A DNA stretch of 64,000 nucleotides, from assembly GCF_003918875.1 (NCBI RefSeq), contig NW_025766966.1:310001-374000 (forward strand), read 5' to 3'. Below are positions 1 to 64,000 of this stretch, piece by piece. The notes under the pieces were generated by a model, which saw only the letters and a program-made list of their open reading frames with translations, ran no database searches and was not told the DNA's origin. Positions within the stretch are counted from its first letter, which is position 1. Every line of letters starts with the position of its first letter. The position numbers and the translations under genes are program-made. This stretch comes from Haliotis rubra (taxonomy: Eukaryota).

Positions 1-188
1 ACATCAAACATGCATACATAACTTGTGAGTGAAACCCGATAAAGCGTCTACTGCATCCAGTGTGCCTGTATACTGATGTTATAGTTCACATAATCATGTA
101 ATGGTAACATGTTTCGTTTGTGTTTTAGCGCTGCACTACAATATCTCAAGTACCGTATTTCCTCTGTTAGACTACTTCTCTCTTACAC

Positions 189-354
189 GGGGCGGTGGGG
201 TAGCCTAGTGGTTAAAGCGTTCGCTCGTCACGCCGAAGACCCGGGTTCGATTCCCCACATGGGTACAATGCGTGAAGCCCATTTCTGGTGTCCCCCGCCG
301 TTATATTGCTGGAATATTGCTAAAAGCGGCGTAAAACCATACTCACTCACTCAC
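189..354 (+). mobile_element. SINE family A (tRNA-derived head, ~165 bp, (ACTC)n tail), intact copy
   Basis: A-box-like TAGCCTAGTGG, B-box GGTTCGATTCC, tRNA-Asp/Glu-like GTCACGC stretch, tail GCTGGAATATTGCTAAAAGCGGCGTAAAAC-(ACTC)n; 12-bp TSD TCTCTCTTACAC at 177-188 and 355-366; about 20 related copies in the window. Confidence 0.95.
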
Positions 355-417
355 TCTCTCTTACACCATGCTGTGTTGTGATAAAAATGACGCGAATATA
401 AACTCTTTGTATGATTA

Positions 418-577
418 GGGGCGGTGGGGTAGCCTAGTGGTTAAAGCGTTCGCTCGCCACACCGAAGACACGAGTTCGATTCCTCACATGGGTACAATAG
501 TGAAGCCCATTTCTGGTGTCCCCCCGCTGTAATATTGCTTGAATGTTGCTAAAAGCTGGGTAAAACTCACTCATTCC
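418..577 (+). mobile_element. SINE family A copy
   Basis: Same consensus; TSD CTTTGTATGRTTA. Confidence 0.92.
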
Positions 578-754
578 CTTTGTATGGTTAGAATATTGGA
601 TTTGGTAGGGTAGTGGGTGCATAAACAGAAAGGACGCTGTCAACAGTTTGCACGAAATTTATAGGTGCTGGGGCGTCTTATAGAGGAAATACGAAATATT
701 ATATATTTGAATTATTGCATTCTGATTAGCTGAAATGGTCACGTGTTCGAGCAT

Positions 755-1545
755 TCACAGACAAACATTTTTAAATGTCACTGAGACATCAAGAAAATAT
801 TGGGCTAAACCGTTTATGATATCAACACGATAATTGCCATCATATTGTACATAGTCATGTTAGAAATTATTCACGATATTTTAATCCATTGCAAGCTATC
901 TTGAAATATCTACAAACGTATCAGAGATATGATTACTTCGTGAATGGTATCTCTAATTCAATGAATTTAATTAGATTCAAGATATCTTGAATTCTGACCC
1001 TTATCGATTTAAAATCAAATTAAAGATATCATTAATAATTTTGAAGATATCTTTATATCAATTGCTGATATCTGTAATACGAATTCCGGTCCCCAGAAGG
1101 TCGGGGAATAATTTACAGATATTCTTACCACACATAAAATAATTGAAAAGAAAGTACTTGAAGGCTCTGGACTTAATAAAGTCGTTTCAAATACAGAGTG
1201 GGGAGAGGATCAGACTACCCTCCTTCACTTGTACAGATCTTTGGTTCGCTCTAAACAAGAAAAGAATGATTCTAATCATTGCAACATTAATTTGTGTACT
1301 TCTTCAGATCCTATTCTGACCTTATTAATCTAATTTAAGATATCATCCGTTCTTTTCAAGATATCAGTAATATGCTTCATCATATCCTAATCGTGGTAGC
1401 TTGCATTATATTGCAGATTTCGACAATTATCCTTCAAAGATACAAGATATCTTCAAATCATTTCAATTTAATTCAGAATAGTTATCTTGAAAACAATTGA
1501 AGATTTCAGTAATTTCGAAATGACTGTGAAAACGGCTTGCAATAC
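755..1545. repeat. Decayed dispersed repeat built of AGATATCT-rich subunits
   Basis: Many (A)AGATATC(TT) motifs between ~830 and ~1455, ending in AAAACGGCTTGCAATA; class not determined. Confidence 0.45.
1122..1256 (+). mobile_element. Fragment of I/Nimb-clade LINE ORF2 (region C-terminal to RT core)
   Basis: Translates (one stop, one frameshift) to FLPHIK*LKRKYLKALDLIKVVSNTEWGEDQTTLLHLYRSLVRSK, matching the ...WGAD..TLL.LYRSLVRSKLDYG signature of RNase H-bearing I-group LINEs. Confidence 0.75.
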
Positions 1546-2743
1546 GGTCTGACTTTGCTGTTCTCGTCTCCTGCCTTGGTTGGCATATCTCATGAACTTT
1601 GTTTTCATGCTCTAGGTTGATTGGCCACTGAGTTTGTGGGCGTGTGTTATGTGCATAAATTAAGAAAGACACCTATTTCACGTCACGCCTCAATCACGCC
1701 TGCTTTCATTTTTATGATTGTTTTGGTTAATCTGTTGTAGATGCAACATGGTTGTGTTGTCGAATACATGGATCCATATAATCTGCACATCGGTTTTTCT
1801 ATTTATACCTAACCGAAAAAGATACCCATTAAATCTTTAAACATATTGTTGGTGTAACGGAAAACACGGCGAGACGTCAACACACTATATAGGGTACGTG
1901 TGTTTTAGTGTCTCTGCAGAAAAGAAACATCACCACCATGGGTAGACTGTCGGGCAGTGTATTTGTTTTAAATAGCAAACACCGGACACAGAGCATACTC
2001 TTCAGATTGTTACTTAAGTAAGTGTGATATTGACAAGGATGTTTAAACGGGCGTACTTTTACAGCGAGTTCAACCTGGTACAGAAATGCGTCATCAAAGT
2101 TTAGTATACGTGACTTACACGATGTGTTCCCTTGATATGAGGTTCTGTAGGAATATACTGACGTCACTGTATCTCTTGGCGACATTAATGCAAGAATGGG
2201 TTCAGACCGTGATTATATTGAGGACGATATGTACAGCATCACGATATACTGATTTTAATCGCTGTTAATATGCTCTGAAGCAAAAATAATTCATCCGGGA
2301 CGATATTAGAAATAATAGCCATGTTCTGTTGCAGTTATATGGACATTTGTGTATTCAATAGGTACAAGTGTACTTGACTCAATAATAACATCAAGTGCCC
2401 CATTCAGATCCGGGTTATAAGCTGAAGACTTCCGAGAGCACGTACTCCTTCTGCGATGTATGTTCAAATTATTACATGTGCAGTTTTTCAGGCAGCAAAA
2501 TGTGCGAAACACAAAACGTAAATGTTAATCACATTTCTCTGGCATAACAAATAATGCGTCTGAGATTAAAACGACACATTCTTAATAGTGTGTGGTAAAA
2601 TTATTTGTCTCTACAAGGTTTATGTAAATGCCAGAAATAAATACGGTATAAAATCATTATGAATCTTAGAGATAACTCAGTAAGTAATTTGAATGATAAA
2701 AGAATTGTTTTGGAGTTAACTGCTCAGTATTCAGAAAGAATAC

Positions 2744-2910
2744 GGGGCGGTGGGGTAGCCCAGTGGTTAAAGCATTCGCACGTCACGCCGAAGACCCAGG
2801 TTCGATTACCTGCTTGGTTACAATGTGTGAAGCCTATTTGTGATGTCCTCCGCCGTGATATTGCTGGAATATTGCTAAAAGCGGCGTAAAACTAATCTCA
2901 CTCACTCACA
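2744..2910 (+). mobile_element. SINE family A copy
   Basis: Consensus match; TSD CAGAAAGRATAC. Confidence 0.92.
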
Positions 2911-3128
2911 CAGAAAGGATACTTGTTGACCGTGATAATGATGACAGGAGCGTGGATGGAATATTGGACAATGGTATACAAGGAATATTATTCTTGATTC
3001 ATGATTGCAAGAGATCCTATATCAACAGCTACTGTAGAATTAAATTATCAGAAAGTGATCACGCTATGGCGGAGTTATTTAAAATGTGCAAAATGTGTTT
3101 TGTTCTCGATGCTGATGTTTTCATTATA

Positions 3129-3821
3129 TACTCACACGCATAAGAAACGCAAAGTTTTTTTATCCAAACAGGAAACAAACTCGGAACCCTAATTGATATG
3201 AAGCCTGATGGTGTTATCAATACTTTTTGTTGCGTTTTGGAAGGCCCGAGTAAAAACACACCAATAGTAGGAATCACCAAAACGCACCATACAAATGAAC
3301 ATGTGGGTATCATGCACACACTTCTCGTGATATCGAACATGGACGAATTGACACCAACATTGGTGGGTATAAGACTGCACAAAAGTTGGGTCTATCACTC
3401 CTCGTTCAACAATGCAACGTTTAACTCAAATTGAAAGAAACCAGGCTATCGGACGTTTGGAAGCTGGGGAGTCTGTCCAAAATGTTGCCCGTCATTTCGA
3501 CGTAAACATAACCACGATTTACCGTCTCCAGCATCGATACAACACTGCACAGACCATAGATGACCTTCCTCGGAGCAGTCGTCCAAGGGTCACCACCCCT
3601 AGACAAGTTCGGCACATTTCCTGTCAACACCAGCGAGATCCGTTCTTGTCAACCCCTTTACCTTTCGAAAACTTAATTATGTCATCAGTCTTGGTAACCA
3701 ATGAAATGTCTTCACTCAATTTTTTGTCTAGCTGACCCTGTTCGTATTTCTTGTATCTAATATTGAAAATAACATACATATATTCTTTATACTTGACTTG
3801 CGTTACTTTTGCGTGTGAGTA
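3129..3821 (+). mobile_element. Internally deleted Tc1-like DNA transposon retaining the transposase N-terminal HTH
   Basis: TIRs TACTCACACGCATAAGAAACGCAA / TTGCGTTACTTTTGCGTGTGAGTA in a TA context; ORF from 3412 MQRLTQIERNQAIGRLEAGESVQNVARHFDVNITTIYRL...PRSSRPRVTT is a Tc1 paired-like HTH plus a GRPR-like linker; DDE domain missing. Confidence 0.9.
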
Positions 3822-4111
3822 TAGTTTTGTTTGATCGGTCCTGTTTCTTCCTGTGGTTTGAATGTTCCGATGTACAAATACAGGTTAACAACTGCAGAGG
3901 AATACCAGTAACAAGTACCCGCAGTAAACTATGTGTAGCCTACACATTTTAAACAAGAGATAGACTTTTTTATCTAATGTTGCCAAAATAAAAGATAGTT
4001 GAAGTTTAAACGTGACTGTTAAACGATACTGACTTTATCACAATGTTGAATTATTAATTATGCACTGTTATGAAATTTGTATGAAATAACCAGGGGAGTC
4101 ACAAATATATT

Positions 4112-4276
4112 GGGCAGTGGGGTAGCCAATTTACGTAGTACAGCGTTCGCTCGTCACGCCGAAGACCCGAGTTCGATTCCCCAAGTGGGTACAATGTGTG
4201 AAGCCTATTTCTGGTGTCCCCCACGGTGATATTGCTCGAATATTGCTCAAACGACGTAAAACTAAACTCACTCACT
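4112..4276 (+). mobile_element. SINE family A copy
   Basis: Consensus match; TSD ACAAAYATATT. Confidence 0.88.
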
Positions 4277-4856
4277 ACAAACATATTACCAAATTGTTTG
4301 TAATTGTGTCAATTCATGCGTCAAATTTAATTAGTTATTTGCACGTGGAGTTTACAGTAGGGATGGATATTAAGTCCTCTATCATGTTCTTATGAAGTCG
4401 AAGGCAGTGTGGTAACAGCAAATATCTCCCAAACTGTGACATACAGTTATTTCTTCCGTTCTGTTCGTTTTGACTTTGGCTTACAACAAAGTGTTGAATG
4501 TGAGTAGGAATTTTGTAAAAGACATGATTAATGTGTCATTTAGATAAAACAAAATTTATTATTTCATCAAAGGTGGTATATTGTCGAAATTTGAAACATT
4601 GGTAGTATGTGTATACTATGATAGTATACACAGCCACAAATGTTCTTCGTGTAAGAATTAGGTATGACATATTCATGATTTTAGGTATGGAGTAAGTTTA
4701 AATTGTATGCATGCTAAGGTACTTTTGGTGTGCTGATTTCTTTGGCGTAACATATAACTCTTTAAGATATTGGATACAAAACGTGTCCAGAACATTCTCA
4801 CATGGTATCGAAAGATGGTAATTTGGAAATGGAATGGAACTGAATTTAACGGCATA

Positions 4857-4953
4857 TTTAACTTTCGGTTAGCTAACGGCCGGTTAAGGGTTTAACCGGT
4901 CGTTAGGAGTTAACCGGCGGTTAAGATAACCGAGTATTGAACAACCGGGCCCT
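4857..4953. repeat. Palindromic MITE-like fragment
   Basis: Inverted arms CTAACGGCCGGTTAA / TTAACCGGTCGTTAG plus repeated TTAACCGG, ending TTGAACAACCGGGCCC. Confidence 0.55.
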
Positions 4954-5467
4954 GTTAATTACGAGTCTCTGGAATTCAGTACTATATATGCACTAATATT
5001 GTAAGAGGCACACACTCACCTCACGTTAATACTTTTTAAAGGACCATGGAAATATTGGTGCATATATGTTATATATGCCAGACCATATGTATGTATGTTT
5101 GTGTTTTATTCTTTTTCTTTAATTAGCACGTCGATTCGCACCTAATAACATATGAAAACGAATATCTGTAAATACTCGAGCCTGGCCCAGCAATTGACAC
5201 AATACGTACAATGATATGAGCAATTCGGATGCAATGAAATTAATTCAGGAAGAAAGCGAGTCTGACCATACAATCCAGTTTATCGTACAATGTACGGACA
5301 GCATCGGTTGCTGCGTCAAATAATTCGCGGCATATAGAACGTGCAATAATAATGACGTCACACACAAACCAATGACGTTGAACACAACTGCTGTGAAAGA
5401 CAACAGTCAGCACGATGCAAGAAATGTAAACTATTGTCCAGCATGTCATAAGGAAAGAACCTTCCAA

Positions 5468-8400
5468 ATGTGGAAACAGATAACCCTTTTGTGTATACTC
5501 CTGCTTCCATGTGCGTCATATAGAGTGCCCAAAGACGGCTATGGAGATGAAGATTTTGAAGAAACCGAAAACGGGTAAGAACCTGAAGAGAATTTGTGGA
5601 TTTGACATCCCAATTTTTGTTAGACCATGGACACAAACGGTGTCCATATCGTTACTGTTTCAGAACCAGTTTCTTTTAATATAAGTTTATAACTGTGTGC
5701 TTAGGGGAAAAGTATCAATAACTTTGATATTTCCTTTTGTATGCACGTCATGTACCTGTACGTATGTATTTGGATATGATCCGGTCTATCAAGAAGACCG
5801 CGTTTGCTTGCCGCATGACTATCAGATTTGGAAACATGATGATCTCGTAACTGTACCTTCTTCTATGAACAACGAACGAGGCAGAGTTAAGAACAAGATG
5901 TAATTAGCATCAACATGTTCGCTAATTTACGTTTGTTCGATGTTACACGTCTCAGGTCAAGGAGAGACCTTACGACTAAGGGGAATAACTCTCACATGGC
6001 ATCTTTTGCATATTCCTCTAGGGAACTGATAATTTAACCTCAGCTTTAAAAAAATGCCTATGTTCTCAATTTATCATCTTTCACTACAAACTTATGGTTG
6101 TCCTATAATCAGGACTGGAAACTGCCGCTAAATCCAGCCATAATTATGATTCATAATTATATTTTGTTGGTTTTGTCTGTTGTTTAAGGCTGTGTTCAAC
6201 TGTATTATAGCCATATGGCGGTGGTCTGTTAATAATCGAGTCTGGACCAGACAATCCAGTGATCAACATCATGAGCATTGATCTACAAAACATGACATGA
6301 GACACCCAAATCAGCGAGTCTGACCACCTAATCCCTTACAAGCATAGGTAGCTGAAGACCAATTTTATCCCAAATCTTCATGGGTCTCATGATTTTAATT
6401 ATATTTAATTTCATATCATTTTAACAAAAATGTTATGTTCAATCACCTGGTACAAATGTACCCATTTCAAGTCACTGTATTTTCAATATCAAGTGCTATG
6501 TGTGAAACAGTGTTCGTTTTATTGTTTCATTGTGCTCTTCATTTTCTAGCCTCCTTGTTGACAATATGGGACATTCTTGATTATATGTTAATCATCAACA
6601 CACTGCTTAACTGGGGAAAATTTGTAACAGGGTTTAAAATCTTTAATAAGTACAGATTTTTTGTCCCTCAAAATATCCACTTACCACTGGCAAGAAGTAA
6701 CAGCAAGTTATACTTGCCTGCAGAATTGAAAATCCACTTGTCAAGGGCATGAGAGGATCTTTAAACCACTGAAGAGGTTATGATAACAGGGGTGGAAATA
6801 ACCCATTGCCCGACGCCCGAGTCCAGTGTTTTTTTCTGTCGGGCTAGCAAATTTGTATATCACACTGTACCGGTGTCCAGTTGACTTTTCAATGTTAATT
6901 ATGTTCTTTATGTAAAATATCAACAAGAAAATAGCTGGTATAGTGGAAAAATTATCAGGGCAAGTGATTTTACATGTGCCACTGTACCGGAGTACACTAG
7001 CAATTTTAAAGTTATTTCCACCCCTGGTTATGTCTTATAACTCATGTATTTCTGTGAATGATGAGCCCATTTACCACAGGTCATTTAAGAATAAGTGATT
7101 CTGTTTCAGGCAATCCCTACAGGGTCTGCACAAATTACTAGACAAGGTATCAGGGAAAAGGCCTAGAGTAAATACTGCAGGTAAGGTTGACAAACGGAAT
7201 CAACAAAAGAGAAGTCAGAAAGGTGTGGGCAAGTCTCATGTCTATGCAACCAGACCTGGAATATACCAACTAGAACCATTAGGCACTGCAGGTCACCTAC
7301 ATATTTCTGGAATATTTGCATTATTAATTATTGACTGTTAAAAGTTGAAAATTTAAAGGGTACCTAAATACAAATACTACAGGAGCAAATCTCAGGGTGC
7401 CCAGTACCCTGATGGCCCACTGATTACTTGCTAGCTATATATGAAACAAGACTGTTCTAGGGGGTACAAGGAAATAGCATTAGGTTTGCAAGAAAAGTTC
7501 TAACACCAATGTATGGTGTTTGTGTCCTTGGCTCAGAATACTAATAATGTTTTGGGGTGGGTTTTTTTTTCATATAATCTACCAAATGTTATCAAAAATG
7601 TCTGTAATTAATTATTTGTTATACAGGGGACAGCATGTCTACACAACTCAAGAGAGATGAATCACCTGATGTCAAGTCCAGTTCATCAAGAGGCAAACAC
7701 AAAGACAGGAAAGAAAAGGGAACAACGAATGAATCTGATAAGTCAAAATTACGAAGTGACAAACAAGACAAGGCAAAATCAACTAAAGGCAATTCAAAGT
7801 CATCAAGTGACAAAGTTCAACCATCTAAAGGCAAACAGGACGAGAAAAAATCGTCTGATAGCAAGTCTATTTCATCTAGCAGCAAGTCTCTTCTGGAAAA
7901 AATAAACCGCCTATTGAAAGAACTGCGTCAAATTCTGTCAAAGAGCAAACCAGAACAAAGAAAAGTAGTTAAAGGTGTTCAGAGTAAGAATAATATTAAC
8001 TCTGATTCATCAAAACAAGGAACAGTAAGTGATTCAAGGTCAAAGTCAGCAAGTGGCAAATCGTCAGGTAGGTATAAATAAGCTACTGATGGGATAAGTA
8101 AATCAACTTCAAAAGAAACATCTAATAGGGGTAAATGCTGAAAGAAAGACAATTGAAGAAAAAAAAGTAAGGTGGCAAAATTTTACGCTATAGGATAGTA
8201 ACAGTTTTGTTTCTTTGGACTGTAAATTGAGTTCATGACAGCAGGAAATTTTACACATCATGGTTAAAATTTTATTAAATATAGCAGGAACCTCACTTTG
8301 AGTTGGGCAATACCATTTTGAAGTGTTTTTCGGGTACATCTAGGCATGGTGGCTTAATGCCCATAGTAAAATTATCCATGTCTTCAAATTTTACCACTTT

Positions 8401-10619
8401 GATGTATCCCATAAGCACTGATATTGTGCTGAAACAAAATTGGGCAAACCAGGATTTATCTGGGACAAACCATGATCATAGGTTTCTGGTGTGTGCAAGG
8501 GATGTAACTGAAAAGTCCAAAATACTGTTTTCAAACTATAGCTGAGCCATTGTTGGTGCTGATAGTGATGAAATATGTTTTCTGAAATCATGACTGAATA
8601 TTCATATCCTGATTGTAATGTATAAGGTTCTGTATTCATTTGTTTATTCATCATAAATTGTTTTTCAACTGAAAGGATGAACAAATTTAAAACTTTACAT
8701 CAAATTTTGTCAAGCAGTTGTTTGTAAACTCAAGGTGAAATATCTTTTTATTGTCATTCACCATGAATGATGTTGGGGAAGGGAAGGATCTTTCCTTAAG
8801 ATCCAGTTAGGCCTAAAAAAAAGCAAGCTTGTGGTTCCGATTTCCCGACCGACCCTAAATATTCCCACGGAGCCTAACAATTTTACTCACCACATAATAA
8901 ATTAAATTTATTTTCTGACACATGAGTAATGTAAAAATATTTTGCAAAAAAAATAATTAAAACCTACCTACCTACCCTAGTTCTGAAATGTAGGAAATCG
9001 GAACCACAACATTTATTTTTTTTGGCCTTATTAAAATGGCAGCTCCTCATGTATTTCTTGTCATGTGTACTTAAGTGTGCACACGGTTTAGGGCTGATCA
9101 ATCTTACTACTTACTTCCAGCCGTTATCAGCTATTGTTAATTTCTTATCATCATGAAATTTACATGATCACATGTAAGTATTGTTTTGAGCAAATTTTGT
9201 TTAATTACAATTCGACAGAAATCATTGCATTTATTGAACTTTGTTTCTATTCTGTTCTGTTGAAAAGGAACCATATGACACCATATTTTTTATGACCACA
9301 GCTCCAAAGATTCTTGTGATGATGAAAGTTAGATAACTTCTATATCTATAATGCTGAAACAAATTATGTGTTTTCAATTTTGCGTTCATAACAACCGCAG
9401 TGTTTTTGTTCTGTTGACTACCCCGTACCTAATACTGGTATATATTGTTTTCCAGATTATGTGGAAAAGGACAAGAAGAATGACAATGATCATTATAATT
9501 TTGATGACTTTATCTATGATCAAGATGAAGATGTTAAGCCTAGGATGGAAAAATCAAGAAAGAATTATGATGATGATGATGATCGGAAGTCTGATATGAC
9601 AAAGCGAAAACGACAAGATAAGGAAGGCAACCTGAGATCAAGAAAAGGCAAGTCAAAGAGGAAATTGGATGATTTTTTTGATGATGATGATTATGATGAT
9701 GATTATGATGTTAACATGTTTGGCAAAGGAAAATCCAAAAAGCAGGATACTGATGTTGATCTAAAAACCAAAAGAGGAAAATTAAGCAGTCTAGATGATG
9801 ATGATGAAGGAAAATCCAAAAAGCAGGATACTGATGTTGATCTAAAAACCAAAAGAGGAAAATTAAGCAGTCTAGATGATGATGATGATGAAGGAAAATC
9901 CAAAAAGCAGGATACTGATGTTGATCTAAAAACCAAAAGAAGAAAATTAAGCAGTCTAGATGATGATGATGATGAAGGAAAATCAAAAAGCAGGATACTG
10001 ATGTTGATCTAAAAACCAAAAGAAGAAAAAAGCAGTTAAGCAGTCTAGATGATGATGATGATGATGAAGAAAATCAAAAAAGCAGGATACTGATGCTGAT
10101 CTAAAAACCAAAAGAAGAAAATTAAGCAGTCTAGATGATGATGATGATGATCTAGATGATGATGATGATGAAGGAAAATCCAAAAAGCAGGATACTGATG
10201 TTGATCTAAAAACCAAAAGAAGAAAATTAAGCAGTCTAGATGATGATGATGATGAAGGAAAATCAAAAAAGCAGGATACTGATGCTGATCTAAAAACCAA
10301 AAGAAGAAAATTAAGCAGTCTAGATGATGATGATGATGATCTAGATGATGATGAGGAGGAGGAGGAGTTAAATAGACAAGATATAGAAGATGACCTTAGG
10401 TCAATAAAAGACAAATCAAAGAGGAAAGATGATGATGATGATGATGAGGTGGTGGAGAAGGAAGATGAGGAGGAGGATGGTGGTGATGATGAGGAGGAGG
10501 AGGAGCATGGAAACCGAAAGTTTAAAAGACAAGATCTGGAAGATTACCTTAGGTCAAGAAAAAACAAATCAAAGATAAAAGATGATGATGAGGAGGAGGA
10601 TGAAGATGATGCTGATTAA
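5468..10619 (+). CDS. Secreted low-complexity Lys/Ser-rich and Asp/Glu-rich repetitive protein (~594 aa; orphan, possible biomineral/matrix protein). Exons 5468-5574, 7110-7180, 7627-8067, 9456-10619
   Basis: Exon 1 encodes a signal-peptide-like MWKQITLLCILLLPCAS; GT-AG junctions join in phases 2,1,1 (GG|gtaaga..ttcag|G; G|gtaagg..tacag|GG; G|gtaggt..tccag|AT). Exon 4 has 7 units of GKSKKQDTD(V/A)DLKTKR(G/R)KLSSL(D)nE and ends ...DEDDAD-TAA (10617-10619). Two 1-nt deletions (~9985, ~10068) break the frame in this sequence. Confidence 0.85.
6165..6386 (-). mobile_element. SINE family B copy (decayed, full length), intron 1 of the secreted-protein gene
   Basis: GAGTCTGGACCAGACAATCCAGTGATCAAC body; head reverse complement GACCCATGAAGAT...GGTCTTCAG. 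Confidence 0.85.
6787..7026. mobile_element. MITE with 16-bp perfect TIRs (hAT-like CAG..CTG ends)
   Basis: CAGGGGTGGAAATAAC ... GTTATTTCCACCCCTG; a related decayed element lies just upstream (~6628-6771). Confidence 0.75.
8810..9027. mobile_element. PIF/Harbinger-type MITE
   Basis: GGCC-A-rich-TTGTGGTTCCGATTTCC inverted ends, flanked by TTA on both sides (8807-8809, 9028-9030). Confidence 0.8.
9727..10345 (+). repeat. Coding tandem repeat, 7 units of ~81-105 bp with variable (GAT)n
   Basis: GCAGGATACTGATG recurs at ~9742, 9823, 9907, 9990, 10082, 10187, 10271. Confidence 0.95.
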
Positions 10620-13047
10620 TCATTTGAATAAAATAACTGAAAATACAGGCAGGGACAATTATAATATAGGTGTGTGCACCCAACCCTGTTGTTTGAGACA
10701 CCTTGCATGTTAGCTTGTGTCTATTCATCTATCATGAGTTCATGTTTTACTTGGTGTATCATTGCATGCATGAAAATGATATCATGCCTACTTTCTCATT
10801 TTCAAAATAAGAGATCTGCCTCTGTATGGTGATAATACAGTAAATGAAAATAAAAAATGACAAGAAGATGATGTCGAAGGTGATAGCATGTTGACGACAA
10901 AAGAAAACCATGAAAGGCACATGCCCAGTATTTCAAATTTGGGACACAATCAAGAAAGTTTGATGAATATAAAGACAGATAATGACGTCAGTAAGAACCA
11001 CAATGACATCATGGTGATAATCTTGTGCATGAAACAGGAAAGATTTAGATAACAATTGGGAAAGATACAACCTTTAATCAGTAAAGAATAACTAACAAGT
11101 ATAAATATGGGATACATGAATGTATGGTCAATGATTTATCACAAACCATGAAACAGTATCATCTGCAACCGAGAGTTTGTAGTTCAATTATTATAAATCC
11201 ACTATATGCTGCTTTTACCTGATCACTATGCAATTATTTATGTTTACATTCTCTTTCATACAGTAAATATAATTTTGTTATTTCTTGGTTATTTTGGTGA
11301 CAAAAATATTTTGTCAATAACAGTGTATGAATTAAGCCAAAGATCCAGCCAGACATCAGGGCTGGTTCAAAATGTTACCAGCCCAAAATGGATTTAACCA
11401 GACCAAATATGAATTCCATGCTGTGAATTTACTCAGATACAGATATAGTGAATATATAAATGTTTGTGTTTGATGTATGTCTACATGGAAATACAATGTA
11501 CATTGATTGGTGTCAGCCGGATTCTGCAGTATGGGCTGATCCCTAAGATATAATTGTTAACCAAAGTGCCAACAAATGTTTGGATGAACTGGAGTCTTAA
11601 GTGTAACAGTTGACTGCAGTCCATTGGTAATGCTTTCATCAACTGGCCCAGGGTCCCATTCCACAGCACAATCTCATGACTGTCATAAGGCTTTGTTAAA
11701 GTATGGGAGTTATGAACATCTTAGCGCTAAGATGGCTTTGATCTGTTTGATTGGCATTTTAGAAGCTGGTGAGTAATAAGAAAGTAAGATTCTTTATAGA
11801 TAACAACTTTATTATATATGATGCGATATTTCGGTATGGATTCTTACACCGTTGTCAAGCAAAAGTCACTCTTGTTTGACAACAGTCTAAGAATCCATAC
11901 CAAAACGTTGCATCATGACATATGTAATAAAGAAGTTGTTATCCATAAAGAATCTTACTTTCTTAAGATGGCTTTGTTGAACAGACTCTGGAAGGATAGT
12001 TTCCAGCCTGCTTTGATATAGGTTGATGATTGCTCACCATGTAATGTAGCAACTTTCACTTGTTACACATGTATACTGTTATACGTTGATCACAGTTTGC
12101 AGTATATCAAGAAAGTTCATTCACTTGTACATTATATTTGTTTCCACAAGATATTGTGTAAATGTTGTATCATTAATAAAGATTTGATCAGAAACGAGTT
12201 GATTAGCACTGTCCTTCCAAACTTGTACATTTCTATGGTCAAATAGTTATGAGAAATTAGTCCAAATTTCGAGAATCAGTTTTGTTGTCACATGTGTCAC
12301 AGCCATGACTGATTTTGTTACATAAGTATAGCTTTTTTTCTCAGTAAATGCTGGGCTGAATATTGCCTGAAAATAATTCTGTCATCAAGATATTGCCTCA
12401 AAGTTGTAAGTCCATTAACATACTCGAGTGTAAAATTAATATAATTACATTCCTTTGCTGGTGGTTAATATAATTACATTGCTTTGCTGGTGGTCAAGAT
12501 GGACAAGGCTGTAGGTAATGGAGTGTCATGTCTATGAGGAATTTGGGACATCACTGACTAATTTGGGCTGGCCTCCCTGCTGAAACACTGTGGTAAAATA
12601 CTGTTCTAAAAACAACTCACTTAATTTCATGTACTTAGCACTGAGCTTCTTTTTACTTAAATAATGAATGATAATAAAACATTCACTGGTATAGATGAAT
12701 GTTGACAAATAAAAAAACTAACCAGTCTAGTAGTTACTAGTTAGGTGACCCATTATCACTGGACTTCCACTCCTGGCAGTATATAACGTTATATGATCGC
12801 CAGTTCAACATTTCAACATGTTTACTCTATCTGAGCAGCTGGCCCCTAGGTGCAGCTACAGATGGACACACACCCTGAAATACCCTGTACAATAATATGC
12901 CTTGTTTATATCACATGCATTCCAAGGCAATTGCTGAAATATATGATTTGACTAAAGGGGTCTCCATGAAACAGCAAATGAATGTCGGCTGATACGCAGC
13001 CATGGAGGTAAAAGTGTTTGGAAACAAACAATATACCATTTTAAGTA

Positions 13048-13341
13048 TATAGAGAATCTCACCCGAGTGTCTTTTGATATCAAACAGATCACCACAAGTT
13101 GATAAAGTAACAAATATCCGAGGCTTGCCGAATTCTTAGGAAAGAAGTACTTTTCTCGATATTATTTTGCTAATGTTGAGTGAGTAATAAATAAAATACT
13201 AAACGATGCCCCGTCTAATACCATATTTATGAAACTCGTGAATGGTATTGGTATCTAACTCGCTTTCACTCGTTAGATACCAAACCTTTCACTTGTTTCA
13301 TAAATATGGTATTACACGGGACATCGTTTAAGTATTCTCTA
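13048..13341. mobile_element. Palindromic non-autonomous element (Crypton-like, tentative)
   Basis: ~65-bp inverted arms (13195-13259 vs 13272-13336) around the spacer TCGCTTTCACTC; outer ATAGAGAAT/ATTCTCTAT. Confidence 0.55.
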
Positions 13342-13707
13342 TTTACACACTTGTGGCTGTATACAGATGATTCACCAAAACAGGTCACAAATACAGTTGC
13401 ATACTTTGAGGAAGGTTGATTTTGTTGGTACTCTTGGCCCCATGCGAATCTATATAATATATGGCTAATCCCTGAACCACTTTCTTTTTCAGAAATGAAA
13501 TACACTTTACAATACGATCATGGCATGAATAACACTGAACTCGTGCATTAATGATGGCTGTCTAGCACAAACATTGAAGATGGACTATGCTCAGATCAAC
13601 TGACAGTCTGAGCAAGTCTAATTCAAGTCAAACTCAACATTGTTCCTATATTTTTATGATTAATGTCAATAGAGTCGCTTATAAAGATGTACCACTGTGA
13701 GACACCC

Positions 13708-13875
13708 GAGTGAGTGAGTAAGTATGGTTTTAAGCCGCTTTTAGCAATATTCCTGCAATATCACGGCAGGGGAGACCAGAAATGTGCTTCACACATTGTA
13801 CCCATGTGGGGAATCAAACCTGGGTCTTCGGCATGACGAGCAAACGCTTTAACCACAAGGTTACCCCACCGCCCC
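13708..13875 (-). mobile_element. SINE family A copy
   Basis: Reverse complement of the consensus. Confidence 0.92.
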
Positions 13876-14340
13876 GACACACCTCAGAAGCTGGGCAATG
13901 GTGTTAATAGGCCAAGGATCATCACATGCAGTGGTTTTCACATGGGATTTGAACCTGACCAGTGGATCCAGGTATGGCTAAGAATACCACCCAGCACAGT
14001 ACATTACCACCATCACATGCCATGGAGGTAACATAGCATACAGTGATTAAGTAGTGTATACTAATGTTGAAAGCTTGTTAAACACCACAGTCAGCAATAT
14101 TCTAGTGTTATATTGTCCTGGAAATACCCGAGACTGGACCTCCGAAACATGTGACTGATGGCATGGTTATATGAACAACATCCCCCACTGTTTGATTGAG
14201 ATGATATACAATCAACCACAGGAGTTGTAAGCTGACTAATAACTTGAAATCATAATATTACACTGAAATCAGATACAATACGTCAATGAACAGGGCAGTT
14301 ACACTTGCTTACCGTATTTTACTGCACAAATGTTCTTGAA

Positions 14341-14497
14341 TATAATGGATAATAAAGAAATTATTACACGAGAAAGTGTGCCACACAACTTGTGCAAAAT
14401 TGTGTATTGCCCTCGCTCTCGCTCGGGCCATACAAAATTTCATACTCGTTTCGTATAAGTCGTATGACACACTTGCTCATGTAATAATCTCCATATA
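14341..14497. mobile_element. Palindromic non-autonomous element (Crypton-like, tentative)
   Basis: Imperfect inverted arms ATTATTACACGAGAAAGTGTG..TGTATTGCCC / GGGCCATACA..CACACTTGCTCATGTAATAAT around TCGCTCTCGCTC. Confidence 0.5.
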
Positions 14498-15160
14498 TCA
14501 TCAGAGGCAGACAAGGAGAACAGGCTTCACACATCATGTGTGGAGTCTTTTCAAGTGATTAACAACACATTTGAATAACCATGCACCTTATTCAGACAGT
14601 TTTTCAGTTTATTAAGTGTATCATTTTCTATTCCCTTTGTTTACTTGTTGAATTCAAAACAGTACTGGCCAAGTTAATATAAACCTGAAAGCAGCAAATC
14701 TTCAGTACTGTTATCAGTGGAACAATGTCTACAGAGTATTGTTGGAACCTGATGAACCCATGATGAAGAATAGCATCACTTTTATGCAGAACTTTACAGA
14801 TATGGTGGCAGCTGGTAGAGTTCAGCAGCTGATCAATATTCAGTAGAACATACATTCAAGAGGCAATGTATCATGCTTCCGTTCACTTCCAATGGGATAC
14901 TGCCCACAATCTTGACAGCATGGAATCCTCCATATATGTGCTCTAAAAACATCAGTGACGATACAGACCATCCTGTTACTCTTTGTGTTGCCTGACATGT
15001 GGTCTTACTGGTCTGAGCAGTTTCCATTGACTAGCATTGGTTTAGCATCAACTGTCTGCTTGGGGACATTCAACTGAAGTCTGCCTTGCTTTCTTAACAC
15101 TCAGCGGTCAGCAGGGAAATATTCAGTGGCCCAGGTCATAATTATGATGAAGAGTGATGT

Positions 15161-18100
15161 TCAGCCATTACTGATCTCTCTTTGTAAACTTGCTACCACA
15201 CCATCCACAGTCACATCTCCAGAAATCACCAACATCTTGTTTCTTGACTTTGAACCCTGTCAAACAGACATGAAATAATAATTTTCAGATAACTGTCTTT
15301 TCACAAAGTTGAACTTGATTGCAGTGCCCTTGTTACTTAGCATATCATCCTTCACAACTGGAAATACCAAAGTACTGACCAAATATACAACTATAAGATC
15401 TAGAAGGATGCTTCAAGAATGTATGCAGGCAGACAGCTTATTACAATTTTTGTTTAAATGTTACGAGGAAGTTTCACCAACACTGCTGAGGTGTCTAAAA
15501 GCAAAGCTGTTACGCTTTCTTACCAAATAAACTACTCAGTAGCAGGATTTTTGCCACTTTGTTTTAGAATATATTGTTTATACTTTATAGAAAGGGAAAA
15601 GGAAGCCTTGATAAATCCATAGTGTTATCTTGTGAACACAGTCATGTAACATGTGGATACATTTTATGGCTGTGAAACATTTTTACAGCTGAATGGTAAT
15701 GATAAACATATAGTTTGGCATACATTATACCATGCATGATAAGTGCAGGCTGTTTATACCCACTTGCTGCTTTATGACCACTCCTTAACCTACCCTATCA
15801 AGGCTGACATCAGATTTACGAACTCCAAGCACTTTGGCCATATATTTAACCAGTTCTGCATTGGCTTCACCTTCCATAGGAGGAGCTGCTATCTGCACAC
15901 CAACACCTTCAGGGCTCATGTCTGCAACAAGCATCACAACAATTTACAGTCAGTCTAGTAATGAGCCCAGAGTAGGGCTGTGAATCTCACTATCACCACA
16001 AGATCCTTGCAGATTCCAGATCACAGGGGGATTGTAATCATACCTTACTTCAACGTCTACCTCACGTATCTGTACATTGGTACATCACAATAATTATGCA
16101 TATGTGTTCCAATATAAATGCACTTCACACCACTTCTCTAAATATGAATAATGCATTTCTCTCAAAATACATCACAACACAAATTTACATACATTTAGAT
16201 TACAATATTAAATAAAAAGTTCAATTGAATTAATGCAACGTCTCTTGATCTAACATTATTTCAAGCTTAACCCCACAGAGTTATGTCCCTTGGAGCTACG
16301 AAAACTTGTGACTGAACAACATCCCCACTATTGAGATGATATACAAACAACCACAGGAGTCGTAAGCTGAATAACTCATACAATCCATTACACTAATAAT
16401 CCAGATTAACATTCTGTACTGGTAGTGAGTGGGTGATGATGTCTGATTATTACCATAGTTAACCAGTGTCACAACACCATAAGCAACCGTTTTCGATGTA
16501 CAGAGCAATTGTTTACATTCCACATATGGCAAGTGTTCTCTGTTTGGAAGCTGTTCACCTCAAAGTTTTAGTTATCAATTTCAGGCAAGTCATAAGGGAT
16601 AATAAGTCTTTTATTGCATCAATAGGAAGCCAAAGTGAGACCAAAATATCGTCGAAAAAGTGTGACATTGTGCCTTCAATTTTAGCCATTTTTGCATGAA
16701 GCCTCCTGTTTAACATGAATGACTTGGGAATTTGGGCTGTATCAATCAGGTTGATCACTTAACCTATGTTTGTTCTTAATGTTGCACGAAGTAATATTCC
16801 AGCAAAACAAAGGCAGTCTCTAAGTAATCTGGACCAAACAATCAAGTGATTGACATCAAATCAACGAATTTGGTAAACAACATGCATTCAACCCAGTCAG
16901 CTAAACTGACCACATGATCCTGTTGGTCTACTCTTACAACAACCATGGAATGCTGAAGTCCCAATCTAACCAGGATCTTCACAGGGAAGTGAACTTTGTG
17001 ATGTAGGTCACCTTAACTCCAGCCCAAGTTGCTATCAGCAACTGTTATTGCAAAACATAGTAAACATTATTTTTTTTAAAAAGTGATTCAGAATTATCAC
17101 ATGAAGCAATACATCTTATCATTAGGGTTAAACTTGAGATGCATCAAAGAATTTTACATTCATGTTACACAAGAGATGCCACTGGATCTTAACATGGATG
17201 AGAATACTTACCGATACTTACCAGTGACATAGTTTTCATTGTAACATCCTCCAACATGCACTTACCAGTGACCCCATTGTATTTGGCTCCTGGTTTTGCT
17301 AACACCTTGACAGTTATATTGTTTTTTTACTGTTCAAACTAACAGCTCCAGGTTCTTCTGTGGGAATCTATAAGGGGAAAATAATTTGTGTCAAAATAGG
17401 AACTTTAGTGTTAAATTCTTACTTTCTTAAACTCGTACTTTAACACTGCATTCAATCCAGTGACAAAAAAAAATAAGTAAAAAAAGCATGCACTATAGGC
17501 CACAGGTCAAGAGAAAACTATGGTGATGATATTTTGGAAACAAATTTAATGAAAGCTGATTAGTTACAAACTAAGGTCTGTATATTAAATTTATTTAAAA
17601 AACAAACATACCACTTGTCTTTCATTTTAATCAACCATTTTAAATGTCTGAACTGTGCAATATTTTTTGTGTGAAACCACTTCATGTATTTGCAGTAAGG
17701 TGAAACTGAAAGGTGTGAATTTCTAAGTAGGGGCTTGTTCTTATTGGGATTTTCTGGGTCAGTCTTGAATATTTGTGGATTTACGTTTTCCATTAGTCAG
17801 TGAGTGAGTAGGATTTAATACTACTTTAAATGTTTTCCAGGCACTCATGTCAGAATAATGTGGAAGTTCTGACAAAATCCACATGCATGGGTAGGGGCTG
17901 ACAAGCTTACTGGAAACATATTAGGGGCAAACCAGGCGTGCATGTGAATCCAACACTTTTCAATATTAATTCTACCATATTTTGCTGTGACTCATCTCGT
18001 GCACACTGAAAGACACTTTATGCAGATAGTGTTTTACTTAGTTTGTTTATTGATGACCGCATGCCTCAGCAATTCGAGATATTCCTGATAAATAATCAAC

Positions 18101-19314
18101 TCTAATCCAGTAATTGATGTTATGAGCAATTGTACGTCAGGCAGAGGTGAGTGAGTGAGTTGAGTTTTACACCGCACTCAGCAATATCCCAGCTATATGG
18201 CGGCGGTCTGTAAATAATTGAGTCTGGGCCAGAAAATCCAGTGATCAACAACATGAGCATCGATCTGCGCAGTTGGGCAGAGGTACAGATAAGCTGCATA
18301 TCTGCGTAAATTACGCAAACATTTATGTGAAAACTCCATTCCTGTTGCATACCAGTACGCTTGAATTTTTGTAAATACTCAATAAATTTGATCTTACATG
18401 TGTACACACAACCATGTCAAATCTTAGCTTGCATACCGGTGGATCGATAAAATAACTGAGATAGATTGAGAAGTTATATTTCAACATATGAACTTGGCAA
18501 CTTGCAGTCCTTATTATTTCTCATATTTCAGATATGAGTATCACTGAGGCATGAAAATAAGTGTGACTAGATAAGGCAAAACAGAGACAAACCTTGAGCA
18601 ACCACTTGCACCATCTGGGAACAGTTATGCGCAGTCAAGCTATGGGATCTGACTACCCAAAGCTCTATATCAGTTCTTATAACAAACACCAAGCCTGACC
18701 CAAACAAGAAATGCACACCTTTCAGTTTCACCTGACCGCAAATACAATAAGGGGTTTCACAAAACAAAACAGTGTTCAATCTGGCAACTCCTAATCTCCT
18801 GAAATGGGCCATGTATCTTGGCATCACTGTTTTTATAATATATCCCAGTTATTTATACTTAGCCCATGTACTAGCATGACACATAATGGTTTGCACTTGA
18901 ACAGCCTTTGCTCAACAAAACCTTGACTAATGCTTAGTCTCTGAATATATATAATTTTGATAGTAACAAACAAGCCCATTTAAATTGAAAAGGAGCCCCA
19001 CGGAGACCAGGGATTCAGAGGAAATCTAGACTTGCTTTATTTAGGGCTTTAGCACTGAAGAGGGGGCTTGGCAGTAGGGAAAATAATGCGGTTCAGGGAC
19101 TGTGAAACAGACAAAACAAAACCATACCAAAACGATAAACTATCACACATGTGGAGATATCTTTGTAGATCTAGTTAAGTATCATATCATTTGTTTAAAA
19201 AAAAATTCAGATATAATCATCTAAGCATACTGGATTTGGTGCCTTGCTAGTTTTGTGTCCTTTCTTCCCAGTTGGCATTTTGTGGTAAACTCTTTGACAG
19301 GCTCTCACGAACAT
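15161..19314 (-). CDS. C15orf40: UPF0235 / C15orf40 homologue (YggU/DUF167 family). Exons 19314(or 19278)-19231, 17367-17266, 15921-15794, 15256-15161
   Basis: Spliced translation [16 protein letters not shown]|[34 protein letters not shown]|[43 protein letters not shown]|[31 protein letters not shown] matches the KPG..N / [13 protein letters not shown] / LGVRKSDV / G.KSR.K motifs of C15orf40; canonical GT-AG; exon 2 needs A8 rather than the A7 at 17322-17328. Confidence 0.92.
16778..16986 (-). mobile_element. SINE family B copy (decayed) in C15orf40 intron 2
   Basis: Head reverse complement CCCTGTGAAGATCCTGGTTAGATTGGGACTTCAG; body CTGGACCAAACAATC. Confidence 0.7.
18147..18278 (-). mobile_element. 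5'-truncated SINE family B copy
   Basis: Near-consensus 3' half with (GAGT)n tail; TSD GGCAGAGGT. Confidence 0.88.
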
Positions 19315-19612
19315 AACGTCGACTGCTGTAGCTTGAACTCCAAGCAGCGTCTACACCCAACTAGGCATGCTAACAGGTGCACAGGTTTGTATTTATTTCG
19401 CGATGCGGAGCTGCAAAACAGTTTGGTTTCCGATTGATGATATCAATAATGTTCGCTTTCAATATTTAATATCCTTTCTTAAATAATATAACATATCCTC
19501 ATTCATATCCTTTTCATTTGGCTATGGTTTATATTTACAAGGAACCTCGCATGAACAGTTATGTGGACGACTTTACCTGATATTACGACATAAAAACCAG
19601 CTTATGTTAAAT
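19315..19612. promoter_or_regulatory. Bidirectional promoter region between C15orf40 and NR2C2AP
   Basis: Divergent start codons only ~300 bp apart; local CpG retention (TCGCGA, GTCGAC) within otherwise CpG-poor gene bodies. Confidence 0.75.
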
Positions 19613-21971
19613 ATGGCTGCCTCCTTGTTGCACGCGAAAACTCAAATCAGGCATGTGTTTTTGGAAATTTATGAACACGAAAGTCTGGTGGTCTTCGAAG
19701 TTGTATCTTTTTTACAATTTTACCACTGACAATGTAAACGATTCGGTGAACATGAAAACTCTTTGAGAAAGAACTGAGAATGGGTTAGTCCAAGTCACTC
19801 CATTTTTCACATTTCGCTCGTTTTTAGGGATCGTGCGTTAACATAGTTAAAACACCTGAGAAAAGTCTGGCAATGTGCTCAGTAGCATATACAGCACACG
19901 TTTCCGATCGTCTATTATTTCTTTTTAAATCGACTTAAAAATCCCTTCTTAATCAATTATTCTCCACCAATGTTTATCATTGGATCCATTGATTCATAAT
20001 CAGACAGTTATCAAGCATCTGTCTCATGATGTATTGCAAGCTGATCTTGCACTTTATTAAAACACATTTATTTTCCTATTTCTAGAGTGAGTTCAGTTCT
20101 TAACCGCGACATAAAGCAGTTTGGGAAGAAATACCTGACGGATGGAGAGGAGGATACATGCTGGAACTCAGATCAGGTGTGGAGCGATGTGAGAGTACTG
20201 ATGTGACATCAACTGAAATACTATATGCAGATAGATGCACGTATTTTTAATTATAATGCTAGGCACTTGGCCTAAAGCTCTATATTGTGAATACATAAGT
20301 AAAGGGCTGTTATTCAATTCATGTTTCTTTTCATGTATGTATTCGTGGAAGATGAAGTCACAAAGAGATGAAGATGTTCTTTATGTCAGAAATCTGGGTT
20401 TGATATGACACGATACCCAATGTGGTGCATCCATGATATGGCCTTAATATTGGTAGAAACACTTCACCTTGCTCATAGAACCATGGCTTCAAAGCGTTTG
20501 AGGACCCGAGGTTCGAATCCCATGGGTACAATGTGTGAAGCCCATTTCTAGTGTCCCCCGCCGTGATGTTGCTGGAATATTGCTAAAAGCAGCGTAAAAC
20601 CTAAACTCAGTCAGTCAGTCACCTTGCTCATACATTTTTCTCTTAATCATGTTAATAAAGTGATTATATATCACAAGCACAAATGTAGACATTTGGGGTT
20701 GAAGTCAATTTTATCTCAACAATTCATCAAATGAGTCAGATGTGTATATCAACATGATCAGTGACATTCCCTCATTTGTCACCCATGTCAAAGCAGAAGT
20801 TAAATACAGTTCAAAGCAGTGTTAAACTTTGTCACTGTCATACACTGATAAAGAAATATCCATCAGTACTTTCAAACTTTGAGCCTTGTGTATGTTTCAT
20901 GTAGTAATGACCTACCACTCCATTAGTTATGGACAAGACATACAAGTAGTTTAAGCACACAAGCATCGTAAGGCACCACCCAGTAAAAAATCTCCATCCA
21001 TACTTTAACCTGGCAGCAGATTTATTAGACAATCCTTGATTTACTGCTGACAGGGCTGCCCACAGTGGATTCTGGTGGACTTTGAACACAATGTGAAGGT
21101 GAAGGACATTCAGCTTCAGTTTCAAGGCGGGTTTGCTGGGAAGGAGTGCTGGGTCGAGACAGGGAAGGAGGCAGTTCATCTGACCAAGACGGCAGACTTT
21201 TACCCAGAAGATATCAACTCACTCCAGGTAGTCACTTTTGGGAATCTTAACTGACTTTGTCCAAAGAATCAAGGGATCGCATGTTCTGGTGGATTATCTG
21301 TCAACCGTGTAAATCCTGTTGGCGTAACTCAAAGTACCAGCAAAATCTATAAACATGAGGGAAGCTAAGAATTTGTATGGATGATCAGTTAATGTGGTCA
21401 CAGGTATTGCTCACAGAATTCTGAACCGATGTGAAACAGGGTGAATATCACTTTCGTCCTTAAACATCCTTGTTCAGCATCAAGTAAGCATAGCGTGTTT
21501 GTGATTCGTGCTTAACATTATTTTATGTTTTAGCTCATGGACCAAATGACACTGCAGTTTTGACTTCTCTAGAACATTGATGTTATAGCATTTGTTTTGT
21601 GAGCAGTTACAGTAATCATGTCAGTGATTTTCTTTAGTGAATTCTGAAAAGTTTTCAAAGTAATCCACTGTAGTACCAATAGTGTAGACCCATTAGAGTA
21701 ATGGTAACAGTTATTGTGCACACACTTCACTGTACGATCGTCATGAGAAAACATTTATGAGAAAATTCAAGTGAGCTGCAGAGCATGATTCTATTTCTTT
21801 TTAATTCAATGAGTTGACAGGAAAATAAGAACATTTCTTTCACTTTTGCAGACATTTAAACTGTCAGAAGAGCCTGTTACCAAAGTAATGAGAATAGTGT
21901 TTAACAGCAGCACAGATTTCTTTGGTCGTATAACTCTGTACAAGCTGGACATCTTGGGTGAACCTTGCTGA
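19613..21971 (+). CDS. NR2C2AP: Nuclear receptor 2C2-associated protein (TRA16). Exons 19613-19650, 20086-20176, 21054-21227, 21852-21971
   Basis: MAASLLHAKTQIR|VSSVLNRDIKQFGKKYLTDGEEDTCWNSDQ|GCPQWILVDFEHNVKVKDIQLQFQGGFAGKECWVETGKEAVHLTKTADFYPEDINSLQ|TFKLSEEPVTKVMRIVFNSSTDFFGRITLYKLDILGEPC* carries the diagnostic RVSSVLNR, CWNSDQG, FQGGF, FYPED.NSLQ and TDFFGR motifs. Confidence 0.96.
20481..20622 (+). mobile_element. SINE family A copy (internally deleted) in NR2C2AP intron 2
   Basis: GGTTCGAATCC...CATGGGTACAATGTGTGAAGCCCATTTC...(AGTC)n. Confidence 0.85.
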
Positions 21972-22634
21972 CACTATCAAGAGCTGGATCTTGGCCATAC
22001 AAGCAAGGCTTCAGAAAACACAAGGATAGGGAGCAATGGCAGAGTGGACACAGATTAAGGAACTGCCTGAAAGTGATGACACCTGTATTTTTAGTTGCCA
22101 CCAACTGAAACTTTCACTTGGGAGAGTTGAGACTGAGAGAGTTCATCATGTTGTGTCTATGCCTTATGCTTGAATGCCTTGCGAGCAGAGTCAATGATTC
22201 CAGATTATTACTGAATCAGTGAATGGTTCTGTGGCAGTAGGGTGGCTTTGTGGTTACTGCCTTGCTCATAACCCTGGAGACCTGGGTTTGATTCCCCATA
22301 CAGGTCTGTAATGTGAGTCCCTATCTCGGTCTCTTGTCGCGATGACTGTGATATTGCTGAAAATGGTTTGAAACAATACTTGTTGACAAAATGGTTCCAC
22401 TTTTACTAACAAGTGCTTGCATGTTCCCTCCAAGGGCGACACCAGTGGTACCATCTGGTGGGATTCTCCTGCATTGTGCACAGCTTTTGAATGAAAGCAC
22501 ATTTTCAAAATCTCAGGTTAAGGTGACCATTTCCATGTCAGCCCATGTGGTACATGGTTTATGGTGCCATTGTTGTTTATGTTTTTGGAACAGATTACTT
22601 CCATCATTCCTCCATATGGATTGCAAGTCTCAGT

Positions 22635-22842
22635 AGATCCCTTGTATCCCATTCTTGTTTGAGTGGACTAATGATTTGATGGTGTTAATGCGTGACATGG
22701 ATGGTTGTGTCATCCTGCCCTGTTGCTCATTTTCTCAATCACTGGTCTGTCTGACTGAGACTTGATGATGTACATGCTGCAGTGATATAGCTTGAATATT
22801 GCTGACTGCAGAGTTAAACAACTCTCACTCACTCACTCACTC
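22635..22842 (+). mobile_element. Old SINE family B copy
   Basis: ATCACTGGTCTGTCTG...ATATAGCTTGAATATTGCTGA...(ACTC)n. Confidence 0.6.
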
Positions 22843-22845
22843 CAA

Positions 22846-23095
22846 CCCTGCCTGGACCTCGGCATTAATGGGTACAACAAGGACTGGTCGGCTTGGAGTC
22901 AGTATAACATGTCTGAGTGGGGTATTCATGCTTCACTGCGGCATGGTATCTTAGTGGGCTAGCACTATAAAACCAGCTTAAGTCTGGGCTAGTACAAGCA
23001 GCCACACATACACATACACACGCATGCACGTCGTCATATGAGCGAAATATTCTCAAGCACGACGTTAAACCCAATTTCACCTCACTTCACTCACT
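22846..23095 (+). mobile_element. SINE family C (Meta-domain-like), 5'-truncated
   Basis: Near-identical to the 3' part of 25147-25483; TSD TCACTCACTCC taken from the tail of the preceding B copy. Confidence 0.9.
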
Positions 23096-23392
23096 CCGAA
23101 TGGTTGGAAATTGCAGACTAACGGAGAAGCACCCAACCTCCTGCTTATATTCTCACCATACTAGATATAGATGATATAGAAAACACAGTAATATATCTGG
23201 GACAGAGAACTGTGCATCACAACAGTCTTCAGTTGTTTGTAAATCTGACCATGCTTAACAGGCAGTTGTTTACACATTCAACTGCATGCAAGGATGTTGC
23301 TCCTTAGCACTGTGGGAAGATGTGATTGGGTGCAGCAATAATATATATACCATGTATACAGTTCCTCAAATGAGCAAGCAGTGTCACCTGTC

Positions 23393-23594
23393 ACCTATTG
23401 AAGATCAGGGATAGAACAGCTCTTCAGCATCCAATGTTTGACATACGAGGCAACTGATGGAACTGAGGGGCAGACTCGCTGATTTGGTGAAAATATATCA
23501 TAGTATTCCAGTTGCATAGATCCAACAGGTCCAGATTTGATTATTTAGAGACCGCCATCATATAGCTGGAATTATATCAGTGTAAAACCAAACA
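23393..23594 (+). mobile_element. Decayed full-length SINE family B copy
   Basis: TGAAGATCAGGGATAGAACAGCTCTTCAGCATCC head, GACTCGCTGATTTGGT body, CCGCCATCATATAGCTGGAAT tail. Confidence 0.7.
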
Positions 23595-24005
23595 ATGTTT
23601 TTATAAGGGAGATAGAACAAAGCTTAACAACAAATAATAGTATTAGTCGAGACAAGGGAGATAACTCAGAGCATCCCTCTGCATGTCTTGTGAACACTTA
23701 AACTGTATTCAGCCCTGATAAAAAAATCTGTGCATAGCTCTCCCTAAAGGATTTTCAAACAAGTGGCCTATTGTCTTGAACAAATTAACGGTTTGAGAAC
23801 ATAAAATGGAACTTTTGAAATTGAGAGCACGGTAACTGCTACAAAGTATTCATGTATCTATCATTGTCTATTGGCACTAAGTCTTGTTATAGTATATGTT
23901 TGTTAATTAATAAAACACACATGCAGAGCAAACAGCAGTTATTCTTTAGACTCCGTTGTTTTTCATTGATGGGATAAATCAAAGTCTGGTCAGCCCAGAG
24001 TCAGT

Positions 24006-24157
24006 ACACTGTCTCAGCGAGGTATCCATGTTACACTGTGTCTCAGCAAGGTATCCACGTTACACTGCATCTCAGCGAGGTATCCATGTTACACTGTGTC
24101 TCAGCAAGGTATCCATGTTACACTGCGTCTCAGCGAGGTATCCATGTTACACTGTGT
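24006..24157. repeat. 29-bp minisatellite, ~5 copies
   Basis: ACACTGYRTCTCAGCRAGGTATCCAYGTT repeated. Confidence 0.92.
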
Positions 24158-25146
24158 CATGGTATTTCATGAGGCAAGCAAGCAGTTTAAAAAACACACG
24201 CACACACACACCAGTATTCATGTTGCTATATTAGGTAAATAATCTGAAAATAACATTAAAGCCCATTTTACCTCTCCAGAAACAGTGAAACCAAATAAGT
24301 ATCACTAAGTGTGTAGAGACGGTTCTACCTTTGTATGAATAGAAGTACCATGTTTTCACACCTGAATGACTGAGAGGTGTCCATAGAAAAGGTTTCCAGA
24401 CTGACAGGGTCTGGGTTAACACAGTTTTATAAAATTTGTGCAATGTTTTTATGTCCTCAGCATACAGAGAGTTAGCAATACAGTATCTGAGGTTTATATA
24501 AATGAGCTGTCATTCTAATTCACCACATACTTCCTGTGAAAATGCTGTTAGGAGGTACAAATTCCACTCAAAAAGAAGTTACTGTTAGAAGAGATTTGCA
24601 GAGGCAAAATAGTAAATTACAATAGTTGTTGTAATACTGTTGTTAATATTTATCACATGCGCAAGTGACATTTGCTGTTAGTTATTCCATCATGTTCTAT
24701 GATTTCTCTTTTTGTCAACGAACATTATTGTTATATTATTATTTTTTCCCGACATTATACCTTTAATGTGTGTGTCACCAAGGGGGGTAACTCCAAGGTT
24801 TTTGTTGCGCGTTGATATTAATGTCCTAATCATGGGTTACTTCCCTTTGACCGTATGTGAAATTTTTCTACATGTAATTATTTATGGGACGCTTCAATTA
24901 TCTAATGCATCATATGTGAGTTTGTGAGCGGTCAAGCTGAAATAAGCCCGCAAATGGCAACAGGGGCCTTTCTATAATTAATTCATCTAGTAGATTAAGT
25001 AGGTGGTATGTACGGGTTATGGCTAAACGGTCTCAAGCGAACAAAATGTTGAGTGACGTGGTTTAATGCGTAATTTTCGATTTCTTCATATTCGCCGTAT
25101 GTCTTTTAATCGGACGTGTTCGCTATGTTGAAGACATTATCTCCAG

Positions 25147-25483
25147 GTTAGAGCGTCCGCCCGGAGAGCGGAAGGTCGCGGGTTCGATCCCCGACCGCGT
25201 CAAACCAAAAGACGTTAAAATATGGTACTTGTTGGTCCCTGCCTGGCGCTCGGCATTAATGGGTACAACAAGGACTGGTCGGCTCGGAGTCAGTATAATG
25301 TGTCTGAGTGGGGTATTCACGCTTCACTGCGGCATGGTATCTCAGTGGGCTAGAACTATAAAACCAGCTTAAGTCTGGGCTAGTACAAGCAGCCGCACAT
25401 ACACATACACACGCATGCACGTCGTCATATGAGCGAAATATTCTCAAGCACGACGTAAAACCCAATTTCACCTCACCTCACCT
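25147..25483 (+). mobile_element. SINE family C (tRNA head + Meta-like domain + (CA)n + LINE tail)
   Basis: B-box GGTTCGATCCC; GTCAAACCAAAAGACGTTAAAATATGGTACTTG...GGCATTAA resembles the MetaSINE central domain; tail CACGACGTAAAACCC-(TCACC)n; TSD TTATCTCCAG. Confidence 0.9.
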
Positions 25484-26084
25484 TTATCTCCAGCACACGT
25501 TCGGACAAACGGTACATATACGGGTGGCTAAATGGTCTAGGGGCAACCGACCTACTTGCACGTTTCCATTTACCTGTTTTGTTCTGACCGTGCGTGAAGC
25601 GATCTGTTCAGCTACACCGTTCTCGATCGTGCCACATTTTCAGGATTTCGTTGGCGTGGAAAGAAGTGATACCTAATGCCGACTGGCAAGTTGCAACATT
25701 TCACACGTCTCGAGAACAGTCTGATGCTGTGAGCGGGCGATATTGCAGCTCAGCAACGCTAACAGCATGGAAACGATGTATCCCCAGCTTGCCCGTCCGG
25801 ACCCTATCAAAGTGGGGACAAATTTAGCCTGTCGCAAGTCCTAGTAACTTAGACTGAAAACTGACAGTTCGGTCGATGTTTGTTAACTCTGTCAACTTTA
25901 ACGGAGAGTGAGTGAGTTAAAAGTTACCATCGCATCAACATTGTTCCAACCATGTACACGTTTATTCGTTAGAGGTTTAAACGTGTAGGCTCATCGTAAA
26001 TTATATGCAAATGTACATTTAACATTTTGATGGAGAAATGATTTGAAGTATTATCATAAGTGAAGTCTGGGCCCGGCTGGTCGT

Positions 26085-26278
26085 AGGCGGATCCAGCTGG
26101 TCGTAGGGGTACGCATCCCCTTTTGTCCTGAAAATGTATTAGATGACCATTGAAACTCTCGTGAAAACGGGTGAAAATGAACTGTGCACCACTACCCCCT
26201 TTCTGAACTGAGTGCGCGCGCGCACGCACGCACGCACACACACAAACACACACTTCTTAAAAAGCTGTATCCGCCTTT
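26085..26278. mobile_element. MITE with AGGCGGATCCAG / CTGTATCCGCCT ends (hAT-like)
   Basis: Inverted termini; a related copy lies at 31593-31784. Confidence 0.65.
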
Positions 26279-26484
26279 GCTGGTATTGTTAAAACCGAAA
26301 TCAAATATCAAGTCAAATCGAAATCTATCAATAAGTGTACATATGTCTTCAGTATACATCAACGATTGTCCTTTATAATGGTGTCTATGGACATACCCAT
26401 GTTGAAGACAACTCTTTATTATAAACTGTTTCCTATGTAGAACGCATACACCTGGACAAAAGTTAAGCGTCGACTGCCCCCACA

Positions 26485-26612
26485 TGTCATGTTTTCCCAG
26501 TTGTGTAAATCGATGCTCGTGCTGTTGATCACAGGATTGTCCAGGGTCGTTTCTTTTACAGAGTGCCGCCATATAGCTGGAATATTACTGAGTGCGGCGT
26601 TAAACAAACAAA
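26485..26612 (+). mobile_element. 5'-truncated SINE family B copy
   Basis: ATCGATGCTCGTGCTGTTGATCACAGGATTGTCC...GCCATATAGCTGGAATATTACTGAGTGCGGCGTTAAAC. Confidence 0.8.
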
Positions 26613-28245
26613 AAAAAGTCTGTTTTATAGAGCTGTTGCCCAGGACCCCGAGTGCGTAATACTAAAATACATTAAAAGATGGTAGTTGTTATATTTTGGT
26701 TACATCGGAAATAATTCATCAATTATAATATTCAAGTATTAAACAGAGATGCGCGGTTGGAGGCGCCGTAAAATACCGTTGACTCACAGACATCACCTCC
26801 AGTAAAAAGAAATGAGAAAAAATAATCCAGTTCAAAGGCAAAACTAAAATTAGGAATATTACCTTCAACAAATGAGTTCGTTTCAGGTTAATCCATAGGC
26901 GACTCATTTGGCTTTGATGTTTATGTATGAGCCGACATTGAAAAACTCATTCCAAATTTTCTTTTACTTTGATGCATCAGTTTCTCGTATGTTGCGAAAA
27001 ATTCAGCTTAACAATTCAACAGTGTCAAAGACAAATTTTTGTCAGTTTAAGTAAAAAATCTTGTTTACAGTCATTGTGCTGACTGTTTCTTTTTTAATTC
27101 ACAGTTAGCCTTTACATGACATTGCACAAATAGAAGATAGGGTTTTATAATAAAAAGAAATGTGCATGTAAACGAAATATTATCATCTTTTAATTACATT
27201 TCATCATGTGATGTTCTCATCACAACGTAAAAAACATTTGGAAAGAGTTGAGCCACACTAAAGGTCTGTTATATGCGTGTGATGTAATTGATCAAGTATT
27301 GTAGCCGAGTAACATCATACTGTTATGAGCAAGAACACTTTAAAATGAACTTTAAAAGTATTTCAATGAAATGAAAGAATTTAAGTATATCATTGTGAAC
27401 TGAAATTATAACTATTGATGGACTACCCGTTAAGAAATCAAAAGAGATGCGTCTACCTAATTAACGGAACCGTGTTTAACCAGTCATATTGGAAGAATAT
27501 TTAGACGGAATTCAAACTGATTAAACACCTTCGCTGAGTCATCTCGGAAAGAAACAGGATCGCCATTGACAGTGCCATAATTTAGCTACATAATTGTCTC
27601 GGTTCTCGCGTTCTTCAACACAGAAATACACCAGACTTTAAATCGACTTGCGGAATGGCCACTGCGATTAAGTCTTCGTTCACGCGGGGGTCGGTGGGAT
27701 TGACGTCTTGCAGGAAGCCGCCGTGAGACAAAAACAAACCTTGCTTAATTGTATACCAGGCTAAACATCCATTCCAGTCTGAAGTCATTTTGCTGACTTT
27801 GGTGGATTATCCTGATAAATTAATGTGTCTTCGTTTCTCAGTTTCTGAAACTTTGAGGTGAACAACGTGGATCAACAACGGACATGTCCTTGTGAGGCTG
27901 TTGACGTGTACTGTCAAAGTACGTGACTGTGATCAAGTATATCAATATATCAATATCTGTATCAAGTATATGTCCTATATATCAACCAGAACTCAAAGTT
28001 TGAGGAGAAGATAAACTCGACAACCACAAGTACAAACTGGTCATGAACGTGTTCCGCAAGGATGTTACCAAATATATGGATGTCAATTGCTGTAGAAATA
28101 CATACTATCGACATCCGTTTATGAAAAATACCATGCCCGTTTCCTTTTCTTGAGTATATAAACCGAGTATATTAATCCTCCTCCTTGTCTCCAAATGAAA
28201 GAAGATAGCAAAGTTTGTGAATCAGCAATACCATCTATATAAAAC

Positions 28246-28585
28246 TACAGCCTGTATGTGTATGTTACAGAGTTTGGGCCAGACCCTGCCAGTGGTGGGC
28301 GACAATACACGCCGTGAGCACTACTCTCTAAATACCAGTACAGCCTGTATGTGTATGTTACCGAGTCTGGGCCAGACCCTGCCGTTGGTGGGCGACAATA
28401 CACGCCGTTAGCACTACTCACTATACACCACTACAGCCAATATGTTAGTCTGTCCCAGTATGTGTATGTTACCGAGTCTGGGCCAGACCCTGCCAGTGGT
28501 GGGCGACGATACACGCCTTCAGCACTACTCACTATACACCACTACAGCCAGTATGTGTATGTTACCGAGTTTGGGACAGACCTGC
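28246..28585. repeat. 93-bp tandem repeat, ~3.5 copies
   Basis: TACAGCC..TATGTGTATGTTACCGAGTCTGGGCCAGACCCTGCC..GGGCGACRATACACGCC recurs at 28246, 28339, 28432, 28543. Confidence 0.88.
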
Positions 28586-29362
28586 GCGGGGGACGATGCA
28601 CGCCGTCGGGAAGACACACGATCAACAAGGTCACGCATTGTAACCACCAGATCACCTATTTGGTCGCTCTTTTGGACAACCACAAATGGGGAACTCCAGA
28701 CCTACTCTGTCCCAGGATCGACTTGGGAGACCAGCGTTAGGGCACCCATTCTAGCAAAGAATATATATGGAAAGACAGGCATGGGGCGCGTATACTGTCC
28801 TGGAATTTGCATGGGGAGACAAGTATGAGGTACTTGGGATGGGAGACGCGTGAGTTGAGGTGCTTCTCTGTTATAGAATATATCTTCCTTCGATTCCACA
28901 CTGGAGACAGGTAGTGGGGAACTTTCTTCCCATGATTTCACACAGGAGACGAGCATTGGGTAGTGGGGACCAGTACTTTCCTGCATTGGGTGTTGGGTAA
29001 CTTTCTTCCATTGCTTCCACATGGGAGACCATGCATGACGTTAACGGAGCGAGGATAACGTAACTTCTCTATGAACGGACAGCTATAGGAACATGATGGA
29101 ATACATAGGACAACTTGAATCAAGACGTTCAAGGAACCAAATACATTCAACACGTGAGGTCGTGATAGTTATGACTCTCGATTACATACAAACAGAAATT
29201 TATGATAAGTCAATCACTAAGAGAAATATCTGGCATATTCATCCCCAGCCCAACGATCTGTCACATACCAACCACGCCATTCGTGTTCTTCTCGAACAAT
29301 GTGTACAACAACAGGTACAAGTAATGTCGTTCCTTCTACACATATGCACATGGGTATTAATT

Positions 29363-29491
29363 GAGTGAGTTTAGTTTTACGCCGTGTTTAGCAATATTCC
29401 GGCAATATGGCCGGGGACACCAGAAATGGGCTTCACATATTGTACCCTTGTGGGGATTCGAACATTTATCTTCGGCGTGACGAGCGAACGC
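29363..29491 (-). mobile_element. SINE family A copy, 5'-truncated
   Basis: Reverse-complement consensus match. Confidence 0.88.
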
Positions 29492-29626
29492 TACTATGTG
29501 TACAGCTAATTGCGGCGCCTTCGTTGACTCAGGGATACCTACGTTGTGAATATTCGTTAACATTCAGCGTTTTCAGTATTAACGTAGGAACACTGGAGGT
29601 GACGACAATGGGCCTCTGCACGTACA

Positions 29627-29686
29627 CCGCCGTGATGTTGCTGGAATATTGCTAAAAGCGGCGTAAAACCAAACTCAGTCAGTCAG
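29627..29686 (+). mobile_element. 60-bp 5'-truncated SINE A tail with perfect TSD
   Basis: CCGCCGTGATGTTGCTGGAATATTGCTAAAAGCGGCGTAAAACC..(CAGT)n flanked by TCTGCACGTACA at 29615-29626 and 29687-29698. Confidence 0.9.
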
Positions 29687-30329
29687 TCTGCACGTACAAC
29701 ATTTTCCCCATTTACCACATATCGCACAGAAAGTTGATGGTTCGGAGAAAGCTTGAACCTTGTGCTAAAATTGCGCGTGTGTATTTCTTGTTAGGTATTT
29801 TCAGTTCTGCACGTGCATGGAGAGAGGCTGCATTATGTAAGGGTTGCGTTAACATTTCTCCTGGGATTGGTTTTCACTTTGGTATTTGGTTTGGGGTAAT
29901 GAAACATATTTAGTAACACCATTGATGGCATGTGTTGCCGATTTAACCAACCAACATTTCGAAACCGACTCGTTCAGTCACATCATATATATGCTAAGGT
30001 CACTTTAGCGCCGCCCTGTGACAGTATGTATATAAATAGACTGAAAACATAGATTCGAAAATTGATTTTAATTTTTGTCTACAGTTAATTAATGTTTAGT
30101 AGTTGATAAAAGAAGGTAAAATATAGAGGTAGGTCTGTTTTACGACGAACATACAGACATTTGTGAAATTTAGTGCGGGAAAATAAATCTTGAATTAATT
30201 CTGCAGCACCAACCTCCATTCTTGAGGACCAGAGTATTTCCTCTATACTGCGCTGGGAGTAAAGACGAGACTGTATAGAGGCACTGGATCTCTTTGATTT
30301 GACTGTACTCAGCAATATCATGAGAATCG

Positions 30330-30647
30330 TTCTACGCTACTGGGATACGATGACGTGTGGGTAAACCAAGTCCGCGAACCTGGCCAGTGACCACCCGATC
30401 CCGTTAGTCGCCTTTACGACAAGCGGGCGGTGAGGTAGCCTAGTGGTTAAACCGTTGGCTCGTCACGCCGAAGATCCGGGTCCGATTCTCCACATGGGTC
30501 CAATATGTGAAGCCCATTGATGGTGTCCCCCGCCGTGATATTGCTGGAATATTGCTAAAGCGGCGTAAAACCATACTCACTCACTCACTCACTCTTACGG
30601 CAAACATGGGTTACTGAAGACCAAGTCTAACCGGATCTTCACGGGTT
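30330..30647 (-). mobile_element. SINE family B copy interrupted by a family A insertion (30425-30592, + strand)
   Basis: B sequence resumes after A; duplicated target TTACGACAAGC / TTACGGCAAAC. Confidence 0.9.
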
Positions 30648-31592
30648 ATTTAAGAACTGAACTGAAATGTTTGAAAATTGTTTTCAAAGTTAACTATGTT
30701 TCTATGAATGAGAACCAGCCTTCACCGAATGCCTTTAAATCTGAATGTACACTTTGAGCCATACCTTTACAGGTGATCATGTCATAACTATTCATACTTC
30801 TGCACGTGTGATAATTTTTATTCCAATCTTTTGAAGTTTAAAGCTATTATGAAACTTCACACTCCTAAACGGCCATTAAAAGACCCCCTATCCCGCTTAG
30901 TCCTTTATGATTGAAAGGAGGAGTAATATATTTAGAGGTGAACCAGTGCTTCTATACACCCTAGCCTATGATTGACATATCGTGGTAGGTTTTTCGTAGT
31001 TCGTTTCCATCAAACCCACACCAAATTTGCGCAAAACCATCACTCATTTTAACTAGTTCAGAGAGACACCTACATCATTAAGACACTAACTTGCAAGGAA
31101 TCCATAGTTCGTAAATCAACCATTCCTAATTTTGTTACATTGTTTGGCGAGCCCGTGCAAGCGCCAAAACCAGAAAAAGGAAGGCGAAAAGGTGCGTCGT
31201 TCATTAATATAATTTGATTGTTCTTTGAATTTTGTGATTACATCTTTCCTCTTAGATCCCAAACCTGTCTCAAAATAATTGTCTTTGAACTTCACGATAA
31301 AATGAAAAGTTGTAAATTTGGCGAAAGAGGGCTTCCATGATCGGTAGTGCCTGATGCAAAGATGGTCGATGGAACCGTTCATGTCGTCCGTTTTGCGTGC
31401 GTCCTATTTTTCCCAGACACTTAACCTATCTTGTACAGTATTGTATTATTGTATGTCATTCTTTGGTATTGCAATCCAAGTACATAAAGTTGATCCATTG
31501 CTTGGTAAGTGAGCGGCAAAGTGGAAGGCCAGATTGACCACGTGTGCCAAGGTTGTGACTCCGCTAATGGCCTGGATAGAATGTTGATATGT

Positions 31593-31784
31593 CATAGGCG
31601 GATCCAGAGGGTGTGTGTGTGAGTGGGGTGGGGTTGGGTGTGGGTGTGTGTCACCCCATTTGTCCTGAGAAAGGTTATTAACTGACCTTTGAAACTCTCC
31701 TGAAAACAGGTCTAAATGAAGTGAGCACCCCCACTTTCTCAAAAGAGTGCACCCTCCTTTCTCAAAAAACTGTATCTGCCCCTG
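31593..31784. mobile_element. MITE with CATAGGCGGATCCAG / CTGTATCTGCCCCTG ends
   Basis: Inverted termini related to 26085-26278. Confidence 0.65.
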
Positions 31785-32350
31785 TATGTTACCCTACCCT
31801 ATGCTACCCTAACATAGAATTCCCAAAATAAAGTTATGTATAACATAGAATGAAATAATTATTGTAAAAGATTTGTGAATGTTAGTAGGCCTCAATATGC
31901 CTGAGTGTATTTGATATGTATTGTGGGTGTGTAAGAGAGACTAGTCACTAGCCTCCACTTGTCTGAAGCATGATTCTAAATAATTTGATCTTCAACTGCT
32001 GGATGGCGAATTATCAATTTGGAGTAAACTTGATCAAAACTTTAAGATGGATTTTATGGCTCTTAGTCAATGGAAATGGAGAAGTATGTACACACAAAGT
32101 TCTTGAAATCCCTTTTAACAAGAGCAAACCTGAAATAAACTGATCATTTGAGGCAGGGTAGATTAGCTTGCATCCCTGGATTCAGCCCTGTTTGATTCCC
32201 ACAAAGGTACATTGTATGACCCACAACTGGGGCCCTCTGACGGGATATTGATAGAAGAGGCGTAAAACTCCACTTACTCACTCTTAGAGGGGCTGAGAAT
32301 TGTATTAAAAGTTTTGTTTCTTGCACATGCTGGAAGTACATTAATTGTTC

Positions 32351-32493
32351 TAGCCTAGTGGTTAAAGCGTTTGTTCGTCATGCCACAGACCTGGATTTTA
32401 TTCCCCACATGGGTACAATGTGTGAAGCCCATTTCTGGTGTCTTCTGCTGTGATATTGCTGGAATATTGCTAAAAGCCGCGTAAAACCAAACT
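32351..32493 (+). mobile_element. SINE family A copy (CpG-decayed)
   Basis: Consensus with CpG>TpG/CpA changes; another decayed minus copy lies at ~32180-32283. Confidence 0.85.
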
Positions 32494-32724
32494 AATTAAC
32501 AAAATAATTATTGAAGCTGTGACCCCAAAATATCCAACAAGTATTTTCCTTGGTCATAAGGCACAAGAGAGGTGTAATTGGTTAGATTGGTGTGTGTTCT
32601 CCTGCCCTGTGTCTGCATTGTTAATAATTAGTGTACTGCTTGTTGGGATGTACATTACTCTTTCCTTCTACTTGACTGTGTGTGTGTCAGGCACCGGATG
32701 GGGCATTGTCAGTAGGAAATCTTT

Positions 32725-32969
32725 AGTGAGTGAGTGAGTTTAATTTTACGCTGCACTCATCTATATTCCAGCTATATAGCGGCGGTCTGTAAATAATCGA
32801 GTCTGGACCAGACAATCCAGTGATCAACAACATGAGCATCGATCTGCGCAATTGGGAACCGACATGTGTCAACCAAGTCAGCGAGCCTGACCACCCATCC
32901 CGTTAGTCGCCTCTTACGACAAGCATGGGTTACTGAAGGTCAATATTCTAACCCGGACCTTTACGTGTC
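32725..32969 (-). mobile_element. Best-preserved full-length SINE family B copy (~245 bp)
   Basis: TSD AGGAAATCTT (32714-32723, 32970-32979); (GAGT)n tail; no tRNA A/B boxes; structured 5' head. Confidence 0.93.
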
Positions 32970-34384
32970 AGGAAATCTTAAGATGCCCTGTGGCTTCATC
33001 TGTCATCAGTGTACATCAGCTGGATCAGAATGTTCTAGACACTATTAAAGATGTTAAGTAGCAGTTAAACATATGACATGAAAAGTAGAAAACAAATCTC
33101 CTATTTGCTGTCAAGGTAGAAAAGGGCAAGAAACCAGTTTCTAAGAAGAGCAAGACTGTTTTATCTTTAGCATCATTTAAATCAGGCTCAAAATGAAGCT
33201 ATGATAAGATTTGTAAAACATCCTTTTCTGGGAAGTGGAGTCAACAGGCTTATTTTTCTATTTAGAATGCTAGCACCGTGACTGTTGTTAGTCCCTGTGA
33301 AAGCATGGGAGTTATGATCACTTTTTGTCTTGCCACCAACATGTCTTCATCCTCACAGGTAATACCCAAACTGGAACTGGAGCATTTCTGTGATTTCATG
33401 ATAAAAGGATGTAAAGATGCAAATGGATTATCATCTAAATCCGTGTCCATTTTAGTCCTGGCCGAAGACAAAAGCCATTAACTGCCATTAGCCGAAGACT
33501 GTCAACAATTCTATTCCCTTCAGTGCGGTCATTTCTTTGATCAAAATTTTATTCCCCAAAGTATATAGCATTTTTATCACTTTATTTGACTTGTTTCGCA
33601 GTCTTGAGTTTTTAAAGGACATTAAAAACTAATTCAATTTAACCAGCCAAGTAAATCTGGTTTTAAAAGGATCAATCTTGATTTTGGCACAAGACAGAAC
33701 CATGAAGCTTGTGTCCGTGGCAACCAGATTACCTGCGACCTGCAGTAACGACTGTCTATTGGCATGGTCTGTCAGGTATGTGTCAGCCTGTCACCAAACT
33801 ACCCTTGAAATAGCTCACCAATTTCGACCTAGTGTCAGGAACTGCGAGATAACTTCATTACGATTGATTTCCTTATTGGGTAATAAGAACCGCCGCTTAT
33901 TTTGCCATGGCAATATGGAACAGAAACAACTTGAACAATTATGGTTGAGAAACGACAGTGGAAGGTCCTGCTTTGGGCTTTTGCAGCTTGTTTAGGAGAT
34001 TAGCTTGACAATAAAGTTAAATTAAAATGTTTTATAGTTCAGTTAAAGTGGACAGGTGATGTTAGTAATTTACTGTTTTCTTGTGCAGGGGCAATTTATA
34101 GTTCTGATGTGATTTTAGTTTGAACGAAACAATCTTTTCGACTTAACAAAAAAAATATTATTACAACAAACATGATCAAACTTGGAATGTGATAAATTGA
34201 GTGTTTTGTGTTAGAATGGTGTATCAGCAGTGGAGATTTACAAACAAGAAAAAAAGTTTTAAAGAGAAAAAGTTTTATTGCTTTGAGTTCAGAATGAAAT
34301 CTTCATGGTTTTCTAGATCCACAGTTCCACAGCGACCCAGTGCTTGCAGTATGAGCTGAATAAGCTGTTTATTCTTGTGAGTGA

Positions 34385-34684
34385 TTCACTCGTCACGCCG
34401 AAGACCCAGGTTCGATTCCCCACATGGGTACAATGTGTAAAGCCCATTTCTGGTGTACCCGTCCACGATATTGCTGGAACATTGCTAAAAACGGCGTAAA
34501 ACCATACTCACTCACTTACTTCTAGTGGTGGGGTAGCCTAGTGGTTGAAGCATTCACTCATCATGCCGAAGACCCGGGTTCGATTTCCCACATGGGTACA
34601 ATGTGTAAAGCCCATTTCTGGTGTACCCAGCCGTGATATTGCTGGAATGTTGGTAAAAGCGGCTTTTATACAATATTCACTCAC
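34385..34684 (+). mobile_element. Two tandem SINE family A copies (34385-34518, 34525-34684)
   Basis: Head-to-tail consensus matches. Confidence 0.9.
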
Positions 34685-37600
34685 TATCAACACTACTAGG
34701 GATACACCAAGACTAGAATGTTTCTATCTCCTAGCCCATAACAGATTTAGACTACAAACATCAAACTGGTGTTATAAGTTATTACCTGGCTGTTTGGGGA
34801 CTGAAACACTGTTTCTGTTATTAAAGGATACTTCATGGTGTGAGGAACATGATGCATCTTCATATATATGTCGGTGGTGTGGTCAGTCAAATAATGTACT
34901 TCCTTTCCTCATGGGGGTGAAACGGTACACTCTGACCGGAATTAAACAACATGCAAAAAACAATCCATAGGTGTCATGGTGGTTGAGGGAATATATGGGG
35001 AATCTCTCCATTACCTGAGTGTGTCTACTGATATCAAATATATCGACATGAATAGATGAAAGTTTATAACTCTGAAATTTGTCAAGTGAGATTCTGTCAT
35101 CATCCCGAGTCATCCTTCCCTTGTGTATATATATGGAGTCTCGAGTGTAAGTACAGCCAGCCAGCTGTCAGACATGTTAGGGAGGTCAACTGATTGTGAT
35201 TTAGGGCAACCAGTGACGTCACAATGGTCTGAAAGCCAAATTTTGTAGGTCAACCAGTGACGTCACAATGGTCTGCCAAGCCAAATTTAAACACTAGTGG
35301 ATCCAGCACAGAATGGTCAACCAGCATCACAGCTCACCTGACTTGAAGTCAGTGAGTTTATATCATGAGGTTTTGTCTGGTTGTCTGTCATCATCTTCTG
35401 TTCAATATTTATATTTTAAATAAGCTACTATTGACATTCACATATCTTCAACACCACCACTGAAACTAATAATATGGCTTGGAGTTGAAACTTACTTAGA
35501 ACAATTGTACCTGTGGTGCTAAACTGCTCATAGAATTTGAAGTTAAAACATGGTCACCATTATATCAACGTATTTCATGTGAGTGACTGACTTGAAGTTC
35601 CATTTTTCAGATACTGTTGGTCTGTCATATGAGGGATGTCAGGTAACCAACTATTTTAGTGTCATACCAAAGTCCCATGTTCGATTGAAGCCCATTCCTG
35701 ATGTTTTCCTGGAGAGATGCTGCTAGAATATTGCTAAAAGCACCATAAAACTCACTCACTCACTCGCTGAATCAGTTGCATTTATTCAGTTTGTGATTGG
35801 GTTCGTGGATTATATCGATGCTGTGGGCTTATTCTGTCACCGAATGCTATTGACATGGGCTTGTGACAAGACAATTAAATGTGACCTGTTGTATTTTTTG
35901 TTGTCATTTCCTACAGGACTGAACAGTCACCTGTCCATGTTTGAGGATTAATTTAATGATAGTTTTAGTGTTCACAAATTGCTACAAGATGGACATGTAA
36001 TCCACAATTAAGTTTAGAACAGCAAGCTTCATTGTTGGCTTCATGCATATTTAAATTGTCACAGTAAGGTATCGTCTTTGCCTGTATTACTTTTAACACT
36101 CCACCAAGTTTTAATCAATCTGTGAAAGGTTACATTTGTCGCAGTGTCGCTGGATTTGTGTAACCTATTACAGACGAGTGACTTTGATCCCAGAGAGGAA
36201 ATGAAACTGAAGGGAGGTGGTGGAAGCACGGAGTGTTTGATGGTTTGATCTCTCGGCCATGGCCAGAAGAAGAGCATCTCATCCTGGCTTCATCCGCAAC
36301 AAATCGGAACACAATCTCAGGCTTTGTGTGCATCAATTAATATTGAAGTTGAAGTGCGCAACTACTGTCCAAATTTTGTTGTGTGAATGTTGGATCAATG
36401 TGCAAAAACATTTTGTCTTGAGGGATCAGTTTTCTGGTCACTACTAACCACAATATTCTCACTAGTTACCAGTTCGATTTGAACAGTGAATACAAAACAT
36501 GCACAAACCATCCCCAAAAAGGTTACATATTACCTAAAGAAGTAGTAAAGCTATTGCATGAGTTAATGTTGGTTAAGATTCCAACATTCTATGTAACTGG
36601 AAGTCAATTTCTGATCATAAACCTACAATTTTAGTGCTATTTTCATTAAAACTCAGCCAAGTTCAGACATTTTGGCATCTTCAGACAGTAGCCTCTAAGT
36701 TTTATTTCAGGCTGAAGATATTTCTGACTCCATTTTTTACATTCATTTGGAGCAGTGTAAGGAAAAAAAGCGGTGATTGTACGTAAGGAATTCCTTGGGT
36801 GAAGTGATTACGAAGGAGGGGCCATTTCCTACATAACCCTGCCCTGAGGTTGTGAGATTATCCTTCTCCTTCACTGTTGGTGTACTTTGTGACCAGCTCT
36901 CCTCGTAATGAGGGACAGCCATGTGGAGGAAGCAGGGAGATGGAGATCGGACCAAGTGTGATATTGCATGCAATACGATTAAAAGTCACGCAATTGTCAA
37001 ATGAAGCATTTGTCCGTCAGGAGTTATGTGGGGATTGCGTATTGATGTGAGATTAAGTATCGGAATTGGCAAGTGATAAAAGGGAGATTTGCCTGAGATC
37101 CTGGCATGATTTGATGGGAGAACCACATTGGGACTTGCGGTAAAATTGCCACATTCGTAGGTGTGACATTGCTCGTAAATAGCATCACAGATTTATTGTC
37201 ATTGAGAATGTACTGTGATACTTCACACAGAAAGTCCCTATGGGTTCAATACTTCATTTCCGCTAAAGAAACTAATTTTGTTATCCGCATTACAACAGTC
37301 CCCCTGCACATGATTGCACTATGTCCTTTGCTGACCTTGCCCTGATTGGCTGTAAAACTGGTGATGTGGTGTTATACACTAATCACTCACTCACTTGAAG
37401 CTGCCCTTATAATATTCTCATCTGTATAGAGCTGACACAGACTAAATCACCCAGTACTCCATCGTGATTGTCATCAAGTTGATATGAGTGACAATGGCAG
37501 CAATTATGACATGGTGGAATGTATAATGCTCAAAAGAAGTTTAGGTAATAATTTCATAGTATTGTATTTAATCTGTCATCTCTGATCGGTATTGCAACAC

Positions 37601-38269
37601 GGTCTTCCACTTGTGGGTGTATGTTTAACTTCTGTTGAGCGGTATATATCATCCCGAGCAGGGCTTTACTTAGACTTACAAAAGTGCTGGTCCAGGGGAC
37701 CCCCATCAATACATTTTACAGGTCTTTACCGGTGATGTTAGGGTCCTGTAAAGTATTTAAATGATGTTGTACTGTACGTTCAGATATTAACTTCAGAGCC
37801 TGGAATGAATCAGTGGCCATGTGGACAGTGGTCATCACTGGTGGGTGAAATAACAGACACAGATGACTGACTACCCATAATGTGCTGTAGTTACGCTGAT
37901 GGTATTTTTGTGCGTCTCCCCGGACATGGTATTTTGTGTTTTCTGTGTCTCTACATTGGTGTACTGGCCACACATTTGTGCATGACCTAAAACCCTGATC
38001 CTGAGGTGCTGATTGTTGCCCATGCACTTGTTACCTTGTTTATGTTTTTACCTGGCGGCAATGATAAAGCACAAGACAGACGTTCTGTACCTTCGTTGTA
38101 TTATGTTGTGAACACAGAGATTTATCTGGAGCTGCTCAGAGGCTGATATTTGGCACCAAATCTGCAGCAAATGTCAGAAAAAGTCCCAAAATAGGAACTA
38201 AGATTCCTCCCATATATAATACAAAACCGATAGCCATCTTTGTGGCCATTTGTGAGATAACCTGTATTT

Positions 38270-40147
38270 GTCTGATGGAGGATAGATGTTTGTGAAGGTG
38301 GTTTTAACTTGGTTGCTTACCTCTTGTAGGTGAATATTATCTTGCATCAATTGAACATTGCTGCAAATGTTACAGAATGTAGTTACTACACTATGCTCTT
38401 TTGTTTGACTCAGTTGTAAAGTAGGACACATGTTGGAGATTATAGTTACTACATTAATCTTGACCTCTTGACTTAGTTGTAAAGTAGGACAGATGTTGGA
38501 GATTATAGTTACTACATTAATCTTGACCTCTTGACTCAGTTGTAAAGTAAGACACATGTTGGAGATTATAGTTACTACATTAATCTTGACCTCTTGACTT
38601 AGTTGTAAATCTTGACTAAGTTGTAAAGTAGGACACATGTAGGTTACTACACATGTTGGAGATTAGATTATAGTTACTACATTAATCTTGACCTCTTGAC
38701 TTAGTTGTAAAGTAGGACACATGTTGGAGATTATAGTTACTACATTAATCTTGACCTCTTGACTTAGTTGTAAAGTAGGACACATGTTGGAGATTGTAGT
38801 TACTACATTAATCTCGACCTCTTGACTTAGTTGTAAAGTAGGACAAATGTTACAGATTATAGTTAATACATTAATCTTGACCTCTTGACTCAGTTGTAAA
38901 GTAGGACACATGTTGGAGATTATAGTTACTACATTAATCTTGACCTCTTGACTCAGTTGTAAAGTAAGACACATGTTGGAGATTATAGTTACTACATTAA
39001 TCTTGACCTCTTGACTTAGTTGTAAAGTAGGACACGTGTTGGAGATTATAGTTACTACATTAATCTTGACCTCTTGACTCAGTTGTAAAGTAGGACACAT
39101 GTTGGAGATTATAGTTACTACATTAATCTTGACCTCTTGACTTAGTTGTAAAGTAGGTCACATGTTGGAGATTGTAGTTACTACATTAATCTCGACCTCT
39201 TGACTAAGTTGTAAAGTAGGACACATGTTGGAGATTATAGTTACTACATTAATCTCGACCTCTTGACTTAGTTGTAAAGTAGGACACGTGTTGGAGATTA
39301 TAGTTACTACATTAATCTTGACCTCTTGACTTAGTTGTAAAGTAGGACACATGTTGGAGATTATAGTTACTACATTAATCTTGACCTCTTGACTTAGTTG
39401 TAAAGTAGGTCACATGTTGGAGATTGTAGTTACTACATTAATCTCGACCTCTTGACTAAGTTGTAAAGTAGGACACATGTTGGAGATTATAGTTACTACA
39501 TTAATCTCGACCTCTTGACTTAGTTGTAAAGTAGGACACATGTTGGAGATTATAGTTACTACATTAATCTTGACCTCTTGACTTAGTTGTAAAGTAGGAC
39601 ACATGTTGGAGATTATAGTTACTACATTAATCTTGACCTCTTGACTTAGTTGTAAAGTAGGACACATGTTGGAGATTGTAGTTACTACATTAATCTCGAC
39701 CTCTTGACTTAGTTGTAAAGTAGGACAAATGTTACAGATTATAGTTAATACATTAATCTTGACCTCTTGACTCAGTTGTAAAGTAGGACACATGTTGGAG
39801 ATTATAGTTACTACAATAATCTTGACCTTGACTCAGTTGTAAAGTAGGACACATGTTGGAGATTATAGTTACTACATTAATCTTGACCTCTTGACTTAGT
39901 TGTAAAGTAGGACACATGTTACAGATTATAGTTACTACATTTATCTTGACTTAGTTGTAAAGTAGGACACATGTTGGAGATTATAGTTACTACATTAATC
40001 TTGACCTCTTGACTCAGTTGTAAAGTAGGACACATGTTGGAGATTGTAGTTACTACATTAAACTTGACCTCTTGACTCAGTTGTAAAGTAGGAGATTATA
40101 GTTACTACATTAATCTTGACCTCTTGACTCAGTTGTAAAGTAGGACA
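38270..40147. repeat. 63-bp minisatellite array, roughly 27-29 units
   Basis: Unit GACACATGTTGGAGATTATAGTTACTACATTAATCTTGACCTCTTGACTYAGTTGTAAAGTAG; diverged units at the left edge. Confidence 0.97.
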
Positions 40148-41824
40148 AGCTGGCTTGCAGCATTTGCAACAACAATCAGAAGTAATGTATACTACTTGAA
40201 AGCATTAAAGAACAGTTATTCTTGTGTGTTAAACTTCAAAGAAGTAGAAAGTAATTATTTACTTTGGAGAAGGGTTTGTTTCCTCATTAGATGTTTGCAG
40301 TGGTTGAGACAATGTTTCAAAAGCTGACAATTATTTCCCCTTGTTTGACTTTCTGCTGTTTTATCATTTTTCTAATCCATCAAAGCTGAAACAGTTGTGT
40401 AAATAAAAATGAATCAATAATATTTCTGTTTCATTTTCTGATGCTAGCATTAAGCTTTGGACAGTTGAGTTTGTAAAAAGAATAATTAATGATCGTGTCA
40501 CCTTGTTTCTGTCATGTTCGGTTCCTGCTGCAGTGTTATCCTTTTCTCTGTTTAACCTCATGAAGAACAAGACGTAGATATATATATTGGTTCATATTCT
40601 GTGTGTGATGTACAATCCTTTTACTCTCAGAAAAGTCAGCCTGTTACAGAAACGGTAATTTGATCCAGTCTTTTGAAGTTTTAAACACACAATCTAATGG
40701 CATTTATCACCTGGCCTAATCTGCTAAATGTGGTAACAGTGTGTTGACCTTGTTTGATCCTTGTTCATGAGACCAATACAAGTGGGTGCATGTTTTCAAC
40801 TGCTATGATATTATTTCAATATTGCAATATGGGCAACTCATAGTGGACTTATGACATACAGGAAATTGAATCCAGATCTGTGAAGTGGTGGTAATTTATT
40901 TGATAGAGTTATGTCCCTTTGTTGTGTCAGGATCTGCAGAATGTGGTTTCAGATGCAGATAGCCTTCATCAGTCCATGCTTGTCTGCTACCCACATAATA
41001 ACATAACACCCTGTCATATATGGAAATTAATGCAGAGAAAAGATCACTGTAAAAAAAATTTCATCATTGAATCTTACCCTCAGATGAGGGACCAATAGTG
41101 TAATTTATGAGTACACAGTAGCAAGAAGCCAGCTGTGATGTTGGGGAGTGAAGTGGTCTTTAATTTCTCAAAACATTGTTTTCCTATGAAGGACAGAAAA
41201 TTCTTAAGCCTGTTTATGTTTTAAGACTGCCAAGCATATATGATGTAGGTATCCTCCCATTACCCCTACAGCTTATAACAACAATGTTCACGGTCCAATG
41301 CACTGCTAATCCCCTTCGTGTTACCTGTTACCTGGACAATGGACTAGCCCAAACACATGAACACAAGATTTAATGTTTCAATTTATGGATTTAATTACAC
41401 AAATAAATGAATATAATACACAGATATCTTCCTGGTCGTGACATGAATATGAGCAGCAGGTCATGTTAACTTTTTAATGTTAATTTTGGTCTTTTAAACA
41501 AGACAATGAGTCTTTAGGTTAAGCCTCTGGGCTGTATACATTACATTGCACAGAGTTGTCCCACTTTCCTGTGTACACTGGACACCTCATTGTATTCTAA
41601 GTGAACGAAAGAGCTTATACAATAATTTAAGAGAATTTGTGTGTCGTTAATTTGATAAATGAGTCTGAACTAGTTTTTAGGTAAATATCATCACATTTAT
41701 CGTGGTTGGTTGGTTGGTTGCCACTGCATACTGGTCACATTTGCGACAGATTTTATATAGTCATACTTCAAACACATCAACTGATTTACAAAGTCATTTT
41801 TTAAAGTATGTTTTAGACATGTAC

Positions 41825-42025
41825 ACTCTTGAAGATCTGGATCAGAATCTTCAGCAACTCATGTTGGAGGCAGCTAACAGAGTGGGTGGTCAGGCTGACT
41901 GACTTGGTTGACACATGTCCAATTGCGTAGAGCGATGCTCATATGTTGATCACTAGATCACTGGTTCAGGCTCAGTTATTTACAGACTGCCACCATATTG
42001 CTGTGTTAAATAGCAAACAAGCAAA
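41825..42025 (+). mobile_element. Decayed SINE family B copy
   Basis: TGAAGATCTGGATCAGAATCTTCAG head; GGGTGGTCAGGCTGACTGACTTGGTTGACACATGTC body. Confidence 0.8.
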
Positions 42026-42160
42026 ACTACGTGTACCTTATAATGAGGTATATATTCTGTTCTGGCATGACAGATTAAAGGTAGTAATTTTGAAAAAGTG
42101 GGTGTTCCTTTACTTGGTTTGAGTAGTGGTTTGGGATTTCTTAAGGGTCCTACATTATAA

Positions 42161-42610
42161 GTTGTTCACTGGTCACGGGGGTGGCATGGGTTGATGTACC
42201 CTCGATGTTTGTTTATAAACAAACATCAAGAGTACATCAACCCATGGGCCCCGAGGGACCAGTGAACAACGTATTTATCTTTCCGAACACCTTAATGTTA
42301 ATTTTGAATTGTTTGAAGCACGGCTACAAATTTTTTTGTAGCCATCGCTAGATTTTGCTGACAAGAAAAACAGATTTAGAGTTATCTCCCTTCCATATAT
42401 TTGCATTCACAAAACATCGGTAATTTCTGTACATCATACATGATTCAATGTTATTCGAGATGAAGAATTACTACCACGAAGTACCAGATGAGTTGCCATT
42501 GACAGCGGGGTACATTGAAATGTTACCCGCTTGTAAGCGGGGTACATTGAAAATAATAGAAGAGCGCTCAGCCAATCAGAAAGCGACATTTATGTGTGAG
42601 GTGAGGTAAA
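42161..42610. mobile_element. Element with a ~110-bp palindrome and CAGCCAATCAGAAAGCG end (Crypton-like, tentative)
   Basis: GTTGTTCACTGGTC..CATGGGTTGATGTAC..GATGTTTGTTTATAAACAAACATC..GTACATCAACCCATG..GACCAGTGAACAAC (42161-42270). Confidence 0.55.
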
Positions 42611-42639
42611 AAGTATTAACAGATGTTCAACAGGAGTGA

Positions 42640-42993
42640 AGTGAGGTGAGGTGAAATTGGGTTTAACGTGCTTGAGAATATTTCTCTCATATGACAACGT
42701 GCATGCGTGTGTATGTGTATGTGTGGCTGCTTGTACTAGCCCAGACTGAAGCTGGTTTTATAGTGCTAGCTCACTGAGATACCATGCCGCAGTGAAGCGT
42801 GAATACCCCACTCAGACACATTATACTGACTCCAAGCCGACTGGTCCTTGTTGTAACCATTAATGCCGATCGCCAGGCAGAGACCAACAAGTACCATATT
42901 TTAACGTCTTTTGGTTTGACGTGGTCAGGGATTGAACCCGCGACCTTCCGCTCTCCAGGCGGACACTCTAACCACTACACCATAGAGGCGGTC
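42640..42993 (-). mobile_element. Full-length SINE family C copy
   Basis: TSD TCAACAGGAGTGA; complete tRNA-like head (reverse complement GACCGCCTCTATGGTGTAGTGGTTAGAGTG). Confidence 0.92.
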
Positions 42994-43000
42994 TCAACAG

Positions 43001-43138
43001 GAGTGAGTGAGTGAGTATGATTTTACACTGCTTTTATCATGATGGGGGGACACCAGAAATGGGCTTCACACATTGTACCCATGTGGGGAATTGAACCAGA
43101 TTCTTTGGTGTAATGAGCTAACGCTTTAACCACTAGGC
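43001..43138 (-). mobile_element. SINE family A copy (host of the adjacent C insertion)
   Basis: Consensus match; outer duplication TGTTYAACAGGA. Confidence 0.85.
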
Positions 43139-44021
43139 TGTTTAACAGGACTATCAGAAATGTTGTACATGGTATAGACAAAATAGAAGAAAATAATGTG
43201 ACTTATGTTGGTGACATTGTGGAAATGTTTACTGATGTCCAGTGGAAATTTGGTGACTCCTAAGTGTAAGATTTAAAGCAATGAGCATGACATTTTTTGA
43301 AAAAAATATAACATATGATAGAATGAGCGAATAAATCTATATTTAGCCAGTACCTGTGCTGAAACTGCTCTTCTGTTGTAATGACTTAACTTATCACTGT
43401 ACGAGGTACCAAATGTCAGATTCTGATATATGTGTTGAGTGTATAATATCAAACAGTTTTGTGAAATATGAAATGATTGTAACTTGTGCTAATCTTGCAC
43501 CTTTAAGATCTGTGTGAAAACGCATACGTCAAACCATGAATTAGTCATGAGGTAAAGCATGACGATGGAGACGTGCTGTCATTACCTGGTATTGTCTGTG
43601 GTATCCCCCTCCACCTATGACTGTAGGGGCATCTAGATCGGCTATCTAGGGTTGTGGCGAGCCTTTGAAATCTAGTCCTTCCTAATCCCATGTCTCCTGA
43701 TGACTATCAGCAGCGGGTTGATTATGAAAGCAGGATTACCTTGTAACTACACCACCAGCTGTACTGAACCAGGGTTCAGAGGCTCCCACAACGTTCTGGT
43801 GGCGTACAGTTGTCACTCGACTGGCGCACAGACATAATGCCAAGTACATATAGAGACATAGTATGGTTAGGATGTCAACTGTTTGAGTCATCGCTTGAGC
43901 AAAAAAGTAAATGTATTTTTTAATCAGGTGTTATGCAAGTATATAATTTGTTGGGATGTCAACATGGTCATGGTATTTCCTTATCCAGGGTGAAGTTTGC
44001 ATATTGAGTAGATTGATTGAA

Positions 44022-44860
44022 ATGGAATAGTTTGACACATACTGGATAGCTTGTGTAAATGTGGAATAGTTAGAGACATACTGAATAGCTTGTGTAAATG
44101 TGGAATAGTTTGACAAATACTAAATAGCTTGTGTAAATGTGGAATAGTTTGACACATGCTGAATAGCTTTGTGTAAATGTGGAATAGTTTGACTCATACT
44201 GAATAGCTTGTGTAAATGTGGAATAGTTTGACACATACTAAATAGCTTGTGTAAATGTGGAATAGTTTGACACATACTGAATAGCAGCTATGTTGAATAG
44301 TTTGACACATACTGAATAGCTTTGTGTAAATGTGGAATAGTTTGACTCATACTAAATAGCTTGTGTAAATGTGGAATAGTTTGACACATACTGAATAGCA
44401 GCTATGTTGAATAGTTTGACACATACTGAATAGCTTTGTGTAAATGTGGAATAGTTTGACTCATACTAAATAGCAGCTATGTGTAAATGTGGAATAGTTT
44501 GACACATACTGAATAGCTTTGTGTAAATATGGAATAGTTTGACACATATCACATTCATTAAATAGTTTACAAGTGTTAAATAACTTGACTTCCTGAATAG
44601 CTATGTATGCATATGGAATATTTGGATACATCAGATACTATGATACACTGCATAGGTATGTTGATTATATGGAATAGTTTAACACTCATGCAATGCTTAG
44701 CATTGTATGGCATACTTGTGTTAACATATGGACTATTTAAATCTGTATGGAATAGCTATGTTTGCATTAGGAATAGTTTAACACATTTGGAATATTTCTC
44801 CATATTAATATATCTACACACACTGAATAGTTATCACATACTGAATATTTCCACAAATAT
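44022..44860. repeat. ~39-bp minisatellite with a decayed 3' flank
   Basis: GGAATAGTTTGACACATACTGAATAGCTTGTGTAAATGT ~13 copies (44022-44548), then degenerate GAATAG units. Confidence 0.92.
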
Positions 44861-45055
44861 TGAATCAATTTATCCACATGGATATTTTTAGTTTATAGAA
44901 CAATTATATAAAGGTCAAATGGTTCTACTACTTTGGGACACAGGTTGATGGTCACACATATGTCAAATACTTGTATCAGTGTAGTAGCAGGGAACTTTTT
45001 AATAGTTATCATGTACTGAGGAATGGTGCTGTTCCTTCATACTGAATATAAATTA

Positions 45056-45444
45056 TAGGGGTGGGTATTGCAGAGAATTTTCATATTGCGATATGTATTG
45101 CAATATATTGCAAGAAGGTTGTTTTGACAATAAACTACTTATAATCGAGTTAACTCTTTATTTATAAAGCAAAAACACAACAAAATCACTATGGTTGATT
45201 AAGCTTTCATAAAAGCTTTTAATCATGACAAAATAATAGTATAGATAATATTTAAATGTAATTTTCACCACGATCATTACCACCACCATTACCACAGTTG
45301 CCACGATCATCAAGGTTTCCGAGTGTTACGAAGTTTTCCGAATGCATGTCAAAATACCGGTTTTCGATCAGCATATCGCAATATGTATCGTTTTCATATC
45401 TGAACCGGTTAATACTGGTAAACCGGTTATATTGCGTAGCCCTA
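45056..45444. mobile_element. hAT-type MITE
   Basis: TAGGG...CCCTA termini, subterminal ATATTGCGATATG/CATATCGCAATAT, 8-bp TSD ATAAATTA/ATAAATAA. Confidence 0.75.
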
Positions 45445-48400
45445 ATAAATAATTATTCATTATCCAGCTTATCATATGGCTTTTGTCATTCGACTTTCAC
45501 AGTGCAGCAGACAGTGTTGCCTAATAGTGTGACTGGTATTTGAGTTCAGTGTGTTGAGGGAGGGGACCTGACTCTGTACCTGACTGCAGTGCAAGCAACC
45601 CCCTGATCCCATTCATCAACACTTGTGGTGCAGTCCTCACCACCACTGCTCCAATACCACCGCAGCAACATCACCACCTCAACCTGGTCTCACCTCAGAC
45701 ACCAAATGTGACAGAGACAGAATATCCTGTAATGAACCCATTAGAAGTACTGCACTCTCTCCTGGTGTAGAAGTTCATCTGGGAACAGAAAAAATGGCGG
45801 AAATTTACAATGAGACTTGCGTCTAATTCCTCTTGTCATTCAGGGATATTGTGTGAAGCTACTGCAAAGTCTTATTAAGCCTTTGGTTCTCTGTTGTGTT
45901 GAAACAAAAATTCTTGATGAAGGCCAAAACAAATTTATCACTTGTTCCATGGATGTATTTTGGGCAGCTTTGTAAGATGGTTCCTTGATTGGGATTAGAT
46001 TTAAGAGAGCACGTTGTGAACCAGGACAATTAAGCCTTGACTTTAAGAAAGTCAGCAAAGAACATCCTCTCATCAAGTGCTATTATTTCCATTCTGTGAC
46101 ATTTTGTCAGTACTAAGATGTATCGCTGCCAAAACAAATAATCAACATTTTTTGTTTCATGAAAGTAATCCAGCCCTTTAAAAAAGGAAATTGTCCTCAA
46201 AAGAAGTATCAATTAATTTGTGGTGGCCTAATGTGTGAAATAGAGGGAAACTCGGGCTTAGCTTTGCTTTGAAGTGTATTTTTTGTTCCAGACAATGAAA
46301 GCATGGCAGTCCCGCTCTTTGAAGTGTAGGTTTGGTCACCATGGACCCGAATCTATTGATTGATGGATGGTGTGTGGAGGTTGCTTCAGCTTTCTTGCGT
46401 ACAAAAGTGAGCCTGGCTTTGTTATAGATTACCTGTTATACCTATTGTATATGAGGGATAATACATTTTCAGGTATGAAATTAGGAATTGATTAAAAAAA
46501 ATTCAATTAACTGTTTCTCCTGTTGAGGAATATAGTGAGTCAGGGTGAGAAACTTGTCAGTGATTGTGTTCATGTCTCTGTATGTCGGCATGCATGCATG
46601 CATTCATGCATTTAGTGCATGTGTACAGATTTCGTGCCACAGTATTTTCTGACATAATATTCATAATCATTGTTTCCTCGGACATCAAAGTCAAATGACA
46701 TCAAAGTTACTCTGACACTGAGGCTGGCATTCTGTACATTTTACATTCAAGACACTGGTTGTTTTTGTTTGCAAACACAAAAAGTTGGACGATAATTTAG
46801 GAAAATGAACAGTTTCTCCACCATGCTTTCCAAACTTAAATCTGTCAGGACTGATTGACAGAAGCAAGCCTTGGAAATTGGTTATTTAATCAACTTATGT
46901 TGGTATATTTGATCTTGCAAGATGCTTGGGTTACATTCTTTATGTCTCCAAGGAACTCCAGAATTCTTCATTCCTTAAATTTAGTGTTCTGAACTGTGGA
47001 CTTTTGTAAATATAGCTCAGTTTAAGAAGCAACTGTGTGTTGACAAATTGTCTTCTTTGTTAATAAGATTTGAGTGTCATGGTTTTTGTTTTGTAAGGAT
47101 TGAAATCTTACAGACCTGATTGAGAATGTTTTTTGCCATTTATTCTTCAAATGGAGCAGTCATTGTACTGAAGTAGGGACATAGTGTTCTAAGGTTAATG
47201 AACTGACAATGAAGAGTTGTCTCCCTCAGTCATAGCAGGATCCACTGATTGTGAATTCAGATTCTTAGTCCTCCTTCATTATTATTCTTGACCTGATGAC
47301 ACCATACCATTTCTCACTTATGTGTTAAAATCTAGCTTTCTGTTTCTCCAGGACTTAAAACCAGTATATTAACAAAATATGACATCAACCCACGTTTTTT
47401 TGCTAATGACCTTTAAACACTAGATTTTTGCATGAGGACTAAAACTGTGGGGACCTGAGCTGAAACCAATCTTCTCAACTTGTTTATGGCATTAAAATCA
47501 ACATTTTAATGGGTTTGTGTTTTATAAATTGATACCAGTTCAAAATCATAAGCACTGTTTTCTCAGAATCCATATGGGCAAAGATGCTGGTCTTCACTGC
47601 AGCATCACAATTGGTCTTTTTTTTCACCATAAAAAGGCAGTAGTGGTTCTCAAGAATTAATTTTCTTATTCATCAAGTTCTAGAGAAACTTAAGTCTCAT
47701 GGTTTAGCAGCTTTAAGTGTACAAGTGCAAACAAGTGAAATTAATAATTCTGAAATTACATGCAAACAATATATCATCAGCCTTTGTCATTTGAATAAAT
47801 AGAATTGTCCTGTTCAGATTGTTGAAAGATATGTTTTAAGTTGGAAGAAAATTCTTTGAACCAAATAAAAGTTGACAGAACTCTTTATTCTGGATGGAAG
47901 AAACACTCGCAGCTCATCATTTAACGAGTCAAAGTGGTCGGCACTGCGGCTGCGGATCCCAGACATGCCTTCAGGACAGAATACTCCATAGGCTTTTGTA
48001 AAGTCCGGATAGAAAAACAAACAACAGTATCACCTTTATCACTGACATCTTTTGCCTCTGAAATCAGCCAGGTAGAAACAGAAGCCATTCCCAGCTGTGA
48101 TTTATCACACGGTGAAGGTGTAATTGTCCCATGTTATCAGGCATCAGGGAAGAAGCTCTGCTGATTAGCAGGAGAAATTGCTGCTCTCTGCTTCGTCCTG
48201 CTGCTGGTGGTGGTGGATTAGTCTGAGCTGACCGCACCAGACGCATTAATTATTGGCAACTGTGTGAATTGCAGCGGTATATCACGCTATTTGCCTATCA
48301 GGACACTGGACAAAGCCGTTGCCGTGAGTCTCCAAGAGAGGCATCTTATCCAGTTTTCTCTGCTGTGGGATTTATTGGGTCTGATCTATACTTTTCATTT

Positions 48401-49050
48401 CATATCAAGTCAGCAGTAAGTGATTTATTCAGCTGGGACTGTTAGTTTTTGTAATTATTGGATTATGATGGTGATTGTTGAGGGATGACACTAACAACGT
48501 GTCAGAAACTGGCTTTGATAGCGCAGAGATATTGATGTTTGGACCCTCATATATTTGGGCATTATTTCTAGGTATGGGAAACAGTGGGGAAAATACCACT
48601 TCAACAGAAGTCAAGAATGAACAAGCAATTACATTTTTATCATATTTTTTATTTTCTAGATGTTTATTTTCAAATAAAATATTATTTCTCGGACTTATAA
48701 TTAGTCAACAAGTGGGTCAATACCAATTTTTGCTGTACATGGACCTGTTTCGGTCTTTGAAGACATAAAATTTGTTTTACGGAACTGTTTCCTTTTCTTA
48801 ATTGTGTATGATGCTGATGTTTGGACATTGAAGGAGAATTAAACCACACTGACACCAGCTAGTCAAAATTATTTATGGCTGCAATGAATCAATTATTGGA
48901 CTTACAACTATTTTCTAAATAGGTGATCTGAAAGGCGTTATTCTGAATGTTTTTATTTTGTACTAAACTAAGCAAATCATCTGTAGTCCTTAACTGTCAG
49001 CTGAAGTTATACTAGCTTCAGACGTATACTATTGTGAACTTGAGAATGGA

Positions 49051-49338
49051 AAATGGTCCTGACAGATCTGGAAACATAACCAAAATGGTCCTGACAGATC
49101 TGGAAACATAACCAAAATGGTCCTGACAGATCTGGAAACATAACCAAAATGGTCCTGACAGATCTGGAAACATAACCAAAATGGTCCTGACAGATCTGGA
49201 AACATAACCAAAATGGTCCTGATCTGGAAACATAACAAAATGGTCCTGACAGATCTGGAAACATAACCAAAATGGTCCTGACAGATCTGGAAACATAACC
49301 AAAATGGTCCTGACAGATCTGGAAATATAACCAAAATG
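49051..49338. repeat. 32-bp minisatellite, ~9 copies
   Basis: AAAATGGTCCTGACAGATCTGGAAACATAACC repeated. Confidence 0.96.
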
Positions 49339-49360
49339 AACCGGAATTCAAACCTATGAG

Positions 49361-49512
49361 AGGTAGTGGTGAAGCCCTGTGGTTAAAGCATCCGCCAGTC
49401 ACACCGAAGGCCATGCTTGATTTCCCACATGGGTACAATGTGTGAAGCCCATTTCTGGTGTCCCCACCATGATATTGCTGGAATATTGCTAAAACCCAAC
49501 TCACTCGCTCAC
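49361..49512 (+). mobile_element. SINE family A copy
   Basis: Consensus match; TSD TCAAACCTATGA. Confidence 0.88.
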
Positions 49513-51292
49513 TCAAACCTATGATCAGTGTTTCCTAGCACATCAAAGGGATGCAACTCTGCCAAGTTAATTTAGGTGCCTTAACTACCTTAGCTTAGCC
49601 ACTTGGCTACCCATGCCCTCCTGTTTTTATAAAGTTGGGCAGTTGCCAAAAAAATAAAAAATTATGTCATATTCTTTTTCACACTTTAAAAAACAAGAAC
49701 TTGCAAGTTGTGATCTAAGTGATAAAACGAGGCCAACCAATTTTAAATAACAGTGCTGTTGTTATGTCACAAATCATAACACTCACCAATCAACAAGCCA
49801 CGAAGGTCATACCAGTGTAGTTGTTGCTCCTCTGCATGGTTAATGATATTTTAAGTGTCAAATCAGAACAGAGAACAATGAGCAACGGTCCTCATTTTCA
49901 AACTCAGATGACTATCCAAGATCTTATCTCCGGTGACTGATTTGCCTCCTGAGTAGGTCTGTTTCTACCTTGAAATCTGATGCCGCAATCAATCTGTCAA
50001 ACAAGGGTTGACAAGGCGTGTATTATTGCGTATTGCAATCGGCACTGGTTTGCTGCAGTTATCAGCTGTTGGAACTGAAACAGGAGAGCCACTTTATGCC
50101 TATCAGGAAAATCTTTCTCCAGAAATATTAAGCTCAATAGGTTCTTGTTCAAGTTATTGTCTTCACTGATTATACGAAAAACTAATGACTCAATCGGTTT
50201 CGTTTAATCATAGCAGTCATGTTTTCTTTGTCAGTTTTCTAATTGTCTTGCGAGAATATGCATTGAAACTGTTCAGATAACATTGTTGTGCAGAGTGTCA
50301 GCAGAGTGCACCCGGGTGTAATGTTCTACTGTTTCTGGGCTGTGCCAGCATTGTATTGAAAACATAAAAACGAGCAAGCAGTTACAAAATTAATCTTGCT
50401 GTATGCTTGTTTCTTGTGAGCACTCATAAATAGGGTGGCTGTGATTAGCATGAACTGTAAGATTGTGTTGCTGTTTTATGCAATTCTCAGTGAATATGTT
50501 TTGAAATGTATTGATTATTTGCGATTTGACAAAGGGTTTTGCAGTTAACCAGTGCAGTTTTATTATTTACTGTTAAAACAGTGCTAAGATTTTTTTGGTA
50601 GAAATTAATCTTATCAGCCTTTCAGTTTTTTACAGGATATTGTTGTAAATATTTGCACTGATCTGATACTTTTCATGCCTCTTGACCACAGTTTCACCTA
50701 GTTGTGTTTGTACTTTCTTCTTTTTCCTATGTTGAGAAACTGGACAAAGTTATCACAGACATTGCATTGTATGTGGTTTCAAGATGGTATTATTTGATTG
50801 CTCTGAAATTATTTTCAGCAAGCATTGCACTCACCTTTGTGAACAAACATGACTGTTCAAACTTGAGTTAAATTCAAGATAAATGACCAAATATGCACAG
50901 CAACTGGATACTTTATTGATCCAAGTAGCAATCGGATGCGAGTCCCAATAAAACATGGCAACTATTGGGTTTATGGTGCTGTGTCAGAAACAGCTTATGA
51001 TGGCTGTTGCAATGGCGGTGACATGTCAGCAACAAAAGAGTCTACTGGTTCTAATGGAATCTTTGTGACAGCTGCTTTTATTGTTGATTTTATAACAACA
51101 TAAAGTGCAAAATCAGTTTTTAAACTTTTCGATGAAATCTTTTTGAGATGACCATGTTTGAAACAACATTTTTAGAACATATTGTACACAGTTTTGAACA
51201 GTTTCACTTGAGATTTTCTGACCGGATGTATTCTGTTAAGTCTGCATACTGATAACCTTTCATTTACTGTTATGTTTGAACTAATAATGTTG

Positions 51293-51459
51293 ACTGACTG
51301 ACTGAGTTTGGTTTTACGCCGCTTTTAGCAATATTCCAGCAACATCACGGCGGGGGACACCAGAAATGGGCTTCACACATTGTACCCATGTGGGGATTCG
51401 AACCCGGGTCTTCGGCGTGACGAGCCAACGCTTTAACCACTAGGCTACCCCACCGCCCC
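51293..51459 (-). mobile_element. Young intact SINE family A copy
   Basis: CpGs retained; TSD TAATAATGTTGA. Confidence 0.95.
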
Positions 51460-51514
51460 TTAATAATGTTGAAATGAAGGAAGAGATGTATTAACATGAT
51501 TAACCAGATGGTTT

Positions 51515-52330
51515 GTTTTATCTCGCCTGACTGACAGTCAAGTTGGTTCTGTTCTCGACTATTTGTCAACCCAATCCATCATCATGTGTAGGAAACATCT
51601 TCCCAGAAAACACAAGACGAATGAAGCTGAAACCTGACATGCTTGTTCCCAACAGAAACGGTAGGCCAAGAGGTTTGATTCCAATTTTCAACATGGCCAC
51701 CACAGCAGCCATTTTGCTGTTTATGGCCATAACGTAGCTCCCTGTTTCCCAGTTGTCACCTGGTGAAGGAGTAAGAATATACTCTGAAATGTCATGTTCC
51801 ACATAGTTGTCACAAACTTGTCATCCATTAATTTTCCTCTTTTATCTGAATCACTGATAAATGCCATTCAAACTTTTTTATGTTGTCATTTGTAACATGT
51901 AGTTAGCAAAGGGGCTCAACATACATGTTCCAAATTGGAAGTGTTTTAAATTTTGACCTTTGCACTTTGACCTTACTGCAAACTGAAACCATTGATCGGC
52001 CATTTTTGTGACATATTAAATTTGGTATATGTGTTGTTGATAGATGGGCTTATCTTTTTTCGTTGATCTTTTAGATTTTTACTGCCTGTTTTTCTATGTT
52101 CCGAAATTCTCTGTAATAAACATTACCTCACCCTGAAGACATCCTCTCCTCAGAAACCACTTGACCAGTGAAACTGATCTATGCATGCTTGTTCCTTTGA
52201 TTGTTATTAAGTTTTTAACCAGGGTTGAATCTTATTTTCAACATGGCCACAATTTGAAAAACCTATTTATGGACTGCAAATTCTGTCCAAATTGAACTCT
52301 AAGTTCTCTAAAAATGCATTTTTGACTCTG
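51515..52330 (+). mobile_element. Decayed Helentron/HINE-like repeat (related pieces at ~35330-35560 and ~56020-56490)
   Basis: Shared motifs (G)CTCACCTGACTT.AAGTCA, CAACATGGCCACCACAGCAGCCATTTTG and TCTCCTCAGAAAC recur in all three regions; family assignment from recall. Confidence 0.45.
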
Positions 52331-52359
52331 TTGTCATTATTTCAGACATTACAGGCTTA

Positions 52360-52533
52360 GGGGCGGTGGCAGCCTAGTAGTTAAAGCGTTCACTCATCAC
52401 GTCGAAAACCTGAGTTCAATTCCCCACAATGGTACAATGTATCAAGCCCATTTCTGGTGTCCCCTGCGATGATATTGCTGGAATATTGCAAAGGCGGTGT
52501 AAAACTAAACTATCTCACTCACTCACTTACTCA
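52360..52533 (+). mobile_element. SINE family A copy
   Basis: Consensus match. Confidence 0.88.
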
Positions 52534-52635
52534 TTACCATGCAGAAGAGGCTGAACTTTGGCATGTGTGTTGCTCCTTCACATGAGATATTTCGTTTAAA
52601 AATCTTTCTGAAGGTAGGTTTATATTATAATATAA

Positions 52636-52941
52636 GGCCAGACCAATTTTATTTCTTGTTTTACTGGATCCTTTTCAGTCGTCCTTTTTTCGGGGAATTT
52701 TCCCTTCTAAAAATAAATCATGTTTTTATTGGCCAAAAATGTGAACTTACCGGAAAAAACTTTTTTGATTGTTATTTTTTGCCCCATACACACTTTGTAA
52801 ATTGCCAAAAATAAAATACTTTTGGTATTTAAAAGGAATATTACTTTGACTGGTGATTTTTATTTTTCATTTTTTTCCCTCCTGCCTTTAGGTTTTCTGA
52901 AGACAAAAATCTGTAAAACAAGAAATAAAATTGGTCTGGCC
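52636..52941. mobile_element. PIF/Harbinger-type MITE
   Basis: TIR GGCCAGACCAATTTTATTTCTTGTTTTAC / GTAAAACAAGAAATAAAATTGGTCTGGCC, TAA on both sides. Confidence 0.88.
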
Positions 52942-52977
52942 TAAGCGTGGTCTTATTTGGTGATACTTTTGTCACCA

Positions 52978-53160
52978 GGATCTGGGTTAGAATTGGTCTT
53001 CAAAAATCCATAATGGCTGTTTTTGGTTTTGCTGGTGATGGTTGCTGATTCCCAATTGCATACATTGATGCTCATAATGTCAATCACTTGATTGTCTGGT
53101 CCATAAAGGATTTATTTCTGGACTGTCGTCATGTATAGTGAATGCAGCATTAAACAGAAA
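52978..53160 (+). mobile_element. Decayed SINE family B copy
   Basis: GATCTGGGTTAGAATTGGTCTTCA head; CCCAATTGCATACATTGATGCTCAT body. Confidence 0.7.
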
Positions 53161-53612
53161 AAAACCCCAAAATAATGCTTTTGTTTTCAGTTTCTGCAGA
53201 AAATATTGAATTCTCAGTTCTGACAGCAGTTTTTGTGATGAAGCTGTCATGATTACATTTTAAACTCTCCTTCTCAAGTTTCCTTCAGCGCAAAGGGAGC
53301 TCTGTGTCAGTAGTCTCCAGTAATGACATGCAAGCTGGGCAACGTCTTTGAGTGGCATTTTAGAAGTTGGAAGTCAGATAGAACAAGTATATATGGATGA
53401 CAACTTCTTTTAAATAAAAGAAGTTTTTTTGTCATCCATATATACTTGTTCTAAGCTGGGCAACACCAGGATTAACTCTCCCACACGACACTTAGTGTTT
53501 CACAGATGCCTGATGCTCTGAATATTTGCTTATGCTATAAACCACTGGCTTGTTTAACCAACACACTACTACCTTCAGATGAGCTTTAGTTTCCTTTCCT
53601 TCTTGCAGTAAA

Positions 53613-54038
53613 TATAGTCTGTTTGCAGTAAAAACGTACTGATGAATTTCACTTTAAACAAAAAAGTAAATTAAATTAAGTGAAATTAAGATTGCGAATC
53701 CTCATAATCTTACCTTGCCAAATGAACATTTAAATTTCAGAAGCGCAGTAGATGGAACAGTGAAACAAATGCACGTGCGGACCAACCATACCGGTACTTG
53801 TTCTCGGCGTTTCATTTAAAGTGCATACCCCCTTGTAATACAAACCAATAATAGCGATTTGAAACTATGACCGTTTGTTAAACAACTTTTATCCTAAGTT
53901 GAATAGAATTCTGAGATTTGAATGTTCAATTGGCAAGGTAAAATTATGAGGATTTGCAATCTTAATTTCACTTTATTCGATTTACTTTTTTGTTTAGAGT
54001 GAAATTCATCAGTACGTTTTCACTGCAAACAGACTATA
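53613..54038. mobile_element. Foldback MITE with ~125-bp TIRs, TA-flanked
   Basis: TATAGTCTGTTTGCAGT.AAAACGTACTGATGAATTTCAC... mirrored at 53910-54038. Confidence 0.88.
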
Positions 54039-54052
54039 GGACACTGATGTAA

Positions 54053-54366
54053 AGGGGTGGTGGGGTAGCCTTAGGTTACATGGGTATAATGTGTGAAGCC
54101 CATTTCTAGTGTCCCCTGTCATAATATTGCTGGAATATTGCTAAAAGCAGCGTAAAAACACCTTCACTCACTCACTCACTCACTCACGTTGTTAAGGGGG
54201 CGGTGGGGTAGCCTAATGGTTAAAGCTTTCACTCATCACGCGGAATACCCAGGTTCGATTCCCCACATGGGTATAATGTGTGAAGCCCCTTTCTGGTGTC
54301 CCCTGCCATGATAGTGCTGGAATATTGCTAAAAGCAGCGTGAAACCAAACTCACTCACTCAGTCAC
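54053..54366 (+). mobile_element. Two tandem SINE family A copies (first internally deleted)
   Basis: 54053-54186 and 54196-54366. Confidence 0.9.
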
Positions 54367-55509
54367 CGTTTGATGTTAAGAGTCAAGAAACATCCATTAT
54401 CAATGTGACTTCTGGGCCTTTGATATCAGAAGTTTCATCCAGATTATGTATTGACTTTAGTATGTGTCATTGTTGCAGTCCCTTTTCTAAGGTAACATTT
54501 TTAATCAGCAGATAATGTAGGAAAAGATTTTAAGACTTGCATTAACATACATATCAACACATACGGATTAGCCGTTTTTGCATTATACGTGAGTAGTGCT
54601 TATTCCTTACACATTTTTTTTATGCTTACAAACTATCTTTTTATTTCGGGATTTTTTTTTTATTTTTGGGAGATCCTCTACAGATTTGCTATACATTGTG
54701 TTGAAATGTATGCATTAATGTGATATTAAAATAAATTAGTGTAGGTGTATACCTTTAAATGTACTATAGAGCAAAATGTAAGGTTTTCCCTTGAAACGTC
54801 TTTATCCCCCAAAGTATAAGGAGAAGTGCAGAAAAGATAGAGATAGAAATATTAGTGTACAGAAACTATTAAGCCATGTTTTCTCAGATCAATGCTCAAC
54901 AACCACATTCACTTTGATAAATTTGTGGTCTTTGTAATATTATTCTTGGTCATGTTTGGGCTTTCAAGAGATGCTTCATGCCCGTCAGCTGAACATACAT
55001 GTGACATGATCTGTTAGTTTGTAAGAACCGTAAAGAAACGGTTTGTGTTATTCCTGATTAAAGCAAGCAGGACAGAGAGCAAGCTCAATGCTGAAATGTC
55101 AGTCCCCTTCCACAGCTTCCTACAAGAATTGTGTAATTTGCTTTGATGTTTCCGTCCTTTGAAGCCGAATCTGAATCACAGGTTGGCGAACTCACAGATC
55201 CACTGTCATCATGCCAATCAGCAAATCTGAAATAAAATACAAATTACACATTATTTCCTCACTACAACATAATTTGTATGCTGAAGCGGTGATTCCCTTT
55301 GTGGTAGAATATCCCCGTCACAAGATTATTAGCGTGCATGTTTGATGGGTTCTTGAGGCTGTTGGTTTGTTAATTCACTGCTTCTGTAACATTTGGTGGC
55401 TATTAATGATTTCTTGACGATCTGTTCCATACCAGGCACTGTGCGTGAACTGGCATTTGCCGGGTCAGGCTCCAGCTTGTGTAGATGTTGCAAGGTATCT
55501 CTTTTCTGT

Positions 55510-55832
55510 GGGGTAGCCTAGTTGTTAAAGTGTTCACTCATCACACCGAAGCCCCGGGTTCACTTCCCTATGTGGGTACATTGTGTGAAGCTCATTTCGG
55601 GTGTCTCTAACATGATATTGTTAGAGTGAGTGAGTATGGTTTTACGCTGCTTTAAGCAATATTCCAGCAATGTCATGGCGGGGTACACCAGAAATGGGCT
55701 TCAAACATTGTACCCATGTGGGGAATTGAACCCCGGTCTTCGGCGTGATGGGTGAATGCTTTAACCACCAGGCTACCTGAATACCTGATATTGCTGGAAT
55801 ATTGCTAAAAGTGGCGTAATACCATACTCACT
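55510..55832. mobile_element. SINE A (+) interrupted by an antisense SINE A (~55625-55778)
   Basis: + head 55510-55622, - copy, then + tail resumes TGATATTGCTGGAATATTGC at ~55786. Confidence 0.85.
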
Positions 55833-56542
55833 CTGTTATTCAGTTGTTTTTTTCCATTTATGTGGCTTTTTCAAAATTTGAAAATATCTGGGCTCATATG
55901 ATATTTCATGAATCATTTTTACAGGTTACAAGTCAATTTCATGTTAAGCAGGACTGCCAGTCTGTTTAGGCATTGAGTTGTAATATATTATATTCAAACT
56001 GCCAAATTTATTATCTGAGATTTTTGGCTCACCTGACTTAAAGTCAATTGAGTTGTAGCAAGATCTGTTTGTCCAAATTTGGGTGTCATCTCTAAACATC
56101 TTTTACTCTAAAACCATTGGACCAAGCTTTTGATAAGACCTTAATTTGTTCAAGAGGCCTGAATTGAATTTTTAATATGGCCACCAAGTCAGCCATATTG
56201 ATACACTTGTTTAAGGCCATGACTCAATCCTTTTTTAATTTGGTACAAGTGCCGTAAATGTTTAGGTTTGACGTATGTGGGCTGTAATTGGTAATATTTT
56301 TCATTTTTCATCTTGATTTGACATTTGCACTCTGGCTATGCTCTTATTTTCTCTAGGTTGTTTGAACATTATCTCCTCAGAAACATATGAACAAATGAAG
56401 CACATCCTTGTTCCCACCATTGATGACACTTAAATTTGCTCATCATCACATCAGATTTACAATATGGCTACCACAGCAGCCATTTTGAAAAAATATGTAC
56501 TGCTCTGTGATGATGCGTCAAAATCGATGCAGTCAGTGTATA

Positions 56543-58070
56543 TAAACTCTGTAAAAAGAAACGCGAACCCTGTCCTCAGATATGAAAAATTCGTTTGAAT
56601 GAAGTTATTGCTTCCAAACTAAATTTTATTCGAATGTATTGAAATGATACACGTAATTAATGAAGATTACCATCCAAACAACTGCATTTGTGCGCGATAA
56701 GTGTATTTTATTGCTTATTCCGTCCACAACGCATGAAATGACCCCTCATGGTGACTTCGCACACAAAACACATGCAAATCATGAAAATGGCAGTTAATGT
56801 AGGGTGTATAAAAGCCCATGTGCTTCCGTATTATATTCATTCATTTGTCGCCGAAAGCTGTGTTAAAATGCCACGATTGAGTGCTGCCGAATCAAATATC
56901 GCCATTGGTCGTGTTCAAGCCGGAGAAAGTTTTGGAACTGTTGCACGGCACCTAAATGTTCACAAAACAACGATATCCCGACTTTGGAGCCGCTTACAAC
57001 AACTTCAATTTGACCAACGATCGCCCGAGAAGTGGAAGGCCAAGAATCACGACCCCTTCAAGATCGGTACATCCGGGTCCATCACCTGCGTATCGGCATG
57101 CCCTACCAACCGTGGACTGCCACACAAATACCAGGTTTGAGGAGAGTGTCAGCTCAAAACGATTAGGAACCGCCTGAAAGAAGCGGGTTTACGTGCCTGT
57201 AGACCAGTTGTTGGACCTGTACTACGCCCCTACATCGACGCCACGACTCAGGTGGTGCAACAACGTAAGGATACGGACTTTACAAAACTGGAGGCGAATC
57301 TGGTTTTCTGATGAATCACGCTTTTTGCAACGCCACGACGGAAGACAGCGCCTGTATAGGAGACGTCATAAAGTTTTATGCGCCCATCTGCGTCCGACAG
57401 GTGGACAGGATTTGGCGGAGAAAGCCATCATGGTTTGGGGAACCATCTCATACAACCAGAAATCAGACTTGGTGATCGTCCAGGGAACCTGACAGCCCAA
57501 CGCTACATCAACCACGTGTTAGAGCTTCACCTTCTCCCGATTATTGACCAACAGACACAGATTTTCAACGGGACAACGCCTCGCCTCATACTGCACGTGC
57601 AACAATGAACTTTCTGCAGAATTCCAACGTCAATGTCTTGCCATGACCCTCTAAATCACCAGACCTCAACCCTATTGAACACCTGTGGATACTCTGGATC
57701 GACGCGTACGTCAACGTCAGCGCCGCCACAGACGCTGCAACAGCTCGCCGCGTTGCACTGCAGGAGGAGTGGAGAGCCATTCCCCAGGAAAGAATCCGGG
57801 CGTCTTATCCGTTCTTGTCCAAGGAGATGCCGTGCAGTGATTGCAGCCGTGGGGTGCTCATACGAGATACTGAGAAAGACGCCCCCTGGTGACAAACTGG
57901 TGTCTGTGAGATGACTTTTGAAATGACAATTTTAAACATGCCCATCTGGGTTATTATTCTGCCAAATTTCAGACTTCTGTCTTAAATAATAAAATGCCGT
58001 GTCGTCCTAAAACTTCAGATCAAAATCTCTAAAATACAGGGGGTTGCGTTTCTTTTTTTGACAGAGTTTA
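56543..58070 (+). mobile_element. Full-length decayed Tc1 (DD34E) transposon, ~1.5 kb
   Basis: TIRs TA-AACTCTGT.AAAAAGAAACGC.AACCC / GGGTTGCGTTTCTTTTTTTGACAGAGTT-TA; transposase motifs across frames: HTH, PRSGRPRITT, WFSDESRF, DNASPH, SPDLNPIEHLW; 34 residues between the second D and E. Confidence 0.95.
56868..57873 (+). pseudogene. Frameshifted Tc1 transposase
   Basis: ATG 56868 (MPRLSAAESNIAIGRVQAGES...), multiple frameshifts and a TGA at the conserved W of WPxxSPDL; ends TRY*. Confidence 0.9.
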
Positions 58071-58074
58071 TTTC

Positions 58075-60125
58075 ATGATTCACTTGCAGGATATTTCTGT
58101 CATGATGCGTTTGGGGGATATCTGTCATGATGCATTTGGGGGATATCTGTCATGATGCATTTGGGGGATATCTGTCATCATGCGTTTGGGGGATATCTGT
58201 CATGATCTATTTAGGGGATATCTGTCATGATGTGTTTAGAGGGTGTCTGTCATCCTTTTATGGCATATCTGTCATGCTGCATTTCAATTTGCACTCATGA
58301 GATATCCATCATGATCTACTCAGAGGATACCTGTCTTGATGCACTAAGTGATATCCATCATGATCTATTCAGAGGATACCTGTCTTGATGCACTAAGTGA
58401 TATCCATCATGATCTATTTCGGATATCTGTCATGATACACTTGGGGATACCTGTCATGCTGCACTTAAGGGATATCTGCCATGATACACTTGGGGATACC
58501 TGTCATGCTGCACTTAAGGGATATCTGCCATGATACACTTGGGGATACCTGTCATGCTGCACTTAAGGGATATCTGCCATGATACACTTGGGGATACCTG
58601 TCCTGCTGCACTTAAGGGATATCTGCCATGATACACTTGGGGATACCTGTCATGCTGCACTTAAGGGATATCTGTCATGATACACTTGTGGGATACCTGT
58701 CATGCTGCACTTAAGGGATATCTGCCATGATACACTTGGGGATACCTGTCATGCTGCACTTAAGGGATATCTGCCATGATACACTTGGGGATACCTGTCA
58801 TGCTGCACTTAAGGGATATCTGCCATGATACACTTGGGGATACCTGTCCTGCTGCACTTAAGGGATATCTGTCATGATACACTTGGGGATACCTGTCATG
58901 CTGCACTTAAGGGATATCTGTCATGATACACTTGTGGGATACCTGTCATGCTGCACTTAAGGGATATCTGCCATGATACACTTTGGGATACCTGTCATGC
59001 TGCACTTAAGGGATATCTTCCATGATACACTTGGGGATACCTGTCATGCTGCACTTAAGGGATATCTGCCATGATACACTTTGGGATACTTGTCATGCTG
59101 CACTTAAGGGATATGTCATGATACACTTGGGGATACCTGTCCTGCTGCACTTAAGGGATATCTGTCATGATACACTTGGGGATACCTGTCATGCTGCACT
59201 TAAGGGATATCTGTCATGATACACTTGGGGATACCTGTCATGCTGCACTTAAGGGATATCTGCCATGATACACTTGGGGATACCTGTCATGCTGCACTTA
59301 AGGGATATCTGACATGATACACTTGGGGATACCTGTCCTGCTGCACTTAAGGGATATCTGCCATGATACTCTTGGGGATACCTGTCATGCTGCACTTAAG
59401 GGATATCTGCCATGATACACTTGGGGATACCTGTCATGCTGCACTTAAGGGATATCTGCCATGATACACTTTGGGATACCTGTCATGCTGCACTTAAGGG
59501 ATATCTTCCATGATACAGTTGGGGATACCTGTCATGCTGCACTTAAGGGATATCTGTCATGATACACTTGGGGATACCTGTCATGCTGCACTTAGGGATA
59601 TCTGTCATGATACACTTTGGGATACCTGTCATGCTGCACTTAAGGGATATCTGTCATGATACACTTGGGGATACCTGTCATGCTGCACTTAAGGGATATC
59701 TGTCATGATACACTTGGGGATACCTGTCATGCTGCACTTAAGGGATATCTGTCATGATACACTTGGGGATACCTGTCATGCTGCACTTAAGGGATATCTG
59801 TCATGATACACTTAGGGGATACCTGTCATGCTGCACTTAAAGGATATCTGTCATGATATACTTGGGGATACCTGTCCTGCTGCACTTAAGGGATATCTGT
59901 CATGATACACTTGGGGATACCTGTCATGCTGCACTTAAGGGATATCTGTCATGATACACTTGGGGATACCTGTCCTGCTGCACTTAAGGGATATCTGCCA
60001 TGATATTCTTGGGGATACTTGTCATGCTGCACTTAAGGGATATCTGCCATGATATTCTTGGGGATACTTGTCATGCTGCACTTAAGGGATATCTGTCATG
60101 ATATTCTCGGGGATATACGTCATAA
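58075..60125. repeat. Minisatellite: 25-bp monomers grading into a 49-bp dimer array (~34 units)
   Basis: Left GGGGATATCTGTCATGATGCATTTG; main unit TTGGGGATACCTGTCATGCTGCACTTAAGGGATATCTGYCATGATACAC. Confidence 0.97.
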
Positions 60126-62185
60126 TCCATTTGTAATGATGGGCTTATGAGATATTTATCATGGTGCTATTCACCAAAACTGTTGTTATTGATATCATGA
60201 CTATCACCAACATCAACATCAACATCATCTGTAACATCTGCAGCTCTGTCCTTACAACATTTCTACTTTCAGTTACTTGTTACATCCTGGCATTTGTAGC
60301 CAATTATTGTTTGATTTTCTCTCAGCTCTTGGCAGTGGTGGAAAAGGCTTTGAAGTCAGGGTTTCCAACATCATAAAACACACTATCAAATAAAATAAGA
60401 CTAATAAAGCATTGATAAGCCATCATCAAGACTGACTACAGGTAGAATCAATGAAACAATTGCCTTTTATCAGGACTTGATCTGCAAGATATCCTGAAAT
60501 TCTTCTTTCTTTTATTTTTCTAATGTTCTTGAAGCCTTGAATTGTAATTACGACCAGATCATTTTACGTCAGTATCTCAGAAAACAGTCAACCCTTTGTT
60601 CTTGTAGTTTTTAGTTTAATAACATAAAAGATCAAATCGATTTAGCAAATTTCAACAATGACATTACCTCAGGTACACAAAGTTTCAAGATGGCTGCCAT
60701 AGTGGTTCCTGTGGGGCGCACCTATAAGGTTGGCCTTTGATAATATGATCTAAATCAAGTATAATAGGGCAGGTAATTGACAGTGCTTTGCTGTGATGTA
60801 ATTTGATTCTAATCAGAATCAATGATGGCTCCACAGGAATCTAGCTATCCTTCAACGTTTATGGACTTTTGTTGATCACTGAGGCCCAGTCTCCTTCCTG
60901 GTGTTTCTGTTTGAAGTGTCCAAGTTGAGGAGAACTCATGAAACATGGGAAATACTTCTAAAAAAAGTTAATGGCCACCAGATTCTGTGATATTGCTGTG
61001 GTTAATCTGTCATGTCCTTAACTTTATTTAAGTACTATAAATAGTGCCCAAAACTTTTCTTCAGAAATGAAGGTATATGGCTCAGTCAATATGTACTTTT
61101 TACAAACATTGGCATTCTGGAATTAGTGAGCAAGTAAGGGAACATACAAATTTATGGATAGATACTTCTGGTTTTGGGCTTAAGGGGACATTTCACTGTG
61201 GATTCTGTATATGTACATTTTGCTATTATTACTTATTTCAAAAAATGCAGATTGTGAAAAGATTGTTCAAGCAACTGTTTTGGGGAAAGTAGTCTCTTAT
61301 TGAGAGAATATGACAAATTTGAGTAGAATTATTTGGAACTAAATGCAGTATCAACATCCTATTCAAATTGAAAAGTTCTTTTGTCCAAATTTGACTGAAC
61401 TTATTTTTTGAGCAAATGTAATAATTTAATCATTTTAAATTGAACATTGTTGATGTGAGGATGCTTTGAAAGGGAAACAGCAGGAATGTCAAGTCAAGTT
61501 TGCTTAGTCCGGTTGCCACAGAAACTCAGTTAATAAAGGGCCCATCTTAGCCCTTTCCATCAAAATGTTAGTTTCACTTGAATGGTTGCATTTTCAATTC
61601 CCCTAGGATTTGTAAAGCAAATACTATTTGATGGAGACTCCAAATGGCAGACATGGGCAGTTTGAAGCTGCCAGACATTATCTTGAGTGCCTTTTTCTGT
61701 TGCTATAATACAGCCTAGAGAGAAATTCTTCAAATGCTGTATTCATCAAGACATAAAATATTTCAACAGAAGTGGAATTCAGTTTGGAAAGTTTGTCTCA
61801 GCTTGCGATATTAACTACTGCTAAAGACTTGGTGGTGCTACAAGTTTCATCACAAATGTCTTCTTGGTAGTGGGATTTATGGTGTCAGTTGTTGTATTGC
61901 TTGAATAAAAGGAAAGGTTTTAGAATACCATTTACCTGATCATACGGATGATAACACATTATCAAGTGTGCTTATGTGAGAATGCTATGAATATGTAGCT
62001 TTAATGTAACTTTGTCTCAGATAACATGTAAAGAAACTTGCATTTATACGTTATCGAGCCTATCTGTATGAAGAATTAGCAAAATGCTAAAAATATCCAC
62101 ATTTGACATTTCTTATTTTGTGGAACTTCTGCTGTCATATATTACTTGACGCATAGGACAAGATATGAGGACTACTCATTAGGTC

Positions 62186-62331
62186 AGATGTCATTGGTTC
62201 CCAGTTGTGTAGATCGATGCTCATTCTGTTGATCACTGGATTGTCTGGTCCACACTCGATTATTTACAGACCACCACCATATAGCTTGAATATTGCTGAG
62301 TGTGGCATAATTCTAAACTCACTCACTCACT
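62186..62331 (+). mobile_element. 5'-truncated SINE family B copy
   Basis: GATCGATGCTCATTCTGTTGATCACTGGATTGTCTGGTCC...(ACTC)n. Confidence 0.88.
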
Positions 62332-62421
62332 GTCAGAATATGAGAACTATTAGATATTCATCCAAATATTTCCAGTATTTTAAATGTGAGGTGTGTTATT
62401 TTCAGAAACATAATATTGGTA

Positions 62422-63203
62422 CAGTCGAACACTGTTGTCTCCATATTTACGGGACCAGGAAAAAATATCGACTTATCCGAATATCGACACATCCGAGTTG
62501 GGCATATCATCACATACCAACATGAAAGAAATGAAAGAAAACAAAAGAAAACAGTAGATTGCATGTCTATTATTTATTTGTCCTCACAGATATCGCAAAT
62601 ACACATGGTAATCTCGTCATAGTGTCCATTTTGAAATATACAAAAGTTGGATTTACTCCACAAACGAAGTGAAGAATTCAGAAAGTTTTAACTGACGGGC
62701 ATTTGGTGCTGGCATGAACGCAATACTGGTCAACCACTCTTGATACATAACAAGTCCTTATGTCATTCGACCTCCATCTCTCGATTCCACAAATCGAGTC
62801 AGGACGTCCTAATCCGCATTTCTCAGTCGGCAATTTAGTAACAACTCAACAATCAATTGCTTGTCATGTGATGACACAAGTCCCTGATTAGATTCTCACT
62901 ATGTTTTGATTCGATACTATAATCCGTTATCAGGACTGTTAAGTTGAAATTGGGAGTACATCCTAGTTAGATAAACAAACAAGGTGTATATCGACTTTAC
63001 ATGCAAATATCGAGTTAAAAGGGTAATTTTGCTTGTCGGGACCATGAAATCATATCGAGATATCCGAAATATCGAGACATCCGTATCGAGTTAAAAGGGT
63101 TCAAATAGTGATAAATAATGAAGGGTTTTGCTGGGACCGAGAAATTATATCGAGACAACCGAGATATTGAGTTATCAGAGTTCGACATAACAGTGTTTGA
63201 CTG
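62422..63203. mobile_element. Non-autonomous Tc1/mariner (pogo/Tigger-like) element
   Basis: TA-CAGTCGAACACTGTT ... AACAGTGTTTGACTG-TA; repeated subterminal ATATCGA(G/C) motifs. Confidence 0.8.
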
Positions 63204-63469
63204 TATTGCCTTACCTTGACTGTCAATGGTTGTGATTCAACAAACTGGATGTAGGAGGGAGATCTAAATAGATTACAAAGACCTGTATTCGAAATTATAC
63301 AAACAATCAAGAACTCACAAAACGATTTAAGCAATAAGATTATTGTAATTCCTTGAAACGACTGTTGTATCACTAAGATCGGTTTTGGTGGAACATGGTC
63401 TTTATTGTTTTGCTGGCCAGATGGATGCTGTTCCCTATTATTGTGGCATGAAGTGAGTGTAGTTGTGAG

Positions 63470-63622
63470 AGAGTTTAGTTTTATTCCGCTTTTAGCAATA
63501 TTCCAGCAATATCATGGCGGTGGACACCAGAAAAGGGCTTCACACATTGTGACCATGTGGGGAATCAAACCCTGGTCTTCGGCATGACAAACAAACACCT
63601 TAAACACAGGCTACCCCACCAC
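63470..63622 (-). mobile_element. SINE family A copy
   Basis: Reverse-complement consensus match. Confidence 0.88.
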
Positions 63623-63790
63623 CTGGTTGTATTTGTACTTGTGATAAATATGTACCACAGTCATGCAAAATATACCAACACAATGAGGAACAATTAGAAA
63701 ATCAAACTGTCCTGATACCTTTTAGTGAATATTTATAGACAATTTATAAGGATGCCTGTGCATTCAGCTAAAATGTGTTATTTGTATATA

Positions 63791-64000
63791 TATACTCTCC
63801 CAAAAAAGAAACGCATCATGAAAATAGCAATTTCATGTAGCAATGAATTAAAACGTGATTCATTTTACAAAAGGTTTTGCTCTGTTTATGAGTGCTATGG
63901 TGTTTATGTTTTGAAACATCACAACAAAACGCACCATCCATAAAATACCCGTATTTAACAGCATGATTTTCAATTTCTGCGTGTAGTGTCACAGAGTACA
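63791..64000 (+). mobile_element. Left end of another Tc1-like element (cut by the window edge)
   Basis: TATACTCTCCCAAAAAAGAAACGCA resembles the TIRs at 3129 and 56543; AAAACGCACCAT is shared with the 3129 element. Confidence 0.65.

What the first reader, a model, noticed from the sequence alone, without database searches (positions are those of the whole stretch)
5468..10619. Orphan secreted block-polyampholyte protein (basic K/S domain plus alternating KR-rich and poly-Asp blocks)
Seen: four exons join in phase into ~594 aa: signal peptide, short acidic stretch, ~145-aa Lys/Ser-rich region with one amphipathic helix (SLLEKINRLLKELRQILSKS), then ~10 units alternating basic and poly-D/E runs; no Cys in the mature chain. 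The 7 young units (KKQDTDVDLKTKRGKLSSL-Dn) appear to derive from the same ancestor as 3 older flanking units (KRQDKEGNLRSRKGKSKRKL-Dn, NRQDIEDDLRSIKDKSKRK-Dn, KRQDLEDYLRSRKNKSKIK-Dn). Known: secreted Asp-rich repetitive low-complexity proteins are typical of mollusc shell matrices and bind Ca2+. Inference: a lineage-specific biomineralisation, adhesive or coacervate-forming protein. The ORF track shows it only as unconnected pieces.
Basis: partly seen in the sequence, partly recalled or inferred. Interest (0 to 1): 0.7.

Follow-up and report, generated by a model that had tools for sequence, protein, structure and literature searches.

The report
Abalone-only charged disordered protein gene
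This is a real, spliced and transcribed single-copy gene of the blacklip abalone with no detectable relatives. It encodes a floppy protein with a basic Lys/Ser head and an Asp-rich repeat tail that is probably secreted, but its reading frame is broken twice in this assembly and nothing yet ties it to the shell.

Summary
The four exons exist and join in phase: 5468-5574, 7110-7180, 7627-8067 and 9456-10619. A 928-nt spliced RNA contig from a sister organism joins exons 2-3-4 exactly.

The composition, the single helix, the 7 young and 3 older units, and the absence of Cys after the signal are all confirmed.

- Exon 4 is not one open frame in the assembly. Two 1-nt deletions, in an A-run and a GG inside the aberrant fourth unit, shift the frame 2>1>0, and a straight reading stops at 10010-10012. 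The genome is the Nanopore-based Haliotis rubra assembly, so assembly error is the likelier cause, but this is unproven.
- Exon 1, which carries the signal peptide, is not supported by any read. The sister organism's transcript has about 146 nt upstream of exon 2 that do not lie on the window.

The orphan status holds. There were zero hits in 1.84 billion protein representatives, and a control showed the search would detect relatives down to about 40% identity. The gene is single copy.

None of 11 motif strings occurs in the H. laevigata shell proteome files.

The scan has noted other acidic secreted repeat genes in this genome, but not this one. I read it as a probable secreted Ca-binding polyampholyte. 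Interest is modest.

The parts
5353..5378 (+). Promoter-like elements about 100 nt upstream of the ATG: a CRE palindrome TGACGTCA (5353-5360), CCAAT (5369-5373) and a CRE half-site
   Evidence: Read from the sequence. The CRE 8-mer occurs 5 times in the window against 0.7 expected. Its function is inferred only.
5468..5574 (+). Exon 1: ATG, a signal-peptide-like segment (n-region MWK, hydrophobic core ITLLCILLLPCA, C-A-S then Y), then the acidic stretch DGYGDEDFEETEN. The donor is GG|GTAAG and the exon ends in phase 2.
   Evidence: Kyte-Doolittle 9-mer peak 3.3. It is unique in the genome. No read supports it: organism B has no contig on 5297-5887.
7110..7180 (+). Exon 2 (71 nt), basic, QSLQGLHKLLDKVSGKRPRVNTA
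   Evidence: Splice sites. An RNA contig piece with depth 6.27 lies on about 7108-7178, inferred from the other-letter rows at 7140, 7159 and 7160 and from the bin depth.
7627..8067 (+). Exon 3 (441 nt): Lys/Ser-rich basic disordered domain, net charge +19, pI 10.2
   Evidence: X8 record 25 covers 7624-8064 with 0 gaps and runs directly on to 9453. Composition. AF2 model.
7875..7943 (+). Amphipathic, leucine-zipper-like helix (residues 83-105 of exon 3). The a/d positions are L, I, L, L, I/L and the hydrophobic moment reaches 0.73.
   Evidence: AF2 pLDDT 96-98. Heptad and moment analysis. The only PDB near-hits are designed coiled coils at E about 0.5.
9456..10619 (+). Exon 4: acidic tail with ten basic-segment-plus-D/E-run units and stop TAA at 10617-10619. 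It reads as three frame pieces: 9458-9982, 9985-10068 and 10071-10616.
   Evidence: RNA contigs lie on 9453-9665, 9776-9891 and 10514-10942. AF2 of 9458-9982 gives mean pLDDT 52 and no secondary structure.
9726..10354 (+). Young tandem array: 7 units of 81-107 nt (period 84, with a higher-order period of 189)
   Evidence: TRF scores 708-720 at 92-98% matches. Unit table.
9979..10069 (+). Aberrant unit 4 (91 nt). It has A5 where its sister units have A6 or CA5 (frame break 1, about 9983-9990), a +6 insertion, and G where the others have GG (frame break 2, 10069/10070).
   Evidence: Short-read contigs break at 9666-10513, so the breaks could not be checked.
9608..9673 (+). Older unit 1 (KRQDKEGNLRSRKGKSKRKL + D-rich run)
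10371..10436 (+). Older unit 2 (NRQDIEDDLRSIKDKSKRK + D run)
10524..10589 (+). Older unit 3 (KRQDLEDYLRSRKNKSKIK + D/E run)
10620..10942 (+). 3' UTR, at least to 10942 in organism B. There is an AATAAA at 10627-10632.
   Evidence: X8 record 28 covers 10514-10942. Sequence.

Best explanation
This is a genuine, transcribed, single-copy, abalone-restricted gene of Haliotis rubra with four exons. It encodes a protein of about 590 residues that is almost wholly disordered and has segregated charges.

The parts of the protein are:
- a probable N-terminal signal peptide;
- a basic Lys/Ser head (exons 2-3, net about +23) containing one short leucine-zipper-like amphipathic helix;
- an acidic tail (exon 4, net about -50) built of ten units, each a basic segment of about 19 residues followed by a run of 4-10 Asp/Glu. 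Seven units come from a recent 84-nt tandem expansion.

Inferred mechanism: the protein enters the secretory pathway. The poly-Asp blocks bind Ca2+ with low affinity and high capacity. The interspersed basic blocks and the basic head pair with acidic blocks of neighbouring molecules, so the protein self-associates (complex coacervation), helped by helix-mediated oligomerisation. The product would be a Ca-loaded condensed phase in a secretion such as shell matrix, mucus or adhesive, or granule content.

The two frame breaks in unit 4 are most likely uncorrected Nanopore homopolymer deletions in a repeat that short reads could not polish.

Shown: the gene, the splicing of exons 2-4, transcription, the disorder, the charge pattern, and the orphan status. 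Inferred: the signal peptide and secretion, Ca binding, coacervation, and the assembly-error reading.
For: - Splicing and transcription: X8 record 25 joins 8064/8067 to 9453/9456 at consecutive record positions and carries an exon 2 piece. X8 has no depth in the introns.
- Exon borders and phases.
- Signal-like exon 1 with an in-phase donor, unique in the genome.
- CRE and CCAAT upstream of the ATG.
- Disorder plus one helix.
- Composition D 20.5, K 17.8, S 11.9, E 7.1, R 6.4 %, with charge blocks.
- Units.
- No relatives: with the detection control.
- Genome identity and assembly method (Nanopore 30x, Racon twice, Pilon once).
- Both breaks are single-base deletions in homopolymers inside one unit. 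The conserved unit peptide continues in the shifted frames to the natural stop.
- The indels seen between organisms A and B in exon 4 are 3 or 6 nt.
Against: - No read shows the exon 1-exon 2 junction. The sister organism's transcript has about 146 nt upstream of exon 2 that do not lie on 5100-7109 at 90% or better, and its DNA contigs leave 5297-5887 uncovered.
- Of the 8 listed exon 3 differences between A and B, 7 are non-synonymous. Exon divergence (2.5%) is not below intron divergence (2.1%), so there is no sign of purifying selection.
- The frame breaks may be real.
- No motif of the protein occurs in the H. laevigata shell proteome files, nor in the main text of any paper in the held library.
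- No RNA run of H. rubra itself was listed as holding the gene.
- The tissue of expression is unknown.
Confidence: 0.5

Rival explanations
1. It is an intracellular, nuclear or nucleolar acidic-basic disordered protein of the nucleolin/Nopp140/HMG-tail kind. Exon 1 would not belong to the mRNA, or would be untranslated, and translation would start at ATG 7635 in exon 3. The K/R clusters would act as nuclear localisation signals and the D/E runs would bind histones or basic proteins.
For: - Alternating K-rich and D/E-rich blocks with Ser-rich stretches are typical of such proteins (established knowledge).
- ATG 7635 opens the 148-aa ORF.
- Exon 1 is unsupported by reads, and the organism B transcript has a 5' end that does not match.
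- There are many bipartite-NLS-like K/R clusters.
Against: - The frame is open and in phase through exon 2 and exon 1 back to an ATG followed by a textbook hydrophobic core.
- No RRM, SRP40, HMG or other nuclear domain was found.
- Nuclear housekeeping proteins are normally conserved, and this one has no relatives.
Confidence: 0.2
2. It is a transcribed but decaying or never-constrained young gene. The two frameshifts would be real, the product would stop at 10010-10012 (about 390 aa), and the sequence would drift neutrally with no specific function.
For: - There are two frame breaks in the assembly.
- Non-synonymous to synonymous differences are 7 to 1, and exon divergence is about equal to intron divergence.
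- The protein is absent from protein collections.
- RNA contig depth is low at 4.6-6.3, although that call itself warns that contig depth is a poor measure of expression.
Against: - Both breaks are homopolymer deletions in a tandem repeat of a Nanopore assembly polished only once with short reads.
- Exon 3 has no gaps or frame breaks in organism B.
- The exon 4 indels between the organisms are multiples of 3.
- Most replacements are conservative: K>R, D>E, L>V, S>A.
- All four study-P3 runs listed (X8, X10-X12, each a different sample) hold part of the gene.
Confidence: 0.15
3. It is a granin-like or prohormone-like precursor of the regulated secretory pathway. This shares the signal peptide of the best explanation. 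The difference is that the many KR/RR/KK sites would be cut by convertases, releasing repeated acidic peptides, and the acidic blocks would aggregate with Ca2+ in granules.
For: There are 44 dibasic pairs, 19 of them KR or RR, placed regularly in every unit. The protein has tandem identical units, acidic spacers and a signal-like N-terminus.
Against: There are no Gly-Lys-Arg amidation sites, no Cys loop or granin motif, and no Pfam hit. Basic residues are too dense for defined peptide products. No peptide data exist.
Confidence: 0.1

Closest known systems
Asprich / aspein (Asp-rich shell-matrix proteins of pterioid bivalves; described in PMC6003135, my recall for the domain order)
   Same: A signal peptide, then a basic region, then an Asp-rich, repetitive, disordered acidic region. 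Presumed Ca2+ and carbonate-mineral binding. Lineage-restricted and fast-evolving.
   Different: No sequence similarity. Asp is 20.5% here against up to 75% (for the 75% figure). The tail is interrupted regularly by strongly basic segments. The protein was not found in an abalone shell proteome.
Pif 80 (aragonite-binding low-complexity half of the Pinctada Pif precursor; PMC11291548)
   Same: A low-complexity, CaCO3-binding protein rich in Asp together with Lys and Arg (the composition is from my recall). In other words, a charged polyampholyte rather than a pure polyanion.
   Different: Pif 80 is cleaved from a precursor that carries VWA and chitin-binding domains. Here there is no such domain and no homology.
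Sarcoplasmic-reticulum histidine-rich Ca-binding protein (HRC) and calsequestrin-type luminal Ca buffers (my recall)
   Same: A signal peptide. Tandem repeats that each combine a basic segment with a run of about 10 acidic residues. An acidic C-terminal end without KDEL. Low-affinity, high-capacity Ca2+ binding is the expected chemistry.
   Different: The basic segments are Lys/Arg, not His (His is 0.7%). There is no homology and no muscle context. It is a vertebrate family.
Nucleolin / Nopp140-type nuclear acidic-basic proteins
   Same: Alternating acidic and Lys-rich blocks, Ser-rich stretches with acidic neighbours (CK2-type sites), and disorder.
   Different: Those proteins have no signal peptide, carry RRM/GAR or SRP40 regions, and are conserved across eukaryotes. 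None of that is found here.

Membership tests
Asp-rich shell-matrix proteins (aspein/asprich type) | Sequence homology to family members | tested here: not met
   0 hits with exon 3 in 1.84e9 representatives. 0 hits with exon 4a. No Pfam match.
Asp-rich shell-matrix proteins (aspein/asprich type) | Very high Asp content (tens of percent, up to about 75%) | tested here: not met
   D is 20.5% overall. The paper counts abalone shell proteins with 25-36% D as Asp-rich.
Asp-rich shell-matrix proteins (aspein/asprich type) | Physically present in the shell organic matrix | tested here: inconclusive
   11 motif strings, including the expected tryptic peptides, are absent from 28 supplementary files of the H. 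laevigata shell proteome. Caveats: it is another species, some files were cut, and the protein is trypsin-unfriendly.
Asp-rich shell-matrix proteins (aspein/asprich type) | N-terminal signal peptide | tested here: inconclusive
   The sequence features fit. No SignalP was available, the joined model was not submitted anywhere, and the exon 1-2 junction has no read support.
Pif/BMSP | VWA and chitin-binding domains in the precursor | tested here: not met
   No Pfam domain in any exon piece at E<=1 apart from sub-threshold noise.
Granins | Granin family motif or domain | tested here: not met
   No Pfam hit.
Nucleolin/Nopp140-like nuclear proteins | RRM/GAR or SRP40 regions, and no signal peptide | tested here: not met
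   No Pfam hit. A signal-like exon 1 lies in phase.
Intrinsically disordered polyampholytes (a physical class, not a homology family) | High fraction of charged residues of both signs, with predicted disorder | tested here: met
   The fraction of charged residues is 0.39 in exon 3 and 0.57-0.68 in exon 4. AF2 gives low-pLDDT coil apart from one helix.

The most novel reading that the evidence does not exclude
This is an abalone-specific, newly evolved secreted 'diblock' polyampholyte, with a basic zipper-bearing head and a poly-Asp/basic repeat tail. It would self-coacervate with Ca2+ and act as a liquid mineral-precursor or adhesive phase. It would be invisible to trypsin-based shell and mucus proteomics and missing from gene catalogues because the reference assembly breaks its frame.
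Probability: 0.2. Interest if true: 0.55.

Novelty: new member of a known kind. Interest (0 to 1): 0.3.

Why it matters
Molluscs make many lineage-restricted, repetitive, charged secreted proteins, and these control mineral and adhesive secretions. Each new one adds a natural design for Ca-binding or phase-separating polymers. This one has a clean, regular alternation of basic and poly-Asp blocks and a single oligomerisation helix, which would make it a convenient model polyampholyte. It also illustrates how long-read homopolymer errors in tandem repeats may hide such genes from annotation. Without tissue, protein or binding data it remains one more uncharacterised orphan.

Tried and rejected
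- Pfam on the exon pieces gave only sub-threshold noise.
- HMMER of exon 3 against 1.84e9 representatives gave 0 hits. A control showed that copies with up to 60% random substitution would still be detected and that composition-matched shuffles do not hit.
- A word search with exon 4a gave 0 hits. Only proteins of 101-322 aa were candidates, so this says nothing about longer relatives.
- ESM Atlas gave no usable hit.
- PDB searches gave only insignificant designed coiled coils.
- Paralogue searches in the own genome with exons 1, 3 and 4 and the exon 1 DNA region found only the locus itself. This also rejects the idea that exon 1 is transposon-derived.
- An exact-product look-up of the 148-aa genomic ORF found nothing on record.
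- A motif search found no paper with any of the motifs in its main text.
- The H. laevigata genome paper has no supplements held.
- The reads could not settle the frameshifts, because all laid runs are contigs that break at 9666-10513.
- I considered an intron removing unit 4 (91 nt would restore the frame). I rejected it because there is no GT..AG at the required positions.
All searches were made exon by exon, by reference.
Full report
**Where the window comes from.** The window is G000:C2076:310001-374000 of a 1,378,282,171-base genome in 2,855 contigs. The published Haliotis rubra assembly A6 has 1,378,265,264 bases in 2,854 contigs (PMC6774278). The difference of 16,907 bases and one contig is about the size of a mitochondrial genome. 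I therefore take the genome to be blacklip abalone. It was assembled from roughly 30x Nanopore reads with two rounds of Racon and one of Pilon.

**Gene model.** Reading the sequence and checking the borders gives four exons:
- exon 1, 5468-5574 (ATG, donor GG|GTAAG);
- exon 2, 7110-7180 (acceptor tttcag|, donor CAG|GTAAGG);
- exon 3, 7627-8067;
- exon 4, 9456-10619 (stop TAA).

**Read evidence.** Only contigs, not raw reads, could be laid.
- X8, guessed to be RNA, has no depth in the introns.
- Its 928-nt record 25 lies on 7624-8064 (record positions 215-655) and continues at 9453-9665 (656-862). Intron 3 is therefore removed exactly, with a 3-nt CAG ambiguity.
- Three other-letter rows at 7140, 7159 and 7160, with the same depth of 6.27 and distances to an end, place a piece of about 71 nt on exon 2.
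- Further X8 contigs lie on 9776-9891 and 10514-10942.
- The four study-P3 runs listed (X8, X10-X12), each from a different sample, hold part of the gene.
- Exons 2-4 are therefore transcribed and spliced in organism B. Its DNA (X3, X4) differs from the window by about 2%, so I take it for a sister species, probably H. laevigata.

**Caveat on exon 1.** Organism B's DNA contigs leave 5297-5887 uncovered, while organism A's contig covers it with 3 differences. The size fits exon 1 plus about 39 nt of leader, but the junction is not shown.

Exon 1 stands on sequence alone:
- M-W-K, a 12-residue hydrophobic core (Kyte-Doolittle peak 3.3) and C-A-S before Y;
- an in-phase consensus donor;
- uniqueness in the genome, so it is not a transposon;
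- a CRE palindrome and a CCAAT box about 100 nt upstream. The CRE occurs 5 times in the window against 0.7 expected.

Exon 4 is not one open frame in the assembly.
- Frame 2 carries the protein from 9458 to about 9982.
- The conserved unit peptide then continues in frame 1 (9985-10068), and then in frame 0 (10071-10616) to the stop.
- Read straight, the ORF ends at 10010-10012.
- Both shifts are single-base deletions inside the fourth young unit (9979-10069, 91 nt). It has A5 where its sisters have A6 or CA5, and G where they have GG. The same unit also has a 6-nt insertion.
- The short-read contigs all break at 9666-10513, so cannot settle the matter.

I favour assembly error at about 70%, for four reasons:
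- Both breaks are homopolymer deletions.
- The repeat could not be polished by multi-mapping short reads.
- The shifted frames stay open and keep the unit.
- The three A-versus-B indels seen in exon 4 are 3 or 6 nt long.

A real truncating allele is not excluded.

**The protein, computed on exon pieces and never joined.**
- Composition is D 20.5, K 17.8, S 11.9, E 7.1 and R 6.4 %. There is no Cys after the signal.
- Exons 2-3 have net charge about +23 (pI 10-11). Exon 4 has net charge about -50.
- AlphaFold2 on exon 3 gives one confident helix, residues 83-105 (pLDDT 96-98), and coil elsewhere.
- The helix has L/I at a and d heptad positions over three heptads and a hydrophobic moment up to 0.73.
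- Exon 4a is modelled as coil throughout, with mean pLDDT 52.
- Ten units are confirmed. Seven are near-identical (TRF period 84, with a higher-order period of 189). Three are older and are 68-73% identical to each other and 25-36% identical to the young ones. Q3, D4, L9 and K15 are invariant.

**Relatives.** None was found.
- Pfam gave nothing.
- HMMER of exon 3 against 1.84 billion representatives gave 0 hits.
- My control shows such a search would find copies with up to 60% random substitution, embedded in a longer protein, at E<1e-5. Composition-matched shuffles do not hit.
- The exon 4a word search gave 0 hits, limited to proteins of 101-322 aa.
- The Atlas and PDB searches gave nothing significant.
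- The gene is single copy in its own genome.

**Evolution.** Of the 8 listed exon 3 differences between A and B, 7 change the amino acid. They are mostly conservative: S>A, D>N, D>E, K>R, L>V, Q>E, I>S. Exon 3 divergence (11/441, 2.5%) is no lower than intron divergence (about 29/1363, 2.1%). The sequence is thus not under visible purifying selection. This fits a composition-constrained disordered protein, positive selection, or no constraint at all.

**Function.** None of 11 motif strings, including the expected tryptic peptides of the repeat, occurs in 28 held supplementary files of the H. laevigata shell proteome (PMC6003135) or in the main text of any paper in the held library. This is weak negative evidence, because the species differs, some files were cut, and the K/R density is hostile to trypsin. 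It nevertheless leaves the biomineralisation reading without support.

I commit to the following reading. The protein is a secretory-pathway polyampholyte. Its poly-Asp blocks bind Ca2+, and its basic blocks, basic head and zipper helix drive self-association.
- Confidence in a real, expressed orphan gene: about 0.85.
- Confidence in secretion: about 0.6-0.65.
- Confidence in the whole mechanism: lower.

The rivals are a nuclear acidic-basic protein starting at ATG 7635, a decaying or unconstrained young gene, and a granin- or prohormone-like precursor.

**Comparison with known proteins.** The architecture resembles asprich (basic then acidic domain), Pif 80 (a D/K/R-rich CaCO3 binder; PMC11291548) and the vertebrate SR protein HRC (tandem basic-plus-acidic repeats behind a signal peptide). 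It is homologous to none of them and fails their defining features; see the membership table.

**Earlier notes of this scan.** Other notes describe further acidic secreted repeat genes in the same genome and a gene broken by probable assembly errors. None concerns this locus.

**Verdict.** This is a real but ordinary kind of mollusc gene: a lineage-specific, repetitive, charged and probably secreted disordered protein. Interest 0.3.

Noticed in passing
window 6085-6300, 6676-7069 and 8646-9039: Very high-copy interspersed repeats lie inside introns 1 and 3. Summed contig depth reaches 10^5-10^7 in the DNA runs, with hundreds of loose ends at 6209-6286. They look like SINE/MITE-like elements.
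   Followed up: no
window 5297-5887: The promoter, exon 1 and the start of intron 1 have no contig from organism B (X3, X4, X8), although both flanks do. This could be a structural difference between the two abalones or simply a contig hole.
   Followed up: partly
window 38405-40147: A large minisatellite of period 63 nt and about 23 copies at 94% identity (higher-order period 189). It produces spurious 127-146-aa ORFs on the minus strand.
   Followed up: partly
window 58073-60115: A minisatellite of period 49 nt and about 35 copies at 96% identity, with a related 25-nt array just upstream.
   Followed up: no
window 44023-44548 and 49050-49338: Further tandem arrays: period 39/118 with 13.5 copies, and period 32/123 with 9 copies. 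The second underlies a 169-aa repetitive ORF.
   Followed up: no
window 2159, 5353, 10983, 35214, 35258: The CRE palindrome TGACGTCA occurs 5 times against 0.7 expected from shuffles. One copy lies about 110 nt upstream of the gene's ATG, one just downstream of the gene, and two lie 44 nt apart at 35.2 kb.
   Followed up: partly
window 56748-57140: A 130-aa ORF has a helix-turn-helix-like stretch that resembles the N-terminus of a Tc1/mariner transposase. This was judged by eye only.
   Followed up: no
window 9874 and 9456-9665: Organism B carries an extra GAT (one more Asp) after 9874 and a 6-nt shorter stretch in 9456-9665. The Asp-run lengths therefore vary between the two abalones.
   Followed up: partly
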